Source of the DNA: an uncultured Ignavibacteria bacterium
GTDB taxonomy: Bacteria; Bacteroidota; Ignavibacteria; Tepidaquicellales; Tepidaquicellaceae
Direction of reading: 5' to 3'
DNA: 64,000 nucleotides
Assembly (NCBI GenBank): GCA_937974175.1
Contig: CALJIG010000027.1
Location: 8,809-72,808, forward strand
The notes below the pieces were generated by a model, which saw only the letters and a list, made by a program, of their open reading frames with translations, ran no database searches and was not told the DNA's origin. The position numbers were made by a program, and so were the translations under genes. Numbering within the stretch: position 1 is the first letter of the stretch; every line of letters begins with the position of its first letter. Positions 1 to 64,000 of the stretch are shown here, piece after piece.

Positions 1-1971
1 AACAAACGCTCCGAATGCAGTTAAGTTTGTTACTATCCCCGGCAGCTTCATTCCGGGTTTTAAGTCTTCCATCTTTTCAATTCCTTCGGCAAATTTAAAG
101 AGCTCGAATTTTTGCCTCGGGTCGCGTCCGGGTTTTGCAAGCTCATCCATAATATCGGTAAGCGTAGGTAAGCCGACTGTATCAGATACATATTTATTTA
201 TATCAATTTTTTTTCTTAACTCGTCTGAGTGCATAAGTTCTTCAACTGTGCATCCGGCATCTTTAGCCATTTGATAAACAATGTCATAGCTTTCAGGGTG
301 AACTGCGGATGAGTCTAACGGATTTTTTGCTTCACGTATTCTTAAAAATCCCGCTGCCTGCTCAAATGCTTTGTTGCCGAGTCGCGGTACTTTTAAAACT
401 TCATCGCGTGATTTGAAAGCGCCTTTATCATTTCTGTAGTCTATAATGCTCTTTGCAAGCTTTGGTCCGAGCCCTGATACGTATGTTAATAATTCTTTAC
501 TGGCAGTGTTCAACTCTACACCGACTTTATTAACACAGCTTACTACTACGTCATCAAGTTTATCTTTCAAAGCCTTCTGGTCAACATCATGTTGATACTG
601 GCCAACACCTATAGACTTCGCATCAATTTTTACTAACTCAGCGAGCGGGTCCATCAATCTTCTTCCTATAGAAACCGACCCCCTTACTGTAACATCGTAA
701 TCAGGAAATTCCTCACGAGCAACATCTGATGCAGAATAAATAGATGCTCCGGATTCGTTAACCATAATGGTAGGAATATCCCTTCCGAAGTCAACGGTCT
801 TTACAAATGTTTCAGTCTCGCGGCTTGCAGTTCCGTTTCCGATTGCAATCACATCAGGTCTATATTCTTCAGCAAGCTTTATTAATTTTTCCGCTGCTAA
901 TTTTTTCATCGCTTCTGATTGTGTCGGATAAATATTGTCATTCTTTAAAAGTTTTCCGTTCTCATCAAGGCATACGACTTTGCAGCCTGTTCTGAATCCC
1001 GGGTCAATTGCCAAAACTCTTTTTTCTCCCAGTGGAGCAGCAAGTAATAGCTGTCTTAAGTTATCTGCAAAAACAGCAATCGCTTCTTTATCCGCAGTCT
1101 CTTTGCTGATAACTCTTGCTTCAGTTTCCATCGAAGGTCCGAGTAGTCTTTTATATGAATCATCTATAGCAAGCTTGACCTGATTTGCCGAATCGTTATT
1201 TCCTTTTACGAATACTGATTGAAGTAAATCAATTGCATCTTCCGTTTCAGGCTCTGCTTTAAGAGATAAAAATCCTTCGTTCTCGCCGCGTCTCATTGCT
1301 AAAACTCTGTGTGAAGGAGCAGATGAAATCGGTTCGCGCCATTCGTAATAATCTTTATATTTAATTCCTTCTTCTTCTTTCCCTGAAACTACTTTCGATA
1401 TGAATATACCTTTCTTCTGATACAAGTCTCTCATCTTTTCACGCGCTTCCTGATTTTCGCTTACCCACTCGGCAATTATATCCCTTGCTCCCTGTAATGC
1501 TTCTTCAACTGTGTTCACTCCTTTCTCAGCATCGATATATTTTTCTGCTTCCGCAGTAATATCTATATTCTCTTGTGAAAAAATAGATTCACCGAGTGGT
1601 TCCAGACCTTTTTCTTTTGCCACAGTGGCTTTCGTTCTTCTCTTTGGTCTGTATGGCAGATAAATATCTTCAAGTTCAGTCAGAGTAATAGCAGATTCTA
1701 TTTTTCCTTTTAATTCATCTGTAAGAAGTTTCCTTTCTTCCAGCGAGTTAAGTATTGCCTGTCTTCTTTTATCAAGTTCTTCAAGCTGGGAAATTCTGTC
1801 TCTTATTGCAGCAATTACAACTTCATCAAGACTTCCCGTAACTTCTTTTCTGTATCGCGCTATGAAAGGTACTGTTGCATCTTCGCTTAATAACTGCGCA
1901 ACAGCTAATACCTGCTTTTGAGTAATGGATAATTCGGCTGCAATTTGTTTTGTGTGTAAGGGGTTCATCAT
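1..1971 (-). CDS. tex: Tex-family RNA-binding transcription accessory protein (C-terminus runs off the window; only the start of the S1 domain is present)
   Basis: Open minus-strand frame from ATGATG at 1971 down to base 1 (657 codons). It is absent from the ORF track because it is truncated. My translation starts MMNPLHTKQIAAELSITQKQV..FIARYRKE.. and continues with a YqgF-like segment LAIDPGFRTGCK and HhH-like segments. It ends ..KLPGIVTNLTAFGAFV, which is the S1 domain start. Confidence 0.85.
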   Translation of the reverse strand, partial: MMNPLHTKQIAAELSITQKQVLAVAQLLSEDATVPFIARYRKEVTGSLDEVVIAAIRDRISQLEELDKRRQAILNSLEERKLLTDELKGKIESAITLTELEDIYLPYRPKRRTKATVAKEKGLEPLGESIFSQENIDITAEAEKYIDAEKGVNTVEEALQGARDIIAEWVSENQEAREKMRDLYQKKGIFISKVVSGKEEEGIKYKDYYEWREPISSAPSHRVLAMRRGENEGFLSLKAEPETEDAIDLLQSVFVKGNNDSANQVKLAIDDSYKRLLGPSMETEARVISKETADKEAIAVFADNLRQLLLAAPLGEKRVLAIDPGFRTGCKVVCLDENGKLLKNDNIYPTQSEAMKKLAAEKLIKLAEEYRPDVIAIGNGTASRETETFVKTVDFGRDIPTIMVNESGASIYSASDVAREEFPDYDVTVRGSVSIGRRLMDPLAELVKIDAKSIGVGQYQHDVDQKALKDKLDDVVVSCVNKVGVELNTASKELLTYVSGLGPKLAKSIIDYRNDKGAFKSRDEVLKVPRLGNKAFEQAAGFLRIREAKNPLDSSAVHPESYDIVYQMAKDAGCTVEELMHSDELRKKIDINKYVSDTVGLPTLTDIMDELAKPGRDPRQKFELFKFAEGIEKMEDLKPGMKLPGIVTNLTAFGAFV

Positions 1972-2128
1972 GTGTCTTCTATATATAAAATTTAATATAA
2001 ATAAATATGCCACCTTTAACTAAATAAGCTGCAAGATGGCATTCAGTTGTAAAATTGTATCTGCAAAATAATTTTAAAATTTAGTAATTATAATACAGAA
2101 AAAATTATATTGCGTGGAAAGATTTATA

Positions 2129-2731
2129 TCAAATATTTTCTTTTATTCCTTTCTTAATAAGGCGCAATATAATTTCTGATTTCTTTTCAGAGTTATATTT
2201 AGAAATGTCTAAATTTTCATAGGGATTAGCGGGAATTAATGCGCTGATTAAAATCGCCGGAAGAGTAAATACTGCACCAAAAACAAGGCCTGTACCCAGC
2301 CGGTTTCCAAAGCTTGTTGAATTATCTGTATCGCTACTGTTAGTGTGGGCTCCACCTAAACTTATTTTTCCGGTAATGCAGCCCAGGATAAATCCTGCAC
2401 CGAATCCTACTAAAGCTCCTCTTCCTATAATTCCTGCCTTGCTTAAACCTGATTTATATCCAAAGGAATTTATTTTATCGAATCCAACTTTATGATTAAC
2501 CGGCTGCCATGATCTGGTGATGGAATTATATTCTGAGATTTGAAATGTCAGCGAGTCGGAAGATATTGAGCTGATTTTTACATCTTCAGCTGAAGAAATT
2601 TTACCTACTGAATTTGTATATGAAATAGAAAATATATTACCTGTTGGAAGGGAGCTATCGCCTTGACCAAATATCTTTCCATTATTTAAAGTTATTGATA
2701 TTATTAAAATAATTTTTTTGAGATTATTCAT
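2129..2731 (-). CDS. Hypothetical secreted/membrane protein with a glycine-zipper C-terminal half (paralogue of 2724..3308)
   Basis: N-terminal signal-like hydrophobic segment. Gly-rich segment IIGRGALVGFGAGFILGCITGK. The C-terminal tail KKSEIILRLIKKGIKENI is shared with its neighbour. Confidence 0.6.
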   Translation of the reverse strand: MNNLKKIILIISITLNNGKIFGQGDSSLPTGNIFSISYTNSVGKISSAEDVKISSISSDSLTFQISEYNSITRSWQPVNHKVGFDKINSFGYKSGLSKAGIIGRGALVGFGAGFILGCITGKISLGGAHTNSSDTDNSTSFGNRLGTGLVFGAVFTLPAILISALIPANPYENLDISKYNSEKKSEIILRLIKKGIKENI

Positions 2732-3308
2732 TCTCTTTCACTCCGTTGCGGATTAATCTTTTTATTATTTCAAATTTTTTTTGACGGCTGTATTTGGAGA
2801 TATCAAGCACTTCATATTCGTGAGTAAATGATGCTACCAATGAAGCAACTAATGATGCCGGAGCAGCAAGCGCAACTCCAACTAGAAACCCTGTTCCAAT
2901 ATGGTCGGCAAATTCCGGCTTTCTGCTTCCATCGCCTACAATATTAATTTTTCCTTCTATTGCACCTAAGATAAATCCTAAACCAAAACTGACCAATGCT
3001 GTTCTTCCTATTATTGCTCCTTTACTCGGGCCTACTTTATATCCGAATTTTTGTATTCTGTCAAATACTAACTGCTTCTTTACATATTTATTTTCATTTG
3101 ATGTTCTTCCGAAAACAATATATTCGTAAGAAAGTGAAATTGAATCAATAGAAGTTAATCTTACGTCTTCAAGATTTTGGACTTCATTGTTAAAATCTTT
3201 TAATGAAATTAAAAAAATATTATCAGTTTTATATGAGCTGTCGGTTTGAGAAAATAGTTTTGTTGTAAATAGAACCAGAATGAGAAGGAGAACTATTGGG
3301 GCTTTCAT
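2724..3308 (-). CDS. Hypothetical secreted/membrane glycine-zipper protein (paralogue of 2129..2731)
   Basis: Same architecture as its neighbour: signal peptide, IIGRTALVSFGLGFILGAIEGK, and tail KKFEIIKRLIRNGVKENE. It overlaps the downstream paralogue by 8 nt. Confidence 0.6.
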   Translation of the reverse strand: MKAPIVLLLILVLFTTKLFSQTDSSYKTDNIFLISLKDFNNEVQNLEDVRLTSIDSISLSYEYIVFGRTSNENKYVKKQLVFDRIQKFGYKVGPSKGAIIGRTALVSFGLGFILGAIEGKINIVGDGSRKPEFADHIGTGFLVGVALAAPASLVASLVASFTHEYEVLDISKYSRQKKFEIIKRLIRNGVKENE

Positions 3309-3319
3309 TATATAAAATT

Positions 3320-4954
3320 TTAATTTATTTCAGCGATTGCCTTCGCCACATTCTGCCCGTCCAGAGCGGCAGAAATAATTCCTCCGGCATAGCCTGCACC
3401 TTCACCGCACGGGTAAAGGTTCTTTATTTGAATGTGCTGGTAGTCATTTTTGTTCCGCGGAATTTTTAGCGGCGAGCTTGTACGTGACTCTATTCCTACC
3501 ATCATTCCTTCATTTGAAAAATATCCTTTCATTTTTTTTCCGTAATCAACAAATGCTGATTTTAATTTTATGCTGAAAAATTCAGGAAGCAGTAAATCAA
3601 AATCGTGAGAATAAACTCCCGGTATATATGATGTCTCATTCAATTCTAAAGAAGTAATGCCTTTTACAAAATCCGTTATCTTTTGTGCCGGTGCCTGCTG
3701 TGTACTTTTGCCCGACGCATTAAAAAATCTTTTTTCAATTAATGACTGAAGTATTAATCCGTCGAACGTTTCACTTAATTCGCTCAGATTATTATTTACT
3801 CTGAATTCTTCTTTTAGATTCTTTACTTCGTTCGGATTTTCTTTGTTTATGTCGGAAAGAATTTTATTATAATCATCTGTTTCAAGTGCAACAACAATTC
3901 CGGAGTTGGCATAAGGAGAATCGCGTCGTGAGAGCGACATTCCGTTTACAACTATTTCTTCGGGAGCAGTTGCTGCAGGGACAATAAGTCCGCCGGGGCA
4001 CATGCAGAATGAAAATACTCCGCGGCCGTCTGCCTGTGTAACGAGTTTATAACTTGATGCAGGAAGATATTCATCCCTTGGATTTTGTTTGTATTGAATT
4101 TCATCTATCAAAGCCTGCGGATGCTCGGCCCTTACTCCAATTGCAAACGGCTTTGCCTCAAGGTAAACATTTTTCTTTTGCAAAAGAAAAAATATATCGC
4201 GGGCAGAGTGTCCCGTTGCAAGTATAACTGCATCAGCAGTGTGTTCATCTTTATTATTTACAATTACACCCTTCATCATTTCATTCTCAATGATGAAGTC
4301 AGTTACTTTAGAATCGAAATGAACTTCTCCGCCGAACTCTATAATAGTCTCTCTTATATTTTGAATTATACCCGGCAATTTATTTGAGCCGATATGCGGA
4401 TGAGATTCAACCAGTATATCGGGATTAGCTCCATGCTCAACAAGTATTCGCATTGCCTTATCTATATCGCCGCGTTTATGCGAGCGTGTGTAAAGCTTGC
4501 CGTCGGAATACGTTCCTGCTCCGCCTTCACCAAAGCAGTAATTCGAATCGGGATTAACAATGCTGAACTGCTGTATAGCGCGCAGATCTTTTCTTCGCTC
4601 ACGGGCATCTTTGCCTCTGTCAAAAATGATTGGTTTAATTCCGTTTTCGATCAATTCCATAGCAGCGAAATATCCTGCAGGTCCTGCTCCAATAATTATA
4701 ACTTTTTTGTTGCCGGAAACTTTTTTGAATGAAGATTTTACCGGAGGAATCTCTTTCGGGACTTCATTTACGTAGGCATTGATAAGAAGACTTATGCGTG
4801 GAGTTCTTGAGCGCGCATCGATTGAGCTGCGGTCTTTTACTATGTGAAGAACATCAGTTTTTTTAAGGGATAAATTACTTCTTACTAGCTGTTCGATGAA
4901 TTCATCATCTGCTGCTTCCTTCGGTGAAAGAATCAGTTCAATTCTTTTGATCAT
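3320..4954 (-). CDS. FAD-dependent oxidoreductase (uncharacterised FAD-dependent dehydrogenase family)
   Basis: Rossmann dinucleotide motif VIIIGAGPAGYFAA. C-terminal CGEGAGYAGGI motif typical of this family. 544 aa. Confidence 0.75.
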   Translation of the reverse strand: MIKRIELILSPKEAADDEFIEQLVRSNLSLKKTDVLHIVKDRSSIDARSRTPRISLLINAYVNEVPKEIPPVKSSFKKVSGNKKVIIIGAGPAGYFAAMELIENGIKPIIFDRGKDARERRKDLRAIQQFSIVNPDSNYCFGEGGAGTYSDGKLYTRSHKRGDIDKAMRILVEHGANPDILVESHPHIGSNKLPGIIQNIRETIIEFGGEVHFDSKVTDFIIENEMMKGVIVNNKDEHTADAVILATGHSARDIFFLLQKKNVYLEAKPFAIGVRAEHPQALIDEIQYKQNPRDEYLPASSYKLVTQADGRGVFSFCMCPGGLIVPAATAPEEIVVNGMSLSRRDSPYANSGIVVALETDDYNKILSDINKENPNEVKNLKEEFRVNNNLSELSETFDGLILQSLIEKRFFNASGKSTQQAPAQKITDFVKGITSLELNETSYIPGVYSHDFDLLLPEFFSIKLKSAFVDYGKKMKGYFSNEGMMVGIESRTSSPLKIPRNKNDYQHIQIKNLYPCGEGAGYAGGIISAALDGQNVAKAIAEIN

Positions 4955-4993
4955 TTTTGGTGTTCACTATTTATGTGAAAAAAAGTAGAATCT

Positions 4994-6277
4994 TTAGATT
5001 CTTACTATAAACTCAGTGCCTTTTTCTTTTATGCTTTTAACTTCTATTGTACCGTTATGCGCTTCAATAATTTTTTTTACAATGTTTAGTCCGAGGCCAT
5101 ATCCTGCGATTGATTTATTCCGCGATTTATCTACTCTGTAAAACGGTTCAAAAATATATTTTATTTCATTATCCGGAATACCCGCACCGGTATCTTTTAC
5201 TTTTAAAATAAATCCGGTAGAGTTATCAGGATTTTGCTCTGCTCTTATTTTAATAGTATCCTTTGAATATTTTAAAGCGTTATCAATAAGATTCTTAAGA
5301 ACTATTTCTATTTTTTTCTTATCGGCTCTAACTGATAATTTATTTTTACTCTCAAAATAAATCCGCTCAGTCATAAATTTTTCCGCAGCGTTTTCGATCA
5401 GTTCGTTCAAATCAAAATCTGTTATCTCAGGTTTTGAGAGAGCGCTTTCTTTCTTGTAATTATCGAGTAGCTCGCCGACCATATGCTCCATTTCGTTTAC
5501 ATCATCCTTAATTCTGTTCTTAATTTTTTCATTGTCAATAAACTCACTTGAAAGTTTCATTCTTGTCAGCGGAGTCCTCAGTTCATGTGAAACATCAACT
5601 AGCAAAGTTTCTTTTGCCTTCATTGAGCTTTGAATGTTATCCGTCATGTTATTTATTAATCCAGCCAGCTTACCGAACTCATCTTTTGATTTCAAATCAA
5701 TTCTGTAATCAAGTTTTCCTTTACTTATTTCCTCTACTCCTTTGGAGAGAGTTTTCACTGGACTTAACAACCACCTTAAAGCAAAGTATAAAAAGAAAAT
5801 TACGATTGTAAAGAAACATATTACTGCAATAATTGCCTTTGGTGTATTTGCAAAGTCTCGTGGAAGCCATGGAGAAATTGTTATAAATCCGTTTTCAACT
5901 TTAGTTACCGAGTATAATCTCGATTTGTACCGGCTGAAGCTTTTTGAGGTATCTAAATTTTTCTGTTTTAAAATCTCATCAGCTCCTGCCATAGATTCAT
6001 CTGTTGACCAGTGAAAATTATTAAGATCGTATCTGATATTTAAGTTAAGCTCGCGGGAAAGCTCTCTTGCTTTAGCTGTATCAGGAGGAATGCCGACATC
6101 CTGTATAACGTATTTATTTAGCAGAGCAGGATATCTGTGCAGCATGCTCAGAGGATCTCTTTCCAGACTAAAGTATACAAAAAAAGAAGTAAGAGAATTT
6201 ACCAGTACAACAAAAGCTATTAATATAATACCCAGCTTTAAAAATACTGACGATTTAATTTTCCTGAAAATCCGCAT
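4994..6277 (-). CDS. Sensor histidine kinase (two TM segments, HAMP, HisKA, HATPase)
   Basis: H-box VSHELRTPLT. N-box NLIDNALKY. G-boxes DTGAGI and GYGLGL. Two hydrophobic segments flank a periplasmic domain of about 110 aa. Confidence 0.85.
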   Translation of the reverse strand: MRIFRKIKSSVFLKLGIILIAFVVLVNSLTSFFVYFSLERDPLSMLHRYPALLNKYVIQDVGIPPDTAKARELSRELNLNIRYDLNNFHWSTDESMAGADEILKQKNLDTSKSFSRYKSRLYSVTKVENGFITISPWLPRDFANTPKAIIAVICFFTIVIFFLYFALRWLLSPVKTLSKGVEEISKGKLDYRIDLKSKDEFGKLAGLINNMTDNIQSSMKAKETLLVDVSHELRTPLTRMKLSSEFIDNEKIKNRIKDDVNEMEHMVGELLDNYKKESALSKPEITDFDLNELIENAAEKFMTERIYFESKNKLSVRADKKKIEIVLKNLIDNALKYSKDTIKIRAEQNPDNSTGFILKVKDTGAGIPDNEIKYIFEPFYRVDKSRNKSIAGYGLGLNIVKKIIEAHNGTIEVKSIKEKGTEFIVRI

Positions 6278-6944
6278 GAAATATATATCCTACTGATTGA
6301 ACAGTTTTGATTAAGCTGCTTGTTTTATCTTTTAGTTTTGTTCTTAGCCGCGAGACCATTACATCTATGCTTCTGTCAGAATACTGCCAGCTCATTCCTT
6401 TTGTCTTCTGCATAAGAAATTCACGCGATAAAACTTTGCCGTTATTATTTGCAAAAAGAACAAGAATTTCAAATTCAGTTGTCGTTATATCAACGGGTTT
6501 GTTGTTCAATTTTACTGAACGGTTCGCAGTGTTTATTGTTATGTTCTTAAATTTTATTTCTTCCGATGAGACAACTTTTCCCTCTACTCTTCTGAATATT
6601 GCTTGAATCCTGGCAAGCAGTTCGCGCGGTTCAAAAGGTTTTGATAAGTAATCATCTGCGCCAAGTTCTAGTCCTACAATCTTATCTGTTGTTTCTCCTC
6701 TGGCAGTAAGCATGATTACGGGAATCTGAAAACTCTTTCTCAATTCTTTCAGAGTTTCAAAACCGTCCATATCGGGCATCATTATATCTAAAATGATCAG
6801 ATCGTATGAATTCGTTTTAAGATTTGTCAGGGCATTTACCGGATTATCAAAGTGAGTAACCTTGTAAGAATATTTTTCAAGATATTCAGTGAGCAGCTCG
6901 CCAAGCTTTTTATCGTCATCAATTACTAATATACTTCTATTCAT
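6255..6944 (-). CDS. OmpR/PhoB-family response regulator (receiver plus winged-helix domain)
   Basis: Receiver motifs ILVIDDD, DLIILDIMMPDMDG and LTARG. C-terminal winged-helix segment LTTTEFEIL...VGY. It overlaps the kinase gene by 23 nt. Confidence 0.9.
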   Translation of the reverse strand: MNRSILVIDDDKKLGELLTEYLEKYSYKVTHFDNPVNALTNLKTNSYDLIILDIMMPDMDGFETLKELRKSFQIPVIMLTARGETTDKIVGLELGADDYLSKPFEPRELLARIQAIFRRVEGKVVSSEEIKFKNITINTANRSVKLNNKPVDITTTEFEILVLFANNNGKVLSREFLMQKTKGMSWQYSDRSIDVMVSRLRTKLKDKTSSLIKTVQSVGYIFHADFQEN

Positions 6945-6964
6945 TTTAGTTTTTAAATTAAAAT

Positions 6965-6990
6965 GGCGGTATCAAATTAATAATACCGCC
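6965..6990 (-). terminator. 8-bp GC-rich hairpin between the LTXXQ gene and the response-regulator gene (possible terminator or attenuator)
   Basis: GGCGGTAT (6965-6972) pairs with ATACCGCC (6983-6990). On the minus strand it is followed by an AT-rich, T-containing tract. Confidence 0.4.
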
Positions 6991-6998
6991 GTTTTGAA

Positions 6999-7553
6999 TT
7001 ATTTTTCATGCTGAAAATTTTCCATCTTCTCATGAAATTTATTTCTCACTTTTTCCATTTTATCCGCAGCCTGCTTTCGTTGTTCAGGTGTCAGTATATC
7101 ATGGAATTCAATTATCTTGCTCTCAGCATAATCTTTCATTTCTGTTCTTTCCTGTTCATGCTTTTGGTACATACTTTCCAGTGAAGCTTTATCAAGGTTG
7201 TCCTTTCTGAATTCGTCAATGAAATTGTTAAACTTTTCTTTTCTTCCTGACTTCTTGGATTCCATCTTTGCTTTTATATCATTCTTCAAAGAAGTGATTT
7301 TTGCTTTCTGGTCATCTGATAAAGTAATATCTTCAGTAACCTTATCAATGATAATTCCGATAGGTCCACCGGTTTTAAGATGATACATTTTTTTTGCAAA
7401 ACTCACTCCTGCAAAAGATACTGTAAGAAAAAGAAAAACTGCGAGCGATAAAAGGATTTTTCGTTTTGTTGTAGAAAAAAATCCTTTTTTGATTTGTTCA
7501 GGATTTTCTGACTCCTGAGTATTAATTTGATTTTCCATTTTAATTGTCTCCAA
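6999..7553 (-). CDS. Spy/CpxP-like periplasmic LTXXQ-motif protein
   Basis: N-terminal TM/signal segment. Helical, charged body with LSDDQ and LTPEQ (LTXXQ-type) motifs. It lies directly upstream of the RR-HK pair on the same strand. Confidence 0.6.
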   Translation of the reverse strand: METIKMENQINTQESENPEQIKKGFFSTTKRKILLSLAVFLFLTVSFAGVSFAKKMYHLKTGGPIGIIIDKVTEDITLSDDQKAKITSLKNDIKAKMESKKSGRKEKFNNFIDEFRKDNLDKASLESMYQKHEQERTEMKDYAESKIIEFHDILTPEQRKQAADKMEKVRNKFHEKMENFQHEK

Positions 7554-7630
7554 TGTTTAATTTACACTACAAAAATAAGCGTAATTTATTTCATGGATAT
7601 GTCAGGATTGTAAATCTTTGTAACAGGTGA

Positions 7631-8173
7631 TTAATCTTTTATTTTTTCAGCGAGCTCTTTACCCAAGGCAATTAATCTGGTTTTTGTGCCTTCATCTTTT
7701 ATATTACCCTCTTCATCAAAAAGATTTTGCGCAAGAGGCATATATATCTGAGTAGGAAGAACATGTGCGGCTAAAACTCTGAATACGGGAAGAAAAGCAA
7801 GCTGAGCGCGGACAGTTCCCCATGAACTTGTAGAGGCTCCTGCAAGAGCAATCCACTTTCCTTTGAACGGCTGATCTTTGAATCGCGAAAGCCAGTCAAT
7901 TACATTTTTAAATCCGCCCGGAAGCGAGTGATTATATTCGGGAGTAGCAATGAGCAATCCTTTTGCTTTGGCAAGCTTTTCTTTTAGCTTAATTACATTT
8001 TCCGGTTTTCCGGCTTTATCGGTATCTTCATCATATATCGGCATAGGGTAGTCAGTCAGATTAATTATCTCAACATCTGCGCCGGCTTCCTGTGCACCTT
8101 GTACCATGTATTTCAAAGCCATTTTATTGTAAGACTTTTCTCTGAAGCTGCCTGCAATGGCTTTGATAATCAT
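7631..8173 (-). CDS. NAD(P)H-dependent FMN reductase family oxidoreductase
   Basis: 180 aa, flavodoxin-like. Contains ..ATPEYNHSLPGGFKNVIDWLS.., typical of the NADPH-dependent FMN reductase family. Confidence 0.75.
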   Translation of the reverse strand: MIIKAIAGSFREKSYNKMALKYMVQGAQEAGADVEIINLTDYPMPIYDEDTDKAGKPENVIKLKEKLAKAKGLLIATPEYNHSLPGGFKNVIDWLSRFKDQPFKGKWIALAGASTSSWGTVRAQLAFLPVFRVLAAHVLPTQIYMPLAQNLFDEEGNIKDEGTKTRLIALGKELAEKIKD

Positions 8174-8182
8174 AAAGTATTT

Positions 8183-8839
8183 TTAGAATTTTACACCGAA
8201 TGCAATTTGAAATCCTGTAAGATTTGTTATCGGCTTGCCGTAAAGGCTGTTCACTTCTTTCCCTATAGGAGTAACGTATGAGTAGTTTACATTGAAAGAA
8301 AAAGCAACTGACTGCGTTTCTTTAAATTCAAGACCTGCTCCTGCAAATCCACCCATAGCAAACGCTGCCTGCATATATCCCAGCGCGTTAAAATAATCTC
8401 TTGAGTATGGATTAGTAAGAACTAAAGAAGGCGAAATTCCAAAATTGATTATCGGTTTAATGTTACCTTCTATATCATCACTGAAAATACCTTTTTTAAT
8501 ACTGATGTTTAGAGGAATGAGCATAATTCTGTTCTCTTTATTCTGAGTCATCTTGTTCCCGAATACATCGTACTGTTCAAATTCCCTGCTATCGGATACG
8601 CTCATTAATGCCAAACCTGTTATAAGCTGTGTGTTGCTATTGAGAGTTTTTACATAGTTAACCGAGGGACCAAAGCCATTCTCGCTATATGCGAATGAAA
8701 TTCCCCAAGGGCTTGGAGTATCTTTCTCAATTTTTTTAGGTGTAACTTTAGTTGTGGTTTTAAGGGTGTCTGAGGCATTTGCTGACGTAAAACATAGGGG
8801 TATTAGAACAAGGGCTAAAATAACACTTAATTTCTTCAT
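8183..8839 (-). CDS. Outer-membrane beta-barrel protein (porin-family fold, function unknown)
   Basis: Signal peptide. Alternating hydrophobic beta-strand pattern. C-terminal aromatic residue (..FGVKF). Confidence 0.55.
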   Translation of the reverse strand: MKKLSVILALVLIPLCFTSANASDTLKTTTKVTPKKIEKDTPSPWGISFAYSENGFGPSVNYVKTLNSNTQLITGLALMSVSDSREFEQYDVFGNKMTQNKENRIMLIPLNISIKKGIFSDDIEGNIKPIINFGISPSLVLTNPYSRDYFNALGYMQAAFAMGGFAGAGLEFKETQSVAFSFNVNYSYVTPIGKEVNSLYGKPITNLTGFQIAFGVKF

Positions 8840-8953
8840 CTATGATTTATTTTATATTATAGAAAATAGAATTTTCAGGATTAAAATTCCATCAGATTAC
8901 CAATGTGGAAATAACTCAATTGTAATACCTAACATAATTGTTTAATTTTTAAG

Positions 8954-9565
8954 TTGAAACAGCATTTTCTATTGACTGAAAAAAGATATAATAAGTTAGC
9001 AAAAGTAATAAGTCACAGGCAGGATGACTTAACTGTAGTTCTGGAAAATATTCATGACCCGCATAACGTAAGCGCAATTTTCAGAAGCGTGGAATCAATC
9101 GGAGTCGATAAAGTTTACTTAATATATAATACAAATAAATTCCCGAGAATAGGCAAATTCTCTTCAGCCAGTGCTAAAAAATGGGTGAGGACGGAGAAGT
9201 ATTCAAATCCTGAAGATTGTTTTGCCGAGTTAAGAAAGCAGGGCTTTAAAATCTACACAACACATCTTTCAGAAGAGATTGAAAATGTTTCTTTATATGA
9301 TTTAGACCTTACTGAAAAATGCGCAATAGTAATCGGCAATGAGCATGCAGGAGTTTCAGATGAAGCTGTGAAATTATCAGATAAAAATTTTGTTATACCT
9401 ATGTACGGAATGATACAGTCTTTGAACGTTTCTGTCTCCGCCGCAATATGTGTTTACGAGGCACTTAGACAGCGCGAAGTGAAAGGAATGTACCGCAAGA
9501 ATTACTCTGAAGCAGAGCTTCAGCAAAAAGTAGAAAATTACACAAAAGGAATTACTAAAAAATAA
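8954..9565 (+). CDS. SpoU/TrmH-family RNA 2'-O-methyltransferase
   Basis: SPOUT motifs ENIHDPHNVSAIFRS, IVIGNEHAGVS and IPMYGMIQSLNVSVSAAI. TTG start. Confidence 0.8.
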   Translation: MKQHFLLTEKRYNKLAKVISHRQDDLTVVLENIHDPHNVSAIFRSVESIGVDKVYLIYNTNKFPRIGKFSSASAKKWVRTEKYSNPEDCFAELRKQGFKIYTTHLSEEIENVSLYDLDLTEKCAIVIGNEHAGVSDEAVKLSDKNFVIPMYGMIQSLNVSVSAAICVYEALRQREVKGMYRKNYSEAELQQKVENYTKGITKK

Positions 9566-9569
9566 GATT

Positions 9570-10388
9570 ATGCTTCCGGAATATTTTACTAAAGAGCTAG
9601 GACTCAAAAATCTAAATAACTTTCTTTTAATATCAGGTCCGTGCGTTGTTGAAAGCAGAAGCAATATTTTCAAAACGTGTGAGAAGCTGAAAGAGATTAC
9701 AACGAAATTAAAAATCCCATTTATATTTAAATCATCTTTTATAAAGGCAAACAGAACTTCCTCTGATTCATTCAGAACTATCGGAATAGATAAGTCATTA
9801 CAAATTCTTGCCGATGTTAAAAAGGAATTTAATGTCCCGATTATTACAGACGTTCACTCTGAAATAGATGTTGAGATTGCTTCTGAAGTTGCCGATGTTC
9901 TGCAAATTCCTGCATTTCTTTGCAGGCAGACTGAACTGCTTGAAGCTGCAGGCGATACAGGAAAAATTGTAAATATAAAGAAGGGGCAATTCCTCGCTCC
10001 GCAGGATATGATTTATCAGGCAGAGAAAGTGAAAGCAACGGGTAATAATAAAATTATGCTGACGGAAAGAGGCAGCACGTTCGGGTATAATAATTTAGTT
10101 GTAGATATGCGCGGGCTTGTGATTATGAAGAAAAGCGGATATCCTGTTATTTTTGATGCAACACATTCCGTTCAGATGCCGTCTAATGAAAAGGGAGTGT
10201 CGGGCGGACTTCCCGAATTTATCGAGCCTTTAGCAAGATGCGCAGCTTCATTGAATGTGGCAGGTTTTTTTATTGAGACTCATCCGAACCCGGCAAAAGC
10301 ATTAAGTGATGCCAAAAGCATGCTTCCACTTGATAAAATGGAGAATTTGCTCATAAAACTGATGAAAATCTATAAAGCGGCAGAATAA
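9570..10388 (+). CDS. kdsA: 3-deoxy-8-phosphooctulonate (KDO-8-P) synthase
   Basis: 272 aa. Contains FKSSFIKANRTS, QIPAFLCRQT, NIKKGQF and FDATHSVQ motifs. Confidence 0.9.
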   Translation: MLPEYFTKELGLKNLNNFLLISGPCVVESRSNIFKTCEKLKEITTKLKIPFIFKSSFIKANRTSSDSFRTIGIDKSLQILADVKKEFNVPIITDVHSEIDVEIASEVADVLQIPAFLCRQTELLEAAGDTGKIVNIKKGQFLAPQDMIYQAEKVKATGNNKIMLTERGSTFGYNNLVVDMRGLVIMKKSGYPVIFDATHSVQMPSNEKGVSGGLPEFIEPLARCAASLNVAGFFIETHPNPAKALSDAKSMLPLDKMENLLIKLMKIYKAAE

Positions 10389-10478
10389 TAATTTCCCGAT
10401 TAAAATAGCTTAATAATACCCTTTAAAATTTTTTTTAAATTGAATATTTTACACATACTAATACCTTTTTAATACCCG

Positions 10479-10904
10479 ATGAGTGAACAACCAAAACCAA
10501 CTGAACAAGAGAAATTAGGACATTCAATTCCGCTGACTATTTTAATAGCTGAAGACAATCTGATTAATCAAAAATTAATCGCTAAGATTTTTCAAAGCAT
10601 GGGATATGAAGTGGATGTTGCCGATAACGGAGTGATAGCTTTAGAGCATCTTGAAAAAAAGAGTTACGAACTCGTTACTCTCGATATTCAGATGCCTGAG
10701 ATGGATGGAATAACATGCGCAAAAGAGATTCATAAAAAATTCGGGGAGAAGCGTCCGGTCTTAGTTTCGATAACTGCAAATATTCAGTTACTCAATCCTG
10801 AAGGATATGATAAAGATGGAATGGATGATGTGCTTACGAAACCTTTCAAAGCTGAGGATTTAAAAAACATGATATTGAAATGGTTCGGAAACAAACAGAA
10901 TTAA
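10479..10904 (+). CDS. Stand-alone response-regulator receiver domain protein
   Basis: ILIAEDN..., LVTLDIQMPEMDG and TKPF motifs. No output domain. Confidence 0.85.
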   Translation: MSEQPKPTEQEKLGHSIPLTILIAEDNLINQKLIAKIFQSMGYEVDVADNGVIALEHLEKKSYELVTLDIQMPEMDGITCAKEIHKKFGEKRPVLVSITANIQLLNPEGYDKDGMDDVLTKPFKAEDLKNMILKWFGNKQN

Positions 10905-10914
10905 ATACATTTTT

Positions 10915-13347
10915 TTGGCAAAGCAAAACAGTTTTAAATCAATATATTTCACAGGAATTTTCCTCACTGCACTAAGTACTCTTCTTTTAGAATTTACTCT
11001 TACCCGAATATTATCCGTCTCGCTCTGGTATCACTTTGCCTTCATGGTCATAAGTGTTGCATTGCTCGGCTTTGGAGTAAGCGGAGTGTTTTTATCTCTC
11101 AATGAAAAGATAAAAAAAATAAATACGGATAAGCTGCTGACGTGGCTTTCTATTCTGTACGGCATTTCTATTTTTGCATCGTTTGTAATTATAAATCAGA
11201 TACCTTTTGATCCGTTCAGTTTACTTACTGATAAAATCCAATTTTTGTATTTACCCATATATTATCTGCTGATTACAATTCCGTTTTTCTTTTCAGGTTT
11301 GATAATCTCAGTATTGCTTTCATATTTCAAAAATGAAATTTCCAAATTATATTTCTTTGATTTAGTCGGTGCTGGAGCAGCGTGTTTTGCATTTGTATTT
11401 TTCATTCCGATTTTCGGCGGGAACGGAACGATTGTAATTATCTCTGCGCTGGCATTTGTGAATGCAATAATTTTCAGCTTTAAAGAATTTAAAACACTTG
11501 CATACATATCGGGCATTCTTGCTATAATTGTCTTGTCATTTTTAATGAATGTAAACGGAAGTCTGCCGATAAACTCTTCACCAAATAAAATTTACGGAAA
11601 TTACATTAAAGCAAGACCTGAACTGAATATGTTCTCCGCGTGGAATATTTTTTCCAAGATTGATGTAATGAAGGAAGAAGAACCGCAGGAAGACGGCTAT
11701 GATATAGCTCTTGCAATTATTGATGATGGAAATGCAACTACTAATATTCCGAATGTGAAGAAATTCCCATTGGAGAGTAAGCCTGCAGATGCATCGAACC
11801 TTGCTTTTGCCCCGAAGGACTCAGTCAACAATGTTTTTATAATAGGCTCTGCCGGCGGCGGAGAGATACTCTCAAGCTTATATAATAATGCAAAGAGTGT
11901 TACTGCAGTTGAGATAAACGGAATACTGAATGATTTGATATCGCAGAAGATGGCTTACTGGACGGGTCCGCTAGTAAAAAATAATCCCAAGGTAAATCTT
12001 ATTACAGATGACGCAAGAAATGTAATCACAAACTCACGCGAAAAATATGATGTGATAATTTCTGCCCATACAATTTCAGCATCAGCAGTTTCAAGCGGAG
12101 CAATGAGTATGGTGGAAAACTATATTTTAACAAAAGAAGCAGTTGATGAATATATAAATCATTTGAGCAATAGCGGAGTGCTGTATGTTTCGCGTCCTGA
12201 AACACAGATGCCGAAGCTTATCACTACTTTGAAAAAATCCGTAACGGATATTACTGAAGGAAAAGATAACGGAAAGAACGATATAATTGTTTTCAGAAGA
12301 CCTCCGAATGATTTTGAAACAGGAAAAAGTTTTCTTGCAGGTGTGTTGTTCAAAAAGAATGGGTTTACTCCCGATGAAGTAATTAAAATAAAAAATGAAA
12401 CTGCAAAGCTGAGTCTGGATATAGAATACGACCCCGTATCAAAACAGAATGGATATTACAGAGAACTGGTTGAATCGGATAACATAGATAACGAAATAAA
12501 TACTGCTAAGCTTAATATTACTCCTGCTACCGATGACAAGCCGTTCTTTGATAAAAATATCGGCTTCTCAAATTTAACATTTGATGGAATAAAAGAAACT
12601 TTCTCGCAAGATGATAAAGCAATTCTTGCATTAAAAGATAAGCCTGTTGCAGAGACAACTTTGCTTGCAATATTAGTGCAGACAATTTTAGTTTCATTTG
12701 TGCTTATACTTTTACCGCTGAGAATTTTTAACAAGAAAAAAATAAACACCAAGGATAAAAATATTCAGCAGGAAAAACCATTCGACAGGAAATTTTTGAT
12801 TTATTTTGCCTGTCTCGGCTTCGGATATATAATGCTTCAGATATGTATGATACAGAAGTTTACGCTATTACTCGGCCAGCCTGTATTTACTTTGCTTACA
12901 GTTGTATCTACAATGCTTGTTGCCTCCGGTATCGGAAGCTTTTATTCTAAAAAATTATTTACCAATAAAAAAACAGTTTTCATAGTTATAGCATTATATG
13001 CAGTTGCGCTGGGATTATTAAATCCAATTTTATTTAAAGCGTTTGCAAGCTATGACTTAGTAATCAGAATTATAATTTCAGTTATACTTATTTTCCCATT
13101 AGGATTTTTTATGGGAATGCCATTTCCCACGGGCTTGGGATTGATAAATAATGAGCAGAAAAAATTTATTCCTCTTGCATGGGGAGTGAATGGTTTCTTT
13201 TCCGTCATAGGTACAGTATGCGCTATGATACTTGCTATGACAATCGGCTTTAAATTTGTATTTATTCTCTCAGGAATAATTTATCTTTTGGCAATGGTGC
13301 TTATAAGCAAAAAGTTTAATAAAGAACAAGAATTGAAAACGATCTAA
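10915..13347 (+). CDS. Fused polytopic membrane / spermidine-synthase-like protein
   Basis: About 7 N-terminal and 6-7 C-terminal TM helices flank a class-I SAM-fold segment (VFIIGSAGGGE...VTAVEIN...DVIIS). TTG start. Confidence 0.7.
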   Translation: MAKQNSFKSIYFTGIFLTALSTLLLEFTLTRILSVSLWYHFAFMVISVALLGFGVSGVFLSLNEKIKKINTDKLLTWLSILYGISIFASFVIINQIPFDPFSLLTDKIQFLYLPIYYLLITIPFFFSGLIISVLLSYFKNEISKLYFFDLVGAGAACFAFVFFIPIFGGNGTIVIISALAFVNAIIFSFKEFKTLAYISGILAIIVLSFLMNVNGSLPINSSPNKIYGNYIKARPELNMFSAWNIFSKIDVMKEEEPQEDGYDIALAIIDDGNATTNIPNVKKFPLESKPADASNLAFAPKDSVNNVFIIGSAGGGEILSSLYNNAKSVTAVEINGILNDLISQKMAYWTGPLVKNNPKVNLITDDARNVITNSREKYDVIISAHTISASAVSSGAMSMVENYILTKEAVDEYINHLSNSGVLYVSRPETQMPKLITTLKKSVTDITEGKDNGKNDIIVFRRPPNDFETGKSFLAGVLFKKNGFTPDEVIKIKNETAKLSLDIEYDPVSKQNGYYRELVESDNIDNEINTAKLNITPATDDKPFFDKNIGFSNLTFDGIKETFSQDDKAILALKDKPVAETTLLAILVQTILVSFVLILLPLRIFNKKKINTKDKNIQQEKPFDRKFLIYFACLGFGYIMLQICMIQKFTLLLGQPVFTLLTVVSTMLVASGIGSFYSKKLFTNKKTVFIVIALYAVALGLLNPILFKAFASYDLVIRIIISVILIFPLGFFMGMPFPTGLGLINNEQKKFIPLAWGVNGFFSVIGTVCAMILAMTIGFKFVFILSGIIYLLAMVLISKKFNKEQELKTI

Positions 13348-13358
13348 ACTACACTATC

Positions 13359-14651
13359 ATGAAAGATGCACAGTACCACAAAAAGAACTTAGCAATTATT
13401 GTCGGCGGCGGTCCTGCACCGGGAATAAACGGTGTAATCCGTTCAGTTACAATCGAAGCAATAAATTCAGGACTTAATGTAATAGGTATCTATGATGGTT
13501 TCGAATGGCTTGCCAAAGGCGACCACACTCATGTTACAGAATTAAAAATAGAAGATGTATCACGCATTCACTTTTCAGGCGGAAGTATTCTAAGAACTTC
13601 ACGTGAAAATCCAGCATCAAGCAAAGAAAAAATTGAAGCAACAATCAAAGCACTTACTCAATTATCTGTTGATTACCTTGTAACAATCGGCGGCGATGAT
13701 ACTGCTACAAGCGCATATAAAATTGATGAGCTTACAAAGGGACAGATAGAAGTTGCGCACGTTCCGAAAACTATAGATAACGATTTACCTCTTCCCGGGA
13801 ATATGCCTACGTTCGGATATCAGACTGCAAGACATCACGGAGTAAAAATTGTTCAGTCATTAATGATGGATGCAGCCACCACAAAACGCTGGTATTACGT
13901 TGTTACCATGGGAAGAAAAGCAGGACACTTAGCCCTTGGTATTGGTAAAGCAGCAGGCGCAACACTAACTATTATAGGTGAGGAATTCAGAAATCAGGAA
14001 GTCAGCTTTAATACAATCTGCGATATACTTGAAGTCTCCATTATAAAAAGACTTGCATCAGGGCATCCTTACGGAGTTGCAATACTTGCAGAAGGAATTA
14101 TTCATAAGATTGATTTAGAGGAATTGAAATCTAACCCTTATGTAAATCTTGAGCTTGATACACACGGCAATATAAGATTATCTGAAATTGATATCGGTAA
14201 AGTCACTAAGGAAGAAGTCAGAAGAAGATTAAAAGCGCGCGGCATAGATGCAACAATTGTTAATAAAGATATTGGATATGAACTCAGATGCGCAGACCCC
14301 ATTCCATATGACTGTGAATATACTCAGGACCTTGGCTATGCAGCAGTACGATACCTGCTAAATGGCAATAGCGGAGCTATTGTAACGGTTGATAAGGGAC
14401 AGTTGATACCAATTAAATTCCATGATATCATAGGAGATAATAATAAAATTCAGACAAGAGAAGTTGATGTGGATTCTGACGGTTATAAAGTCGCCAGAAA
14501 ATATATGATAAGAATGGAAAACAATGATTTCGAAGAAGTAAAAAATATTGCAAGATTAGCACTGATAGGAAACATGAAGACAGAAGAATTCATAGATAAA
14601 TTTCAATATTTAACAAACGATCCGCCAACAAAAGAGCAGAGACAGAATTGA
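13359..14651 (+). CDS. pfp: Phosphofructokinase, diphosphate-dependent type (predicted)
   Basis: PFK motifs GGGPAPGINGVI, TIGGDDTATSA, PKTIDNDL and MGRKAGHLAL. Asp follows GGD, and Lys is present in PKTIDND. Confidence 0.75.
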   Translation: MKDAQYHKKNLAIIVGGGPAPGINGVIRSVTIEAINSGLNVIGIYDGFEWLAKGDHTHVTELKIEDVSRIHFSGGSILRTSRENPASSKEKIEATIKALTQLSVDYLVTIGGDDTATSAYKIDELTKGQIEVAHVPKTIDNDLPLPGNMPTFGYQTARHHGVKIVQSLMMDAATTKRWYYVVTMGRKAGHLALGIGKAAGATLTIIGEEFRNQEVSFNTICDILEVSIIKRLASGHPYGVAILAEGIIHKIDLEELKSNPYVNLELDTHGNIRLSEIDIGKVTKEEVRRRLKARGIDATIVNKDIGYELRCADPIPYDCEYTQDLGYAAVRYLLNGNSGAIVTVDKGQLIPIKFHDIIGDNNKIQTREVDVDSDGYKVARKYMIRMENNDFEEVKNIARLALIGNMKTEEFIDKFQYLTNDPPTKEQRQN

Positions 14652-15691
14652 AAATAGGAATTTTGACAAGCGGCGGTGACTGCCCGGGATTAAATGCTGT
14701 AATACGAGCTATCGTAAGAAAAGGGAATCTGATGGGATATCAGACAACGGGTATCTACAACGGATGGAAGGGATTGTTTGATGAAAATTATAAAGACTTG
14801 AGCGTCAAAAATGTTGCGGGAATTGTAAACCGCGGAGGAACGATATTAGGCACCAGCCGCTTCAATCCATTTGCTGAAAAGCATGGGAAAGAAACTCTGC
14901 TTCATAAAGTATCTAAAGAAGAGTTTGATGTCCTTATTGCTATAGGCGGCGAAGGTTCGATGCATATTGCACAGGAAGCATTCAAGCTGGGAATAAATGT
15001 CATCGGCGTTCCGAAAACAATCGATAACGATATTAGCGGTACAGACTATACATTCGGATTTGATACGGCAGTCTCTATAGCAACTGAAGCAATAGACAGA
15101 TTGCACACTACGGCGGAATCGCATCACAGAATTATGATACTTGAAGTGATGGGCAGGCATGCGGGATGGATAGCGCTTCACTCGGGGATAGCAGGCGGCG
15201 CTGACATTATTTTGATTCCGGAATTTAAAATGTCACTGGATGAAATAAATGAGATATTGATGAAACGTTACAGCAGAGGGAAAATATTTTCGATTATCGT
15301 TGTTGCGGAAGGAGCAGAATATCTTGCGGAAGAAATTTATGAAATTACGAAAACCTCCGATAAAAATGCCAGATATGATGAAGCCGGACGTAAAAGACTG
15401 GGAGGAATAGGAAATCTGCTTGCTGAAATGATAGAGGAAAAAAGCGGATTTGAAACACGCGCTACTGTACTTGGTTATATACAAAGAGGCGGAGTGCCGA
15501 CTGCCTTCGACAGAATGCTGGGCACCAGGCTCGGAATACATGCAGTAGAAATGATAGCGGAAAAAAAATTCGGTAGAATGAGCGCAGTAAAAGGAAACGA
15601 TATAATTGATATAACAATAGAAGATGCAATAGGAACATTAAAAACAGTTCCGCCTGAATTATACGAAGAAGCAAAAGTATTCTTTAACTAG
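14648..15691 (+). CDS. pfkA: 6-phosphofructokinase, ATP-dependent type (predicted)
   Basis: SGGDCPGLNAVI, AIGGEGSMHIA, PKTIDNDI, MGRHAGWIAL and LGYIQRGG motifs. The TTG start overlaps the upstream stop by 4 nt. Confidence 0.8.
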   Translation: MKIGILTSGGDCPGLNAVIRAIVRKGNLMGYQTTGIYNGWKGLFDENYKDLSVKNVAGIVNRGGTILGTSRFNPFAEKHGKETLLHKVSKEEFDVLIAIGGEGSMHIAQEAFKLGINVIGVPKTIDNDISGTDYTFGFDTAVSIATEAIDRLHTTAESHHRIMILEVMGRHAGWIALHSGIAGGADIILIPEFKMSLDEINEILMKRYSRGKIFSIIVVAEGAEYLAEEIYEITKTSDKNARYDEAGRKRLGGIGNLLAEMIEEKSGFETRATVLGYIQRGGVPTAFDRMLGTRLGIHAVEMIAEKKFGRMSAVKGNDIIDITIEDAIGTLKTVPPELYEEAKVFFN

Positions 15692-15760
15692 TTCTAAATG
15701 TACTTGTACCATACTACGAAAAAATATAATACACCTAATTTTATAAATGTTAATATGTAG

Positions 15761-15819
15761 GGGCGTTCTGCGAACGCCCTTAACTTTTATAAAAAGATAG
15801 GGCGTATGCAATACGCCCT
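15761..15819. repeat. Two related GC-rich palindromic hairpins (GGGCGT..ACGCCC) in an AT-rich intergenic region
   Basis: Hairpin 1: GGGCGTT (15761-15767) pairs with AACGCCC (15773-15779). Hairpin 2: AGGGCGTAT (15799-15807) pairs with ATACGCCCT (15811-15819). Both lie downstream of the pfkA stop. Confidence 0.5.
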
Positions 15820-16004
15820 TACAAACTTTCCTATCTTTATATAACAACATCCTTAAGGCATTACTTCTTTTATTTTACTGTGCATTCAAAAGTTCTTCAA
15901 TTAAAATTAATTTATATTTCATAATCATTATTATTATATTACAGCGTTTGTAATAAATGAATTTGAAGTTAGTTTTAATTTGAAAATTTAAGCACCCTTC
16001 CAGA

Positions 16005-17471
16005 ATGAAAGATACATTACCGGATAATGCTGACCAGCATCACTCAGGACTTCTCAGGCGACTGGGCCTTACTACAGCGATATTAATAGTAATAAGTTCA
16101 ATGATAGGTTCCGGCGTTTTTAAAAAAGCAGCGCCGATGTCTCTTGAATTACATTCAAGCGGATTGATTCTCATCTGCTGGCTTATCGCAGGTATAATCA
16201 CACTATTCGGTTCTATTACTAATGCGGAAATTGCCGGACTCATTGCAGAGCCGGGAGGACAGTATGTTTACTTCAAGCACATGTACGGAAAGTTTTTTGC
16301 ATTCATGTACGGATGGTCATGCTTCTCTGTCATTCAGACAGCTTCCATCGCATCAATTGCATACGTCTTTGCAGAATCGGTTAACTCAGTCATTCCATTA
16401 TTCCATTTAAGTGCGGGGGCGGAGGAGTTCACGCTCTTCGGATTGTTCAATCCTCTTAATAATTTTGGGGTGAAGCTTTTGACTATCGGTACAATTGTAT
16501 TTCTGACAGGGGCAAATTATCTTGGAGTAATTTTCGGAGGTATTATCAATAATGTTTTTACTGTTCTCAAAGTTTTAGCAATCATTACAATTATAATTCT
16601 TGCGCTTACTATTAGCGGGGGAAGCTCAGCTAATGTTCAGCCGATGTTTGCTGCTCCCGGTGCAACGTACAATTCTTCACTCGGACTTTTCGGTGCTATG
16701 TTTGCTGCAATGCTTGGAGCATTCTGGGCTTATGACGGTTGGAATAACATAGGGTATCTCGGAGGTGAAATAAAAAATCCAAAGAGAACAATTCCGCTTT
16801 CATTGTTTATCGGAGTGGGAGTTGTAACAGCGATTTATCTTCTGGTAAACTATGCTTATTTATATGTACTGCCGTTGAACGAACTCTTAGCGGTTGCCAA
16901 TACAGAAAATACAATTGTTGCGGTGGAAGTTATGAGGAAGTTCTTGGGAGATAACGGCGTGTTATTTATATCCATATTAATAATGGTTGCAACATTCGGA
17001 ACAACAAACGGAACTATACTTGCTTCATCCAGAATTTACTTTGCAATGGCAAAGGATAATTTGTTTTTTAAATCAGCTGCAAATGTTCATCCAAGATTCA
17101 AAACTCCTTACACTTCATTATTAATGCAGGGCTTGTGGTCAAGTCTGCTAGTTCTTTCAGGAACATTCGATCAGCTTACTGATATGCTTATCTTTGCTTC
17201 ATTTATTTTTTACGGCGCAGGCGCGCTGGGAGTATTTGTATTAAGAAAGAAAATGAAAGATGCTCACAGACCTTTTAAGGCAGTCGGCTATCCCGTAGTC
17301 CCGGCAATATTTATTTTATTCTGCGCAACGCTGGTGATAGTAACGATTATTCAGAATCCAAGAGATGCAGGTATCGGACTTGCTTTGGTATTAATAGGTA
17401 TTCCTTTCTTCAGAAACTGGAATAATAAAATAAAGAAAACTGAGCTACCGCCGGTAGATGTTATTCCTTAG
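16005..17471 (+). CDS. APC-superfamily amino acid permease
   Basis: 488 aa with about 12 TM helices. The N-terminal SMIGSGVF motif is typical of APC transporters. Confidence 0.85.
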   Translation: MKDTLPDNADQHHSGLLRRLGLTTAILIVISSMIGSGVFKKAAPMSLELHSSGLILICWLIAGIITLFGSITNAEIAGLIAEPGGQYVYFKHMYGKFFAFMYGWSCFSVIQTASIASIAYVFAESVNSVIPLFHLSAGAEEFTLFGLFNPLNNFGVKLLTIGTIVFLTGANYLGVIFGGIINNVFTVLKVLAIITIIILALTISGGSSANVQPMFAAPGATYNSSLGLFGAMFAAMLGAFWAYDGWNNIGYLGGEIKNPKRTIPLSLFIGVGVVTAIYLLVNYAYLYVLPLNELLAVANTENTIVAVEVMRKFLGDNGVLFISILIMVATFGTTNGTILASSRIYFAMAKDNLFFKSAANVHPRFKTPYTSLLMQGLWSSLLVLSGTFDQLTDMLIFASFIFYGAGALGVFVLRKKMKDAHRPFKAVGYPVVPAIFILFCATLVIVTIIQNPRDAGIGLALVLIGIPFFRNWNNKIKKTELPPVDVIP

Positions 17472-17485
17472 CATATAAAAATTCT

Positions 17486-17517
17486 CCTTCCCAATCCGCC
17501 GCGGCGAATTGGGAAGG
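17486..17517. terminator. 10-bp hairpin between convergent genes (likely bidirectional terminator)
   Basis: CCTTCCCAAT (17486-17495) pairs with ATTGGGAAGG (17508-17517), with a GC-rich loop. It sits between the stops at 17471 (+) and 17526 (-). Confidence 0.55.
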
Positions 17518-17525
17518 AATAAATC

Positions 17526-18023
17526 TTATTTCACCAATCTATACTTGCTTCCTTTTTTTACAATCTCATGTCCTTCTGCCTGTAGTGCTCTTTTGTGGGC
17601 TAAAAGTCCACCGGGATATTTTTCGTTTAGCTCTCCCGTTGATTTTATAGTGCGCCAGTAAGGTGTGATTTTTTTCTTTCCGGCTTTCCTGTCTTCCTCG
17701 GCTGCGTGAGAGGCGATCCATGCAAATATTCCTGTTGTTATAGGGCAGGCAGTTTCTGTTGAGTGTTTTTCTGAAAGCCGCTTTCTGATGTCATTTATTG
17801 TAATTATTTTTCCTTTCTTCACAGTTTTCATAATTGCATCGACTTCAATCGGGGAAGGGATGACCATTGTTTTGCCGCCCCATCTTTTCTCTGCTTCTGC
17901 ATTCAGGTTAATTACTCTTGGTAAGTCTTTTGAGTCATTGAGTTTATCTTTCCACGATTTCTTTGCAGATTTTTTTGCCGGCTTTTTTACTGATTTTTCA
18001 GAGGTATTCTTTTCTGTTTTCAT
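17526..18023 (-). CDS. MGMT-family (alkyltransferase-like DNA-binding domain) protein with a Lys-rich N-terminal tail
   Basis: IPSPIEVDAIMKTVKKGKIITINDIRKRL...TPYWRTIKSTGEL resembles the MGMT/ATL DNA-binding domain. I see no PCHR active-site Cys motif. Confidence 0.45.
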   Translation of the reverse strand: MKTEKNTSEKSVKKPAKKSAKKSWKDKLNDSKDLPRVINLNAEAEKRWGGKTMVIPSPIEVDAIMKTVKKGKIITINDIRKRLSEKHSTETACPITTGIFAWIASHAAEEDRKAGKKKITPYWRTIKSTGELNEKYPGGLLAHKRALQAEGHEIVKKGSKYRLVK

Positions 18024-18111
18024 TTTTTTCCTTCGTTTTACTTTTTCTTATTTCATTTCTCTTTTGTCATCACTAAATTAACTACACTCTTTCTAAATTA
18101 TAATTCAAAAA

Positions 18112-18927
18112 ATGAGTGAAGAAAAAAACGCTGAGTATATCTTGGGCGTTAATCTTAAAGAGTTAAAACGTCTTGAATTCCAGAACGGAGTCTGGAGAAA
18201 CGTTACAAATGATTTTATCACGCGCTGCGGACTTACAAAAGGAATGAAATGCCTTGATGTCGGCGCAGGTCCCGGATTTGTCAGCATGGATTTACTAGAC
18301 TTCGTCGGTCCTCAGGGCGAAGTTACAGCATTAGAACCCTCACAACTTTATCTTGAGCATTTCAAAGATTATTGTTCAAACAATTCAATCACAAATGTAA
18401 AGTTCATAAATTCAATAGTTGAGGACGCAGAGCTTCCTGAAAATTATTACGATTTTATTTTTGCGAGATGGGTGATTTCATTTGTACCGGATGCTGAATT
18501 ATTTCTCTCAAAAATTTATAAGGCTTTAAAGCCCGGCGGTATAGTTGCACTGATGGATTATAACTACGAAGGAATAACCCGACATCCAATGACAGAAACT
18601 TTCAAAGAAGTGCCTGATGCTGTAAGAAAATACTGGCTAAAAGGTGGTGGTGACCCGTATATTGCACTCAGAATTCCCGAACTTTATAAAAAGTTGGGAT
18701 TAACTCTCACAGATTATAAGCCAACTGTTTTAGCAGGTGATAAAGACAGCGATGTTTTTGAATGGGCGCATAAGTTTTTCTCGGTACATTTTGATGTTAT
18801 GGCAAAAATGGGAGCGATATCTTCACGCGAGGCTGATGAAATGCTTCAGGACTGGCTTGAGCATAGATATGATTCAAACGCAATTTTCTACTCGCCGATA
18901 GTTGTAGATATGGCAGGAAGAAAATAG
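18112..18927 (+). CDS. Class I SAM-dependent methyltransferase
   Basis: Motif I CLDVGAGPGFVS. Motif post-I ALEPS. GGIVALMD. Confidence 0.75.
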   Translation: MSEEKNAEYILGVNLKELKRLEFQNGVWRNVTNDFITRCGLTKGMKCLDVGAGPGFVSMDLLDFVGPQGEVTALEPSQLYLEHFKDYCSNNSITNVKFINSIVEDAELPENYYDFIFARWVISFVPDAELFLSKIYKALKPGGIVALMDYNYEGITRHPMTETFKEVPDAVRKYWLKGGGDPYIALRIPELYKKLGLTLTDYKPTVLAGDKDSDVFEWAHKFFSVHFDVMAKMGAISSREADEMLQDWLEHRYDSNAIFYSPIVVDMAGRK

Positions 18928-19046
18928 ATATTGAATTGTTATTTTGCAGAACATATATCAAAATATATGCATTTATTTTCCATTTAATTAAACCTTTAAT
19001 TTAGCTATTTTTCCTAAATTTATTTTAAACATATTATTTACGAATT

Positions 19047-19700
19047 ATGAAGATTTTCATAGATACAGCAAACCTAAATGAAATAAAAGAAGCAAACGAC
19101 ATGGGCTTGCTTGACGGTGTAACAACAAATCCATCTCTTGTAGCAAAAGAAGGGCATAAAGATTTTAAATCGATGCTTGAATCAATTTGTAAAATTGTAA
19201 ACGGCGATATTTCCGCTGAAGTTGTTTCAACAGATTATGAAGGAATAGTTAAAGAAGGAAGAGAACTTGCAAAAATTCATCCGAATATTGTAGTTAAAGT
19301 TCCTTTAATAAAAGAAGGATTAAAAGCTGTCCGTACTTTTGCTGATGAAGGTATCAGAACAAATGTTACTTTATGCTTTTCAGCTTCGCAGGCAGTACTT
19401 GCTGCTAAAGCAGGCGCTTATATTATCAGTCCATTTGTGGGTCGTCTTGATGACATTTCCGCTAACGGAATGGAATTAATTGCGCAGATGGTAAATATTT
19501 ACAGAAACTATGATTACCAGACAAAAATTCTTGTTGCTTCGGTAAGACATCCATTACATTTTGTGGATTCATGTATGCTGGGTGCAGATATTGCTACGAT
19601 GCCGTTCAAAGTAATTGAGCAACTCGCAAAACATCCATTGACAGATTTAGGTTTAAGCACTTTCTTAAAAGACTGGGAAAAGCTGAACGCTTCTAAATAA
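19047..19700 (+). CDS. fsa: Fructose-6-phosphate aldolase / short transaldolase family enzyme
   Basis: 217 aa. Contains [23 protein letters not shown] and ..VKVP.. (Schiff-base Lys region), plus [10 protein letters not shown]. Confidence 0.9.
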
Positions 19701-19707
19701 TTTTTGC

Positions 19708-20085
19708 ATGAATTTAAATCAGGTTACGATTTCAGTAAATGATTTTGATACCTCATTTGAGTTTTATAAGAAGTTAGGCTTGGTCCCGATTGTAAAGAGC
19801 GAGCACTATGCAAGATTTGTTGTAGAAGGAAACGAAGCAACATTTTCGATTCATAAAAAAGATGAACATTTTTCGGGAACTGTAATTTATTTTGAATGTG
19901 ATAGTTCAGATGAACTTGATGAAAAAGTGAGTGAATTAAAATCGAAAGGATTTGAATTCACAGATGAGCTTGAAAACAAACAATGGCTTTGGAGAGAAAT
20001 ACATTTAAAAGATCATGATGGAAATGTTCTTTGTTTGTATCATGCAGGGGAAAATCGTTTAAACCCTCCATGGAAACTTCAGTAA
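19708..20085 (+). CDS. VOC (glyoxalase/bleomycin-resistance/dioxygenase) family protein
   Basis: 125 aa. Contains NQVTISVNDFDTSFEFYKKLGL and the tail ..LKDHDGNVLCLY. Confidence 0.7.
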   Translation: MNLNQVTISVNDFDTSFEFYKKLGLVPIVKSEHYARFVVEGNEATFSIHKKDEHFSGTVIYFECDSSDELDEKVSELKSKGFEFTDELENKQWLWREIHLKDHDGNVLCLYHAGENRLNPPWKLQ

Positions 20086-20117
20086 TATTTAATAAAAAAT
20101 TTTAAAACAACACATAA

Positions 20118-21200
20118 TTGAAAAAAACCACATTCAATAATATTCACAAGAAGCTGGGCGGAAAACTTGTTGAGTTTGCAGGATATGAAATGCCAATTCA
20201 GTACGAAGGCATTATTGCAGAGCATAAAGCCGTACGTGATTCAGTCGGTGTTTTTGATGTATCTCACATGGGCGAAGTTGAAGTAAGAGGTAAAGATGCA
20301 TTTGCATTTGTTCAGAAGCTTACAACTAACGATGTATCCAAACTTGAAAAAGGTAAGGTTCAGTATTCTTCAATGTGTCTTGAGAACGGCGGAGTAATAG
20401 ACGATTTGCTTGTTTATCACTGCGGAGATTATTTTATGCTGGTAATCAATGCATCAAATATTGAAAAAGATCTGGAGTGGATGTCAAAAAATACTTTCGG
20501 AGATGTTGAGTTAAAAAATGTGTCCGATGAAGTTTCGTTGCTTGCAATACAGGGAAAGAACTCTTTGCCGACATTGCAAAAATTAACAGATACAGATTTA
20601 TCAAAGATTGAATATTATAATTTTGAGTTCGGAAAGATTGCAGGAATTGATTGCATAATTTCTCACACAGGGTATACCGGAGAAAAAATCTGCTTTGAGA
20701 TTTACTCAAAGACTGATGTAGCTCAATCCGAAAAATTATGGAATGAAATATTTAAAGCAGGCGAGGAGTTTAATATTAAGCCAATCGGACTTGGCGCAAG
20801 AGATACATTGAGACTTGAGTATGCGTTCAGATTATACGGAAACGATATGGATGAAAATTACAATCCGCTTGAAGCAGGACTTGGCTGGATAACCAAACTT
20901 GATAAAGGCGAATTCAACGGACGCGAAGCTATGCAGAAATGTAAAGCGGAAGGACTGAAGAAAAAGCTTGTGGGATTTATAGTAGACGATAGAATGGTTG
21001 CAAGACACGGAGCTGAAGTTTATTCGGGCGATGAAAAAATTGGAGTTGTAACAAGCGGGAGCATGTCACCTATGCTTTCAAAAAATATCGGACTTGCATA
21101 CATAAATGAAGGTCATAATAAAATCGGAACCCTTATAGAAATTTTAATACGCGATAAGAAGATAAAAGCTACTATCGTAAAAACACCATTTTTAAATTGA
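20118..21200 (+). CDS. gcvT: Glycine cleavage system aminomethyltransferase (T protein)
   Basis: 360 aa. Contains FAGYEMPIQYEG..EHKAVR..GVFDVSHMGE and ..GLGARDTLRLE.. motifs. TTG start. Confidence 0.9.
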   Translation: MKKTTFNNIHKKLGGKLVEFAGYEMPIQYEGIIAEHKAVRDSVGVFDVSHMGEVEVRGKDAFAFVQKLTTNDVSKLEKGKVQYSSMCLENGGVIDDLLVYHCGDYFMLVINASNIEKDLEWMSKNTFGDVELKNVSDEVSLLAIQGKNSLPTLQKLTDTDLSKIEYYNFEFGKIAGIDCIISHTGYTGEKICFEIYSKTDVAQSEKLWNEIFKAGEEFNIKPIGLGARDTLRLEYAFRLYGNDMDENYNPLEAGLGWITKLDKGEFNGREAMQKCKAEGLKKKLVGFIVDDRMVARHGAEVYSGDEKIGVVTSGSMSPMLSKNIGLAYINEGHNKIGTLIEILIRDKKIKATIVKTPFLN

Positions 21201-21242
21201 TTCAAATTAACCCAAAACAAAACTAAAAAGTTTTTTAATTAG

Positions 21243-22085
21243 ATGATAAATATCACAGTATATCTTACTCATTCACTGGTCACAGATGAACTGACTTTGA
21301 AAGGCAAAAATGTAATTGTAATAGATGCATTGCGCGCAACATCTACAATACCGGCAGCGCTTACAAACGGCGCTAAGGAAGTTATACCTACGGAAAATGC
21401 TGCAACGGCAGTGCGGGTTGCAAAAGGCTCGGCAAATGCTTTGCTATGTGGTGAGCGCGGCGGAAAAATTATTGAAGGGTTTAATCTTGGTAACTCGCCA
21501 TTGGAATATACACCTGAAGTTATAAAAGATAAGTCGCTTGTTTTTTCTACCACGAACGGGACAGTTTCAATTTCAAAAGCAAAATATTCTAAGAACTGCA
21601 TCATTGCAAGCTTTGTAAATCTTAAAGCAATAGTTGAATATTTAAAAGAGCTTAACGAAGATTTTGTAATTATCTGTTCAGGCAAACTGAATAACTTCTG
21701 CATAGAAGATGCAGTCTGCGCCGGAATGATCATCAATAAGCTAATAGATAAGAACGAAGAAAATTATTTTTTAAGTGACCCTGAAAACGCAGTTGTAAAT
21801 CTTGCAAAGTCATTTGCCTATGAGAAGAGTAAAATCTCCTCAACAAAAGTTTTGAACATGATGAAGCTTTCCGAGCACGGAAAATATTTAGTTGAGCTGG
21901 GATTTGAAAACGATTTAGTATTCTGCTCTACAATAGACAGCATTCCAAGTATTCCTATGTTAAAAGGCGGAATAATAAAGCTGAAAGAGCAGTTCGAAGG
22001 CGAATCGAATCAAAAAGCTCAGATGAAAAAATTAAGCCTTACAACGGATAAAGAAGAAGTCAGTACAACAAAAGATGTTGCCTGA
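21243..22085 (+). CDS. comB: 2-phosphosulfolactate phosphatase family protein
   Basis: VIVIDALRATSTI, CGERGG and GNSP motifs of the ComB family. It has a C-terminal extension of about 40 aa. Confidence 0.75.
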   Translation: MINITVYLTHSLVTDELTLKGKNVIVIDALRATSTIPAALTNGAKEVIPTENAATAVRVAKGSANALLCGERGGKIIEGFNLGNSPLEYTPEVIKDKSLVFSTTNGTVSISKAKYSKNCIIASFVNLKAIVEYLKELNEDFVIICSGKLNNFCIEDAVCAGMIINKLIDKNEENYFLSDPENAVVNLAKSFAYEKSKISSTKVLNMMKLSEHGKYLVELGFENDLVFCSTIDSIPSIPMLKGGIIKLKEQFEGESNQKAQMKKLSLTTDKEEVSTTKDVA

Positions 22086-22139
22086 TAAAGAATAGAAATA
22101 CGGAAACAAAAGAACAGATAAAAATAAAAGGTAAGCATC

Positions 22140-24761
22140 ATGGCACGCACTGCGAAAATAAAAGCAAAAGAAACCCGTCGCTCTAAACCACAGAAAGAGG
22201 ACTTTGAAATCTCTGCCGACGCTAAAAAGCAGATGCTGGGATTTTTATTAATTGTCCTTAGCGTTTTACTTTTTCTTTCGCTTGTAACTTTCTCACCCAA
22301 AGATTCTACATTAATAGATACATTCGAGTTAAGGAAATTATTCAATTTTAAAAATGCCGAGCAATGCTATAACTGGCTTGGCATCGGCGGCGCTTATGTA
22401 TCCGCCTTTTTCATCAGAGATTTCTTCGGCTACTATTCAATTTTTATTCCCGTAATTTTGTTTGCAATCGGCTTTCCTCTCCTATGGAAAAAACCCTTAG
22501 GGCGTTATATTCAGTTCAGCATCTTTGCATTTTTTATGATGGTGATATTGGGAATATCTACCGGAATTTTAAAAATTATTGCCGGGACGAATACAGGCTT
22601 TCTTCAGTATGCAGGCGGCGCAGGCGATACGTGGGCAACAATTTTTTACAAGATACTCGGCGGATTCGGAGCATCAGTTGTATTTATACTTTTATTTGTG
22701 CTCGATGCATTTTTAATGATAGACGGAAGCATTGTAAAAACTCTTGCCCGTATAAAATTATTATTTTTAAGATTTATTGAAAGCTTTAAGAAGCATGAAG
22801 AAGTACTATCAAATAAACAGATAGAAAAAGAAGCCGAACGAAAAGCAGTTGAAGACGATAAAATAAAATTAGGATTTATACCGGCTGAACAAGACCCGAT
22901 AAAAGCGGAGAAAGACAGAATTAAAAAATTGCGCGGAGCAAAAACGCTGCCTGTTCAGGAGATTGATTTAATTAAAGAGACTGAAATTAATCGTCCGAAA
23001 GAAATTGAATCTGCATTTATAAATCTTGAAAGAGACCCTTTTGAAGTTATTCCGAAAGATGGAATTAAACCTGAATTAAATGATGAAATAAAAGAAGAGC
23101 CTAAGCTAAAACAAAAAGTAAAATCAGAAAGGCTGAAGAAGAAGGAAGCGCCTAACTTTGAAGACGCATTTGTCGGTACGGAAATAAATAAAGGTGATAA
23201 AACTGAAATTGATATAAATCCCGAAAACTCAAATGAGCTTGAAGGACTTATGGGAAAAGACGAAGATGATTTTATAGAAGAAAAGCTTGAAGGATATAAA
23301 TTCCCGGGTATCGATTTATTAATCGAGCAGACAAAGGAAGAGCTTGAAGTAATTCCCGATGAAGAATTAACCGGCAACGGAAGATTATTACAGGAAAAGT
23401 TATTAAAGTTCGGAATTGAAATTGAAAAAGTATTCGCGACTCCCGGACCGGTTGTTACTTTATATGAACTTGTACCGGCTGCCGATGTAAAACTTTCCAA
23501 AATAGAATCATTACAGGATGATATTGCCCTTGCCATGAAGGCGAAGGGAATAAGATTAATTATTCCTATTCCGGGCAAAGGAACTGTCGGTGTTGAAATC
23601 CCGAACCGCAAAGCGCAGATGGTGAGAATACGCTCGCTTGTTTCATCGCAGAGATATGCTTCAACAGATAAGCTTCTTCCGATTGCTATGGGTAAAACTA
23701 TAGACGGCGAAGTGTTTATTGATGATCTTGCAAAAATGCCGCACGTATTGATTGCCGGAGCAACAGGCTCGGGTAAGTCAGTTGGTATTAATACAATTAT
23801 TGCAAGTTTGATTTACAAAATGCATCCTTCGGATTTAAAGTTTGTGATGATTGACCCGAAGAAAATTGAGCTTAACTTATACTCTAAATTAAAGAAGCAT
23901 TATCTTGCTTCTTCCAGTGATATTAATGAAAGCATTGTTACAAGTCCGCAGAATGCAGTGAGCATTTTAAAAAGCCTTACTGTAGAAATGGATAACCGAT
24001 ATGATAAACTTGCCAATGCAGGAGTACGAAACATCGAAGCTTACAATGTAAAGTATAAAGAAGGAAAGCTTACAAGTAATGAGTTTATACGACATAAAAA
24101 AATGCCGTACATAGTTGTTATAATCGATGAGCTTGCCGACCTTATGATTACCGCTAAAAAAGATATTGAAGAGCCTATTGCACGTCTTGCGCAGATGGCG
24201 AGAGCTGTTGGTATTCACTTAGTCGTTGCAACGCAGAGACCATCGACTGACGTTATTACCGGTGTTATTAAAGCAAACTTCCCTGTGAGAATTGCATATC
24301 AGGTTGCTTCGCAGATTGATTCACGAACTATTATGGATATGAAAGGCGCTGAGCAGCTGCTGAGAAACGGAGACATGCTTTACATGTCATCTTCATCACA
24401 GAAGCCGATTAGAATTCAGAACGCATTTATCTCCACTGAAGAGTGCGAGCTTATAGCAGAGTTTGTTGATGCGCAGGTCGGGTTTAAAAAACCTTATTTA
24501 CTTCCTTCACTTATAGAGAGAAGAACATTTAACGGCGAAGATGAAGAGAGAGATGAATTGTTTGAAGAAGCAGCAAGACTTGTTGTGAAGCTCGGACAGT
24601 GTTCGACATCTACATTGCAAAGAAGGCTGAAGCTCGGGTATGCAAGAGCAGCACGCATTGTTGACCAGATGGAAACTGCAGGAATTGTCGGCAGCGGCAA
24701 CGGCGCCAAAGGCAGAGAGATACTTGTCGGTGAAGAGGATTTAGAAGGAATATTTTATTAA
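22140..24761 (+). CDS. ftsK: DNA translocase FtsK/SpoIIIE
   Basis: N-terminal TM helices and a Glu/Lys-rich linker. Walker A GATGSGKSV and Walker B VVIIDELADL. Also VATQRPS and the C-terminal gamma wHTH (STSTLQRRLKLGYARAARI). Confidence 0.95.
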   Translation: MARTAKIKAKETRRSKPQKEDFEISADAKKQMLGFLLIVLSVLLFLSLVTFSPKDSTLIDTFELRKLFNFKNAEQCYNWLGIGGAYVSAFFIRDFFGYYSIFIPVILFAIGFPLLWKKPLGRYIQFSIFAFFMMVILGISTGILKIIAGTNTGFLQYAGGAGDTWATIFYKILGGFGASVVFILLFVLDAFLMIDGSIVKTLARIKLLFLRFIESFKKHEEVLSNKQIEKEAERKAVEDDKIKLGFIPAEQDPIKAEKDRIKKLRGAKTLPVQEIDLIKETEINRPKEIESAFINLERDPFEVIPKDGIKPELNDEIKEEPKLKQKVKSERLKKKEAPNFEDAFVGTEINKGDKTEIDINPENSNELEGLMGKDEDDFIEEKLEGYKFPGIDLLIEQTKEELEVIPDEELTGNGRLLQEKLLKFGIEIEKVFATPGPVVTLYELVPAADVKLSKIESLQDDIALAMKAKGIRLIIPIPGKGTVGVEIPNRKAQMVRIRSLVSSQRYASTDKLLPIAMGKTIDGEVFIDDLAKMPHVLIAGATGSGKSVGINTIIASLIYKMHPSDLKFVMIDPKKIELNLYSKLKKHYLASSSDINESIVTSPQNAVSILKSLTVEMDNRYDKLANAGVRNIEAYNVKYKEGKLTSNEFIRHKKMPYIVVIIDELADLMITAKKDIEEPIARLAQMARAVGIHLVVATQRPSTDVITGVIKANFPVRIAYQVASQIDSRTIMDMKGAEQLLRNGDMLYMSSSSQKPIRIQNAFISTEECELIAEFVDAQVGFKKPYLLPSLIERRTFNGEDEERDELFEEAARLVVKLGQCSTSTLQRRLKLGYARAARIVDQMETAGIVGSGNGAKGREILVGEEDLEGIFY

Positions 24762-24777
24762 AATCTAACTTATAATT

Positions 24778-25419
24778 ATGGCAAATGAAGATATTAAGTA
24801 TTTAACAGACGAAGTAGCTGGACTCTTAAATTATATTCGTAATTTAATTTTAAACAAACAATTTGATTTCAATAATAAGCAACAAAGGCAAAAATGGGAT
24901 GAAATGGTAGATAAAGCTTTTGAGTTACATAAGTTAGTTAATCCTAAGCATAGTAAAACAATGTTAAGGAATCGAGGTGTTGATCCTAATACTCGCGAAT
25001 TTTATAATCATATTCATCCTATTGAAGATTTATTAGCTATTATTGCTAATCCTAATATTAATGATATTCCAGAAGATAAAACTCTAGGTACTGAATTTTC
25101 CATTAAAATATTTTCCCGACGTTGGAATCATGAAGATGTTTATAAATTTTTAAGAACATTTAATGGATGGTCAATTTCTAATTTAAGTGGAAAAGTCCAA
25201 TGTGATAAAAAAGGCTATCCTGCTCTCTATATCATGTTAAACCATGATTCAATAAACTATCCTGAATCGTTACCAAATTATTTGGAATGGTTATGGGATC
25301 AAGCTCAGGAAATAGGGTTGGATTATAACCAAGTTCAGGAAGAACTAAGTAGATTAGCGGATTGGATAAATATATGTGAAAAAAACTCTCCTAAAGGAAT
25401 TTTTGAGGATTATAAATAA
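24778..25419 (+). CDS. Hypothetical protein, no recognisable family (first gene of the post-ftsK cassette)
   Basis: 213-aa ORF with an ATG start 16 nt after the ftsK stop. No TM segment or signal peptide. Its stop overlaps the next start (TAATG at 25417-25421). G+C is lower than in the flanks. Confidence 0.6.
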   Translation: MANEDIKYLTDEVAGLLNYIRNLILNKQFDFNNKQQRQKWDEMVDKAFELHKLVNPKHSKTMLRNRGVDPNTREFYNHIHPIEDLLAIIANPNINDIPEDKTLGTEFSIKIFSRRWNHEDVYKFLRTFNGWSISNLSGKVQCDKKGYPALYIMLNHDSINYPESLPNYLEWLWDQAQEIGLDYNQVQEELSRLADWINICEKNSPKGIFEDYK

Positions 25420-26228
25420 TGGACATTAAGAAAATTGAACATATTCCAGAAATTGAAAACTTAAAGATAAAAGGTGCAGAAGAAATTGAAGATTCAAAAA
25501 GGGAAGAAGATGCTAAAAAAATTGAAATTGTTCCTAATCAGGGTGTAGTTACTATTTTAGATATTTTAGGATGGAAAGGAATTTGGCAAAGGAACAAAAA
25601 TGCTCTTCAAGATTTAGACGATCTTGTAAATGAAATAGAAACCTTTGCTTCAAGTTCATCTAAACTTTTTCGAAATTTCCAAAAGTTTGGTGTTGAGGAT
25701 AATATTACGAAAGTAATGGTTATTTCTGATACTATAGTAATAACTACTAGTGCTGAAGAAAATGATTCTAATAATGCTCTTGATTTACATGGACTTATAT
25801 GTAAAGATGCAATCCCTTATTCTATTATGAAAGGAATTCCTGTTAGAGGTGCAACATGTTATGGTGAATTTGCAACAGGAAAAGGAATAAATAGTTTTGT
25901 GGGAAAAGCAGTGGATGAAGCTGCCTCATGGCATGAAACAACAGATTGGATTGGGGTAATAATGACACCTTCAGCTAAATATTCATATCATACTCCTACA
26001 GAAGATTATTGGAAAGAAACCGACCCGCCGTTTAAGAATAATCTGAAATTTTCGACATATGGCGTAAATTGGATTAATCAAGAAGATTTATCTCTACAAG
26101 AAATTTTAAAAGCATTTATTAATTTAAGTCCAATTATTCCGGACATTGTAAATAAATTTGAAAATACAATAAAATTTATTACACCAGAAAAATCAGCAAC
26201 ACATAAAAAAAATATTTTGCCTGAATAA
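25419..26228 (+). CDS. Hypothetical protein with a class-III nucleotidyl-cyclase-like (palm-fold) motif pattern
   Basis: 269 aa with an acidic N-terminal tail. Motifs in order: VVTILDILGWKG, about 55 aa, VMVISDTIVITT, PVRGATCYGEF, FVGKAVDEAASW. Coding status is more certain than the fold assignment. Confidence 0.55.
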   Translation: MDIKKIEHIPEIENLKIKGAEEIEDSKREEDAKKIEIVPNQGVVTILDILGWKGIWQRNKNALQDLDDLVNEIETFASSSSKLFRNFQKFGVEDNITKVMVISDTIVITTSAEENDSNNALDLHGLICKDAIPYSIMKGIPVRGATCYGEFATGKGINSFVGKAVDEAASWHETTDWIGVIMTPSAKYSYHTPTEDYWKETDPPFKNNLKFSTYGVNWINQEDLSLQEILKAFINLSPIIPDIVNKFENTIKFITPEKSATHKKNILPE

Positions 26229-26230
26229 AT

Positions 26231-26986
26231 TTGCCTAACCTCACTTCCATATTATCCTCAATAGATTCTCTTAAATCACGGCTTTATAAAGTTCGTCCGC
26301 TAGATTCTACCCAATTAAAAAAAATAAACGAAGCGATTTTTTTAGAGTACACTTACGATAGCAACCGCATTGAAGGAAATACTTTAACTTTACAGGAAAC
26401 TGCGTTAATTGTTCAGAAGGGAATCACTATATCAGGAAAAAATTTAACGGAGCATCTTGAGGCGATTAATCATTATGAGGCTGTTGAATATATACAGAAA
26501 ATTGTCGCAGACAAAATAGAATTATCGGACAGAATTTTGAAAGATATTCATGCTTTAGTGCTACGGAGCATTGATAAAGATAATGCAGGTAAGTATAGAA
26601 ATGTGAATGTGAAAATCGCGGGCAGCAGATTTATGCCGGCGGACTCTGTGAAAGTAATTGATGAAATGGAAAATTATTTTAAGTGGTATAGTGAAAACAA
26701 AGATAAACTCCACCCTGTTATACTTTCTGCTGAAATGCATGAGCGTCTTGTGACGATTCACCCATTTATTGACGGCAACGGAAGAACGGCAAGGCTGGTT
26801 ATGAATCTGATTTTATTACAAAACGGATTTACAATTGCGAACATAATAGGCTCGAATGAGAATCGTTTGAAATATTACAATGCGCTCGAGAAGTGTCAGG
26901 TGGAAAATATCTGCGAAGATTTTCATGTATTGGTAGCAGAGACTGTGGAAAATTCGTTGCATGAATATTTGAAGATTGCAGAATAA
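26231..26986 (+). CDS. Fic-family AMPylase (class II, with N-terminal autoinhibitory helix)
   Basis: Canonical Fic motif HPFIDGNGRTAR (26759-26794 region). Inhibitory [ST]xxxE[GN] motif SNRIEG (26360-26377). TTG start 2 nt after the upstream stop. Confidence 0.9.
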   Translation: MPNLTSILSSIDSLKSRLYKVRPLDSTQLKKINEAIFLEYTYDSNRIEGNTLTLQETALIVQKGITISGKNLTEHLEAINHYEAVEYIQKIVADKIELSDRILKDIHALVLRSIDKDNAGKYRNVNVKIAGSRFMPADSVKVIDEMENYFKWYSENKDKLHPVILSAEMHERLVTIHPFIDGNGRTARLVMNLILLQNGFTIANIIGSNENRLKYYNALEKCQVENICEDFHVLVAETVENSLHEYLKIAE

Positions 26987-27054
26987 TAGTTAGGTTTATG
27001 CTTTTCCCATTTCATTTTTAAAACCCACTACGTAGATTTACTTATACAATATAG

Positions 27055-27573
27055 TTGAGAAAATTAATCCCAATAATATTACTTACAGTATTCTTTTTTA
27101 ATTTCTCCGGATATCTCTATTTCTTTTATGTAAGCAAGATGGAGATAAATGAAGAAATGAGAGAGATAATCGAAAACGGAATAGAGTTTGAAAAAATAAC
27201 TCTGCATTTAAGCGATTATAAAAAATACATGATTGAAGAGCACGAACTTTTTCTTCACAATAAGCTTTATGATGTTTCAAGAGTAGAAATTGAAGGTGAC
27301 AGCATAATTTTTTATTGCGTTCACGATGAAAAAGAGCAGGATTTATTGGCTTCGCTTGATGTAATATTTGGCATGGGGGAAGAAAACACAAACAACTATA
27401 ATTCAGACTCAGAGCTTTTAAATTTTTTATACATTTCCAGTATAATAAATCAGCAAAACTCGCTGATTAAAAATACAATCTACCTCGCATCCATAAAGGA
27501 ATTTACACTTTTTTTACAATCACAATCTATAACACCAAATACACAACCGCCTAAGCATAATCTATTCACTTAG
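27055..27573 (+). CDS. Small single-pass membrane protein (paralogue of 28723..29277), upstream partner of a TonB-dependent receptor
   Basis: N-terminal TM helix with FNFSGYLYFFYV. Shared blocks EKITLH, GDSIIFYCVHDEKEQDL and the Pro-rich tail PNTQPPKH. TTG start. Confidence 0.6.
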   Translation: MRKLIPIILLTVFFFNFSGYLYFFYVSKMEINEEMREIIENGIEFEKITLHLSDYKKYMIEEHELFLHNKLYDVSRVEIEGDSIIFYCVHDEKEQDLLASLDVIFGMGEENTNNYNSDSELLNFLYISSIINQQNSLIKNTIYLASIKEFTLFLQSQSITPNTQPPKHNLFT

Positions 27574-27616
27574 TTAATCTGTTCTAAAATTTTCTTTAAT
27601 CATTAAAATTTATTTT

Positions 27617-28591
27617 ATCAAAAGAATAATATTTCTTTGCGCAATATTATTCTTGTGCGTTGATTATTGATTTTCGCAAACTGAAAAAGATTCAGTAAAG
27701 TATGAAACGGACAACATATTCATTTCGGGTACACGTACCGAACAAAAACTTATTGATATACCTTATCCTGTAAATCTTATAAATAAAGATGACTTTAAAT
27801 ATTCACGAAACCTCGGAATTAATGACGTACTTTCAACAACGCCGGGGCTCTTCATGCAGTCAAGATACGGAAATCACGATGTCAGAATTTCTATTAGAGG
27901 ATTCGGCAGCCGCTCTAATACAGGCATTCGCGGAGTCAGAATGTTACTCGACGGAATACCGGAATCCGAGCCCGACGGGCAAACAAGAATAGAGGCAATC
28001 GACTTTAATGCTTTAGGCAGCATTGAAGTTACCGGAGGAAATGCTTCAGCATTATATACAAACGCGCAGGGCGGAGTAATCAATTTTATTTCAAATATTA
28101 AATTTTATAAACCACTTGTATGGTCGTTTAATGAATTTGGCGAATTCGCCGAATTTGGAATGAGAAAGAACAGCTTGAAATTTGGAGCTGCTGCTGACAA
28201 ATTACGATTCATGTCGACATTCACTTATTCGAACTATAAAGATTATCGTGAGCACAGTGAGGAGTACCAAAAGATGTTTAACTCGGTACTGGAAACGGAA
28301 GTAGGGTCTGTCTCAACCTTATCTGTGCTCACTAATTTTGTCAGCGGCGCAATCCGTTTGCCCGGCTCATTAAATCTATCACAATTTGAAACAAACCCCA
28401 AACAGGCAAATACTTCCGATAAAGGAAGAGATGCCAAACGCGATTCAAGGAAAGGCAGACTTGCAGTGAGATTTAACTCAACGTTCTGAAAAAGCCTTAA
28501 CAATGAAATTGAAGGAACGTGATATGTGACTATTAAAGACTTCGACAGGACAGCCCGCACATACAGATTATTCGCAAGATACGGTGTATGA
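27617..28591 (+). pseudogene. Decayed 5' fragment (signal peptide, plug, first barrel strands) of a TonB-dependent receptor paralogous to 29450..31576
   Basis: Colinear with the first ~320 codons of the intact copy. Lesions: start codon ATG->ATC (27617-27619), and in-frame TGA at 27668-27670, 28487-28489 and 28520-28522. Homology ends at TGA 28589-28591, so the remaining ~390 codons are missing. Confidence 0.85.
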
Positions 28592-28722
28592 AATTTACTT
28601 TTGCATGCATAATTAAAAAACTTACCTTTCAGGAATTTTTAAAAATGTTTTATCTGTTTTAGAATAGCTTACATAATAAAACAGCAGACTTTAAATTTTA
28701 TTACTTTCATTTAAAATAATTC

Positions 28723-29277
28723 TTGCCTAATTTATATCAAATTCCCTTTACTGTTTTGAAAAAGTTTTTATCGCTTATAATATTATGCGCTTTAGTTTTT
28801 AATTTTTGCGGCTTCCTTGTGTATTTTTATGTGAAGCAGCAGATTATTTATGCTGAAGTCAGAGCAAAAATGAGCGATACTGCCAATCACGAAAAAATTA
28901 CTCTTCATAAAGATGATGTGCAAAAATACGCATGGGGAAGAAAAGAATTAAAGATTGGCGAGAAGCTTTTTGATATTGTAAAGCAGGAGGCAAAAGGCGA
29001 CAGTTTAGTTTTTGATTGTGTTAGAGATAAGAAGGAAGAAGCTTTATATACTACTCTTGAGAAATTTTTAGACCATAAAGAACAGAAGAAAAAGAATAAT
29101 GCAAGTGCTCAGATAAACCTTGTTAAATTTTTATTATTAGTAAGCATACTACCGCAGCAAAATTATGTTACAAATATAGAACCACATCTTATTTCATTTA
29201 AAGAATCTTCCTTAAAGTTTAGTTCTTCGGGGGTTATCCCGGATACACCGCCGCCCCGGCGTCACATCTCCATATAA
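28723..29277 (+). CDS. Small single-pass membrane protein (paralogue of 27055..27573), upstream partner of a TonB-dependent receptor
   Basis: TM helix with FNFCGFLVYFYV. Shared blocks EKITLH, GDSLVFDCVRDKKEEAL and the Pro-rich tail PDTPPPRRH. The exact start codon is uncertain (TTG). Confidence 0.6.
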   Translation: MPNLYQIPFTVLKKFLSLIILCALVFNFCGFLVYFYVKQQIIYAEVRAKMSDTANHEKITLHKDDVQKYAWGRKELKIGEKLFDIVKQEAKGDSLVFDCVRDKKEEALYTTLEKFLDHKEQKKKNNASAQINLVKFLLLVSILPQQNYVTNIEPHLISFKESSLKFSSSGVIPDTPPPRRHISI

Positions 29278-29449
29278 TATAATTTAACCAATTTATTGAA
29301 GTAATGTCCTGTTCAGGATTTATTTCAATCTTCATTTTATTTTAAAGTAATATTCTGGACAGGTGTTATTGCTTTCGGCTTTTGCTATTGGCATTAATAA
29401 TATCTGTACGCAGTATTATGTATAACTTATAAATATTAAAAATAATTTT

Positions 29450-31576
29450 ATGAAAAAAATATTCTTCATATTTTTTATAACTTTACTTTTTAGTGTGTCA
29501 TCTATGGCTCAAACCGATAAAGACACCGTAAAGTATAAAACAGATGATGTAATTATAACCGGAACAAGAACGGAAAAAAAATTAATCGACATTCCTTATC
29601 CTGTAGATTTAATAGAGAAAGAAGACTTTCGATACTCACGAAACATGGGGATCAATGACGTATTAGGCACAACACCGGGATTATTTATGCAGTCAAGATA
29701 CGGCAACCATGATGTAAGAATTTCAATAAGAGGTTTCGGCAGCCGTTCTAATACAGGTATAAGAGGTGTGAGAATTTTACTCGACGGAATACCTGAGTCA
29801 GAACCTGACGGACAGACAAGAATAGAAGCAATTGATTTTAACGCGCTTGGAAGCATTGAAGTTGTCCGCGGAAATGCATCTGCATTATATACGAACGCGC
29901 CGGGCGGAGTAATAAACTTCATTAATGATATTAAGTTTTATAAACCTTTTGCGTGGTCTTTTAATGAGATAGGTGAGTTCGGCATGCGTAAAAATACTAT
30001 TAAAGCAGGTGTTGCAACAAATTCGCTGAGATTTATGACATCATTTACTTATACAAATTACAATGGTTATAGAGACCATAGTAATGAGTATCAGAAAATA
30101 GTAAACTCGGTTTTGGAAGCTGAAGTAGGAAGAAACTCAAACTTAAGTGTGCTGACAAATTTCGTAAGCGGCGCAATCCGTCTTCCGGGTTCATTAAATT
30201 TAACTCAGTATAATGAAAATCCGCTGCAGGCAAATGCAACAGATAAATCACGTGATGCAAAAAGAGATTCGAAAAAAGGAAGACTTGCAGTAAGATTTAA
30301 TAATACATTTGGAAAGAGCTTGAATAATGTTATTGAAGGTACGGGATATCTGACTGTAAAAGATTTTGACAGGACAGCAAAAACATACCGTTTATTTTCA
30401 AGATATGGTCTCGGCGGTTCATTAAGATATGTAAATAAATCTGAAATTGCCGGACGTGATAACGAATTTTCAGTTGGCGGAGATTTGTTCTATCAAACAG
30501 GTCCTATTGAAGAATTCGAAAACATCGGCGGAACAAGAGGCGATATTCTACTTGCTATTTCCGATGAAACCATCAGCAATGCAGGATTTTATTTCTCCAA
30601 TCAGTTCAGCATTGTTAGAGGCAAGCTAGATTTTCTTTTCACAGGAAGATATGACAATGTGAACTTCGATGTAGTTGACCGCTTAGCCGGAATAAGAGAT
30701 GCAACAAGAAACTTTAACCGCTTTACTCCTAAGTTTGCTTTGAACTACAAGCTTACTCCTTATGCAGCTATTTATGGTTCATTCGGATTAGGTTTCGATA
30801 CTCCCGCAGGAAATGAACTTGATAACTACCCGTTATCTTCAGACGGAAATCTTGGCGCTTTAAATCCTGATTTGAATGCTCAAACATCAAAGAACTTTGA
30901 ATTAGGAACAAAGGGAAATATTTTAAATCACGGAGGTAAATGGTTCAAAGATAACGTTTATGAACTTGTGTTTTACAGATTACAGATTGAAGATGAAATA
31001 GTTCCGTTCATTGTAAGTAATGCAGCATATTTCCGAAATGCGGCAAAAAGTACCAGAAACGGTATTGAGTTCGGGTTTACTACAAATATAATAGGCGGAC
31101 TGAAATCAAAAACGGCGTACAATTTTTCTGATTTTAAATACGATACTTATACAGCGCTTATATACGATGCCAATGGTAATGCAACAACAAAAGATTACTC
31201 AGGAAATACGGCTCCTTCAGTACCTAAACATTATTTATCTTCAGATCTAATTTATAATTACAAAATTACACCAAGCGTAACGGCATTTGCAAAATTCAAT
31301 TACACTTATGTTGAAGGAATGTTCACAGATGACGGGAACTCAGCTAAAACAGAATCATACATTCTGTTAAACAGCGGAATCGGTATGGAAGTTACTGTTG
31401 ATAATTTTAACCTGATTGCAAATGCAGGTCTTGGAAATCTGACAGATAAAAAATATGTTGCCTATATAAATATTAATGCAGATCCCGACAGAGCAGTTGA
31501 CAGAAGAACATATTATGAATCAGGCGTGCCAAAAAATTTCTTCGCAGGATTAAATCTTGGTTATATATTCAGATAA
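29450..31576 (+). CDS. TonB-dependent outer-membrane receptor
   Basis: Signal peptide and a TonB-box-like DDVIITGTR. Plug motifs (RGFGSRS, LLDGIP, IEVVRG). 22-strand-sized barrel with a C-terminal aromatic residue (..LGYIFR). Confidence 0.9.
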   Translation: MKKIFFIFFITLLFSVSSMAQTDKDTVKYKTDDVIITGTRTEKKLIDIPYPVDLIEKEDFRYSRNMGINDVLGTTPGLFMQSRYGNHDVRISIRGFGSRSNTGIRGVRILLDGIPESEPDGQTRIEAIDFNALGSIEVVRGNASALYTNAPGGVINFINDIKFYKPFAWSFNEIGEFGMRKNTIKAGVATNSLRFMTSFTYTNYNGYRDHSNEYQKIVNSVLEAEVGRNSNLSVLTNFVSGAIRLPGSLNLTQYNENPLQANATDKSRDAKRDSKKGRLAVRFNNTFGKSLNNVIEGTGYLTVKDFDRTAKTYRLFSRYGLGGSLRYVNKSEIAGRDNEFSVGGDLFYQTGPIEEFENIGGTRGDILLAISDETISNAGFYFSNQFSIVRGKLDFLFTGRYDNVNFDVVDRLAGIRDATRNFNRFTPKFALNYKLTPYAAIYGSFGLGFDTPAGNELDNYPLSSDGNLGALNPDLNAQTSKNFELGTKGNILNHGGKWFKDNVYELVFYRLQIEDEIVPFIVSNAAYFRNAAKSTRNGIEFGFTTNIIGGLKSKTAYNFSDFKYDTYTALIYDANGNATTKDYSGNTAPSVPKHYLSSDLIYNYKITPSVTAFAKFNYTYVEGMFTDDGNSAKTESYILLNSGIGMEVTVDNFNLIANAGLGNLTDKKYVAYININADPDRAVDRRTYYESGVPKNFFAGLNLGYIFR

Positions 31577-31695
31577 AAACGATGAAAATTTCTACAGCGT
31601 ATTAGTATGTAAGATGAGAGTTTTGAGAATATGCAACTAAAAAAGAATTTCTAAAATTTTATAAGTGTGCTGAACTTTCGTTCTTTCAAATCAAA

Positions 31696-31795
31696 TCAAT
31701 CAACTCCTTCTGATTGAGGTTTAGTTTAAAATAAAAAGTGCGGCACACTTTATACACAGTTATAAGATTTCAATCATCTCCTTCTTGTGATTGAA
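31696..31795. repeat. Two near-identical hairpins (stem TCAATCA/TGATTGA) presenting CUCCUUC in the loop; candidate structured RNA or regulatory element
   Basis: Hairpin 1: 31696-31702 pairs with 31711-31717, loop ACTCCTTC. Hairpin 2: 31769-31776 pairs with 31788-31795, loop TCTCCTTCTTG. Both lie in a 484-bp non-coding gap. Confidence 0.4.
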
Positions 31796-32060
31796 CTCTT
31801 TAATATAAAGAAGAAAATAGATTTTTTAAATTAAAAAATATTTAATTTTTAGGCTAAAAACTACGATTTTGTATTAATTTTACAAAAATTTTGTTGAGTG
31901 TAAAGTACTCTCCTTCAAAAGTGAGGTAAATATGCTATAGGGGCTTCAGCTGCTTTCGAATTTTTACGAAGTTTCTTGGTTTATTTGCTTCACTTATTTT
32001 TTCACATTATACAAAATTATTGTCCTGTGAATTAATTCCATAACTATTATGTTAATATAA

Positions 32061-33713
32061 TTGAACAAACATTTATCCATGAAAACAAAAATCTTTTTAT
32101 TGGCAATTTTATTTGCAGCATTCTACGGGTTTATTCAAAATGAGTATAGAACATCCGAACCGCAGACAGATTATTCAAATATTTATGTGGCTCCGAATTA
32201 CAGAATTTATCCAAGTACTACTTCCCAGTCAGAACCGGAAATTGTCAGGCATCCGTTAAACCCGGATATTTTGTTTGCAAGCGCGTTTACAATTAAAGGT
32301 AACTTTAAAAGTGAAGGTGTTTATGTAACAACTAACGGAGGAGCAACATGGAGGGGAAATGATACCTGTAAAGGTGTGAATATAAGTAACCATAATGGAG
32401 ACCCCGGACCAATGATAGATAAAGACGGAAGATTTTTTATGTCCCATTTAGGGAATGGATTCCCGGATGGTCAGTTTGTTCATTATTCCACAGACCAGGG
32501 CCTTACCTGGTCAAATCAATATATTATTGCTCTTGATAATCAGGATAAGGGTGATATCAGAACAGATGGAAGTCCTACAAGCCCGTATTACGGCAGAACT
32601 TATCTAGCATGGGTTGAGTTTGCTTCTCCTTTTCCTGTATTTATAACTTATACAACAAACGGAGGTGTAAACTGGGCAAGTAATATGCAGGTTAATAATC
32701 CCTCGCAAAGAAGCCAGGGTACAGTTGTAAAAGTAGGAAGAGCCGGTGAAGTTTTGCTTTGCTGGGCAGGAACAACTTCTGCATCACCTTTTACCGAGGA
32801 TTTCATCGGCTTTGCAAAATCCACCAACGGGGCACAGTCATTTTCTGTAACAGAAAATGCGTTTGATATAAATGGTATCAGCGGCACACTACCATCTAAA
32901 AATAATATAAGAGTAAACGGTCTTCCTGATATGGATGTTGATAATACAGGCGGCTCAAGAAACGGATGGATATATATTGTAACAGGTGAAAAAAATCTTA
33001 GTCCGGCCGGTACTGACCCTGATATAATCTTCCGCCGTTCCTCCAATGGAGGAAATACGTGGTCTGAAAGAATAAGAGTAAATCAGGACCCCGTTAACAA
33101 CGGAAAGATTCAATATTTCCCCGCAATGAGAGTTGATGAAGGCGGCGCAATAAATGTTATTTATTATGATGACAGAAGAACGACAAGTGACTCTGCCGAA
33201 GTGTTTTTATCACGCTCTACTGATGGCGGAACAACATGGCAAGATTTTCCTATTGCCGACCATAAATTCAAACCTGCCCCAATAGCAGGTGGCATTGCAG
33301 GTTATCAGGGTGATAATATCGGAATAACATCAGGAAATAATTACTTATGGCCTGTGTGGATGGATAACTCTAGCGGCTTATATCAGACATGGACATCAAA
33401 AATTGATATTAATACTTTAGGAATAAATCAGCTTAGCACAGTAGTTCCTGATAAATTTAAGCTCGAACAAAATTATCCTAATCCGTTCAATCCTGTAACG
33501 AATATTAAGTTCAGCATTAAAGATAAAGGTGATGTAAGCATGAAAGTTTATAATACTCAGGGTAAATTAATTCAAACACTTGTGAACAGGGTTTTACCTG
33601 CAGGTGAATATGAATATACTTTTGATGCGGTGAATTTAAATTCAGGAATTTATTTTGTTACTGTACAGGCAGGAGGATTTTCAGATACTAAAAAAATGGT
33701 TTTATTAAAATAA
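32061..33713 (+). CDS. BNR/Asp-box repeat (sialidase-fold) secreted protein with a T9SS C-terminal sorting domain
   Basis: Asp-boxes TTNGGATW, STDQGLTW, TTNGGVNW, SSNGGNTW and STDGGTTW. C-terminal domain KLEQNYPNPFNPVTNIKF...GIYFVTV...KKMVLLK. Confidence 0.8.
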   Translation: MNKHLSMKTKIFLLAILFAAFYGFIQNEYRTSEPQTDYSNIYVAPNYRIYPSTTSQSEPEIVRHPLNPDILFASAFTIKGNFKSEGVYVTTNGGATWRGNDTCKGVNISNHNGDPGPMIDKDGRFFMSHLGNGFPDGQFVHYSTDQGLTWSNQYIIALDNQDKGDIRTDGSPTSPYYGRTYLAWVEFASPFPVFITYTTNGGVNWASNMQVNNPSQRSQGTVVKVGRAGEVLLCWAGTTSASPFTEDFIGFAKSTNGAQSFSVTENAFDINGISGTLPSKNNIRVNGLPDMDVDNTGGSRNGWIYIVTGEKNLSPAGTDPDIIFRRSSNGGNTWSERIRVNQDPVNNGKIQYFPAMRVDEGGAINVIYYDDRRTTSDSAEVFLSRSTDGGTTWQDFPIADHKFKPAPIAGGIAGYQGDNIGITSGNNYLWPVWMDNSSGLYQTWTSKIDINTLGINQLSTVVPDKFKLEQNYPNPFNPVTNIKFSIKDKGDVSMKVYNTQGKLIQTLVNRVLPAGEYEYTFDAVNLNSGIYFVTVQAGGFSDTKKMVLLK

Positions 33714-33728
33714 ATATAATTCATAGTA

Positions 33729-34151
33729 GTGAGTACAAGTGAATATTGGGTAACAACAGATAATGAAAAATTAGATTTTGATTCCATTCACAAGTGGATA
33801 ACAAATTCATACTGGGCAAACGGAAGAACTAAAGAGGCGATGAAAAAAGTAATGGATAACTCTTTAAATTTCGGACTGTTTCATAATGATAAACAGGTCG
33901 GCTTTGCCAGAGTAATAACTGACTACCATACATTTTCATATTTATGTGATGTAATAATAGATGAAGATTACAGAGGAAGAGGTTTGGGAAAATTATTAAT
34001 GAAAGAAGTTTTGGAATACCCTCCGCTGATTACAATGAAACGGTGGCTTTTATTTACAAAAGATGCTCACGGTTTATATGAGCATTTCGGTTTTACAAAA
34101 GACGATATGCCTGAAAGAACTATGGTAAAGAAAAATGCAAATGTAAGTTAA
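33729..34151 (+). CDS. GNAT-family N-acetyltransferase
   Basis: 140 aa. The acetyl-CoA binding motif region is YRGRGLGKLLM. GTG start. Confidence 0.8.
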   Translation: MSTSEYWVTTDNEKLDFDSIHKWITNSYWANGRTKEAMKKVMDNSLNFGLFHNDKQVGFARVITDYHTFSYLCDVIIDEDYRGRGLGKLLMKEVLEYPPLITMKRWLLFTKDAHGLYEHFGFTKDDMPERTMVKKNANVS

Positions 34152-35444
34152 CTATTTTACCAGTACCATTTTTTTTGTTTCACTTGTACCATTGGATGTT
34201 TTTAAAGTATAATAATAAACTCCTGCAGGGATATCTGCCGCGCTGAATTTTATTTTATGCTCGCCGGACTTTACAATACCATCTATTAATGTCTTCACTT
34301 CTTTCCCAAGTAAATCATAAATTTTAAGTGAAACAATTGCTGGCTTTTGCAGGCTGAAAGTAATTATTGTTTCAGGATTAAAAGGATTCGGATAATTTTG
34401 TTTTAGTTCTATCCCTGTCGGGAAAGTTGTTCCGTTATTCCATATTCCAACGTAGTCGGTATTGAACTTTAATATTGCGCCTCTCTCTCCTACGGCAATT
34501 CCATTCCTTTTATTTGCAAATTTTACATCGTAAATAGATTCACCGTTTGGAGTAGCAAACGTAGACCAGTTTTGCCCGCCGTTCATTGTATATAAAAATT
34601 TTTGTCCTATTCCCAGTGGCATCCATCCTTCAGAAGCCGTTCTGAAAGCTAGAGCAAGCGCAGTTCCGAATTCTTCAAATGTAATGTATTCCCATGTAAG
34701 TCCGGCGTTAGTCGAGCTTGCCATGCTTGCTCCGTATTCAAAATCGCCTCCGACTGCAATTACGTGATTATCATCATAGAAATGAAAATCATAAAGCGGC
34801 TCAGGGCTTACACCTTGTGGAATCCAGTTTAATCCGTTATTCGTAGTCCTCCATACTACTCCCTGAATATCAATCCATCCTCCGCAGGCAAGAGTTACCT
34901 GACCGCGTGTTTTAAAATTTCTCACAGGGTAATCATAAAAAGAAGCAGAATCAATCTGGTCAGTCTTCCATGTTGCACCTGCATCTGTAGTGCGGAGTAT
35001 CCCTATGGGGTGTCCGGCTAATAACCCATGCTGAGTATCTGTGAATAAAATTTTAGCGAAGAAAATATTTGTATCTACTCTGTATCCCGTATTCCAGTTG
35101 ACACCTGCATTAGTTGTTTTTAAAATAATGGAACCTACAAAGTTTGGATTTGTAAGACCGAATTCCCATGATATAGCAAAGCCTGTATTTGCATCTAAAA
35201 AATTTATATCAATTATATTGCTGAGCAGACCCGTATTTCTTGTTACCCATGAGGCTCCGGCATTTGAACTGTAAAATACTTTTCCTGAATCGGCAGCAAT
35301 GAAAAAATTAGTGGAATCAGTATAGGCAATTTTATTTAATGTCATACCGGGGTTGAAGCTTGAACGCAGCCAGTAGTTTTGAGCATTAGCCTGAAGGGAA
35401 CAGAGAGAAACTAATAACAATATTAAAAGAAACTTTTTTATCAA
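34152..35444 (-). CDS. Ycf48/BNR-like beta-propeller protein with a T9SS C-terminal sorting domain
   Basis: Repeated S/T-x-[ND]-x-G-x-[NT]-W blades (SSNAGASW, TTNAGVNW, TTDAGATW, TTNNGLNW, STNAGLTW, MNGGQNW). C-terminal domain LKQNYPNPFNPETIITF...KKMVLVK. Confidence 0.7.
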   Translation of the reverse strand: MIKKFLLILLLVSLCSLQANAQNYWLRSSFNPGMTLNKIAYTDSTNFFIAADSGKVFYSSNAGASWVTRNTGLLSNIIDINFLDANTGFAISWEFGLTNPNFVGSIILKTTNAGVNWNTGYRVDTNIFFAKILFTDTQHGLLAGHPIGILRTTDAGATWKTDQIDSASFYDYPVRNFKTRGQVTLACGGWIDIQGVVWRTTNNGLNWIPQGVSPEPLYDFHFYDDNHVIAVGGDFEYGASMASSTNAGLTWEYITFEEFGTALALAFRTASEGWMPLGIGQKFLYTMNGGQNWSTFATPNGESIYDVKFANKRNGIAVGERGAILKFNTDYVGIWNNGTTFPTGIELKQNYPNPFNPETIITFSLQKPAIVSLKIYDLLGKEVKTLIDGIVKSGEHKIKFSAADIPAGVYYYTLKTSNGTSETKKMVLVK

Positions 35445-35481
35445 AATAAAATTTTAGAGTTTAACTTATTACCGGAAAAAT

Positions 35482-36792
35482 TTATTTAACCAGTATCATT
35501 TTTTTTGTTTGAGTGAATTCGTTTCCTGTCTTCAGAGTATAAAAATAAACTCCTGCCGGAATTTCAGCTGCATCAAATTTTATCTTATGTTCACCGGGCT
35601 TTACCATTCCGTCAATAAGTGTTTTTACTTCTTTTCCCAACATATCATAAATTACTAAGCTAACATTCTTGGGTTTATCTAAATTGAATGATATAATTGT
35701 TTCCGGATTGAATGGATTCGGGTAGTTCTGTTTTAATTCTATAGAAGCAGGTAGACCTGTATTTGTATTTTGTATTCCTACTAATTCGGAATTATATCTT
35801 AATATGGCAGCATGCTGCCCGACTGCTACACCGTGTCTTTTATTTGAAAAAACTACATCCTGAATCGATTCAAGGTCATGTGTTGTATAAACATTCCATC
35901 TGTCTCCGCCGTCTAAGCTGAAAAGAAACTTTTGTCCAAGCCCCAGTGCAATCCATCCTTCGGCAGATGTTCGGAATGAAATTCCTAACCCGATACCGAA
36001 TTGTTCAAAAGCACTATATGACCAGTTAAGCCCTGCATTAGTAGTTCTTACAAGACTGGCGCCGTATTCATTATCCCCGCCGACAGCAATAAAATTCTGG
36101 TTATCAAAAAAATGAATTGCATAAAGCGGTTCAGGCGCAACACCTTCCGAAGACCAGTTCAGTCCGCCGTTAGTTGTTCGCCATATAACTCCTGCAAGAT
36201 CCATAAACCCGCCGCAGGCAATACCGAACTGAGTGCCTATCGTCTTAATATTTTTTATGGGGAAACCGTAAACTAAATTAGTTGAGTCAAGATGGTCTTT
36301 CTTCCAGTTAACACCGCCGTCAGTAGTGCGTACAATTCCTATTGGATGACCTAATAAAAATCCAAACTGATTATTTATAAAAGAAACTTTGCTGTAAAAA
36401 ATATTCGTATCAATTTTATAATCTGCATCCCATATCTGTCCGCCGTTTGTTGTTTTTAAAATTATTGAGCCGAAAAAATTAGGATTAATAGAACCGTATT
36501 CCCATGCGATTGCATAGCCGGTATTGACATCAACAAAATTAATATCGACTATATTATTTTGAATGCCTGTGTTCTGAGTTATCCAGTTTACACCTGCATT
36601 TGAGCTGTAAAATATTTTACCTGAATCTGCAGCAATATAGAATTTTAAACTATCGGAATTTGTAACTTTGTTCAAAGTCATATCGGCAGGAAATGGGAGA
36701 GCGGATTTAATCCAGTACTCCTGAGCAAATAAATTGCCCGTACTCAAAAAAATAATAAGTAGGAAAAATAAGATGTACTTTCTTTTATTCAA
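35482..36792 (-). CDS. Ycf48/BNR-like beta-propeller protein with a T9SS C-terminal sorting domain (tandem paralogue of 34152..35444)
   Basis: Colinear with its neighbour along the full length. Blades SSNAGVNW, TTNGGQIW, TTDGGVNW, TTNGGLNW, TTNAGLNW and LDGGDRW. Same type of C-terminal sorting domain. Confidence 0.7.
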   Translation of the reverse strand: MNKRKYILFFLLIIFLSTGNLFAQEYWIKSALPFPADMTLNKVTNSDSLKFYIAADSGKIFYSSNAGVNWITQNTGIQNNIVDINFVDVNTGYAIAWEYGSINPNFFGSIILKTTNGGQIWDADYKIDTNIFYSKVSFINNQFGFLLGHPIGIVRTTDGGVNWKKDHLDSTNLVYGFPIKNIKTIGTQFGIACGGFMDLAGVIWRTTNGGLNWSSEGVAPEPLYAIHFFDNQNFIAVGGDNEYGASLVRTTNAGLNWSYSAFEQFGIGLGISFRTSAEGWIALGLGQKFLFSLDGGDRWNVYTTHDLESIQDVVFSNKRHGVAVGQHAAILRYNSELVGIQNTNTGLPASIELKQNYPNPFNPETIISFNLDKPKNVSLVIYDMLGKEVKTLIDGMVKPGEHKIKFDAAEIPAGVYFYTLKTGNEFTQTKKMILVK

Positions 36793-37038
36793 AAATCAGG
36801 CGCTCCTTCTTTTCCAATTTATAACACTGTCCATTAAAAAATAATTCATTTTTTAATCACATAGTTACCTATACCTACATATAGGGAAGAAATACTTTTT
36901 TTAAAATTTTCTTATATGTATTTTATATTAGGTTCTTTTGTGTGGAATTTTGTTACAGCCTAAATTAATTCAATAAAAAACTTAATTATTTTGCAGAAAA
37001 CCTCTCTGTAAGATATTGATTACAAAATAATTAAAATA

Positions 37039-37297
37039 AAATGTTACAATAATGTTACTATCTAATGCATGGCCTTAAAGCGAAATGTTACAATAATGTT
37101 ACAGTCAGACGATAGTTTGGAGTAAAGTTATTTCGCAGAAAGATTAAGAATAAAACATTAATTATTAATCATTAAAAGGAAAATGTTACAATAATGTTAC
37201 AGTGAGCCTATAGTTTGGAGTGAAGTTGTTTCGCAGAAAGATTAAGAATAAAACATTAATTATTAATCATTAAGAGCAAAATGTCACAATAATGTTA
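37039..37297. repeat. Array of four copies of a 20-nt motif AAATGT(T/C)ACAATAATGTTAC, the middle two heading a ~98-bp tandem duplication
   Basis: Motif copies at 37039-37058, 37083-37102, 37181-37200 and 37278-37297. Units 37083-37180 and 37181-37277 differ at only a handful of positions. Each motif is itself a direct repeat of AATGTTAC with an 11-nt period. Confidence 0.85.
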
Positions 37298-37301
37298 CTA
37301 T

Positions 37302-39578
37302 CTATTTCTGCTTAGAGATTTTAATTATTATGCTTTTTGATACAGGTGTATTGCTTTTTCGTGCAGTTTCTGTGTAAGGTATAATGGGGTTTGCTTCAGG
37401 GAAGTACGTAGCTACGCAGCGTTCTTTAATATCATACTCTACAATTTTAAAATTTTCAACCATACGTTCTTTATCATAATAAGTGGCTAGGTTTACAGTA
37501 TCATTATGTTTTAGTCCGGCCTTTTTAATATCAGCCTTATTCATCAATATAACTCTGCGCCCGTTTAATATTCCGCGGTAGCGGTCATCAAGTCCGTAGA
37601 TAGTTGTATTGAACTGGTCATGGCTTCGAATCGTCATCATAAGATATTCGTCATCAGCTAATTCCAAAGTTGGAATTTCACTAGTGGTGAACATAGCCTT
37701 TCCGGATAAAGTATTAAAGTTACCGTCACGTGCAGAGTTCGGAAGATAAAAGCCGCCGTTATTTCTTACGCGTTTATTATAGTTATCAAATCCCGGAATT
37801 ACTTTTTCTATTTCATCGCGTATGTTATCGTAATGCTCCAGCATTTTATCCCAATTAACTTTTGAGCGGCTGTTAAGAGTTGCCTTTGCAAGACGGCAGA
37901 CAATTTCCGGTTCACTCAATAATTTTACTGACGGAGGTTTTAATGTTCCCCTTGACTGATGAACAATACCCATTGAGTTCTCCACTGAAACAAATTGTTC
38001 TTTGTTATTTTTAATATCTAAGTCAGTTCTTCCCAGACAGGGTAGAATAAGAGACTCTTCTCCTGTGAAAAAATGTGTGCGGTTCAGTTTAGTTGCAACG
38101 CTTACTGTAAGCTCACAGTTCTCAAGTGCTTCACCTGTATAATTAGTATCCGGAGTAGCAGATAAAAAATTTCCTCCCATTGCAAAAAAAACTTTCGCTT
38201 TACCTGTATGCATTGCAGTCATAGATTCCACTGTATCAAGACCGTAATCAAAGGGAGCATTTAAATCGTAAACTTCATTTAGTTTATCAATAAATTCATG
38301 TTTAGGTTTTTCATAAATTCCCATAGTCCTGTCGCCTTGTACATTGCTGTGCCCGCGCACAGGGCATGCGCCGGCTCCGGGTTTACCAATGCTTCCCTTA
38401 AGAAGCAACAGATTTACTATTTCAGAAATATTATCAACTGCATTTTTATGCTGCGTAAGTCCCATAGCCCAGCAGTAAATAATTCTTTCTGATTTAATAA
38501 TTAATTCAACTGCCTGCCGGATTTCTCCTATGGAAATGCCGCAGTTTTCAGATAGCGAATTTAAATCCTGCTGCTTTAAATCTTTTATAAAATTTTCAAA
38601 TCCATCTGTATTGTTCTTTATAAAATCTAAATCAAAAATTTTACCGGGAGCTTTTTCTTCTTCCTGGAATAGTAAAAACATTATTGCTTTCAGCAGAGGA
38701 ACATCGCCGTTAATTCTTACTTGTAAATATAAATCGGTCAGCTTGGAGGCAATTCCGAAAACACCTTTTACACTTTGCGGATCATCGAAGCCGATGAGTC
38801 CTGCTTCTTTAAGAGGATTGATTGAAATAATTTTTGCGCCGTTTGCTTTGGCTTTTTGCAATGCTTTCATCATTCGCGGATGGTTTGTCCCCGGGTTTTG
38901 TCCTGCTATAATAATTAAATCTGTATTATAAAAATCTTCAAGTTTAACAGTGCCTTTGCCGACACCGATGGTTTCTGTCAGCGCAACACCGCTGGACTCA
39001 TGGCACATATTCGAGCAGTCAGGAAGATTATTTGTACCATATTCTCTTGCAAAAAGCTGATATAAAAAAGCAGCTTCATTGCTTGTTCTGCCTGACGTAT
39101 AAAAAATTGTTTCATTGGGAGAAGAGAGTGAACTTAACTTATTGCCAATGATTGTAAATGCAGTATCCCATGATATTTCTTCGTAATTATCACTGCCTGA
39201 TTTTTTGTAAACGGGCTGAGCAATACGTCCGAGTTTCCCTAGATAGAACTCGTCTTTTTCTTTAAGCTCAGATATTTTATTGTTCTTAAAAAAATTTAGG
39301 GTTACTATTTTTGAGGTGGCTTCTTCAGCAATTGCCTTTGCACCGTTCTCACAATATTCACCGAGTGAAGAGCGCTCTGTATCTGCATCAGGCCATGCGC
39401 ATCCGGGACAATCGGGGCCGTTGAACTGATTAAGCTGAAACATAACCTTACTTGCACGGAACGGACTCATTTCCTTGAGTAAATGCTTTGTAGCAGAAAC
39501 TACGGAAGGCACGCCGCCTGCCTTAGTTTTAGGCTCAGTAATTTTATGTTCTTTATTATTAGTTTTCTTAGATTTCAT
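37302..39578 (-). CDS. FdhF/YdeP-family molybdopterin oxidoreductase
   Basis: 758 aa. N-terminal Cys cluster region (..GPDCPGCAWPD...C.NGAKA..). Molybdopterin-oxidoreductase body and C-terminal molybdopterin dinucleotide-binding domain. Confidence 0.85.
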   Translation of the reverse strand: MKSKKTNNKEHKITEPKTKAGGVPSVVSATKHLLKEMSPFRASKVMFQLNQFNGPDCPGCAWPDADTERSSLGEYCENGAKAIAEEATSKIVTLNFFKNNKISELKEKDEFYLGKLGRIAQPVYKKSGSDNYEEISWDTAFTIIGNKLSSLSSPNETIFYTSGRTSNEAAFLYQLFAREYGTNNLPDCSNMCHESSGVALTETIGVGKGTVKLEDFYNTDLIIIAGQNPGTNHPRMMKALQKAKANGAKIISINPLKEAGLIGFDDPQSVKGVFGIASKLTDLYLQVRINGDVPLLKAIMFLLFQEEEKAPGKIFDLDFIKNNTDGFENFIKDLKQQDLNSLSENCGISIGEIRQAVELIIKSERIIYCWAMGLTQHKNAVDNISEIVNLLLLKGSIGKPGAGACPVRGHSNVQGDRTMGIYEKPKHEFIDKLNEVYDLNAPFDYGLDTVESMTAMHTGKAKVFFAMGGNFLSATPDTNYTGEALENCELTVSVATKLNRTHFFTGEESLILPCLGRTDLDIKNNKEQFVSVENSMGIVHQSRGTLKPPSVKLLSEPEIVCRLAKATLNSRSKVNWDKMLEHYDNIRDEIEKVIPGFDNYNKRVRNNGGFYLPNSARDGNFNTLSGKAMFTTSEIPTLELADDEYLMMTIRSHDQFNTTIYGLDDRYRGILNGRRVILMNKADIKKAGLKHNDTVNLATYYDKERMVENFKIVEYDIKERCVATYFPEANPIIPYTETARKSNTPVSKSIIIKISKQK

Positions 39579-40386
39579 TAAGCTTAATTCGTTCGTGATA
39601 AGTGTAAATATTGAATCTATTATCTCTTAAAAATCCTATGAGAGTGATATTGTTTTCCTTCGCTAAATCAATTGCCAGACTCGAAGGCGCACCGACTGCG
39701 CATACAACCGGAATGCCATTCATCATAGCTTTTTGTATAAGCTCAAAACTTGCGCGTCCGCTAAGAAGTAAAATATTATTTGCAAGAGGTATCAGATTAT
39801 TTTGTAATGCATAACCCGCAAGTTTATCTAAAGCATTATGTCTGCCGACATCTTCTTTTAGGGCAATGAAGTTTCCGTTGAAATCGAATAAACCGCTTGC
39901 ATGAATCCCTCCGGTAGAATCAAATATACTTTGATGCTTTCGTAGTGTATCAGGTAAACTTAGAATAATATTTTTTGAAATAATGCTGCTTAATATTTCA
40001 ACTTTATACTGTGAATTTGTTCTCACTGAATCAATTGAGCTTTTACCGCAGATGCCGCAGCTTGACGTCATGTAAAAATTTCTGTCGGATGATTTGAGAT
40101 TTAGCTCTGCATTTTCATTAATATGAACTGTAACTGTATTCATGCCGGCGGAGAATGACTGAATAGAGTTGTAATTTCTTATAATTCCTTCGGTGAATAA
40201 AAATCCTGTTGCAAGCTCTTCATCATTGCCGGGAGTTCTCATAGTTATGGAAATGATTTTTCTCTCACCACCGTGAGTGATTGAAATTTCAAGCGGCTCT
40301 TCTATAGCAGTATTATCTTCTGCTTCCTTAGTTATTTCGTTCTGAACTTTTAATATTTTATATCTTCCGTTACTCATCTTTATCAA
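39568..40386 (-). CDS. fdhD: Formate dehydrogenase accessory sulfurtransferase FdhD
   Basis: 272 aa. Contains TSSCGICGK (active-site Cys loop) and GRHNALDK motifs. It overlaps ydeP by 11 nt. Confidence 0.85.
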   Translation of the reverse strand: MIKMSNGRYKILKVQNEITKEAEDNTAIEEPLEISITHGGERKIISITMRTPGNDEELATGFLFTEGIIRNYNSIQSFSAGMNTVTVHINENAELNLKSSDRNFYMTSSCGICGKSSIDSVRTNSQYKVEILSSIISKNIILSLPDTLRKHQSIFDSTGGIHASGLFDFNGNFIALKEDVGRHNALDKLAGYALQNNLIPLANNILLLSGRASFELIQKAMMNGIPVVCAVGAPSSLAIDLAKENNITLIGFLRDNRFNIYTYHERIKLNEI

Positions 40387-40909
40387 TTAGTTCTTTATGC
40401 AATGGAATAAATTTACAGTCATGTTCTTTAAGAAATTTTATAATGGAATATTTTCCTGAGTTATATTTCTCAAGTAAAATCTTATTCGATTTGTTTTCAA
40501 AAATAACTATAGAAGGCTCCGGGAAATTGTTTGATGTAAAACACGTTGCGAATTTATTTATATCTCTTTCATTAATCAGTGTGTGAATTAATGCTTCATC
40601 AATATTAATTAAATCACAATAAATAGTAATGAAATTTTCATTGGGGAATTGTTTTATAGCGGAAATTAATCCGGTGAGCGGTCCCTGATTTTCACTGCTG
40701 TCATCGTCGTAAATGATATCATAGTTCCCATTTGGAAGCTCTGTCTGTTTTTTATTTCGTGAGATTAAAATTTTATCTGTGAAAGGTGTGAGTAAGTCAG
40801 ATAAGAAAAAAATGTGAGGTTTGCCATTGTAGTCTACCAATGCTTTATCTTTTCCCATTCTTTCACTTTTACCGCCGGCGAGAATGAGGGCTGTTATTTG
40901 CCTCTTCAT
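40370..40909 (-). CDS. mobA: Molybdenum cofactor guanylyltransferase
   Basis: ALILAGGKSERMG.DKAL N-terminal motif and QGPLTGL. It overlaps fdhD by 17 nt. Confidence 0.8.
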   Translation of the reverse strand: MKRQITALILAGGKSERMGKDKALVDYNGKPHIFFLSDLLTPFTDKILISRNKKQTELPNGNYDIIYDDDSSENQGPLTGLISAIKQFPNENFITIYCDLINIDEALIHTLINERDINKFATCFTSNNFPEPSIVIFENKSNKILLEKYNSGKYSIIKFLKEHDCKFIPLHKELIDKDE

Positions 40910-40968
40910 ATAATGTAAAATACGGAATTAAAAGGAGGAGTAAAAACTTTACAAATTTATATTGTAGT

Positions 40969-41364
40969 TTAATAAATATATGTTAATGTCCAAAGAGCGA
41001 TAGACTCACCAATATAATTACCGCTGCCTTGATTAGAAAGTATCTGTCCTGACAACACTCCTATACTGGTTGTATCACGGTATATTTGTCCGTTTAGAAT
41101 GCCGCTGTTTAGGACATTGCCTTTTACATCCACGTTAATTGAACTTCCGGAAAAATTTAGTGACATCGGGGAATTAAAGCTGCCATCATTGTTTACGGTA
41201 AGCGTGCCTCCACCGGATGCTCCGGTTGTAAATGTAAATCTGTAAGTACCTGTAAAGGGTGTGTGAGATGAAGTTGAATTTGTTAAGTCGTTTTCTTTAG
41301 CGCAGCTGTATAAAAATACCGTGCTTAAGAACAGAAAGAATATTCGATAGAAAACTATATTCAT
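40969..41364 (-). CDS. Small lipoprotein, unknown function (paralogue of 41366..41776)
   Basis: Lipobox LYSC. Shared blocks G.Y.F..T...G.....NN.GSF... and IG.LSGQI. Confidence 0.55.
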   Translation of the reverse strand: MNIVFYRIFFLFLSTVFLYSCAKENDLTNSTSSHTPFTGTYRFTFTTGASGGGTLTVNNDGSFNSPMSLNFSGSSINVDVKGNVLNSGILNGQIYRDTTSIGVLSGQILSNQGSGNYIGESIALWTLTYIY

Positions 41365-41365
41365 A

Positions 41366-41776
41366 TTAATTACTCCCAGCCATTGAATAGCTGCCCTGAA
41401 GAGAATAGCCGCTATCGTTTAATGAAAAATCTCCGTAGCCTATCTGACCTGAAAGAGAGCCAATTTCATACTGCGCTCTATAAATTTTCCCGGCTAAGTT
41501 ACCATTCTCGTCTACAACTCCTGTGATAATTACCGGAAAAACCTCAGTACCTACTGACGAGCGAAGCTGAATGAAAAAACTGAAACTACCTCTGTTATTT
41601 ATGACTACATCTTTTTGTCCCGTAAGTTCACTTGTTATTGAAAATATATAGTTGCCTTCATATGGATTATTTATCTCGGCAATAATAACATCGCCGATTT
41701 CCTTTTCACATCCATAAAAAATAATTACAGGTACTGTTAGTAATACTATTGTTAAATATTTTAGCGTACGAATCAT
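41366..41776 (-). CDS. Small lipoprotein, unknown function (paralogue of 40969..41364)
   Basis: Lipobox FYGC. Colinear similarity to its neighbour, with a 1-nt intergenic gap. Confidence 0.55.
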   Translation of the reverse strand: MIRTLKYLTIVLLTVPVIIFYGCEKEIGDVIIAEINNPYEGNYIFSITSELTGQKDVVINNRGSFSFFIQLRSSVGTEVFPVIITGVVDENGNLAGKIYRAQYEIGSLSGQIGYGDFSLNDSGYSLQGSYSMAGSN

Positions 41777-41781
41777 GATAG

Positions 41782-42474
41782 TTAAAACTGGACTCCGGTT
41801 GTAATGTGGAGATTATCTCTATACTCGACTATTCTATAGCTCGAAACATTAAAGTCTACCTTCTGATAACTGTAAGCTGCGTCAAAAACAAGGTCTATAT
41901 TATTTTTAATATTAAATCTTACTCCTGTTCCTGTCTGAAAATAAATCCCTTTACCCTTTTCATCGGAAACAGAATAGCCCAGATCAATATAAAAATAAGG
42001 TTTAATTTTTTGAAAAAGGAAAGTAAACTTTGCATCTATAAACACCGGAACTGTATATCCCGAAGCATATTTAATGTATGAGCCGCCTATACCGAACGAA
42101 AGCTCGTTAACCTGGTATGAAAATACATTGGAGAAAGTCACATTGTTCTTATAATCGGAAATGTTTCTAACTAAACCGACTTTTGTAATGTTTGTAAACT
42201 TTTTTGTGGCGTAATATATTGAATCACGCTTCGGCCTGTTTAAATAATCATCACGGTTGAAATTTTCTTTTTCTATACGTTCAACAACAGACATAGAAAA
42301 ACTTAAATCTTTACCGTTTCTATCTGTAATTTTTACCGTGCTTCCGGGAATTAACTCAGTAATAACTCCCATAATTCTTGTACCATCTTTAAAATATATA
42401 ACGTCCAAAGGAATATCCTGTGAATACACCTTTACAACTGCCAGCAAGAGAATAATAAAAAGAATTTTTTTCAT
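41782..42474 (-). CDS. Outer-membrane protein (N-terminal soluble domain plus beta-barrel-like C-terminal half)
   Basis: Signal peptide, amphipathic beta-strand pattern and C-terminal aromatic residue (..TTGVQF). Confidence 0.5.
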   Translation of the reverse strand: MKKILFIILLLAVVKVYSQDIPLDVIYFKDGTRIMGVITELIPGSTVKITDRNGKDLSFSMSVVERIEKENFNRDDYLNRPKRDSIYYATKKFTNITKVGLVRNISDYKNNVTFSNVFSYQVNELSFGIGGSYIKYASGYTVPVFIDAKFTFLFQKIKPYFYIDLGYSVSDEKGKGIYFQTGTGVRFNIKNNIDLVFDAAYSYQKVDFNVSSYRIVEYRDNLHITTGVQF

Positions 42475-42494
42475 TTATTTTAGAGAAGGAAATA

Positions 42495-43997
42495 TTATAA
42501 AGTGACATAAGCATCCAATCCGTGCTTACCGCCTTCGCGTCCGAATCCGCTTTCTTTGTATCCGCCGAAAGGAGATGCAGGATTAAATTTATTGAATGTA
42601 TTTGCCCATACAACACCGGCTCTTAATTTGCTTAATACATTAAATACTTTTGAGCCTTTATCTGTCCATACGCCTGCTGATAAACCGTAGAAAGTATTGT
42701 TTGCTTTTTCTATTGCTTCTGCGGGAGTTCTGAAAGTTAATATTGATAGCACGGGTCCAAAGATTTCTTCATTTGCAATCCTGTTTGACTGAGCAACATC
42801 AGTGAAGAATGTCGGCTTGAACCAATATCCTTTCGAAGGAAGTGTACACTCAGGCTGATACATTGTTGCGCCTTCTTCAATTCCCGAAGCAACCATTTCG
42901 TTAATTCTGTCTAACTGCATTCTTGAATTTATTGCGCCTATATCAGTATTCTTATCAAGCGGGTCACCGACTCTTAAGTTTTTCATTCTGTGTTTCAGTT
43001 TTTTAATCACAATATCTTTAATGCTTTCCTGTACAAGAAGTCTTGAGCCTGCGCAGCATACATGTCCCTGATTAAAATAAATTCCGTTTATAATTCCTTC
43101 TATAGCAGCATCAATTGGCGCATCTTCAAAAATTATATTTGCTGCTTTACCGCCTAATTCCAATGTAAGTTTTTTATCTGTACCGGCAATAGATTTCATT
43201 ATTATCTTTCCGACTTCAGTAGAGCCTGTGAATGCAATCTTCTTTACCTTCGGATTATTTACCATCCATGCGCCTGTTTCACCTGCACCTGAAATAATAT
43301 TTACTACACCGTCCGGTACGCCTGCTTCCTGAATAACTTCAGCAAGCTTATATAATGTAAGAGGAGTTGTCTCTGCAGATTTAATTACAACCGTATTTCC
43401 GCATGCAAGTGCCGGAGCGATTTTCCATGCAGCCATTAATAATGGGAAATTCCACGGAATGATTTGCGCTACTACTCCGATTGGTTTCGGGTTTTGTCCC
43501 GGGAAAGCATACTTCAATTTATCTGCCCATCCGGCATAATAAAAGAAGTGTGCGATAGCTAAAGGAATATCAACAGATTTCGATTCACGAATCGGCTTAC
43601 CACCGTCGAGAGATTCTATTACTGCAAACTCTCTTGCCTTCTCCTGTAAAATTCTTGCAATTCTGAAAATATATTTTGCGCGTTCCTTGCCTGAAATTTT
43701 ACTCCACTCTCCATTGAAAGCCTTTTCGGCAGCGTTGATAGCTTTATCAACATCTTTTTTTTCGGCGGAGGCAACTTTAGCAATAACTTCCTCAGTTGCC
43801 GGGTTTATTGTATTAAAATATTTTGCCGTCTTCTGCCATTTGCCGTCTATGAAAAGATCATATTTCGGTTTCAGTTTTATGTGGGAAGGATCTTCGATTG
43901 ATTTGGAATAGTTCCATTTAGGCGTAATGTTGCTGCCCTTTACAGTAATCTCTTTGCCTTGAACTTTCTTAGTCTTAGCGGGTAGTTTTGAACTCAT
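42495..43997 (-). CDS. NAD(P)-dependent aldehyde dehydrogenase
   Basis: ALDH motifs WNFPL, FTGSTEVGK, LELGGK (catalytic Glu), GQVCCAGSR-like HVCCAGSR (catalytic Cys) and EEIFGPV. Confidence 0.9.
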   Translation of the reverse strand: MSSKLPAKTKKVQGKEITVKGSNITPKWNYSKSIEDPSHIKLKPKYDLFIDGKWQKTAKYFNTINPATEEVIAKVASAEKKDVDKAINAAEKAFNGEWSKISGKERAKYIFRIARILQEKAREFAVIESLDGGKPIRESKSVDIPLAIAHFFYYAGWADKLKYAFPGQNPKPIGVVAQIIPWNFPLLMAAWKIAPALACGNTVVIKSAETTPLTLYKLAEVIQEAGVPDGVVNIISGAGETGAWMVNNPKVKKIAFTGSTEVGKIIMKSIAGTDKKLTLELGGKAANIIFEDAPIDAAIEGIINGIYFNQGHVCCAGSRLLVQESIKDIVIKKLKHRMKNLRVGDPLDKNTDIGAINSRMQLDRINEMVASGIEEGATMYQPECTLPSKGYWFKPTFFTDVAQSNRIANEEIFGPVLSILTFRTPAEAIEKANNTFYGLSAGVWTDKGSKVFNVLSKLRAGVVWANTFNKFNPASPFGGYKESGFGREGGKHGLDAYVTL

Positions 43998-44034
43998 TTT
44001 CTGATTTTAAATTCTTTTTATTCTTTATAATAAC

Positions 44035-44193
44035 TTACTCTACAGATTTTCCTTCGGACTCAACAAACTTTTTAATCGCTTCTATGTTTGCCAATATCAT
44101 TTTTGCCTTTCCCAAGCCGAATGAGAATGGAAATTTTTCTCCGGGATTTAAACAAATTAAGGCGTTTCCTTTGTACTCTGTTAGTTCTGGCAT
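44035..44193 (-). CDS. Small hypothetical protein (52 aa) not in the supplied ORF track
   Basis: ATG at 44193 and TAA at 44035-44037. Translation: MPELTEYKGNALICLNPGEKFPFSFGLGKAKMILANIEAIKKFVESEGKSVE. It fills most of the gap between co-directional deoC and the aldehyde dehydrogenase gene. Confidence 0.45.
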   Translation of the reverse strand: MPELTEYKGNALICLNPGEKFPFSFGLGKAKMILANIEAIKKFVESEGKSVE

Positions 44194-44211
44194 TGTAGTA
44201 TAATTTAATTT

Positions 44212-45162
44212 TTAATCGATTGTGAAGTAATCAGCTCCCTGATAGAAGCCTGTTCTTTGTTTTTTGATTTGCATTAATAAATCATTGAGCAATGTGCTTG
44301 CTCCGATTCTGAACATTTTATTGTTCAGCCAGTCAGGTCCTAATGTTTCATTCACTAATACTAAGTAAGCAATAGCATCTTTTGCAGTTTTTATTCCACC
44401 TGCAGGTTTCATTCCGATTTTTATTCCTGTTTCAAAATAATAATCACGGATTGCTTCGAGCATTACAAGTGTTACAGGTAAGGTAGCAGCGGGCTGAACT
44501 TTTCCTGTAGATGTTTTTATAAAATCAGCGCCTGCCATCATTGCCAGAATGCTTGCACGTCTGACGTTATCGTATGTTTCAAGCTCACCGGTTTCAAGAA
44601 TCACTTTTAAGTGCACGTCAACTTTTTTGCCGAGCTTCTCGCTCATGTATTTTGATTCCTGTACGCAGACTTGTTTAATCTCTTTTATCTCATCGAACAC
44701 TAACTGATATTCACCTGATAAAAATTCTCCTCTGGAAATTACCATATCAATTTCATCAGCGCCATCTCTTATGCAATCTACTACATCCTGAACTCTTAAA
44801 TCCATTGAGTATTGTCCCGAAGGAAATGCAGTAGCAACAGATGCAACATGAACACCTGAATCGCCAACAGCTTTCACGGCAGTTTTAATCATATTAGGAT
44901 AAACGCATACAGCACCGCAGCTGGGGATTGTATAATCACCGGGCATAGGTCTTATAGCCTTCTGGCACATTGCAAGCACCTTGCCTTCAGTATCTTTACC
45001 TTCAAGAGTCGTAAGGTCAATCATGGATATAGCAGTATTTAAAGCCCAGATTTTACTTTCTGTCTTAATGCTTCTACCGGCTAGCATGGCAGCGCGCTCT
45101 TTCGTACCTATTTCATCAACGGGCAATAAAAAATTGCTTAAAAAATTCTCTTTGAACTTCAT
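44212..45162 (-). CDS. deoC: Deoxyribose-phosphate aldolase (long form)
   Basis: 316 aa. Contains ..IDLTTL.., DMVI and the Schiff-base Lys region DFIKTSTGK. Confidence 0.85.
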   Translation of the reverse strand: MKFKENFLSNFLLPVDEIGTKERAAMLAGRSIKTESKIWALNTAISMIDLTTLEGKDTEGKVLAMCQKAIRPMPGDYTIPSCGAVCVYPNMIKTAVKAVGDSGVHVASVATAFPSGQYSMDLRVQDVVDCIRDGADEIDMVISRGEFLSGEYQLVFDEIKEIKQVCVQESKYMSEKLGKKVDVHLKVILETGELETYDNVRRASILAMMAGADFIKTSTGKVQPAATLPVTLVMLEAIRDYYFETGIKIGMKPAGGIKTAKDAIAYLVLVNETLGPDWLNNKMFRIGASTLLNDLLMQIKKQRTGFYQGADYFTID

Positions 45163-45282
45163 TCTTTTATTGTAATAAATTGTATTTGCTTTAGTTTAAA
45201 CATAACAAATATTGAAAGAGATTAAAATAGACTAAAATATATCTAAAAAAAAATATATTTTTATACTTCAATCAAATTCAAC

Positions 45283-47112
45283 ATGCCAGGAAGCAAATCA
45301 CCCCGCGTAAGAAAACTAACAGTAGAACAGTTTTTTGCGATAAGATCTATTTCAGGATTCTCTCTATCTGAAAAGAATAATGAAGTTTATTACATTACTA
45401 ACACCACAGGAATTCCGCAGATTTGGGTAACATCATTAAAAGGCGGAGTGACAAAACAAATATCTATCTGGCCGGAGGCTGTCAGAGAGGTACACCATAA
45501 TCCTAAGACGAATGATATTATTTTCATAAGCGATAATAACGGAGACGAACAGACACAGATTTATTCAATGCAGGATAAAGGAGGTGAGGTACTGCATCTC
45601 TCCGAAGGTTTCGAAAATTCGCAAACATTGTTTATTTCTTTTAACAAAAAAGGAGATAAATATTTATTTGCAACAAATAAAAGACTCGATTACAATTTCG
45701 ATAACTATATAAAAGATTTAAAGACAGGCGAAAACATTCTTGTGAAGTCATTTGAAGATGAATATCCGACACATGCATCTGAATGGAGCAGCAACGAGAG
45801 ATATATCATCTTTGAAAAAGTATATGGCAATATGAATATGGACCTTCTTCTTTTTGATACAAAAGACGGTTCATTAAAAAATATTACCGAACATGATTTA
45901 AGTGTAAATACTTTTTACGGAAATATACACTTTGATAAAAATAATAAAGGGTTTTATTATCTTACTGATGAAGGAAGGGAATTCAAAGGGATTAAATACT
46001 ACAATATAAAAAGCGGTAAATCAGAGTGGGTAATTACTGAGAACTGGGATATAGTTACTTATAATTTTTCAAAAGATTTCAAAAATATGAGCTGGATCAC
46101 AAATAAAAATGGCAGCCATATTCCTAAAATAAAGAATCTGAAGAACGGAAAAATTAAAAAACTAAAACTGAAGAAAGAAACATATTCAGGAATGCGTTTT
46201 AGTGAAGACGGAAAAAAGCTCGTTTATATGTGCAACAGTCCGCTCGTCCCGACAGAAATTTTTGTTTATGATTTAAACAAAGATAAAAAGCATGCCATTA
46301 CAGATTCACTCATAGGAAACATAAGTGACGATGCATTTACAGAACCAAAAGATATTTTTTATAAAAGCTTTGACGGTCTTTCAATTCATAGTTTACTTTA
46401 CGTTCCCAAGGGTACAATGAAAGACGGAACTAACCCTGCTATTCTTTGGCCTCATGGCGGACCGGAAGCATCTGAAATGCATAACTTCAATAAATATCTC
46501 CAGGTCTTCACTAATGCCGGATATATTGTCATTGCACCGAATTTCAGAGGAAGTATCGGTTACGGTAAATCATTTCAGAAAATGATTTACAAAGACTGGG
46601 GCGGAGCAGAGTTTCAGGATGTACTTGGCGCTGTAGATTATTTAAAAGAAACCGGATACGCTGACCCGAAAAAAATTGCTGTTGTTGGCGGAAGCTTCGG
46701 CGGGTTTATGACTCTTACATGTGTAACAAAAGCTCCTAAAATATGGAAATGCGCTATTGATATTTTTGGTCCTTCAAATTTATTTACTTTCCTTGAGTCT
46801 GTTCCTGAGCACTGGAAGCAGGGAACCGATATACTTGTGGGGAATGCTAAAACAGATAAAGCGATGCTGACGGAAAGAAGCCCGATCAACTTCGTCGATA
46901 ATATAAAATGTCCGCTGCTGGTTATACAGGGAAAGTATGATCCGAGAGTAGTGGAAGCGGAGTCAGTACAGATAGTAGAAAAATTAAAATCAGTAAACAA
47001 ACCCGTTGAGTATTTACTTTTAGAAGATGAAGGCCATGGATTTTCGAAAGTATCGAACCAGATAAAAGTTTTTAAGCTAATGTTGAATTTCCTCGATAAA
47101 TATTTAAAATAA
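45283..47112 (+). CDS. S9-family serine peptidase (prolyl oligopeptidase / acylaminoacyl-peptidase type)
   Basis: N-terminal beta-propeller region. Catalytic domain with nucleophile elbow GGSFGG, plus ..QGKYDPRV.. (Asp) and ..EGHGF (His). Confidence 0.85.
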   Translation: MPGSKSPRVRKLTVEQFFAIRSISGFSLSEKNNEVYYITNTTGIPQIWVTSLKGGVTKQISIWPEAVREVHHNPKTNDIIFISDNNGDEQTQIYSMQDKGGEVLHLSEGFENSQTLFISFNKKGDKYLFATNKRLDYNFDNYIKDLKTGENILVKSFEDEYPTHASEWSSNERYIIFEKVYGNMNMDLLLFDTKDGSLKNITEHDLSVNTFYGNIHFDKNNKGFYYLTDEGREFKGIKYYNIKSGKSEWVITENWDIVTYNFSKDFKNMSWITNKNGSHIPKIKNLKNGKIKKLKLKKETYSGMRFSEDGKKLVYMCNSPLVPTEIFVYDLNKDKKHAITDSLIGNISDDAFTEPKDIFYKSFDGLSIHSLLYVPKGTMKDGTNPAILWPHGGPEASEMHNFNKYLQVFTNAGYIVIAPNFRGSIGYGKSFQKMIYKDWGGAEFQDVLGAVDYLKETGYADPKKIAVVGGSFGGFMTLTCVTKAPKIWKCAIDIFGPSNLFTFLESVPEHWKQGTDILVGNAKTDKAMLTERSPINFVDNIKCPLLVIQGKYDPRVVEAESVQIVEKLKSVNKPVEYLLLEDEGHGFSKVSNQIKVFKLMLNFLDKYLK

Positions 47113-47135
47113 AGTTATCTTTACCAAATTCCTAT

Positions 47136-47603
47136 TTGAATATGAGAAGTATAAAAACTTTTTTTTCTTTAATATTTTTTACGGTTGTAATTTTGATGTC
47201 GAACATTTTCAACGGATGTGTTCCGTTCGATGAATCCGGCAGCGATGATCCGTGTGTACTTTGCGAAGAGCAGAAAAAACAATACGTGCCGCCTACAACC
47301 TATGTGCCGCCGACTACTTATGTGCCGCCTACTACTAATCCTCCGCCTGTAAATTATACACCTATAAATACTGTAATTCAAATAGGCGCATTCGTAAATA
47401 AAACTTATGCAGATAATTTTACGGCTAAAGCTAAAGTTGATTTGCCGGGATATTTCATTGATATGAAGTGGAACAAAAAAGGTTTTTATCAGATTGTTAC
47501 CGGTGAATATAATAATCTTGGAAAAGCTGAGCAGGACCTCGCATACGTGAAATCAAAAGGCTACGGCGATGCTTTTATTAAAGAAACCAAATATTTACAA
47601 TAA
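47136..47603 (+). CDS. SPOR-domain (peptidoglycan-binding) protein with a Pro/Thr-rich repeat linker
   Basis: TM anchor, then 3x YVPPTT. C-terminal SPOR-like IQIGAF...YQIVTGEY....A......K..GY.DAFI. The start may be ATG at 47142 rather than TTG at 47136. Confidence 0.75.
   Translation: MNMRSIKTFFSLIFFTVVILMSNIFNGCVPFDESGSDDPCVLCEEQKKQYVPPTTYVPPTTYVPPTTNPPPVNYTPINTVIQIGAFVNKTYADNFTAKAKVDLPGYFIDMKWNKKGFYQIVTGEYNNLGKAEQDLAYVKSKGYGDAFIKETKYLQ
47283..47336 (+). repeat. Three tandem 18-nt coding repeats (YVPPTT x3)
   Basis: TACGTGCCGCCTACAACC, TATGTGCCGCCGACTACT and TATGTGCCGCCTACTACT follow one another directly. Confidence 0.9.
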
Positions 47604-47627
47604 TTTTTGAAACTTGATTTTAACATA

Positions 47628-47666
47628 AGCCTCTTTGATTTCAGTATCAAAGGGGCTTTTTTGTTT
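47628..47666 (+). terminator. Rho-independent terminator after the SPOR gene
   Basis: AGCCTCTTTGAT (47628-47639) pairs with ATCAAAGGGGCT (47646-47657), with one G-U pair. It is followed by TTTTTTGTTTT. Confidence 0.7.
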
Positions 47667-47762
47667 TAAATAAAAATATGCATACGGTTGTGAGTTTGAA
47701 TAAAAATACTTTTTTTCTAATTTGATATAACCTATCTCACACTTAATAACTCTGATATAAAA

Positions 47763-48848
47763 TTGAAAGACGGCAAATTAGTTCTAGAGAACGGCGAAAT
47801 CTTCGAAGGTAAAATTTTCGGATATGATGCTGAAACTTCGGGAGAAGTTGTATTCAATACAGCTCTCTGCGGTTATCAGGAAATTTTGACTGACCCTTCA
47901 TACTATGGACAGATAGTTATAATGACTTATCCTCTGATAGGAAATTACGGAACGAATGACGATGACAGAGAGTCAGGAAAAATTCAGGCGAAAGGACTGA
48001 TTGTAGGAAGCTATGAAGATGACTGGAGTAATTTTGAAGGCGCAGAATCTTTAAAGAGTTATCTTAAACAAAACAAAGTAATTGCCATAACGGGAATAGA
48101 TACGCGTGCCCTTACGAAAATGGTACGAGACCAGGGTTCGATGAGAGGAATTATCACAAGAGCTAAAGTTTCCGATAAAAAATTAGTGGAGAAAGTTTTA
48201 CAGACACCTGAAATGAGCGGCTCTGATTTAGTCGGATATGTAACTACTGAAAAGAATTACATTGTTAAAGCAGATAATCCGAAATATAAAATTGCAGTAT
48301 ATGATTTCGGCATTAAACAAAACATTTTAAAAGAGTTTTTGAAGTTTGATGTTGAGCTGAAAGTCTTTAATGCAAAAGCAGAGTATAAAGAAGTTCTGGA
48401 TTATAAACCCGACGGAGTATTTTTCTCTAACGGTCCGGGTGACCCTGCTGCAGTAACTTATGGAATAGAGAATGCAAAGAATTTAATTCCATCGGGAGTG
48501 CCGATTTTCGGAATTTGTCTTGGTCATCAACTTATATCACTCGCACTTGGAGGTGAAACGTATAAATTGAAATTCGGGCATCGCGGGGGAAACCATCCTG
48601 TGAAGAATCATGAAATAAATAAAATAGAAATCACTTCACAGAATCACGGCTTTGCAGTGAACGAAAAATCTTTTCATAATGATGATATAGTTATTACTCA
48701 TACAAATTTATATGACGGAACTAATGAAGGCATACGGCACAAAAAATATCCTGTTATGTGCGTGCAGTATCACCCTGAAGCATCACCGGGACCTAATGAC
48801 AGCAAATATCTATTTACAGATTTTATGAAAATTGTTTCAAAAAATTAA
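47763..48848 (+). CDS. carA: Carbamoyl-phosphate synthase small (glutaminase) subunit
   Basis: N-terminal LVLENGEIFEGK.FG, GEVVFNT...GYQE..TDPSY.GQI. GATase triad region ICLGHQL and ..QYHPEA. TTG start. Confidence 0.9.
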   Translation: MKDGKLVLENGEIFEGKIFGYDAETSGEVVFNTALCGYQEILTDPSYYGQIVIMTYPLIGNYGTNDDDRESGKIQAKGLIVGSYEDDWSNFEGAESLKSYLKQNKVIAITGIDTRALTKMVRDQGSMRGIITRAKVSDKKLVEKVLQTPEMSGSDLVGYVTTEKNYIVKADNPKYKIAVYDFGIKQNILKEFLKFDVELKVFNAKAEYKEVLDYKPDGVFFSNGPGDPAAVTYGIENAKNLIPSGVPIFGICLGHQLISLALGGETYKLKFGHRGGNHPVKNHEINKIEITSQNHGFAVNEKSFHNDDIVITHTNLYDGTNEGIRHKKYPVMCVQYHPEASPGPNDSKYLFTDFMKIVSKN

Positions 48849-48850
48849 TT

Positions 48851-49732
48851 ATGACTGAAAATAAAATTATAGACGGTAAAGAAATCTCGAACCGGATTCT
48901 TGAAGAAGTAAAAGAAGAGACAAGAGTTTTAAAAGATTCATATAATACTATTCCGGGGCTAGCATTTATTATAGTTGGAGAAAATCCTGCATCAAAAGTT
49001 TATGTAAGCAGCAAGGCTAAAGCTTGTGAGAAAGTCGGGTTTTACTCTGTGACAGAGGAGCTTCCCGAAGATGTTTCTGAAAACGAATTGCTCATGCTGA
49101 TAGATAGATTCAACAACGATAAATTAATTCATGGAATACTTGTACAGCTGCCATTGCCGAAACATATCAATGAACAGAAAGTAATTGAGTCAATCGATTA
49201 CAAAAAAGATGTAGACGGTTTTCATCCGCAGAATATCGGAAGGCTTGTAATTGGTACTGACTGCTTTATCCCATGCACACCTTACGGAATAACAGAATTG
49301 CTAAGAAGAACAAATACACAAACGAGCGGGAAGAATGTTGTTGTGCTTGGAAGAAGCAATATAGTAGGCAAACCTATTGCAAATTTAATGTTGCAGAAGG
49401 AATTTAATTCTACGGTTACAATATGCCACAGCGCAACAAAAAACCTGAATGAAATAACCGCTTCGGCAGATATATTAATAGCAGCTATTGGTAAAGCTGA
49501 TTTTGTGAAAAAGGATATGATTAAAGAAGGTTGCGTTATTATTGATGTTGGCATTAATAGAGTAGAAGATACTTCTAAAAAATCCGGTTCAAGAATTACA
49601 GGGGATGTAGATTACAATGATTGTTTTGATAAATGTGCAAAGATAACTCCCGTTCCCGGCGGTGTAGGACCAATGACGATTGCCATGCTTATGAAAAACA
49701 CACTAAAATCCGCAAACAACACATTGAAATGA
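48851..49732 (+). CDS. folD: Bifunctional methylenetetrahydrofolate dehydrogenase/cyclohydrolase
   Basis: IVGENPASKVYV, GILVQLPLP, DVDGFHP, VLGRSNIVGKP and PVPGGVGPMT motifs. Confidence 0.9.
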   Translation: MTENKIIDGKEISNRILEEVKEETRVLKDSYNTIPGLAFIIVGENPASKVYVSSKAKACEKVGFYSVTEELPEDVSENELLMLIDRFNNDKLIHGILVQLPLPKHINEQKVIESIDYKKDVDGFHPQNIGRLVIGTDCFIPCTPYGITELLRRTNTQTSGKNVVVLGRSNIVGKPIANLMLQKEFNSTVTICHSATKNLNEITASADILIAAIGKADFVKKDMIKEGCVIIDVGINRVEDTSKKSGSRITGDVDYNDCFDKCAKITPVPGGVGPMTIAMLMKNTLKSANNTLK

Positions 49733-50571
49733 ATTCCAACTATTTTGAAATAACAATTCCGTTCAATAAAGAAAATTTTGAACAGATTGAAAATACTCTT
49801 TATTATTTCGGGATAGAAAATATTCTTGAAGAGAATGGTGTTGTAAAAATTTACATTGAAGATAATAATGAGGAGCTGATTGAAAAAATTAAATCTGAAT
49901 TAAAAAACAATCACAAAACAGAAATTAAAGTGGAGAAATTCACCGATAAAAACTGGAATGCGGAATGGGAGAATTCCATTCAGCCGGTTTATATTAAAGA
50001 TAAAATTGTAATTCATTCTTCATGGAATAAAGAAACTGTTGAAAATCCCGAAGGAAAAATTTTAATTGAGATAGACCCCAAGATGTCTTTTGGCACAGGG
50101 CATAATGAAACGACTCAGATAGTTCTTGAAATGTTCTGCGAATATCTAGATGCAAATGATAGAACTATGCTGGATTTCGGTGCAGGGACGGCAGTGCTTT
50201 CCATAGCTGCAGCAAAGCTCGGAGTAGAAAATATTTTAGCAATTGAGATTGATGTTGATTCAATTGAAAATGCTAAGGAGTATATTAGAAACAACGGAGT
50301 TGAAAAACATATCAAGCTTGATAACTGCAATATATCACACGTTGAAGAAAGTGGATTTGATGTTATTGCTGCCAATATTATCCGTTCCGTTATAACAGCA
50401 AACTTAAAACATATTCATTCTAAATTAAAATCAGGCGGTAAACTTTTTATATCGGGAATTTTAATAGAAGAGGAAGAGCTATTGATAAATGAATTACAAA
50501 AATTCGATATCGAAATTATTGAAGTGAGAAAAAAAACAGAGTGGCTGGGAGTTTATGCAAGAAAAAAATAA
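49729..50571 (+). CDS. prmA: Ribosomal protein L11 methyltransferase
   Basis: PrmA pattern ..W..EWE....P......I...W........IEIDP.MSFGTGHNETT, then LDFGAGTAVLSIAA. I place the start at the ATG of ATGA overlapping the folD stop. The track ORF start (49633) lies inside folD. Confidence 0.85.
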   Translation: MNSNYFEITIPFNKENFEQIENTLYYFGIENILEENGVVKIYIEDNNEELIEKIKSELKNNHKTEIKVEKFTDKNWNAEWENSIQPVYIKDKIVIHSSWNKETVENPEGKILIEIDPKMSFGTGHNETTQIVLEMFCEYLDANDRTMLDFGAGTAVLSIAAAKLGVENILAIEIDVDSIENAKEYIRNNGVEKHIKLDNCNISHVEESGFDVIAANIIRSVITANLKHIHSKLKSGGKLFISGILIEEEELLINELQKFDIEIIEVRKKTEWLGVYARKK

Positions 50572-51478
50572 AAGAGCTGCAACAATTGATCTGGGTACTA
50601 ACACATGCCTTCTCTTAATATCAGAATTGTCCAACAATAAAGTTGTTACTATTGCAGATGTACAGGAAATGCCCCGTCTTGGCAGAGGCGTTGATAAAGA
50701 TAGAGTAATTTCCGAATCGATGTTTGAAAAAATCCGCGAGATATTTTTGAAATACAAAAGGCTTGCAGCAGAAAATAACTGTGAAAATATTTTTGCTTTC
50801 GGAACAAGCGCATTGCGTGATGCTGCAAACAAGGATGAGTTTATAAATTATATAAATTCCGAGACAGGAATCGAGATAGATATTATAGAGGGAAAAAAGG
50901 AAGCTAAGCTGGGATTTGAAGGAGCGTTGATAGATTTTCCGAGCAAAACAAATCAGGTTGTTTTAGATATTGGCGGCGGAAGTACAGAAGTTTCTCTTAT
51001 GAATAATGGCAAGCTGACATCACTAAGTATGAATATCGGAGCAGTAAGATTAAAAGAAAAGTTTTTCTCCGAGTCATATAATATAGAGAATCTTGATAAA
51101 GCCGAGCAGTTTATTCTTAACAGCTTTATAAGTCTTGCCTATCTTAATTTTGAAAATTACAATTTAGTCGGAGTTGCAGGTACAGTAACAACACTTGCTG
51201 CTTTGAATCTTGAGCTAAAACAATTCGAGCTTGATAAAGTAAGTAATTCAGTGTTACGTCTCACTGATGTTGAAAGACTCTTTTGTACATTGGTAGAAAT
51301 GACAGATGCGGAAATTGAAAAGATGGGTGAGTACATGAAGGGCAGAAGCGATATTATTACAGCAGGAACATTCATACTGCTTCATTTTATGAAGCATTTT
51401 AAATTCGAAAAAATAACAGTTTCAACAAAAGGTCTGCGTTACGGCGCAGCCCTGGAAATCTTTAATAGTCTTTTATGA
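50555..51478 (+). CDS. Ppx/GppA-family phosphatase (exopolyphosphatase-like)
   Basis: ASKHA-fold motifs AATIDLGTNTCLLLI, AFGTSALRDA and LDIGGGSTE. 307 aa (catalytic N-terminal domains only). Confidence 0.8.
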   Translation: MQEKNKRAATIDLGTNTCLLLISELSNNKVVTIADVQEMPRLGRGVDKDRVISESMFEKIREIFLKYKRLAAENNCENIFAFGTSALRDAANKDEFINYINSETGIEIDIIEGKKEAKLGFEGALIDFPSKTNQVVLDIGGGSTEVSLMNNGKLTSLSMNIGAVRLKEKFFSESYNIENLDKAEQFILNSFISLAYLNFENYNLVGVAGTVTTLAALNLELKQFELDKVSNSVLRLTDVERLFCTLVEMTDAEIEKMGEYMKGRSDIITAGTFILLHFMKHFKFEKITVSTKGLRYGAALEIFNSLL

Positions 51479-51801
51479 TAAGCACAACGAACAACATTTT
51501 TGATCTATCGAACATTAAAGATTTTTCACATGAAGTCTTTGAGATACTTGCACAAAATAATAAAGTCAGGATTGAAAGAATTATTTCAACCGGTCAAACT
51601 ACTCCGGAAGGGGATTGGTTTGATTCTGAGTTCGATGAATGGGTAATTCTCCTTGAAGGTAATGCTGAGATTTTATTTGAGGATGGTGAAGTCAAAAGAT
51701 TTTCAAAAGGAGATTATTACGGTATTTCTGCAAACAGAAAACACAGAGTAACCTATACAAGCACTAATCCGCCCTGTATCTGGTTTGCCGTTTATTTCTG
51801 A
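51475..51801 (+). CDS. Cupin-domain protein
   Basis: 108 aa. Contains EWVILLEGNAEILFEDGE...GDY..I.A...HRV. Confidence 0.65.
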   Translation: MISTTNNIFDLSNIKDFSHEVFEILAQNNKVRIERIISTGQTTPEGDWFDSEFDEWVILLEGNAEILFEDGEVKRFSKGDYYGISANRKHRVTYTSTNPPCIWFAVYF

Positions 51802-51870
51802 AAAATCCGACAAAAAAGTATTTTTTACTAGGTTGATAAATTAATTAATATCTACTTTCTTTGTGATATT

Positions 51871-52392
51871 ATGTCCTCCCGAGTGGATTATTTAATTCAA
51901 AAACTAAATCTAAAGGCGCACCCTGAAGGCGGCTTTTTTAAAGAGACTTATAGATGTGAAGAGTCTGTTAAAAAAGAAAATCTCCATCCGCGGTTCACAG
52001 GCGATAGAGCGCACTGCACTTCTATTTACTTCCTGCTTACATCAGAAAATTATTCAGCATTACATAAAATTCAGTCAGATGAAATGTGGCATCACTATGA
52101 AGGCGGCACACTCGAGATATATTCAATTAATGATGCTGGTAAATTAACGGTGCATCAGCTCGGCAAAAATTTTGAAAATAATGAACAGCCGCAAATTGTA
52201 ATAAAAGCAGGTGAGTGGTTTGGTTCAAAAGTAAAAGATAAAGATTCGTATGCTCTTGTCGGATGCACAGTCTCTCCGGGATTTGATTTTGAAGATTTTG
52301 TAATGGGAGATAAAGAAGAATTATTAAAACTTTTTCCTCAGCACAAAGAAGTAATAGAAAACTTAGCTCATAAAACTTATAAAAATGGATGA
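51871..52392 (+). CDS. Cupin-superfamily protein (DUF985 / YML079w-like)
   Basis: L..HPEGGFFKETYR, TSIYFLL, LHKIQSDEMWHHYEG and VGCTVSPGFDFEDF. Confidence 0.7.
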   Translation: MSSRVDYLIQKLNLKAHPEGGFFKETYRCEESVKKENLHPRFTGDRAHCTSIYFLLTSENYSALHKIQSDEMWHHYEGGTLEIYSINDAGKLTVHQLGKNFENNEQPQIVIKAGEWFGSKVKDKDSYALVGCTVSPGFDFEDFVMGDKEELLKLFPQHKEVIENLAHKTYKNG

Positions 52393-52819
52393 ATTTTTTA
52401 AAGCAGCAGTAGATGAAGCAAAGCAGGGATTATCCGAAGGCGGAATTCCTATAGGCTCAGTGTTGGTAAAAGACGGAGAAATTATCGGACGCGGTCATAA
52501 TAAAAGAGTGCAGGAATCAAATCCGGTTTTTCATGCAGAGATTGATTGTCTTTTTAATGCGGGAAGAATCGGTTCATATAAAGGAACAACTTTGTACTCG
52601 ACTCTTATGCCATGCCATTTATGCGCAGGGGCAGTTGTGCAATTTGGAATTAAAAAAGTTATTGTAGGTGAGTCTCTTACTTTTAACGGAGCAAGAGAAT
52701 TTATGGAATCTCATGGTGTTGAAGTCGTTGATCTGGAAGATAAAGAATGTGTTGAGATGATGAATAAATTTATTTTAGAAAATCCACAGCTGTGGAGCGA
52801 AGATATCGGCGAACTGTAA
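52385..52819 (+). CDS. Cytosine deaminase, Fcy1 (CMP/dCMP-deaminase zinc-binding) type
   Basis: Zinc motifs HAEIDC and PCHLCAGA. The C-terminal ..ENPQLWSEDIGEL closely resembles the yeast Fcy1 C-terminus (..ERPQDWFEDIGE), as I recall it. Confidence 0.75.
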   Translation: MDEFFKAAVDEAKQGLSEGGIPIGSVLVKDGEIIGRGHNKRVQESNPVFHAEIDCLFNAGRIGSYKGTTLYSTLMPCHLCAGAVVQFGIKKVIVGESLTFNGAREFMESHGVEVVDLEDKECVEMMNKFILENPQLWSEDIGEL

Positions 52820-52838
52820 ATTATAAACTAATTATTTT

Positions 52839-54161
52839 ATGGCAGTAGAAAAATTTAAGCAATTAGAAAAACCTGTTCACACTCAGAAGTTCAAAAACCG
52901 AAGAGGGCTGAACTGGATTACTCTCGGATTAACATATGCAGCAATGTATATGGCGCGATATAATTTTGGTTTTGCTAATAAAGAGCTTTCTGATACATTT
53001 GGATTTTCAAAGACAGAGATAGGTACTATTATTACTGTCAGCACACTTGTTTACGGACTATCAGCAATTTTTAACGGACCGATTGCAGATAGATGGGGCG
53101 GCAGACGCGCAATGATTACCGGCGCTGTAGGAGCCTGTGTTTTCAATTTTGCCTTTGGAATGGCTGCTTACATGGGATTTTTAGGAACAGGCACTGTGCT
53201 GCTGATGTACCTTGCAACAGCCTGGACTTTGAATCAATATTTTCAATCTTACAGTGCTCTTGCTCTAATAAAAGTAAATGCGGGATGGTTTCATGTAAGT
53301 GAGAGGGGAGTGTTTTCTGCCATATTCGGTTCGATAATTCAAAGCGGAAGAGCATTTGTTTATTTTTTGATGACTGTTCCTTTTGTAGTTTTTCTTCCAT
53401 GGCAGTGGAAATTTTTCCTGCCTGCAATAATCGTAGGTGTATTCGCTATACTCACTTATTTTATTGTAAAAGATTCACCCAAAGAAGCAGGTCTTGGCGA
53501 CTTTGATCCTCAGGATGCAACAAGCGGTGATACAGAAACAATTACTCTTAAATATGTAGCAAAAAAAGTTTTCACAAATCCTATTGCAATTACAATAGCT
53601 GCTGCGGAGTTTTGTACAGGGCTGGTGCGTAAAGGATTTGAAGAATGGTTTCCGCGCTATATGCAGGAAACACAAAATCTTACATTAGATAATCCTATAT
53701 TTCAAAGAAATGCTTTTGCAATAGTACTTGCGGGAATTGCCGGTGCGTTTATAGCCGGATTCATGTCAGATAAAGTATTCGCTTCGCGAAGACCGCCTGT
53801 TGCTTTTATTGGTTATGTGATTCAGATTATAGCACTTGCAATTGTTTCACTTGCCCCGAGTTTAAATGCAATTATCATAGCTTTCGTTCTTAATTCTCTT
53901 GCTATATCTATGGTTCACTCGATGTTATCCGGTACTGCCTCAATGGATTTTGGAGGTAAACGTGCTGCTGCAACAGCTGCGGGAATGTTTGACGGTATGC
54001 AATATGTTGGCGGTTCGATTATGGGTGTCGGAGCAGGATGGTTAATTGATACTTATGGCTGGGGAAGCTGGGGACCGAGTATGATAGGATTTTCTGTTAT
54101 AGGTGCAATACTAATGTTGAAGCTATGGAATGCAAGACCTAACAAACATGCAGGACATTAA
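52839..54161 (+). CDS. MFS transporter (organophosphate:phosphate antiporter-like)
   Basis: 440 aa with about 12 TM helices. MFS loop motif GPIADRWGGRR. Confidence 0.8.
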   Translation: MAVEKFKQLEKPVHTQKFKNRRGLNWITLGLTYAAMYMARYNFGFANKELSDTFGFSKTEIGTIITVSTLVYGLSAIFNGPIADRWGGRRAMITGAVGACVFNFAFGMAAYMGFLGTGTVLLMYLATAWTLNQYFQSYSALALIKVNAGWFHVSERGVFSAIFGSIIQSGRAFVYFLMTVPFVVFLPWQWKFFLPAIIVGVFAILTYFIVKDSPKEAGLGDFDPQDATSGDTETITLKYVAKKVFTNPIAITIAAAEFCTGLVRKGFEEWFPRYMQETQNLTLDNPIFQRNAFAIVLAGIAGAFIAGFMSDKVFASRRPPVAFIGYVIQIIALAIVSLAPSLNAIIIAFVLNSLAISMVHSMLSGTASMDFGGKRAAATAAGMFDGMQYVGGSIMGVGAGWLIDTYGWGSWGPSMIGFSVIGAILMLKLWNARPNKHAGH

Positions 54162-54237
54162 TTCGTAATAGAAGTATAACAAAAAATATCTTCCCGGGCT
54201 TGAGGTAAAAATTTTTCAATATTAATCCTATGCCCTT

Positions 54238-56130
54238 ATGAGCTCAATTCAAACACTGATAAATGAAAACAGGTTTTTCATTCCTCCTACTGAATTAAAA
54301 GATAACGCTTATATTCAAGACTACGAAGCAATTTATCAATATTCAATTTCACAACCTGAAAGATTCTGGGAAGGTATAGCCTCGGAATTAGAATGGTTCT
54401 CCAAATGGGATAAGGTTATGAATTTTAACCCGCCCCACCATCAATGGTTTATCAATGCTAAAACAAATATTACATATAATGCTTTAGACAGGCATGCAAA
54501 AGGTAATTTAAGAAATAAAGTCGCGCTTATATGGTCATCTGAAGATGGGCATGAAAAAATATTTACCTATGACAGATTGCTCAGAAGAGTTTGTCAGGTA
54601 GCCAATGCTTTAAAATCTTTCGGTGTAAAAAAAGGTGACAGAGTAATTATTTATATGCCTTTAACCCCGGAAGGAATCTGTTCGATGTTGGCGTGCGCAA
54701 GAATCGGCGCGATACATTCAGTTGTATATGCCGGCATGGGAGTTAATGCATTAAGATCGCGAATAGAAGATTCGCAGGCAAAAGTTATAATTTGCTGTGA
54801 TGTAACATATCGTGGCGGGAAGAGAATTTCTTTAAAATCTATTGTAGATAATGCCGTTGAAGATCTTATGTGTGTAGAAAAAATTATTGTAGATAGAAGA
54901 CAGGAGCCGAAAATTGAATTAAATTCAGAGCGCGAAGTAGATTTTATGGATGCAATTTCCTCGCAGCCGCAATGGTGTGAGCCTGAAGTAATGGATGCAG
55001 AAGATCCGTTATTTATTCTATACACAAGCGGCACGACAGGAACACCTAAAGGGGTAGTGCATGTTCATGGAGGATATCAGGTCGGTACATATTATTTATC
55101 TAAAGCTTTCTTTGATATGAAACAGTCAGATATTTTCTGGAGCACTTCTGATATCGGATGGATTGTCGGGCATAGTTATATAGTATATGGTCCGTTATTG
55201 AACGGAGCAACGATTCTTGCAAGAGAGGGTGCAATAGATTATCCTGACCCGGGAATTATTTGGAGTACAGTTGAAAGGCATGGGGTAAATATTATGTTCA
55301 CTGCTCCGACGGCTATAAGAATGTTCATGAAACATGGAACGGAGTTTATTGATAAATATGATTTATCTACGTTGAGATTAATTGCATGCGCGGGGGAGCC
55401 CTTAAATCCTGAAGCGCATAAGTGGGCAATCGAAAATATTGTAAAAGAAAAGGGTTACGTTATTGATAACTGGTGGCAGACTGAAATTGCTTCACCTGTA
55501 CTCGGAACATTGCCCGGAGCAAATGCGAAGCTTGGCAAAGTCGGGAAGCCAATGCCCGGAGTTGTTGTTGATATATTGAATCCTGTAACGGGAGAAAGAG
55601 TAAAACCAAACGAAGGGGGAATACTTGTATTAAAAAGACCGCTGCCATATATGATGAGAACAATCTGGGGAGACGATGACAGATATAAAAAATACTGGGA
55701 AGATTTTCCCGGATGTTATACAAGCGGCGACGTAGCATTCTATGATGAAGACGGGTATTTTTGTGTTCTGGGTCGCGCAGATGATGTAATGAATGTCGCA
55801 GGGCATAGAATAGGTACCGCAGAAGTTGAAGGCGCATTTATATCACATACTTCTGTTGCTGAATCTGCTGTGATAGGCTTGCCTGATGACCTTAAAGGTG
55901 AAAGAATAAAAGCCTTCGTTGTTCTTAAGCCGGGACATGAAAAGTCGGATAATTTAAAATCAATTTTGCGTGACCATGTAAGGCGAGAATTAGGACCAAT
56001 TGCAACACCAAGCGAGATTGAATTCAGAGATACTCTTCCAAAAACAAGAAGCGGTAAGATTGTAAGAAGGTTATTGAAGGCAGAAGAGCTGGGTGAAAGC
56101 CCCGGAGATCTATCAACACTTTCAGATTAA
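54238..56130 (+). CDS. AMP-forming acyl-CoA synthetase of the acetate/propionate-CoA ligase family
   Basis: 630 aa. Contains YNALDRH, AMP-binding motif YTSGTTGTPKG, YWQTE-like NWWQTE, GDVAFYDEDGY and PKTRSGKIVRR. Confidence 0.85.
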   Translation: MSSIQTLINENRFFIPPTELKDNAYIQDYEAIYQYSISQPERFWEGIASELEWFSKWDKVMNFNPPHHQWFINAKTNITYNALDRHAKGNLRNKVALIWSSEDGHEKIFTYDRLLRRVCQVANALKSFGVKKGDRVIIYMPLTPEGICSMLACARIGAIHSVVYAGMGVNALRSRIEDSQAKVIICCDVTYRGGKRISLKSIVDNAVEDLMCVEKIIVDRRQEPKIELNSEREVDFMDAISSQPQWCEPEVMDAEDPLFILYTSGTTGTPKGVVHVHGGYQVGTYYLSKAFFDMKQSDIFWSTSDIGWIVGHSYIVYGPLLNGATILAREGAIDYPDPGIIWSTVERHGVNIMFTAPTAIRMFMKHGTEFIDKYDLSTLRLIACAGEPLNPEAHKWAIENIVKEKGYVIDNWWQTEIASPVLGTLPGANAKLGKVGKPMPGVVVDILNPVTGERVKPNEGGILVLKRPLPYMMRTIWGDDDRYKKYWEDFPGCYTSGDVAFYDEDGYFCVLGRADDVMNVAGHRIGTAEVEGAFISHTSVAESAVIGLPDDLKGERIKAFVVLKPGHEKSDNLKSILRDHVRRELGPIATPSEIEFRDTLPKTRSGKIVRRLLKAEELGESPGDLSTLSD

Positions 56131-56235
56131 CTTCATATCATTAATACGTTGATTTTTTTGTGCAGAATATTATATTATTATAATAAATAATTTGCCACAA
56201 TGATTTAAGTTTTTTATAAGTTTAAAAATTATCAG

Positions 56236-56270
56236 GCTCCGGCAATTTATTTTACCGGAGCTTTTTTATT
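56236..56270 (+). terminator. Rho-independent terminator after the acyl-CoA synthetase gene
   Basis: GCTCCGG (56236-56242) pairs with CCGGAGC (56255-56261). It is followed by TTTTTTATTTT. Confidence 0.7.
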
Positions 56271-56288
56271 TTAATTAAATTCTCCCCT

Positions 56289-57359
56289 ATGTGGAAATCT
56301 GAAGAAGGTTCAACTGCGAGGCTCATCCAACTGTGCATCGGGTATTTTGTGTTTTATGTGATTACAGGAATTGCTGTTAAGTACTTTACTGAATTCCCTA
56401 CTCGGGATCTTTCTCCCATGAATTCAATGGAGTATCTTGTGTATAATACTCTCGGCGGAAATTTTATTGCTCTGTTAGTTGTCTTTGCATTGAAGTGGTA
56501 TAAATTTCCTGCAGATAGATTAGTGAAGTTAGGACCTATAAGCATGCCATACCAATTCCTTTATATAATTCCTTCAGGACTTTTCACAGCAGTAATTATT
56601 CCTACAACAACATTAATGTATATGCTTCCGATATCTGTAATGGTTGCAATGGTAATTATGAGAGGAAGCGTTATTGTAATAGGAAGAGTAGTCGATGCGA
56701 TTCAGATAAAACAGGGTATTTTAAATAAGCGTGTTTACTGGGAAGAGAATGTTGCAGTAATATTTGCCATACTTGCTGTTGCAGTAAACCTTGTTTCACT
56801 TAAGCCCGGCAGTTTTGATTTTGTAAATTCTCCTGCAGCAGTCGGTATTCTTACTGCATATCTTTGCGCTTATTCATTCAGAATTTATATAATGAACTAC
56901 TATAAAAATACTGCGGGAAAAAATGTTAAGCAGGATAATAAGAGTTTCTTTGCCATAGAACAGATCTCCGCTTCTATATTTATGATTATGATAACTGCAT
57001 TTGTATTTTATGTTTTAGGTAATAATACACAGGTACCGGAAATAGCTGCTTTTAAATCTGCAATAGAAGATCCTAAGCCGTTATGGTATTGGGCTACTGT
57101 ATCCGGGCTTGCATTCGGAATAGTTGCATTCTTTTCGGTATTCATCTTTATGTTCAAAGGAAGAACAGCTACATTTGCCGGACTTGTAAACAGATTAACT
57201 TCACTTGTCGCAGGCACAGCAGCGACACTTGTATTTGCATTTTCATTCGGCGGGAAATATCCGACAACTGAAGACTGGGGAACATTAGGGTTTATTCTTG
57301 TCGCAGTTTATTTCCTTACAAGAGCTGAAAAGAAAAGAACTAAAGAGCTTCATTTATAA
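56289..57359 (+). CDS. Polytopic membrane protein, unknown function
   Basis: 356 aa with about 10 predicted TM helices. I recognise no diagnostic motif. Confidence 0.6.
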   Translation: MWKSEEGSTARLIQLCIGYFVFYVITGIAVKYFTEFPTRDLSPMNSMEYLVYNTLGGNFIALLVVFALKWYKFPADRLVKLGPISMPYQFLYIIPSGLFTAVIIPTTTLMYMLPISVMVAMVIMRGSVIVIGRVVDAIQIKQGILNKRVYWEENVAVIFAILAVAVNLVSLKPGSFDFVNSPAAVGILTAYLCAYSFRIYIMNYYKNTAGKNVKQDNKSFFAIEQISASIFMIMITAFVFYVLGNNTQVPEIAAFKSAIEDPKPLWYWATVSGLAFGIVAFFSVFIFMFKGRTATFAGLVNRLTSLVAGTAATLVFAFSFGGKYPTTEDWGTLGFILVAVYFLTRAEKKRTKELHL

Positions 57360-57371
57360 TTATAGGGCTGA

Positions 57372-58121
57372 ATGAAATTTGACAAATCTTATTGGGAAGA
57401 AAAATTTATTAAAAATGAAACAGGCTGGGATATCGGCTATGTTTCAACTCCGTTAAAAGAATATTTTGATCAGCTTACAAATAAAGATTTAAAAATTCTT
57501 ATTCCCGGCAGCGGCAACGGATATGAAGCAGAATATTTGTTTAATCTTGGATTCAAAAATGTTTTTATTGTCGAATGGTCAGATACTGCAATTAGAAATT
57601 TCATACAGCGCTTTCCCAAATTCCCCAAAGAAAATATTTTTCAGAAAGATTTTTTTCTTCACAGTGAAAAATATGATTTAATAATAGAGCAAACGTTCTT
57701 CTGCGCTCTCCATCCTTCTCAACGGGAAAAGTATGTAACGAAAATGTCCGAACTGCTTTTGCCGCACGGGAAATTAGCAGGATTGCTTTTCAGCAGAGAG
57801 TTTAATTCTCCAGGCCCTCCATTCGGAGGTTCAAAAAATGAGTATGTAAAACTGTTTGAACCTTATTTCAATTTTAAATATTTTGATGAATGTTATAATT
57901 CCATCCCGCCGCGTGCCGGCTCGGAGTTATTCATCAATTTAATTAAAAAGAAAATCTTTAATGAATACACTTACCACTGTAGTTTTACTTGTCATCTCAA
58001 ATATATTCATGAACTTCGCATGGTACGGTCACTTGAAAAAGATGGAGTATCCTGTATGGCAGGCAATTCTTGTAAGCTGGGGAATAGCATTTTTCGAGTA
58101 TGTGCTTATGGTTCCTGCTAA
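57372..58121 (+). CDS. TPMT-like SAM-dependent methyltransferase (the last ~50 codons are probably not native)
   Basis: W...F.....GWDIG and ILIPGSGNGYEAEYL (motif I). PPFGG is typical of the thiopurine/halide methyltransferase family. The Cys-rich tail overlaps the next gene by 161 nt. Confidence 0.6.
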   Translation: MKFDKSYWEEKFIKNETGWDIGYVSTPLKEYFDQLTNKDLKILIPGSGNGYEAEYLFNLGFKNVFIVEWSDTAIRNFIQRFPKFPKENIFQKDFFLHSEKYDLIIEQTFFCALHPSQREKYVTKMSELLLPHGKLAGLLFSREFNSPGPPFGGSKNEYVKLFEPYFNFKYFDECYNSIPPRAGSELFINLIKKKIFNEYTYHCSFTCHLKYIHELRMVRSLEKDGVSCMAGNSCKLGNSIFRVCAYGSC

Positions 58122-58305
58122 CCGAATCGGTTTTCAGACTCTTTCAATTTTTCAGTTAAAAATTCTTCAGGAAGTTATTACAATCAGTGTATTTGTCTTA
58201 ATAGCTATTTTTTATTTTAAAGAATCGATGAAGTGGAATTACATGGTAGCGTTCGGATTTATTATTGGTGCAGTCTTTTTTGTATTCTATGATTTTAAGC
58301 AGTAA
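57961..58305 (+). CDS. DMT-superfamily small membrane protein (DUF486-like)
   Basis: 114 aa with 4 TM helices. The N-terminus ..ISNIFMNFAWYGHLK.. is characteristic of this family. Confidence 0.7.
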   Translation: MNTLTTVVLLVISNIFMNFAWYGHLKKMEYPVWQAILVSWGIAFFEYVLMVPANRIGFQTLSIFQLKILQEVITISVFVLIAIFYFKESMKWNYMVAFGFIIGAVFFVFYDFKQ

Positions 58306-58761
58306 TTATATTTCGTATGTAGTAAGCTCTACTATATATCCGTCCGGGTCCTTTGTATATATTGAATAACAAACACCGTGATTTTCAATATTGTGTTCTA
58401 AATTTTTTTCTTTGTAAACTCTTTTAGCGCGTTCAAAATTTTCTCTATCGACTCTGAAAGCAAAATGTCTTACATCAAATTTTTCTTTTGCGGGACCTGA
58501 ATCTTCTAATGATTCATCAGCAGGAAAAATTGCAAGACCGCTTCCGTTAGAAAGCATGAATGCAGGTACACCATCCCATTTATCTGCATATACTCTTTCA
58601 AGTCCGATAATTTCAGAATACCATTCAATAGTTTTCTGAACGTCCTTTACAGAGATTGCAATATGGTCTAAGCCTTCAGTTTTTATCATACTAGTAGTTA
58701 AATTTTTATTTTCAAATTTAATATCAAACATTATTTTATAAAAGCCAATAGTATCTATCAA
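58306..58761 (-). CDS. VOC (glyoxalase/dioxygenase) family protein
   Basis: GLDHIAISVKDVQKTIEWYSEIIGL and ..TKDPDGYIVEL. The true start is more likely the internal Met at 58689 (MIKTEGLDH). Confidence 0.7.
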   Translation of the reverse strand: MIDTIGFYKIMFDIKFENKNLTTSMIKTEGLDHIAISVKDVQKTIEWYSEIIGLERVYADKWDGVPAFMLSNGSGLAIFPADESLEDSGPAKEKFDVRHFAFRVDRENFERAKRVYKEKNLEHNIENHGVCYSIYTKDPDGYIVELTTYEI

Positions 58762-58766
58762 AATTT

Positions 58767-59315
58767 ATGATTAAGAACAATTATTTCATTCTTACCGGTG
58801 CAATGGGTGCCGGAAAAACATCTGCTATTTATAAAATAAAAGAGAAGGGAATTCACTGGATTGATGAGCCTGCAAGAATAATTTTGAAGGAGCAAAGAGC
58901 AATAGGAGGGGACGGTGTTCCTGAAAAAAATCCGGAACTATTTAACAAACTTATGTTGGAACGAATGATATCTGAATATAAAAATAATTTAGAAAGGAAT
59001 GAGGTTGTTGTTTTCGACAGGGGAATTCCGGATATAATCGCTTACGCAGATATACTACAAACGAAAAAAGAAATGAGTGAAATAGCTGCTGAGGAATTCC
59101 GGTACAATAAACATGTTTTTATGTTTAACGGCTGCGAAGAAATTTATACAAATGATGATGAAAGAAAAGTTGATTTTCAAACTGCGAATAATTTCGGAAC
59201 CTCTTTACGGAAAATATACAAAGATTTAAATTACTCAATTATTGATGTACCCCTGCTTACTATAGAAGAGCGTGCCGGTTTTATTATCAGTACTATTAAC
59301 TCATTTAAGGATTAA
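58767..59315 (+). CDS. P-loop AAA-type ATPase (small predicted NTPase/kinase)
   Basis: Walker A GAMGAGKTS. Walker-B-like VVVFDRG. 182 aa. Confidence 0.7.
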   Translation: MIKNNYFILTGAMGAGKTSAIYKIKEKGIHWIDEPARIILKEQRAIGGDGVPEKNPELFNKLMLERMISEYKNNLERNEVVVFDRGIPDIIAYADILQTKKEMSEIAAEEFRYNKHVFMFNGCEEIYTNDDERKVDFQTANNFGTSLRKIYKDLNYSIIDVPLLTIEERAGFIISTINSFKD

Positions 59316-61182
59316 ATATATTGTTCTCCGAATTTATATCCGGAATTACCTCACTGCCCAACGTAATACTCTTTATTACTTTTCCCGATTCATCCGCTAT
59401 TTCAATTTTCTTTTCTCCGTTTTTCCACACATCCATTTTCTTAACAATTTTATCTGTGCTGCCATCAGAATAAATGATGGAAAGCTCTATAGGCATTGGA
59501 AGCGTTCCGAGATTCTGTATCACTATAATACTCTTTCCATTTTCTTTTTTCACTTCAGCTACTCCCTGCTCAGGATATCCTTTATCGAAAAACCACGGCT
59601 GCCAGAACCATTCTAAATCTTCACCGGAAGCTTCGTTCACTGTAAAGAAAAAATCGTATGGAGTCGGATGCTTTCCGTTCCATCTCTTCATATACTCTTT
59701 CATTATCTCAGTATATTTTTCACGTCCGAAATAATCTCTTAACAGATTATAAATAACCGACGACTTAAAATAAGCATTGTGAGAAAATGCATCACCTTTT
59801 AATAAATATGCAGTAGTCATCATTGATGCTTCCAACTCACTTCCTGCAAAGTTTTCATATCTTCTTGTATTGGCTCTTCTCTTTCTGGTTTTGTCGGATA
59901 ATCTGTCCTGCAATTCTTCGGGGAGCATCTGAGCCATTCCTTCTTCCATCCATGTATATTTTTTTTCATTTATACCCATGTAAAAAGGAAAATACTGGTG
60001 AGCAATCTCATGTGTCGTAACATCAACTGCATCATTACGGGTTTTCGCCGAGCGGTCATTAACAAACATTGGGAATTCCATTCCCCCTCTTAACTGACCG
60101 TTAAATACAGTGAGCGAAGGGTAAGGAAACGGCACGGCAGGAAACTCAGTAGAGAAAAACTTTACTGCATCCTGTGATATTTTGTTTACTTCATAAAAAT
60201 CTTTTGATGCTTTATTATAGACGGCTGAAATAAAAACTCTTCTGCCGGGTTCAACCTCCGCGCTTGTGGCATCCCATAAAGCGTTATTACTTGTACCGAA
60301 TACAAAGTCAGAAACATTTTCTGCTTTATATTTCCATGTATTGAAGCCGCTTTGCTTATTTAAATATTTTTTCTCTTTTAACGTATTCGAATCGATTAAG
60401 TGAATTATGTTCTCCGAAGTTTTTGCTTCATTAAATTTATTTAAAACAGAACTGCTTAAAACTTCAGAAGGATTTTGTAAAACACCGGTTGCCCATACGT
60501 TATAATCATATGGTACTCTTATTTCAACTTCATAATTGTTAAAGTCATTGTAAAATTCAGTCGCTCCGTTATAGTGGAGTTCATCCCATCCGCTTATATC
60601 GTCATATACAGCAATTTGCGGATACCAGTACGCAACCATAAACGTTGTTGCATCCTTTGCTCCCATTCTGATGCTGGTGCCGTTAGGAATTGTAAAGCTC
60701 CATTCAATATCTATGATAGCTGCTGATGAAGGCAGAATTGCGGCATCTAAAAAGGCTATCATTGTAGTTTCATTTCTTGAAATATTCGCTTCGTGTATTT
60801 CTCTGCCGTTAACTTTCAAGGAGTAAAGTAAAATTCCATCCGTTAGTTCATTTAAAGTTATGGCTCTGTCTCTGCTTGTTGTCGGTCTGTAAAGGTCCTG
60901 ATACATTCTGAAATAAATTTTCTTTAATGTGTCAGGAGAATTATTTTTATAAATGATGGTTTCTTTTCCTTTAACATTTCGTGTTTCAGGTTCAATCTCT
61001 ACCTTTATAGTATAGTCAGATGTGTTCTGGAAATATTCAGATCCCGGATTCCCATCATACGAACGTGTTCCTTTATCGTAGGCTTTCTGGAAATTTTTTG
61101 GAAGGTATAGATTTGTTTGTGATTTTAATTCTCCTGAAATGAGGAGTAACGCTAAGAATACAAGAATTGAAAATTGTTTCAT
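59305..61182 (-). CDS. M1-family zinc metallopeptidase (secreted)
   Basis: Signal peptide. HEIAHQYF (HEXXH) followed by WMEEGMAQ (third zinc ligand Glu). GxMEN-like GGMEFP. Confidence 0.85.
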   Translation of the reverse strand: MKQFSILVFLALLLISGELKSQTNLYLPKNFQKAYDKGTRSYDGNPGSEYFQNTSDYTIKVEIEPETRNVKGKETIIYKNNSPDTLKKIYFRMYQDLYRPTTSRDRAITLNELTDGILLYSLKVNGREIHEANISRNETTMIAFLDAAILPSSAAIIDIEWSFTIPNGTSIRMGAKDATTFMVAYWYPQIAVYDDISGWDELHYNGATEFYNDFNNYEVEIRVPYDYNVWATGVLQNPSEVLSSSVLNKFNEAKTSENIIHLIDSNTLKEKKYLNKQSGFNTWKYKAENVSDFVFGTSNNALWDATSAEVEPGRRVFISAVYNKASKDFYEVNKISQDAVKFFSTEFPAVPFPYPSLTVFNGQLRGGMEFPMFVNDRSAKTRNDAVDVTTHEIAHQYFPFYMGINEKKYTWMEEGMAQMLPEELQDRLSDKTRKRRANTRRYENFAGSELEASMMTTAYLLKGDAFSHNAYFKSSVIYNLLRDYFGREKYTEIMKEYMKRWNGKHPTPYDFFFTVNEASGEDLEWFWQPWFFDKGYPEQGVAEVKKENGKSIIVIQNLGTLPMPIELSIIYSDGSTDKIVKKMDVWKNGEKKIEIADESGKVIKSITLGSEVIPDINSENNIFNP

Positions 61183-61206
61183 TCAGAAAAATTATAAATT
61201 TAATAT

Positions 61207-62439
61207 TTAAAAATTTAAAAGCAGAGAGCTGTCACCATAACTTAAAAATCTGAAATCATTTTTCATAGCATAGTCATATATTTTTTCCCATTCACCTTTT
61301 GTAAATGCAGCTATCAGAAGCAGAAGTGTACTCTTCGGCTGATGGAAATTTGTAATCAGTCCGTCAATCACTTTGAATTTATATCCCGGGGTAATTATAA
61401 TTTCAGTCTCACATTCAAGAGTTTCAATCTCATTGAACTTCAGATAATCTGCAAGGGCGCGCATTGCATCTTCCAATGAATATTTTCTCTCATCTTTGTT
61501 TTCATAAGCTTCCCACTGACTAACTTTTAGTTTGTTAATCTGTACACTCGAGTTTTCTATCAGTTTAATTCCAAGCCAATATAGAGATTCAATTGTTCTT
61601 GCAGATGTAGTACCTGCTGCTATAATTTTTTTATCTTCTCTGTTTAATATTTTTTCTATTAGCGCTCTGCTTACAAAAAATTTCTCACCATGCATATTAT
61701 GCTCACCAATCTTATCGCTTTTCACCGGCTGAAATGTTCCTGCCCCTACATGAAGCGTAACGAATTCTTCATCTACTCCTTTTGCTTTCAGCTCTTCCAA
61801 TACTTCAGGCGTAAAGTGAAGCCCTGCAGTAGGCGCAGCAACTGAGCCTTCTAAGTTTGCATAGACTGTCTGATATCGCTCGGCATCAGATTTCTGGTCT
61901 TCTCTTTTTATATATGGTGGAAGGGGAATGTGCCCCACTCTCATTAATACTTCGCTGAAAGTAAGCTCAATCGGATTCCATTCGAACTCTACTTCATACA
62001 CTCCGTTTAAAGGAGCAAATTTTTTTACTCTTAGCTCTACAACTTTTCCTTTAGTAAAAAAATTCTGGATGATAACTTCTTCTTTCCATTTCTTTGCATT
62101 GCCAATCATACATAGCCATCGGCATTTTTTTGTAGCGGCAAAAGCCATAACGAATTCACGTGAAGGCTGAATCGGTTCAAGACAGAATATTTCAATTTTA
62201 TGCCCTTGCGAATCCTCGATTAATATTCTTGCCTTAACAACTTTTGAATCGTTAAATATTAAAATAGAATTTTCAGGAATGTACTGAGAAATATTTTTGA
62301 AAACATCAGTTTCGATATTTTCGTTTCTATATATTAAAAGCTTTGATTCATCTCTTTGCGGTAAAGGGTAGCTTGCAATTCTTTCGGCAGGCAGGTCGTA
62401 ATCGTAATCTTTTATTTCAATCTCTTTAGGGCTTATCAA
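61207..62439 (-). CDS. queA: S-adenosylmethionine:tRNA ribosyltransferase-isomerase
   Basis: YDYDLPAERIA..P...RD.SKLL, AAPTAGLHFT, VTLHVGAGTF.PV, AAGTTS.RT.ES and ITNFH.P.STLL.L. Confidence 0.9.
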   Translation of the reverse strand: MISPKEIEIKDYDYDLPAERIASYPLPQRDESKLLIYRNENIETDVFKNISQYIPENSILIFNDSKVVKARILIEDSQGHKIEIFCLEPIQPSREFVMAFAATKKCRWLCMIGNAKKWKEEVIIQNFFTKGKVVELRVKKFAPLNGVYEVEFEWNPIELTFSEVLMRVGHIPLPPYIKREDQKSDAERYQTVYANLEGSVAAPTAGLHFTPEVLEELKAKGVDEEFVTLHVGAGTFQPVKSDKIGEHNMHGEKFFVSRALIEKILNREDKKIIAAGTTSARTIESLYWLGIKLIENSSVQINKLKVSQWEAYENKDERKYSLEDAMRALADYLKFNEIETLECETEIIITPGYKFKVIDGLITNFHQPKSTLLLLIAAFTKGEWEKIYDYAMKNDFRFLSYGDSSLLLNF

Positions 62440-62885
62440 TTTTCTTTTGTTCTCCTTAATATAATTAATGTGGCAAGTGAAACCAGCAATCCGAAAAATA
62501 TTCTCATATGAGTTGCTTCAACGCCGTATGCAAAAAATATTTCATCTGCCATTATAAATCCTGCAAACAGAATTAATCCTGCAGAGTGCGCTGAATAAAT
62601 ATTTGTGTCTGATGTATTTCTGAATGATTTCCAGAATAGTATTGAGGTAATCAGCTCAAGTAATATAACTCCGCAAAACAAAAAAGCGTTCATTCCAACC
62701 GGCACAGAAAGATTTGCAGTTGTCTGCAAAATCATCTCGAAGTTACCAGATGCGAATTTCCAGTCTTTGGGAAGTGCTCCCATTGCCTTTAATCCGTCGA
62801 GAATATTAGTGAGAGTTACTATGCTGAAATAACAGCTCCAGAACAATAGTACAATTTTCTGTACTGTATTGGCAGTTGCTTTCAT
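62436..62885 (-). CDS. Small membrane protein, unknown function
   Basis: 149 aa with 4 predicted TM helices. It overlaps the queA start by 4 nt. Confidence 0.5.
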   Translation of the reverse strand: MKATANTVQKIVLLFWSCYFSIVTLTNILDGLKAMGALPKDWKFASGNFEMILQTTANLSVPVGMNAFLFCGVILLELITSILFWKSFRNTSDTNIYSAHSAGLILFAGFIMADEIFFAYGVEATHMRIFFGLLVSLATLIILRRTKEN

Positions 62886-63112
62886 ACTAAAATTTTAACC
62901 AAAATATGATTTTTTAACTAAACTTAATACGTAAATGAACAGGGAAAATTTACATAGTACAGCAACTATTTTCGAAGTTTTTATACTCGATTTACCCGTT
63001 TTTAAATTCAGATAGAATTAGAGGTAAACTATTGTAAATATCGAATATAGGCGTTTGGCATAAGGATTGAATAAGAGTGCATCACTAACGAAATACTTAA
63101 CCAAATAAAACC

Positions 63113-64000
63113 ATGCAACCATTTACAATTTTAAAAAGATTTATTCAGATAGCCTTAATGACTTTATTAGGCTTAAACTTTGCAGCCGCTCAGCCAAGAG
63201 GTATCAGCGTTTGTAAAGTTCAAAGTACAGGAAATGGCTCAAACGTTCAGTTTACCAATCCTTATCCGCCTTTCAATACATTTAACGTATTTGCAGGTGT
63301 ATTCAATTCAACTATCGATAATAACGCTGCAAAGATGTACTGCATTGATATAAGAAACAATCTTGTTTTTAATGAAGTTTATAATGATTCAGGATTTACT
63401 CCTTCGAAGATTACTTATGTATTAAATAATTATTTCCCATATAAAGCACATCCATACGCCGGAGCACTTGGAACAAAAGAAAAAGAAGCCGCAGCGGTCC
63501 AGTTAGCAGTATGGCATTACAGTGATGGAGTTGATGTAAATACTGTAAATGTGGCTGATATAAAAACAAGAGCTTTACAAATAATAGCCGATGCAGATTT
63601 AAATGCCGGCTCAGTGCTTCCTGTAAAAACTTTGCAAATTCTCCCTATAAGTATGTTACATAATCCTTCAGTGAAGGATACAATACAAATAAAGGCTTTA
63701 AACGAGCTTGGCGTTGGCGTAAGCGGAATTAATGTAACTCTTACCACAACATCAGGTACTTTGAGCGTTTTGAACACCACAACCGGCGCAGGCGGACTTT
63801 CCCCAAAGATCACGATACAAAAAGGCGCATCATTAACAGTAACAATCACGGCAAATGCAAGTGTTATAATTCCGATGGGAACAAGATACGTTCACTTAGG
63901 CAGCCCGACAACAAAACAAAAACTTGTTATCGCAACACCTGCATACGGAAATAAAACAGATAACTTTGTCTGCTCATGGGATTCAACTTCATCAGGCAGT
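63113..64000 (+). CDS. Secreted surface protein with a thioester-domain (TQXA-like) signature followed by Ig-like repeats (3' end outside the window)
   Basis: ATG at 63113 and open to the window end (296 codons). It is absent from the ORF track because it is truncated. Signal peptide ..LNFAAAQ. MYC77IDI, KITYVLNNYFPY and AAVQ130LAVWHYSDG motifs. Confidence 0.6.
   Translation, partial: MQPFTILKRFIQIALMTLLGLNFAAAQPRGISVCKVQSTGNGSNVQFTNPYPPFNTFNVFAGVFNSTIDNNAAKMYCIDIRNNLVFNEVYNDSGFTPSKITYVLNNYFPYKAHPYAGALGTKEKEAAAVQLAVWHYSDGVDVNTVNVADIKTRALQIIADADLNAGSVLPVKTLQILPISMLHNPSVKDTIQIKALNELGVGVSGINVTLTTTSGTLSVLNTTTGAGGLSPKITIQKGASLTVTITANASVIIPMGTRYVHLGSPTTKQKLVIATPAYGNKTDNFVCSWDSTSSGS

What the first reader, a model, noticed from the sequence alone, without database searches (positions are those of the whole stretch)
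24778..26986. Compact three-gene cassette wedged behind ftsK: two orphan genes coupled to a Fic AMPylase (candidate undescribed defence/signalling system)
Seen in sequence: ftsK stops at 24761. A 213-aa ORF starts 16 nt later. Its stop overlaps the ATG of a 269-aa ORF (TAATG, 25417-25421). That ORF's stop (26228) lies 2 nt before the TTG start of a 251-aa Fic protein (26231). This packing implies one transcript and translational coupling. I hand-counted G+C in 60-nt samples. Inside the first two genes the counts are 17, 14, 15 and 21 of 60 (24778-24837, 24838-24897, 25441-25500, 25801-25860). The comparison samples give 25 of 60 in the Fic gene (26761-26820) and 33 of 60 at the ftsK 3' end (24642-24701). 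The first two genes therefore look compositionally foreign. Neither orphan resembles a family I can name. The second has a nucleotidyl-cyclase-like palm signature, and the third is an intact AMPylase. Established knowledge: Fic proteins are AMPylating toxins/effectors, and a stand-alone Fic gene (named SoFic in defence-system catalogues) is listed as an anti-phage gene. Inference, option one: a sensor or signal-generator pair feeds a Fic effector. Option two: an unknown 2-gene module sits next to a Fic defence gene.
Basis: partly seen in the sequence, partly recalled or inferred. Interest (0 to 1): 0.85.

Follow-up and report, generated by a model that had tools for sequence, protein, structure and literature searches.

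The report
Cyclase-like defence gene pair beside Fic
Two tightly coupled foreign genes wedged between ftsK and a resident Fic gene belong to a widespread, unnamed gene pair (a divergent nucleotide-cyclase-like enzyme plus a partner protein) that recurs in anti-phage defence islands of bacteria and archaea; the Fic gene is a neighbour, not part of the system.

Summary

The interpretation needs splitting. ORF1 and ORF2 form a real unit. In 74 assessable genome loci from many phyla, an ORF1 homologue is fused to ORF2 (2 loci) or lies immediately upstream (49 loci, median gap -4 nt). Natural ORF1-ORF2 fusion proteins also exist.

ORF2 is a divergent class III nucleotidyl-cyclase-fold protein. All 50 listed Foldseek PDB hits are adenylyl or guanylyl cyclases, and four compact relatives pass Pfam's PF00211 threshold. 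ORF1 is a helical domain plus a VCH_CASS3-like (PF21648) domain of unknown function.

The pair sits in defence islands. It is repeatedly embedded between hsdS and hsdR of type I R-M operons, and it is also found after BREX and beside DarTG, GmrSD, McrBC, AbiE and OLD genes. It matches no PADLOC model and no paper I could find.

Fic is not a partner. It is adjacent only in this lineage. A close relative has ftsK, a 263-nt spacer, then fic, without the pair. Fic also has host-like composition, whereas ORF1 and ORF2 are the two lowest-GC genes in the window.

Verdict: a candidate new two-gene defence module next to a resident Fic gene. Function and mechanism are untested.

The parts
24764..26226 (+). 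Inserted segment (1463 nt) carrying ORF1 and ORF2. It replaces the ftsK-fic intergenic spacer seen in relative L082.
   Evidence: blastn: L082 1-4074 matches window 20647-24763, and L082 4330-5081 matches window 26227-26977. In between, L082 has 263 nt of non-coding DNA. Lowest GC and GC3 in the window.
24778..25419 (+). ORF1, 213 aa: partner protein of the pair (proposed sensor/regulator). Helical N-domain (about aa 1-95) plus an alpha+beta C-domain.
   Evidence: ORF. AF2 model pLDDT 90.2. Family alignment A2 has 28 invariant columns. Directly upstream of ORF2 in 49 of 74 assessable loci and fused in 2.
24943..25077 (+). Most conserved stretch of the ORF1 N-domain: PKH(H)KxM ... FYNHIHPIEDLL ... 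ANDDPED. It is rich in His, Asp and Glu. Role unknown.
   Evidence: Invariant H58, H78, H80, D84, N95 and T102 in A2; coordinates. The window copy deviates at H59S, Y61T, I63L, A94I and D97I.
25093..25371 (+). ORF1 C-domain (aa 106-198): PF21648 'M1E1E6-like integron cassette protein', VCH_CASS3 fold.
   Evidence: Pfam E 4.5e-9, 36.9 bits against cut-off 27. PDB profile hit 3fy6, E 5.3e-9. Foldseek 3fy6 E 1.6e-5, TM 0.75.
25417..25421 (+). TAATG stop/start overlap of ORF1 and ORF2 (translational coupling).
   Evidence: Sequence. An overlap or abutment is the rule across the family: median gap -4 nt, 43 of 49 overlapping.
25419..26228 (+). ORF2, 269 aa: divergent class III nucleotidyl-cyclase-fold enzyme (proposed output enzyme). 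Residues 1-36 are a low-confidence N-terminal extension.
   Evidence: AF2 pLDDT 85.8, pTM 0.81. All 50 listed Foldseek PDB hits are class III adenylyl/guanylyl cyclases, probability 1.0. The family has 5009 clusters at E<=1e-3.
25557..25580 (+). ORF2 motif LDILGWKG. Invariant D48 lies at the end of strand beta1 (position of the first metal-binding Asp of class III cyclases), followed by the G51-W-K-G54 loop.
   Evidence: Invariant columns in A1 and A6. Secondary structure. PF00211 register in relatives.
25722..25733 (+). ORF2 motif ISDT. Invariant S103-D104-T105 lies at the beta2-beta3 hairpin (position of the second metal-binding Asp).
25839..25853 (+). ORF2 motif PVRGA. Invariant R143-G144 lies on strand beta4 (position of the phosphate-binding Arg of class III cyclases).
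25911..25937 (+). ORF2 motif VDEAASWHE on helix alpha4. Invariant D166-E167 occupies the place where canonical cyclases carry the transition-state Asn...Arg pair.
   Evidence: Invariant columns. The comparison with the canonical motif rests on my knowledge of class III cyclases, not on a computed structural alignment.
26231..26986 (+). Fic-domain protein, 251 aa, TTG start. A resident neighbour gene, not a conserved part of the pair.
   Evidence: PF02661 E 3e-22. PADLOC SoFic 9.6e-36 and PDC-S04 1.9e-30. Orthologue with an ATG start follows ftsK directly in L082. Host-like GC.
26360..26377 (+). Fic N-terminal inhibitory-type motif SNRIEG, matching (S/T)xxxE(G/N).
   Evidence: Regex hit at aa 44-49. 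Reading it as an auto-inhibitory helix is from established Fic literature, not tested here.
26759..26794 (+). Fic active-site motif HPFIDGNGRTAR, matching HxFx(D/E)GNGRxxR.
   Evidence: Regex hit at aa 177-188.

Best explanation
The region holds two separate things.

(1) A horizontally acquired two-gene module, ORF1 plus ORF2. It is one copy of a widespread, so far unnamed gene pair that lives in anti-phage defence islands of Bacteria and Archaea.
- ORF2 is a divergent class III nucleotidyl-cyclase-fold enzyme. It keeps the two metal-binding aspartates and the phosphate-binding arginine, but carries an invariant Asp-Glu where canonical cyclases have the transition-state Asn/Arg.
- ORF1 is a helical domain plus a VCH_CASS3-like dimer domain. 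It is the cognate partner, made in fixed proportion through overlapping stop and start codons.

Proposed mechanism (inferred, not shown): ORF1 acts as the sensor or keeper that holds the dimeric ORF2 enzyme inactive. A phage-derived cue, or loss of ORF1, frees ORF2. ORF2 then converts NTPs into a cyclic or otherwise non-canonical nucleotide product. The infected cell is arrested either by nucleotide depletion or by a signal read by an unlinked receptor.

(2) A resident, auto-inhibited-type Fic AMPylase gene that already followed ftsK in this lineage. The insertion replaced its upstream spacer. As a result fic now sits 2 nt behind ORF2 and is probably expressed from upstream genes. It is not a conserved component of the system.
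For: Shown:
- Pair conservation: 51 of 74 assessable genome loci have ORF1 fused (2) or immediately upstream (49) of ORF2, with a median gap of -4 nt.
- Natural fusions in the same order: P0042, P0049, P0052, P0194, P0227, P0245.
- ORF2 fold: all 50 listed Foldseek PDB hits are class III cyclases, E down to 3e-7, probability 1.0.
- Sequence bridge: four family members of about 204 aa pass the PF00211 gathering score and share every invariant motif with the window's ORF2.
- Invariant D48, D104 and R143 sit at the end of beta1, the beta2-beta3 hairpin and beta4 of the model.
- Defence context:
  - between hsdS and hsdR in M. barkeri, M. hollandica, L149/L150 (with GmrSD and DarT-Macro) and five further genome loci;
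  - directly after brxL of a BREX operon;
  - between a BrxR/SMC-ATPase cluster and McrBC;
  - between OLD/AAA_15 ATPases on a recombinase island and on plasmid pMC319;
  - on an integrase island with TIR and AbiE.
- Immediate neighbours are enriched for type I S subunits, D12 methylases, AbiEii, AAA_15/21 and MADS genes.
- The hsdS-hsdR gap is a documented hotspot for embedded defence systems (PMC12255303; 10.1101/2024.01.29.577857).
- ORF1 as sensor and ORF2 as output: the ORF2 domain is alternatively fused to TPR arrays or to an unrelated 'N2' module. An ORF1 module is fused to a TIR domain with no ORF2 on either side.
- Fic is independent.
- The window copies are intact: ORF2 deviates at 1 of 56 conserved columns and ORF1 at 5 of 67. 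The identical trio occurs on contigs from four other samples.
Against: - No phenotype or biochemistry exists. 'Defence' rests on guilt by association and embedding.
- No effector of a familiar kind (nuclease, TIR, membrane protein, cNMP-binding domain) is linked, so how cell arrest would follow is conjecture.
- The window's ORF2 itself does not reach any Pfam cyclase threshold.
- The catalytic-residue mapping is by motif position on a predicted model, not by a computed superposition.
- The Asn/Arg to Asp-Glu change could mean different chemistry or no cyclase activity.
- 23 of 74 loci have an ORF2 homologue without a recognisable ORF1.
- Some neighbours are housekeeping genes (Obg and L21 in 3 loci), and in the window itself the only defence-type neighbour is Fic.
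- The ORF1-TIR argument rests on one 1.5-kb contig.
- The window's ORF1 carries five substitutions at nearly invariant positions.
Confidence: 0.6

Rival explanations
1. Pycsar-like signalling pair. ORF2 makes a cyclic mononucleotide on infection, and ORF1 is the receptor-effector that binds it and kills or arrests the cell.
For: The architecture of a cyclase plus one small partner in defence islands resembles Pycsar. ORF1 has a very conserved His/Asp/Glu-rich patch that could be a ligand or catalytic site. An ORF1-TIR fusion is reminiscent of Pycsar's receptor-TIR effectors.
Against: ORF1 has no cNMP-binding, TIR, transmembrane or nuclease domain. Neither family hits PycC or any Pycsar effector model in PADLOC. 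The ORF1-TIR fusion has no cyclase on either side. ORF2 is also fused to TPR or N2 modules in place of ORF1, which fits interchangeable sensors better than interchangeable effectors. Covalent ORF1-ORF2 fusions are unusual for a diffusible-signal pair.
Confidence: 0.15
2. One reading: a three-gene system in which ORF1 and ORF2 sense or generate a signal that switches on the Fic AMPylase effector.
For: The three genes are packed with a 4-nt overlap and a 2-nt gap and are probably co-expressed. No terminator-like site lies between them. The trio is stable on contigs from four other samples. Fic carries an auto-inhibitory-type motif that would need relief.
Against: Fic is adjacent in 0 of 76 other loci. 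A close relative has ftsK-fic without the pair. Composition shows separate origins. The pair works with many unrelated neighbours.
Confidence: 0.05
3. Plain addiction or selfish toxin-antitoxin module with no dedicated anti-phage role. ORF2 is a nucleotide-modifying toxin and ORF1 is its antitoxin, and the pair persists on mobile DNA by post-segregational killing.
For: Two small overlapping genes with the putative neutraliser first. Presence on recombinase or integrase islands and plasmids. The C-domain relative VCH_CASS3 comes from an integron cassette array (PMC3548836). Foreign composition.
Against: ORF1 has no DNA-binding domain typical of type II antitoxins. Fused ORF1-ORF2 proteins exist. 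The recurrent embedding inside R-M and BREX operons is the signature used to predict defence genes. TA and defence roles are not mutually exclusive.
Confidence: 0.15
4. Housekeeping second-messenger signalling: a small cyclase with a regulatory subunit controlling ordinary physiology.
For: Class III cyclases are mostly signalling enzymes. TPR-cyclase fusions occur in ordinary signalling. Some loci have housekeeping neighbours.
Against: The distribution across phyla and domains is patchy, with foreign composition here. The pair is absent from close relatives and has mobile and defence neighbours in 7 of 8 annotated contexts. The canonical transition-state residues are lost.
Confidence: 0.05

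Closest known systems
Class III adenylyl/guanylyl cyclase catalytic domain (Pfam PF00211; e.g. CyaC 1wc1, Cya2 2w01, CyaB 3r5g, sGC 4ni2)
   Same: Same fold (Foldseek probability 1.0, TM 0.55-0.69 on the target). Invariant Asp at the end of beta1 and at the beta2-beta3 hairpin, and Arg on beta4. Compact relatives pass the PF00211 threshold over the N-terminal half.
   Different: 10-19% identity. The window protein is invisible to PF00211. GWKG replaces the GFT loop. An invariant Asp-Glu replaces the transition-state Asn/Arg on helix alpha4. A conserved extra C-terminal segment of about 60 residues (...PxxPEIxxKFxNT...) is present. The product is unknown.
[quoted passage not shown]
   Same: A class III-type cyclase encoded with one partner gene in defence islands. 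Modular exchange of partner domains.
   Different: No hit to PycC models. The partner lacks a cNMP-binding domain and a TIR or TM effector. The partner lies upstream and is often fused to the cyclase.
Sensor-gated toxin modules such as fused toxin-antitoxin CapRel(SJ46), and nucleotidyltransferase toxins such as AbiEii and MenT (from my own knowledge)
   Same: Proposed logic: a nucleotide-using enzyme is kept off by a cognate domain or protein that doubles as the phage sensor. Both split and fused forms exist. Genes are small and overlapping.
   Different: Unrelated folds. No toxicity or trigger has been shown for ORF1/ORF2.
Defence genes embedded in type I R-M operons (DarTG2 between hsdS and hsdR, PMC12255303; PrrC; embedded candidates of Payne et al. 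10.1101/2024.01.29.577857)
   Same: Same insertion site (hsdS-hsdR gap) in at least eight loci. In L149/L150 the pair sits right beside DarT-Macro inside the same operon.
   Different: Different proteins. Most copies of the pair, including the one in this window, are not R-M embedded.
VCH_CASS3 (PDB 3fy6), Vibrio cholerae integron cassette protein (PMC3548836)
   Same: The ORF1 C-domain shares its two-layer alpha+beta fold (TM 0.75, 22-25% identity) and its family, PF21648.
   Different: VCH_CASS3 is a stand-alone 126-aa dimer of unknown function with no N-terminal helical domain. No cyclase partner is reported for it.
SoFic / PADLOC candidate PDC-S04 (single-gene Fic defence candidates)
   Same: The window's Fic has the canonical HPFxDGNGRxxR motif. 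It matches the SoFic model (9.6e-36) and PDC-S04 models (1.9e-30).
   Different: 251 aa against about 361. It covers only positions 55-271 of the SoFic model. It scores 42.5 bits against the 550-bit cut-off of the NCBIfam SoFic equivalog. No defence phenotype is known.

Membership tests
Class III nucleotidyl cyclase (ORF2) | Catalytic-domain fold (beta-alpha-alpha-beta-beta-alpha-beta palm-like core) | tested here: met
   AF2 model pLDDT 85.8. All 50 listed Foldseek PDB hits are class III cyclases, probability 1.0, E 3e-7 to 9e-6.
Class III nucleotidyl cyclase (ORF2) | Sequence match to Pfam PF00211 above the gathering score | tested here: not met
   The window's ORF2 has no hit even at E<=10. 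Four compact family members do pass (22.6-25.0 bits against 21.9), but only over model positions 11-89 of 183.
Class III nucleotidyl cyclase (ORF2) | Two metal-binding aspartates (end of beta1; beta2-beta3 hairpin) and a phosphate-binding arginine on beta4 | tested here: met
   D48, D104 and R143 are invariant in 51 sequences and lie at those positions of the model. In P0361 the PF00211 alignment spans both Asp residues without net indels. The mapping is by motif and secondary structure, not by superposition.
Class III nucleotidyl cyclase (ORF2) | Transition-state Asn and Arg on helix alpha4 (canonical G..VN.A.R.E) | tested here: not met
   The family has an invariant G162..V-D166-E167-A-A-S-W-H-E173, with no Asn or Arg at those positions. 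The canonical motif is recalled from knowledge.
Class III nucleotidyl cyclase (ORF2) | Cyclase activity (NTP to cNMP + PPi) | not testable with these tools
   Needs enzyme assays.
Pycsar | PycC-family cyclase | tested here: not met
   No PADLOC hit for ORF2 at E<=1. None of 51 family members hits a PycC model.
Pycsar | Adjacent effector with a cNMP-binding domain fused to TIR or transmembrane helices | tested here: not met
   The ORF1 family has only PF21648. There is no conserved third gene in 76 loci.
Pycsar | Anti-phage phenotype dependent on the cyclase active site | not testable with these tools
   Needs phage challenge of wild type against D48A or D104A.
PF21648 / VCH_CASS3-like (ORF1 C-domain) | Pfam match above the gathering score and the same fold as 3fy6 | tested here: met
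   36.9 bits against 27. PDB profile E 5.3e-9. Foldseek TM 0.75.
Conserved ORF1-ORF2 pair (unnamed) | ORF1 homologue immediately upstream of, or fused to, the ORF2 homologue | tested here: met
   Window: TAATG overlap. Family: 51 of 74 loci.
Defence-island gene (guilt by association or embedding) | Recurrent location next to or inside known defence systems in unrelated genomes | tested here: met
   Type I R-M embedded in at least 8 loci, plus BREX, DarTG, GmrSD, McrBC, AbiE, OLD and recombinase islands. 7 of 8 Pfam-annotated contexts are clearly defence or mobile-element loci and 1 (L157) is ambiguous. No formal background statistic was computed.
   Fic is adjacent only in the window lineage (L001-L004), in 0 of 76 other loci. 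L082 has fic without the pair.
Fic/Doc AMPylase (ORF3) | PF02661 domain with the HxFx(D/E)GNGRxxR motif | tested here: met
   E 3e-22. HPFIDGNGRTAR at aa 177-188.
SoFic equivalog (ORF3) | Full-length match to the SoFic model (NCBIfam NF046030, cut-off 550 bits) | tested here: not met
   42.5 bits. The PADLOC SoFic model is matched only over positions 55-271 of 361. The protein is about 110 residues shorter.
Type II toxin-antitoxin | Antitoxin with a DNA-binding domain; toxin neutralised by direct binding | tested here: inconclusive
   Two small overlapping genes are present (met). No HTH, RHH or AbrB domain was found in ORF1. Neutralisation is untestable here.

The most novel reading that the evidence does not exclude
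ORF1-ORF2 is a previously unrecognised type of immune system shared by Bacteria and Archaea. A class III cyclase-fold enzyme with altered active-site chemistry (Asp-Glu in place of Asn/Arg) is itself the terminal output. It acts either by draining NTP pools or by making a non-canonical nucleotide. It is gated by interchangeable sensor modules (VCH_CASS3-like ORF1, 'N2', TPR). The system is recurrently slotted between hsdS and hsdR, or behind BREX, as a second line that fires when restriction is evaded.
Probability: 0.3. Interest if true: 0.8.

Novelty: new variant of a known kind. Interest (0 to 1): 0.6.

Why it matters
Nucleotide-cyclase immunity (CBASS, Pycsar, type III CRISPR) is a central theme linking bacterial and animal innate immunity. 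All known versions pair the cyclase with a recognisable receptor-effector.

This pair differs in several ways:
- The cyclase-like family is large: 5009 clusters at 50% identity, of which 237 reach E<=1e-30.
- It is invisible to PF00211 and to PADLOC, and it spans many bacterial phyla and archaea.
- It is repeatedly embedded in R-M and BREX operons.
- It has no linked effector, and its partner has an orphan fold.

If the pair is functional, it would add a new branch of cyclase-based defence, give the PF21648/VCH_CASS3 fold its first function, and provide a compact two-gene system (about 1.45 kb) that is easy to test.

For this window specifically, the work corrects the gene-content model. The pair is a mobile insertion, and Fic is an older resident gene whose expression was rewired by that insertion.

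Tried and rejected
- PDB sequence-profile search for ORF2 found nothing meaningful. A single-sequence PDB search with the TPR-fused Fusobacterium domain also failed, so I have no residue-level alignment to a solved cyclase.
- A Pfam scan of all 51 ORF2 family members at E<=10 gave only one weak PF00211 hit. The bridge came only from a compact subfamily.
- I tested whether the alternative N-terminal module 'N2' is a diverged ORF1. hhalign probability was 3%, so this was rejected.
- I tested whether the ORF1-TIR fusion is flanked by an ORF2. The downstream ORF is a 52-aa hydrophobic peptide and the upstream fragment is unrelated.
- The promoter and terminator scan of 24300-27400 gave 16 promoter-like sites against 13.6 expected and no terminators, so it is uninformative. 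The sigma-70 consensus may not apply to this organism.
- There are no phage or virus links for ORF1 or ORF2: no tblastn hit for ORF2 in 50,697 phage records, no PHROG hit for either protein, and no BFVD fold match for ORF1.
- My home-made Hsd profiles detected type I R-M genes in only 7 of 76 loci. This is a lower bound, because the profiles were narrow.
- A Pfam scan of second and third neighbours failed on the size limit and was not repeated.
- Literature searches for PF21648, VCH_CASS3, 'integron cassette protein' with cyclase, and recent defence-discovery papers found no description of the pair.
- Considered and rejected: that low GC alone marks the cassette. Other low-GC stretches exist in the window. 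At gene level, however, ORF1 and ORF2 are the extremes, especially in GC3.

Full report
**1. Observation**

- ftsK ends at 24761.
- A 213-aa ORF starts 16 nt later, at 24778.
- The ORF1 stop overlaps the ATG of a 269-aa ORF as TAATG (25417-25421).
- That ORF ends at 26228.
- A 251-aa Fic ORF starts at TTG 26231, which is the only available start because an in-frame TGA lies at 26222-26224.

All six hand-counted 60-nt G+C values are exact. Gene-level composition:

| Gene | GC | GC3 |
|---|---|---|
| ORF1 | 0.290 | 0.187 |
| ORF2 | 0.301 | 0.148 |
| Fic | 0.360 | 0.353 |

The mean over the 50 ORFs of at least 150 aa in the window is GC 0.362 and GC3 0.303. ORF1 and ORF2 are the two lowest-GC ORFs (GC3 z = -2.65 and -3.54). 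Fic is indistinguishable from the host genes (z = -0.07).

**2. ORF1 and ORF2 are a conserved unit**

- ORF2 has 340 word-indexed homologues. In an exhaustive profile search it has 5009 clusters at E<=1e-3, of which 237 reach E<=1e-30.
- ORF1 has 33 word-indexed homologues, all carrying PF21648 except one ORF1-TIR fusion, P0152.
- I retrieved 76 reference-genome loci through the ORF2 profile. They come from Bacteroidota, Desulfobacterota, Verrucomicrobiota, Lentisphaerota, Zixibacteria, Bacillota, Myxococcota, Planctomycetota, Methanosarcina, Heimdallarchaeota and others.
- Of these, 74 can be assessed. An ORF1 homologue is fused to ORF2 in 2 loci and lies immediately upstream in 49. The median gap is -4 nt, the range is -92 to +9, and 43 overlap.
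- Natural single-chain fusions keep the same ORF1-then-ORF2 order (P0042, P0049, P0052 and others).
- Half-fusions also exist: N-half only in P0103 and P0107, C-half only in P0216.
- The window's copies look intact. ORF2 deviates at 1 of 56 conserved columns and ORF1 at 5 of 67.
- The identical three-gene arrangement is present on contigs from four other samples.

**3. What the proteins are**

ORF2:
- It has no Pfam, NCBIfam or PADLOC match.
- Its AlphaFold model is confident (pLDDT 85.8, pTM 0.81).
- All 50 listed Foldseek PDB matches are class III adenylyl or guanylyl cyclase catalytic domains, with probability 1.0 and target-normalised TM of 0.55-0.69 for single-domain chains, at 10-19% identity.
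- There is a sequence bridge. Four compact family members of about 204 aa exceed the PF00211 gathering score over the N-terminal half, and they share every invariant motif with the window protein.
- The invariant residues D48 (LDILGWKG), D104 (ISDT) and R143 (PVRGA) sit at the end of beta1, at the beta2-beta3 hairpin and on beta4. These are the positions of the two metal-binding aspartates and the phosphate-binding arginine of class III cyclases.
- That assignment is by motif and predicted secondary structure. I could not compute a superposition.
- On helix alpha4, canonical enzymes carry the transition-state Asn...Arg. This family has an invariant Asp166-Glu167 and no Arg.
- So nucleotidyl-transfer chemistry is plausible, but the product may not be a canonical 3',5'-cNMP.

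ORF1:
- Its model is confident (pLDDT 90.2), with a helical N-domain and an alpha+beta C-domain.
- The C-domain matches only VCH_CASS3 (PDB 3fy6), by profile (E 5e-9) and by fold (TM 0.75).
- VCH_CASS3 is a dimeric integron-cassette protein with a novel fold and unknown function (PMC3548836).
- The N-domain carries a strongly conserved His/Asp/Glu-rich stretch of unknown role.

**4. Fic is a neighbour, not a component**

- No other ORF2 locus has Fic beside it.
- Among 61 metagenomic relatives of this ftsK, L082 is one of the closest, with its ftsK C-terminal half 94% identical. It reads gcvT, comB, ftsK, a 263-nt non-coding spacer, then fic (251 aa, ATG start).
- Nucleotide homology to the window runs up to 24763, at the ftsK stop. 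It resumes at 26227, 4 nt before the fic start.
- More distant relatives have neither fic nor the pair behind ftsK.
- Together with the composition data, this shows that a 1463-nt two-gene segment replaced the ftsK-fic spacer.
- A deletion in the L082 lineage is less likely, because L082 has an unrelated 263-nt spacer and the pair has foreign GC3. Either way the pair and fic are separable.
- The Fic protein has the canonical HPFIDGNGRTAR motif and an N-terminal SNRIEG inhibitory-type motif.
- It matches PADLOC SoFic and PDC-S04 models. However, it is about 110 residues shorter than SoFic and far below the NCBIfam SoFic equivalog cut-off, 42.5 bits against 550.
- It has phage homologues (phrog_11900, 8e-46).
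- The insertion removed its native upstream region, so fic is now probably expressed by read-through and coupling from ORF2. That is inference only. The promoter and terminator scan was uninformative.

**5. Genomic context of the pair elsewhere**

| Locus | Organism or source | Context |
|---|---|---|
| L143 | M. barkeri | hsdM-hsdS-ORF1-ORF2-hsdR |
| L154 | M. hollandica | hsdM-hsdS-ORF1-ORF2-hsdR |
| L149/L150 | lineage seen on 42 contigs | hsdM-GmrSD-hsdS-ORF1-ORF2-DarT-Macro-hsdR |
| L155 | Halioglobus | BrxC-PglX-PglZ-BrxL-ORF1-ORF2 |
| L151 | 5-Mb genome | BrxR, a four-gene SMC-ATPase cluster (Wadjet-like by size and order, not verified), the pair, a transposase, McrBC |
| L146/L147 | Bacillus | serine-recombinase island with AAA_15/21 ATPases on both sides |
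| L156 | Polynucleobacter | integrase island with TIR and AbiEii/AbiEi |
| L157 | metagenome contig | ambiguous locus with DUF87 ATPase, YaaC and UvrD |

- The Bacillus arrangement also occurs on plasmid pMC319, with ATPase+HNH and OLD-family genes.
- My narrow Hsd profiles place five further genome loci between hsdS and hsdR.
- Pfam and PADLOC scans of the 136 immediate neighbours are headed by type I S subunits, D12 methylases, AbiEii, AAA_15/21 and MADS genes. A few are housekeeping genes, Obg and L21.
- The hsdS-hsdR gap is a documented hotspot for embedded defence systems. 'Guilt by embedding' is an accepted predictor (PMC12255303; Payne et al. preprint).
- Neither family matches any PADLOC v2 model, PycC and the PDC candidates included.
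- No paper I could search mentions PF21648 or such a pair.
- The pair is rare on plasmids (3 records) and absent from the phage collection.

**6. Which part does what**

- The ORF2 domain is modular. In Fusobacterium it is fused to long TPR arrays.
- In 12 clusters it is fused to an unrelated module of about 210-230 aa, 'N2'.
- In others it carries C-terminal extensions, one of them weakly DUF3226/RloB-like.
- Conversely, an ORF1 module is fused to a TIR domain with no ORF2 on either side. This rests on a single short contig.
- Interchangeable N-terminal modules on a constant enzyme, and one ORF1 module on a different enzyme, fit a layout in which ORF1 is the sensor/regulator and ORF2 is the output enzyme.
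- They fit a layout in which ORF2 is the signal generator and ORF1 the effector less well.
- My best-supported mechanism is therefore a sensor-gated nucleotide-converting enzyme. It is analogous in logic to fused toxin-antitoxin sensors such as CapRel. Cell arrest would follow from NTP depletion or from a non-canonical nucleotide product.
- These last steps are inference.

**7. Comparison and novelty**

- The pair works most like a cyclase-based abortive-infection module. It fails the membership tests for Pycsar: no PycC match and no cNMP-binding TIR or TM effector.
- ORF2 meets only part of the class III cyclase definition. The fold, the metal-binding Asp residues and the Arg are met. The PF00211 score and the transition-state Asn/Arg are not.
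- I rate it a new variant of a known kind: an uncatalogued candidate defence system built on a divergent cyclase fold and an orphan partner fold.
- Interest is moderate to high. Thousands of embedded candidate families exist, so a specialist would not be astonished.
- However, a large pan-domain cyclase-like family with altered catalytic residues, no linked effector and repeated R-M and BREX embedding is a concrete target that is cheap to test.

Noticed in passing
window 27055-31576: An old tandem duplication with a period of about 1.83 kb lies downstream of fic. Each unit holds a small membrane-anchored protein (172 aa and 184 aa, 36% identical, E 1e-37) followed by a TonB-dependent receptor. 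The first receptor copy is reduced to a 211-aa Plug-domain ORF (27854-28489). The second is intact (708 aa, 29450-31576). Nucleotide repeats are 72-77% identical.
   Followed up: partly
window 26231 versus L082 4336: The fic start codon is TTG in the window but ATG at the homologous position in relative L082. The change coincides with the loss of fic's own 263-nt upstream region to the ORF1-ORF2 insertion.
   Followed up: partly
L083-L141 (relatives of this ftsK): The position just behind ftsK is variable across relatives. Most have an ORF of about 187 aa, some have unrelated genes, one (L082) has fic, and only the window lineage has the pair. This suggests a local hotspot for gene gain and loss.
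   Followed up: no
P0237, P0250, P0257, P0267, P0270, P0274, P0276, P0280, P0285, P0287, P0290; L071 9329-10663: A second N-terminal module of about 205-232 aa ('N2') is fused to the same cyclase-like domain in 12 clusters. It has no Pfam match and is not detectably related to ORF1 (hhalign probability 3%). In L071 it is followed by an HTH + M78 peptidase gene.
   Followed up: partly
L069 3809-5971, L075 2323-4368, L076 9263-10669 (Fusobacterium): Long TPR arrays (5-11 repeats) are fused N-terminally to the ORF2-type domain. These are abundant in oral Fusobacterium metagenomes. Some are annotated only as 'tetratricopeptide repeat protein'.
   Followed up: partly
L142 169-1281 (protein P0152): A full-length ORF1-like module is fused to a C-terminal TIR_2 domain. 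It is followed by an overlapping 52-aa hydrophobic peptide gene, and there is no ORF2 on the 1.5-kb contig.
   Followed up: partly
L024 9950-11122; L053 9929-11149; P0154, P0156, P0173, P0185: Some ORF2 homologues carry C-terminal extensions of 90-190 aa. One is weakly similar to DUF3226/RloB/DUF4276 (Toprim-like). The others have no family match. They may be built-in effector domains.
   Followed up: no
L149/L150 3451-15440: A type I R-M operon is packed with three embedded modules in a row: GmrSD between hsdM and hsdS, then ORF1-ORF2 and DarT-Macro between hsdS and hsdR. It is seen on 42 metagenome contigs.
   Followed up: no

What the first reader, a model, noticed from the sequence alone, without database searches (positions are those of the whole stretch)
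25419..26228. Orphan 269-aa protein reproduces the strand order and both metal-binding Asp of class III nucleotidyl cyclases
Seen in sequence: an acidic ~40-aa tail is followed by VVTILD48ILGWKG, about 55 mostly helical residues, KVMVISD104TIVITT, IPVRGATCYGEF, SFVGKAVDEAASWHE and DWIGVIMTPSA. Established knowledge: class III adenylyl/guanylyl cyclases, and the cyclases of the Pycsar anti-phage system, share a fixed motif order. It runs hydrophobic strand-D-I-x-G-[FW]-[ST] (metal Asp 1), x-[GS]-D-x-hydrophobic strand (metal Asp 2), R-[IV]-G-x-x-x-G, then G-x-x-V-N-x-A-[AS]-R. The ORF keeps this order, comparable spacing and both Asp residues (codons 25560-25562 and 25728-25730). It replaces the Asn and Arg of the last motif (VDEAASW). 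Inference: a divergent palm-fold enzyme (nucleotide cyclase, or oligonucleotide or other nucleotidyl transferase) that could generate a signal. I matched this by eye only, and the similarity is weak.
Basis: partly seen in the sequence, partly recalled or inferred. Interest (0 to 1): 0.75.

Follow-up and report, generated by a model that had tools for sequence, protein, structure and literature searches.

The report
Divergent cyclase-fold enzyme in defence islands
The 269-aa protein is not an orphan: it belongs to a large, unnamed protein family with the fold and two metal-binding aspartates of class III nucleotide cyclases, it is usually paired with one unknown partner gene, and it often sits among anti-phage defence genes, so it is a good candidate for a new immune enzyme.

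Summary
The "orphan" label is wrong: the family has at least 340 close homologues and 1,173 cluster representatives across bacteria and Methanosarcina.

No Pfam, NCBIfam, PADLOC or PDB sequence model matches it. A confident AlphaFold model (pLDDT 86) has the β-α-β-β-α-β palm order, and all 50 top PDB structure hits are class III adenylyl/guanylyl cyclases. D48 and D104 are invariant and fall on the two metal-Asp positions. The cyclase Asn and Arg are replaced by invariant D166 and by S170.

In 55 of 80 genome loci the gene follows, or is fused to, a PF21648 "integron cassette protein" gene, which here lies at 24778-25419. Other members carry N-terminal TPR repeats or a C-terminal Toprim-like domain, and one partner homologue carries TIR instead.

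The pair recurs between hsdS and hsdR of type I R-M operons. It also lies next to DarTG, GmrSD, BREX, McrBC and, in this window, a SoFic-like Fic gene.

Best reading: the NTP-using catalytic subunit of an undescribed defence-island module. Its product and its role in defence are untested.

The parts
24778..25419 (+). Partner gene (213 aa). It has an N-terminal helical domain with an invariant His/Asp-rich cluster (H58, N65, H78, H80, D84, N95; near-invariant H59, R66, E83, D96, D97, D100) and a C-terminal PF21648 'integron cassette protein' (Vch_cass3-like) α+β domain.
   Evidence: Pfam PF21648 E 4.5e-9. PDB 3fy6 by sequence E 6e-5 and by structure E 1.6e-5. Alignment A3 gives the invariant residues. 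The model has pLDDT 90. The gene lies immediately upstream on the same strand, or is fused, in 55 of 80 loci.
25419..26228 (+). Cyclase-fold (class III CHD-like) gene of 269 aa. Its ATG overlaps the partner's TAA (TAATG).
   Evidence: AF2 model. Foldseek top 50 all class III cyclases. Family of at least 1,173 cluster representatives.
25419..25535 (+). Unconserved, charged N-terminal ~39 residues. They are linker-like and absent from most homologues.
   Evidence: Homologues align from about residue 40. pLDDT is 56-64.
25545..25580 (+). β1 motif VVTILD48ILGWKG. It holds putative metal Asp 1 (D48, codon 25560-25562) and the invariant G51-W52-K53-G54.
   Evidence: Invariant columns. D48 lies at the C-terminal end of strand 38-49. 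It aligns to the FSDIVGFT Asp of CyaC in segment profile alignments that are not significant.
25710..25748 (+). β2-turn-β3 hairpin KVMVISD104TIVITT. It holds putative metal Asp 2 (D104, codon 25728-25730) within the invariant S103-D104-T105.
   Evidence: Invariant columns. Strands 98-102 and 105-111 flank S103-D104. It aligns to the FVGDAIMA Asp of CyaC.
25836..25871 (+). β4 motif IPVRGATCYGEF, with invariant R143-G144 (A145 nearly invariant, and invariant in A5) and invariant G149. It corresponds to the R-I-G-I-H-x-G strand of cyclases.
   Evidence: Strand 142-153. Local alignment (P0169).
25893..25937 (+). Helix motif SFVGKAVD166E167AASWHE. It occupies the position of the cyclase G-x-x-V-N-x-A-A-R-L-E motif, with Asn replaced by invariant D166 (codons 25914-25919 for D166-E167) and Arg replaced by S170.
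   Evidence: Best hhalign local alignment of the deep profiles (window 144-175 against CyaC 115-147). HMM alignment (P0210). Invariance.
25944..26183 (+). Family-specific C-terminal region (res 176-255) with invariant W177, G179, P184, K206, W218 and K246.
   Evidence: Model elements E180-182, H184-189, E198-201, E213-216, H226-234 and H241-254.
26231..26986 (+). Adjacent Fic-domain gene (251 aa, HPFIDGNGRTAR motif), SoFic-like. It starts 2 nt after the cyclase-fold gene. It is a neighbour in this genome only and is not part of the conserved module.
   Evidence: Pfam Fic 3e-22. PADLOC SoFic 9.6e-36 and PDC-S04. A Fic is found in only 1 of 80 related loci. Junction. No terminator-like site in 24600-27200.

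Best explanation
ORF 25419-26228 encodes a member of a large, unnamed and highly divergent branch of the class III nucleotidyl-cyclase (CHD, palm) fold.

Shown: it keeps the two carboxylates of the two-metal-ion centre (D48 on β1, D104 on the β2-β3 hairpin). It has replaced the canonical transition-state Asn and Arg with an invariant Asp-Glu pair (D166-E167) and a Ser, and it has gained an invariant G-W-K-G after the first Asp.

Inferred: it is an active, Mg/Mn-dependent enzyme that uses NTPs, but its chemistry or product is unlikely to be that of a textbook cAMP/cGMP cyclase.

Shown: it is the constant catalytic component of a compact module whose N-terminal or upstream element varies. That element is usually the PF21648-type protein encoded at 24778-25419, with overlapping stop and start, and sometimes it is fused. 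In other lineages it is TPR repeats or another ~200-aa domain. One partner homologue carries a TIR domain in place of the cyclase-fold domain.

Inferred: the variable N-terminal element senses or regulates, and the cyclase-fold domain is the output enzyme.

Shown: the module repeatedly sits inside or beside known anti-phage systems.

Inferred: it is an anti-phage (or anti-mobile-element) defence module. On activation it converts NTPs into a nucleotide product. That product would either signal to an effector (a Toprim-like nuclease domain is fused in some members) or harm the cell or phage directly through NTP consumption or a toxic nucleotide.
For: Fold. The AF2 model has pLDDT 86.4 and pTM 0.81 with a β-α-β-β-α-β order. 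There are 110 PDB hits at E<=1e-3 and the top 50 are all class III AC/GC domains. Top hits in the viral structure library are also cyclase-domain proteins.

Catalytic residues. D48, G51-W52-K53-G54, S103-D104-T105, R143-G144, D166 and W171 are invariant across 52 close members and 14 distant ones. Three independent segment alignments all choose the cyclase register, although none is significant. A distant TPR-fused member touches PF00211 at E 0.0066, across the stretch between the two Asp motifs.

Family size and spread. 1,173 cluster representatives. Eighty loci span many phyla, including Methanosarcina.

Module. The partner lies directly upstream on the same strand in 53 loci and is fused in 2, giving 55 of 80. 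Further fusions are P0042, P0049, P0052 and P0072.

Context. The pair lies between hsdS and hsdR in 6 of 80 loci. Examples are HsdM-GmrSD-HsdS-[pair]-DarT-DarG-HsdR, Methanosarcina HsdM-HsdS-[pair]-HsdR, BREX PglZ-BrxL-[pair], a BrxR/SMC-type system-[pair]-McrBC, a prophage end with AbiEii and an integrase, and flanking AAA_15/AAA_21 ATPases with a serine recombinase. In the window the neighbour is a SoFic-like Fic. The hsdS-hsdR slot is a published hotspot for defence genes (PMC12255303).
Against: No activity, product or phage phenotype is known. The canonical Asn and Arg needed for class III catalysis are absent, and the base-specifying Lys position (4 residues before D104) is not conserved, so NTP cyclisation is not assured.

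Sequence-profile methods give no significant link to cyclases.

About 25 of 80 loci lack the partner. Only about 10 of 80 loci showed a defence neighbour with my limited query set, and some neighbours are housekeeping genes.

PADLOC 2.0 has no model for either protein. No effector is evident in most loci, so the route from signal to effector is speculative. The family is absent from sequenced phages and rare on plasmids.
Confidence: 0.55

Rival explanations
1. A Pycsar-like signalling pair. The cyclase-fold protein senses infection itself and makes a cyclic mononucleotide. The PF21648-type partner is the receptor and effector, with its conserved His/Asp-rich N-terminal pocket binding the nucleotide or acting as a hydrolase.
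For: The fold is that of the class III and Pycsar cyclases. The operon is two genes with overlapping stop and start. The partner has an invariant His/Asp/Asn/Arg cluster suggestive of a ligand or metal site. The TIR swap in P0291 would fit if TIR and the cyclase fold were both signal generators, as in Thoeris (my knowledge).
Against: No PADLOC Pycsar model matches. The partner resembles no known nucleotide-sensor or effector fold and matches only 3fy6, whose function is unknown. In other members the partner position is taken by TPR repeats, a typical sensor rather than an effector. Thirty per cent of loci lack the partner. Generator-effector fusions in one chain are unusual. The Asn and Arg of cyclases are missing.
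Confidence: 0.2
2. A toxin-antitoxin or addiction-type module, or another mobile-element maintenance function. The cyclase-fold protein would be a nucleotidyl-transferring or NTP-consuming toxin and the upstream partner its antitoxin, with no dedicated anti-phage role.
For: The upstream small gene overlaps the downstream enzyme gene, as in type II TA operons. The pair co-occurs with DarTG, AbiE and Fic/Doc-type genes in the same slots. The partner domain was first seen in Vibrio integron cassettes, which often hold TA genes (PMC3548836, for the origin; the TA content of integrons is my knowledge).
Against: Stable partner-enzyme fusions and TPR-enzyme fusions do not fit a labile antitoxin. Solo enzyme genes occur in about 30% of loci, which a free toxin should not tolerate. 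Many TA systems in these slots are themselves defence systems, so this rival overlaps with the main reading.
Confidence: 0.12
3. A catalytically dead pseudo-cyclase that serves as a scaffold or ligand-binding domain, or an ordinary housekeeping cAMP/cGMP cyclase that is merely divergent.
For: Loss of the transition-state Asn and Arg is what is seen in inactive cyclase-homology domains (my knowledge). One member is annotated as guanylate-cyclase-domain protein.
Against: Both metal Asp residues, plus about 20 further positions clustered on the active-site elements, are invariant across phyla, which argues for retained chemistry. Patchy distribution, a local GC dip (0.305 against about 0.36), island contexts and the lack of any Pfam or NCBIfam cyclase match argue against a housekeeping cyclase.
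Confidence: 0.08

Closest known systems
Class III adenylyl/guanylyl cyclase catalytic domains (Pfam PF00211; e.g. Spirulina CyaC 1wc0/1wc3, Pseudomonas CyaB 3r5g, soluble guanylate cyclase 3uvj/4ni2)
   Same: Same predicted fold and element order, and these are the best structural matches. An Asp lies at the end of β1 and another at the β2-β3 turn. A G follows 3 residues after Asp 1 and an aromatic 4 residues after. There is an R-G strand motif and a G-x-x-hydrophobic-X-x-A-A helix motif in the same order.
   Different: No significant sequence-profile similarity. The Asn is replaced by invariant Asp166 (followed by Glu167) and the Arg by Ser170. An invariant Lys53 follows the aromatic residue. 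There is no conserved base-specifying Lys. The family has its own ~80-residue conserved C-terminal region. It is not fused to the usual signalling domains and is instead coupled to a PF21648 partner.
Pycsar anti-phage system (PycC pyrimidine cyclase plus TIR or TM effector)
   Same: A cyclase-fold enzyme in a compact operon found in defence islands. A TIR domain appears in one related architecture (P0291).
   Different: No PADLOC Pycsar model hits either protein. The partner is neither TIR nor a membrane protein: there is no TM-like segment in the extensions, and it is a soluble helical + α/β protein. The catalytic Asn and Arg are absent. No cyclic-nucleotide-binding domain is present.
GGDEF diguanylate cyclases and the Cas10/mCpol palm domains (as in CBASS-like and Panoptes-type signalling)
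   Same: They share the βαββαβ palm with two acidic metal ligands. The D-x-x-x-aromatic-K spacing after the first Asp (D48...W52-K53) recalls the D-x-D-x-F-K motif of GGDEF domains (my recollection, not tested).
   Different: None of these appears among the 50 best structural matches. There is no GGDEF or GGDD hairpin motif (S-D-T instead) and no Pfam GGDEF hit.
Vch_cass3 (PDB 3FY6), an integron cassette protein of Vibrio cholerae. This comparison is for the partner protein.
   Same: The C-terminal half of the partner (res ~105-205) matches by sequence (E 6e-5) and by structure (E 1.6e-5, target TM 0.75). Vch_cass3 is a dimeric two-layer α+β protein (PMC3548836).
   Different: Vch_cass3 is a solo 126-aa protein of unknown function that lacks the ~100-residue His/Asp-rich helical domain. 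No link to a cyclase-fold enzyme was described.

Membership tests
Class III nucleotidyl cyclase (CHD) superfamily, fold level | βαββαβ palm core with the cyclase-type C-terminal elements, and closest structural neighbours that are CHDs | tested here: met
   AF2 model with pLDDT 86.4 and the right element order. Foldseek top 50 all class III AC/GC, E about 4e-7, target TM 0.6-0.68.
Class III nucleotidyl cyclase (CHD) superfamily | Two metal-binding Asp residues, one at the end of β1 and one in the β2-β3 hairpin | tested here: met
   D48 and D104 are invariant. They sit at the end of strand 38-49 and between strands 98-102 and 105-111. They align to the CyaC metal Asp residues in segment profile alignments that are not significant. 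The 3D distance could not be measured.
Class III nucleotidyl cyclase, catalytically canonical member (Pfam PF00211) | Transition-state Asn and Arg in the G-x-x-V-N-x-A-x-R helix motif | tested here: not met
   The equivalent positions are D166 (invariant) and S170.
Class III nucleotidyl cyclase, catalytically canonical member (Pfam PF00211) | Match to the family profile above its curated threshold | tested here: not met
   No PF00211 hit for the window protein at E<=10. One of 52 members hits at E 0.075. L072 scores 16.5 bits against a cut-off of 21.9. hhalign probability is below 1%.
Class III nucleotidyl cyclase | Base-specifying Lys/Glu four residues before metal Asp 2, and its partner residue | tested here: not met
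   Position 100 is M in the window protein, K in some homologues and variable overall (alignment).
Class III nucleotidyl cyclase | Head-to-tail dimer with the active site at the interface, and NTP converted to cNMP + PPi | not testable with these tools
   No multimer prediction, coordinates or biochemistry were available.
Pycsar defence system | A PycC-type cyclase recognised by Pycsar models, plus an adjacent TIR or TM effector with a cNMP-binding domain | tested here: not met
   No PADLOC hit for the cyclase-fold protein or the partner. The partner is a soluble PF21648-type protein.
Anti-phage defence system (generic) | Recurrent location in defence islands across unrelated lineages | tested here: met
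   The pair lies in the hsdS-hsdR slot in 6 of 80 loci. It lies next to DarTG, GmrSD, BREX, McrBC, AbiE or AAA_15/21 genes in 6 of 6 further lineages sampled. The neighbour in the window is SoFic-like.
Anti-phage defence system (generic) | Protection against phage when expressed | not testable with these tools
   This needs experiment.
PF21648 / Vch_cass3 family (partner protein) | Match to the PF21648 profile above threshold and the 3FY6-like fold | tested here: met
   36.9 bits against a cut-off of 27. Foldseek 3fy6 E 1.6e-5.

The most novel reading that the evidence does not exclude
The pair founds a new kind of anti-phage system. A cyclase-fold enzyme with a re-engineered active site (two metal Asp, plus an invariant Asp-Glu and Lys in place of the Asn and Arg) would make a nucleotide product not made by known class III, Pycsar, CBASS or Cas10 enzymes, or would act directly as an NTP-consuming effector. 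It would be controlled by a previously function-less 'integron cassette protein' domain acting as the infection sensor.
Probability: 0.3. Interest if true: 0.8.

Novelty: new variant of a known kind. Interest (0 to 1): 0.62.

Why it matters
Nucleotide-making enzymes sit at the centre of bacterial immunity (CBASS, Pycsar, type III CRISPR, Thoeris, Panoptes) and of its animal counterparts. This family is large, phylogenetically broad and unnamed. It has no model in Pfam, NCBIfam or PADLOC 2.0.

It keeps the metal centre of cyclases but has swapped the residues that define cyclase chemistry. It is genetically locked to a partner domain whose only known relative is a structural-genomics protein of unknown function.

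If it is active, it would add a new enzyme and product class to immune nucleotide signalling or nucleotide depletion. It would also give PF21648/Vch_cass3 its first function and explain a recurrent passenger of type I R-M operons. The Bacillus cereus-group homologues (P0100 with partners P0286/P0288) make it directly testable.

Tried and rejected
- Sequence-model searches of the 269-aa protein found nothing useful: Pfam, PADLOC and PDB phmmer gave no hit and NCBIfam only a chance-level match (E 0.036). A family profile against PDB gave only chance hits.
- hhalign of the family against class III cyclases was not significant with a thin profile, in forced global mode or with deep profiles of 334 and 124 sequences. 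Only the register of the sub-threshold alignments was informative.
- The Fic gene as a third component was rejected, since it is present in 1 of 80 related loci.
- A conserved third gene was rejected. The most frequent other neighbour occurs in 6 of 80 loci and is HsdR.
- Hidden divergent partners in the 25 partner-less loci were rejected: there was no hit at E<=1 with a partner HMM.
- The second ~200-aa N-terminal domain (P0236 group) as a divergent partner is unresolved. hhalign is collinear but gives probability 5%.
- Membrane effectors were not found: no TM-like segment in any C-terminal extension.
- The partner's N-terminal domain has no structural match in PDB.
- Phage carriage was not found, and plasmid carriage is rare, with 3 records.
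- The literature gave no paper describing the pair, PF21648 with a cyclase, or the family. Payne et al. 2024 on embedded defences does not mention a cyclase in its main text. Non-open-access literature was not searchable.
Full report
**1. Observation**

ORF 25419-26228 (+) exists and encodes 269 aa. The codons for D48 and D104 are 25560-25562 and 25728-25730.

The first ~40 residues are charged (about 12 D/E and 8 K/R) and unconserved. They are missing from most homologues and have low confidence in the model. The ATG overlaps the stop of the upstream ORF (TAATG). Many related loci use the same -1 or -4 overlap, so the long start is probably real and this segment is a linker.

The title word "orphan" is wrong. 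The word-indexed search found 340 homologues at E<=1e-3. The exhaustive search of 50%-identity cluster representatives found 1,173, of which 352 are at E<=1e-10. Eighty loci recovered from species-representative genomes span Bacteroidota, Verrucomicrobiota, Lentisphaerota, Planctomycetota, Bacillota, Myxococcota, Zixibacteria, Fusobacteriota and Methanosarcina.

**2. What the protein is**

No curated sequence model recognises it. Pfam, PADLOC and a PDB sequence search give no hit for the window protein, and NCBIfam only a chance-level one (E 0.036). A family profile finds only chance hits in PDB. Of 52 members scanned singly, one touches PF00211 at E 0.075.

The family alignment is highly constrained. 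Invariant residues are D48, G51-W52-K53-G54, S103-D104-T105, H124, P141, R143-G144, G149, G162, D166-E167, A169, W171, W177 and G179, among others. Most of them, apart from H124, P141, E167 and W177, are still invariant when the most distant branches are added.

AlphaFold2 on this alignment gives a confident model (pLDDT 86.4, pTM 0.81). Its order is β1(38-49), α(52-58, 62-84), β2(98-102), β3(105-111), α(114-137), β4(142-153), α(163-174). D48 closes β1 and S103-D104 form the hairpin turn.

Foldseek against PDB returns 110 hits at E<=1e-3. The 50 best are all class III adenylyl or guanylyl cyclase catalytic domains, including CyaC, CyaB, Cya2, soluble and receptor guanylate cyclases, soluble AC and mammalian AC (E about 4e-7, target TM 0.6-0.68). 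The best viral-library hits are also cyclase-domain proteins.

**3. Residue register**

I built a real class III profile, first from three PDB chains and then from 120 database homologues. hhalign finds no significant similarity to the family with the thin profile, the deep profile or a forced global alignment. The relationship is beyond sequence-profile reach.

The best sub-threshold alignments of three separate segments all choose the same collinear register:

| Family segment | Cyclase segment | Key equivalences |
|---|---|---|
| GVVTILD48ILGWKG | ITILFSDIVGFT | D48 on metal Asp 1 |
| KVMVISD104TIV | VDKFVGDAIM | D104 on metal Asp 2 |
| G162-KAV-D166-EAA-S170-W | G-PSV-N-IAA-R-L | D166 on Asn, S170 on Arg |

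Taken with the strand positions and the invariance, I accept D48 and D104 as the metal-Asp equivalents. I also accept that the cyclase Asn and Arg are replaced by an invariant Asp (followed by Glu) and by a Ser.

The base-specifying Lys position, four residues before D104, is not conserved. I could not measure the D48-D104 distance, because model coordinates are not exposed.

**4. Conserved partner and architectures**

The upstream ORF 24778-25419 (213 aa) matches Pfam PF21648, "integron cassette protein", and PDB 3FY6 (Vch_cass3) by sequence and by structure. Vch_cass3 is a dimeric α+β protein of unknown function (PMC3548836).

The partner's N-terminal ~100 residues form a helical domain with no structural relative in PDB. 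That domain has an invariant or near-invariant cluster: H58, H59, N65, R66, H78, H80, E83, D84, N95, D96, D97 and D100.

In 53 of 80 loci a homologue lies immediately upstream on the same strand, usually overlapping by 1-20 nt. In 2 more it is fused, N-terminal to the cyclase-fold domain. Further fusions are in the protein database (P0042, P0049, P0052 and P0072).

Among 341 family members analysed:
- 12 carry the partner as an N-terminal fusion.
- 10 carry a different ~200-aa N-terminal domain, possibly a very divergent partner (hhalign collinear but probability 5%).
- 4 carry N-terminal TPR repeats.
- 12 have C-terminal extensions. Four of these share a Toprim-like signature (VEG...DADT...EAWL) with weak RloB, DUF4276 and DUF3226 matches.

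One partner homologue (P0291) has a TIR_2 domain where the cyclase-fold domain would be. About 25 of 80 loci have no detectable partner, even with a relaxed HMM search. The Fic gene that follows in the window is not conserved, being present in 1 of 80 loci. No other third gene is conserved either.

**5. Genomic context**

In the window the order is ftsK, then the partner 16 nt later, then the cyclase-fold gene (overlapping), then a Fic gene 2 nt later. There is no terminator-like site in between. GC dips to 0.305 against about 0.36 around it. The Fic protein matches the PADLOC SoFic defence model at 9.6e-36.

In six of the 80 loci (Methanosarcina, Lentisphaerota, Limisphaerales, Planctomycetaceae, Verrucomicrobiia) the pair sits on the same strand between hsdS and hsdR of a type I R-M operon.

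Six further lineages, chosen only for having long contigs, all place it next to defence genes:

| Locus | Gene order or neighbours |
|---|---|
| L084 | HsdM-GmrSD-HsdS-[pair]-DarT-DarG-HsdR |
| L089 (Methanosarcina barkeri) | HsdM-HsdS-[pair]-HsdR |
| L093 | BREX PglX-PglZ-BrxL-[pair] |
| L092 | BrxR plus an SMC-type system-[pair]-transposase-McrBC |
| L091 (Polynucleobacter) | prophage end with AbiEii and an integrase |
| L086 (Bacillus) | island with a serine recombinase and AAA_15/AAA_21 ATPases on both sides |

An aggregate Pfam scan of 124 immediate neighbours is led by type I S subunits, ResIII, AAA_21, AbiEii and D12 methylase. It also contains housekeeping genes.

The hsdS-hsdR slot is a published hotspot for embedded defence genes such as DarTG2 (PMC12255303). 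The association is strong but not universal, and my count of defence neighbours across the 80 loci (about 10) is a lower bound from a limited query set. The family is absent from sequenced phages and rare on plasmids.

**6. Mechanism**

Shown:
- The cyclase fold.
- An invariant Asp pair at the metal positions.
- Loss of the Asn and Arg.
- A conserved operon or fusion with a PF21648-type protein.
- Interchangeable N-terminal modules (partner, TPR).
- A defence-island location.

Inferred:
- The protein is an active two-metal enzyme acting on NTPs.
- The invariant K53, D166 and E167 take over phosphate, ribose or third-metal roles, so the product may differ from cAMP or cGMP.
- The N-terminal or upstream module senses or regulates, and the cyclase-fold domain is the output.
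- The output either signals to an effector (fused Toprim-like domain in some members) or is itself harmful through NTP consumption or a toxic nucleotide.

I put 0.55 on the general statement that this is an active NTP-using cyclase-fold enzyme serving as the catalytic core of a defence-island module. Three rivals remain: a Pycsar-like arrangement with the partner as effector (0.2), a toxin-antitoxin or maintenance module (0.12), and a pseudo-enzyme or housekeeping cyclase (0.08).

**7. Comparison and novelty**

The protein works like, and folds like, a class III cyclase. It fails three membership criteria for canonical PF00211 enzymes: the profile score, the Asn and Arg, and the specificity Lys. 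It is not Pycsar by PADLOC models or by partner type.

I found no description of the family or the pair in the searchable literature. I rate it a new variant of a known kind: a distinct, unnamed clade of the cyclase fold in a new two-gene architecture.

Interest is moderate to high. New defence candidates are common, but cyclase-fold ones with an altered active site and a function-less structural-genomics domain as obligate partner are not. The system is also readily testable.

Noticed in passing
window 26231-26986 (+): A Fic-domain protein (HPFIDGNGRTAR) follows the cyclase-fold gene by 2 nt. It matches the PADLOC SoFic model (9.6e-36) and the PDC-S04 candidate models, so this genome has a known single-gene defence candidate in the same apparent operon downstream of ftsK.
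   Followed up: partly
window 27055-31576 (+): This looks like a tandem duplication. A 172-aa ORF plus a Plug-only, truncated TonB-dependent receptor fragment (27854-28489) is followed by a paralogous 184-aa ORF (28723-29277) plus the full-length 708-aa receptor (29450-31576). The receptor N-termini are nearly identical (Pfam labels).
   Followed up: no
P0291 (370 aa; metagenome contig of 1.5 kb): A homologue of the PF21648-type partner is fused to a C-terminal TIR_2 domain in the place where other fusions carry the cyclase-fold domain. The partner module can therefore drive a different output enzyme.
   Followed up: partly
L019:6950-8122, L048:6929-8149; P0127, P0220: These cyclase-fold proteins have a ~150-aa C-terminal extension carrying a Toprim-like signature (VEG...DADT...EAWL) and weak RloB, DUF4276 and DUF3226 matches. 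In the two members seen in genome loci (L019, L048) the PF21648-type partner is still upstream.
   Followed up: partly
L065, L072, L073, L080 (Fusobacterium and relatives): The cyclase-fold domain is fused to 5-11 N-terminal TPR repeats and lacks the usual partner. L072 is the member that comes closest to Pfam Guanylate_cyc (E 0.0066, below threshold).
   Followed up: partly
L084:1451-13440 (also L010, L085): One type I R-M operon carries three embedded passengers in a row: GmrSD between hsdM and hsdS, then the partner/cyclase-fold pair and DarT-DarG between hsdS and hsdR.
   Followed up: no
window 24778-25080 (partner residues ~56-100): The partner's N-terminal helical domain has a dense invariant His/Asn/Arg/Asp cluster (PxHH...NRG...FYxHxHPxED...NDDPxD) and no structural relative in PDB. 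It looks like a metal or ligand site of unknown function.
   Followed up: partly
window 25001-26000: GC content drops to 0.305 against about 0.34-0.39 in flanking kilobases, consistent with recent acquisition of the three-gene block after ftsK.
   Followed up: no
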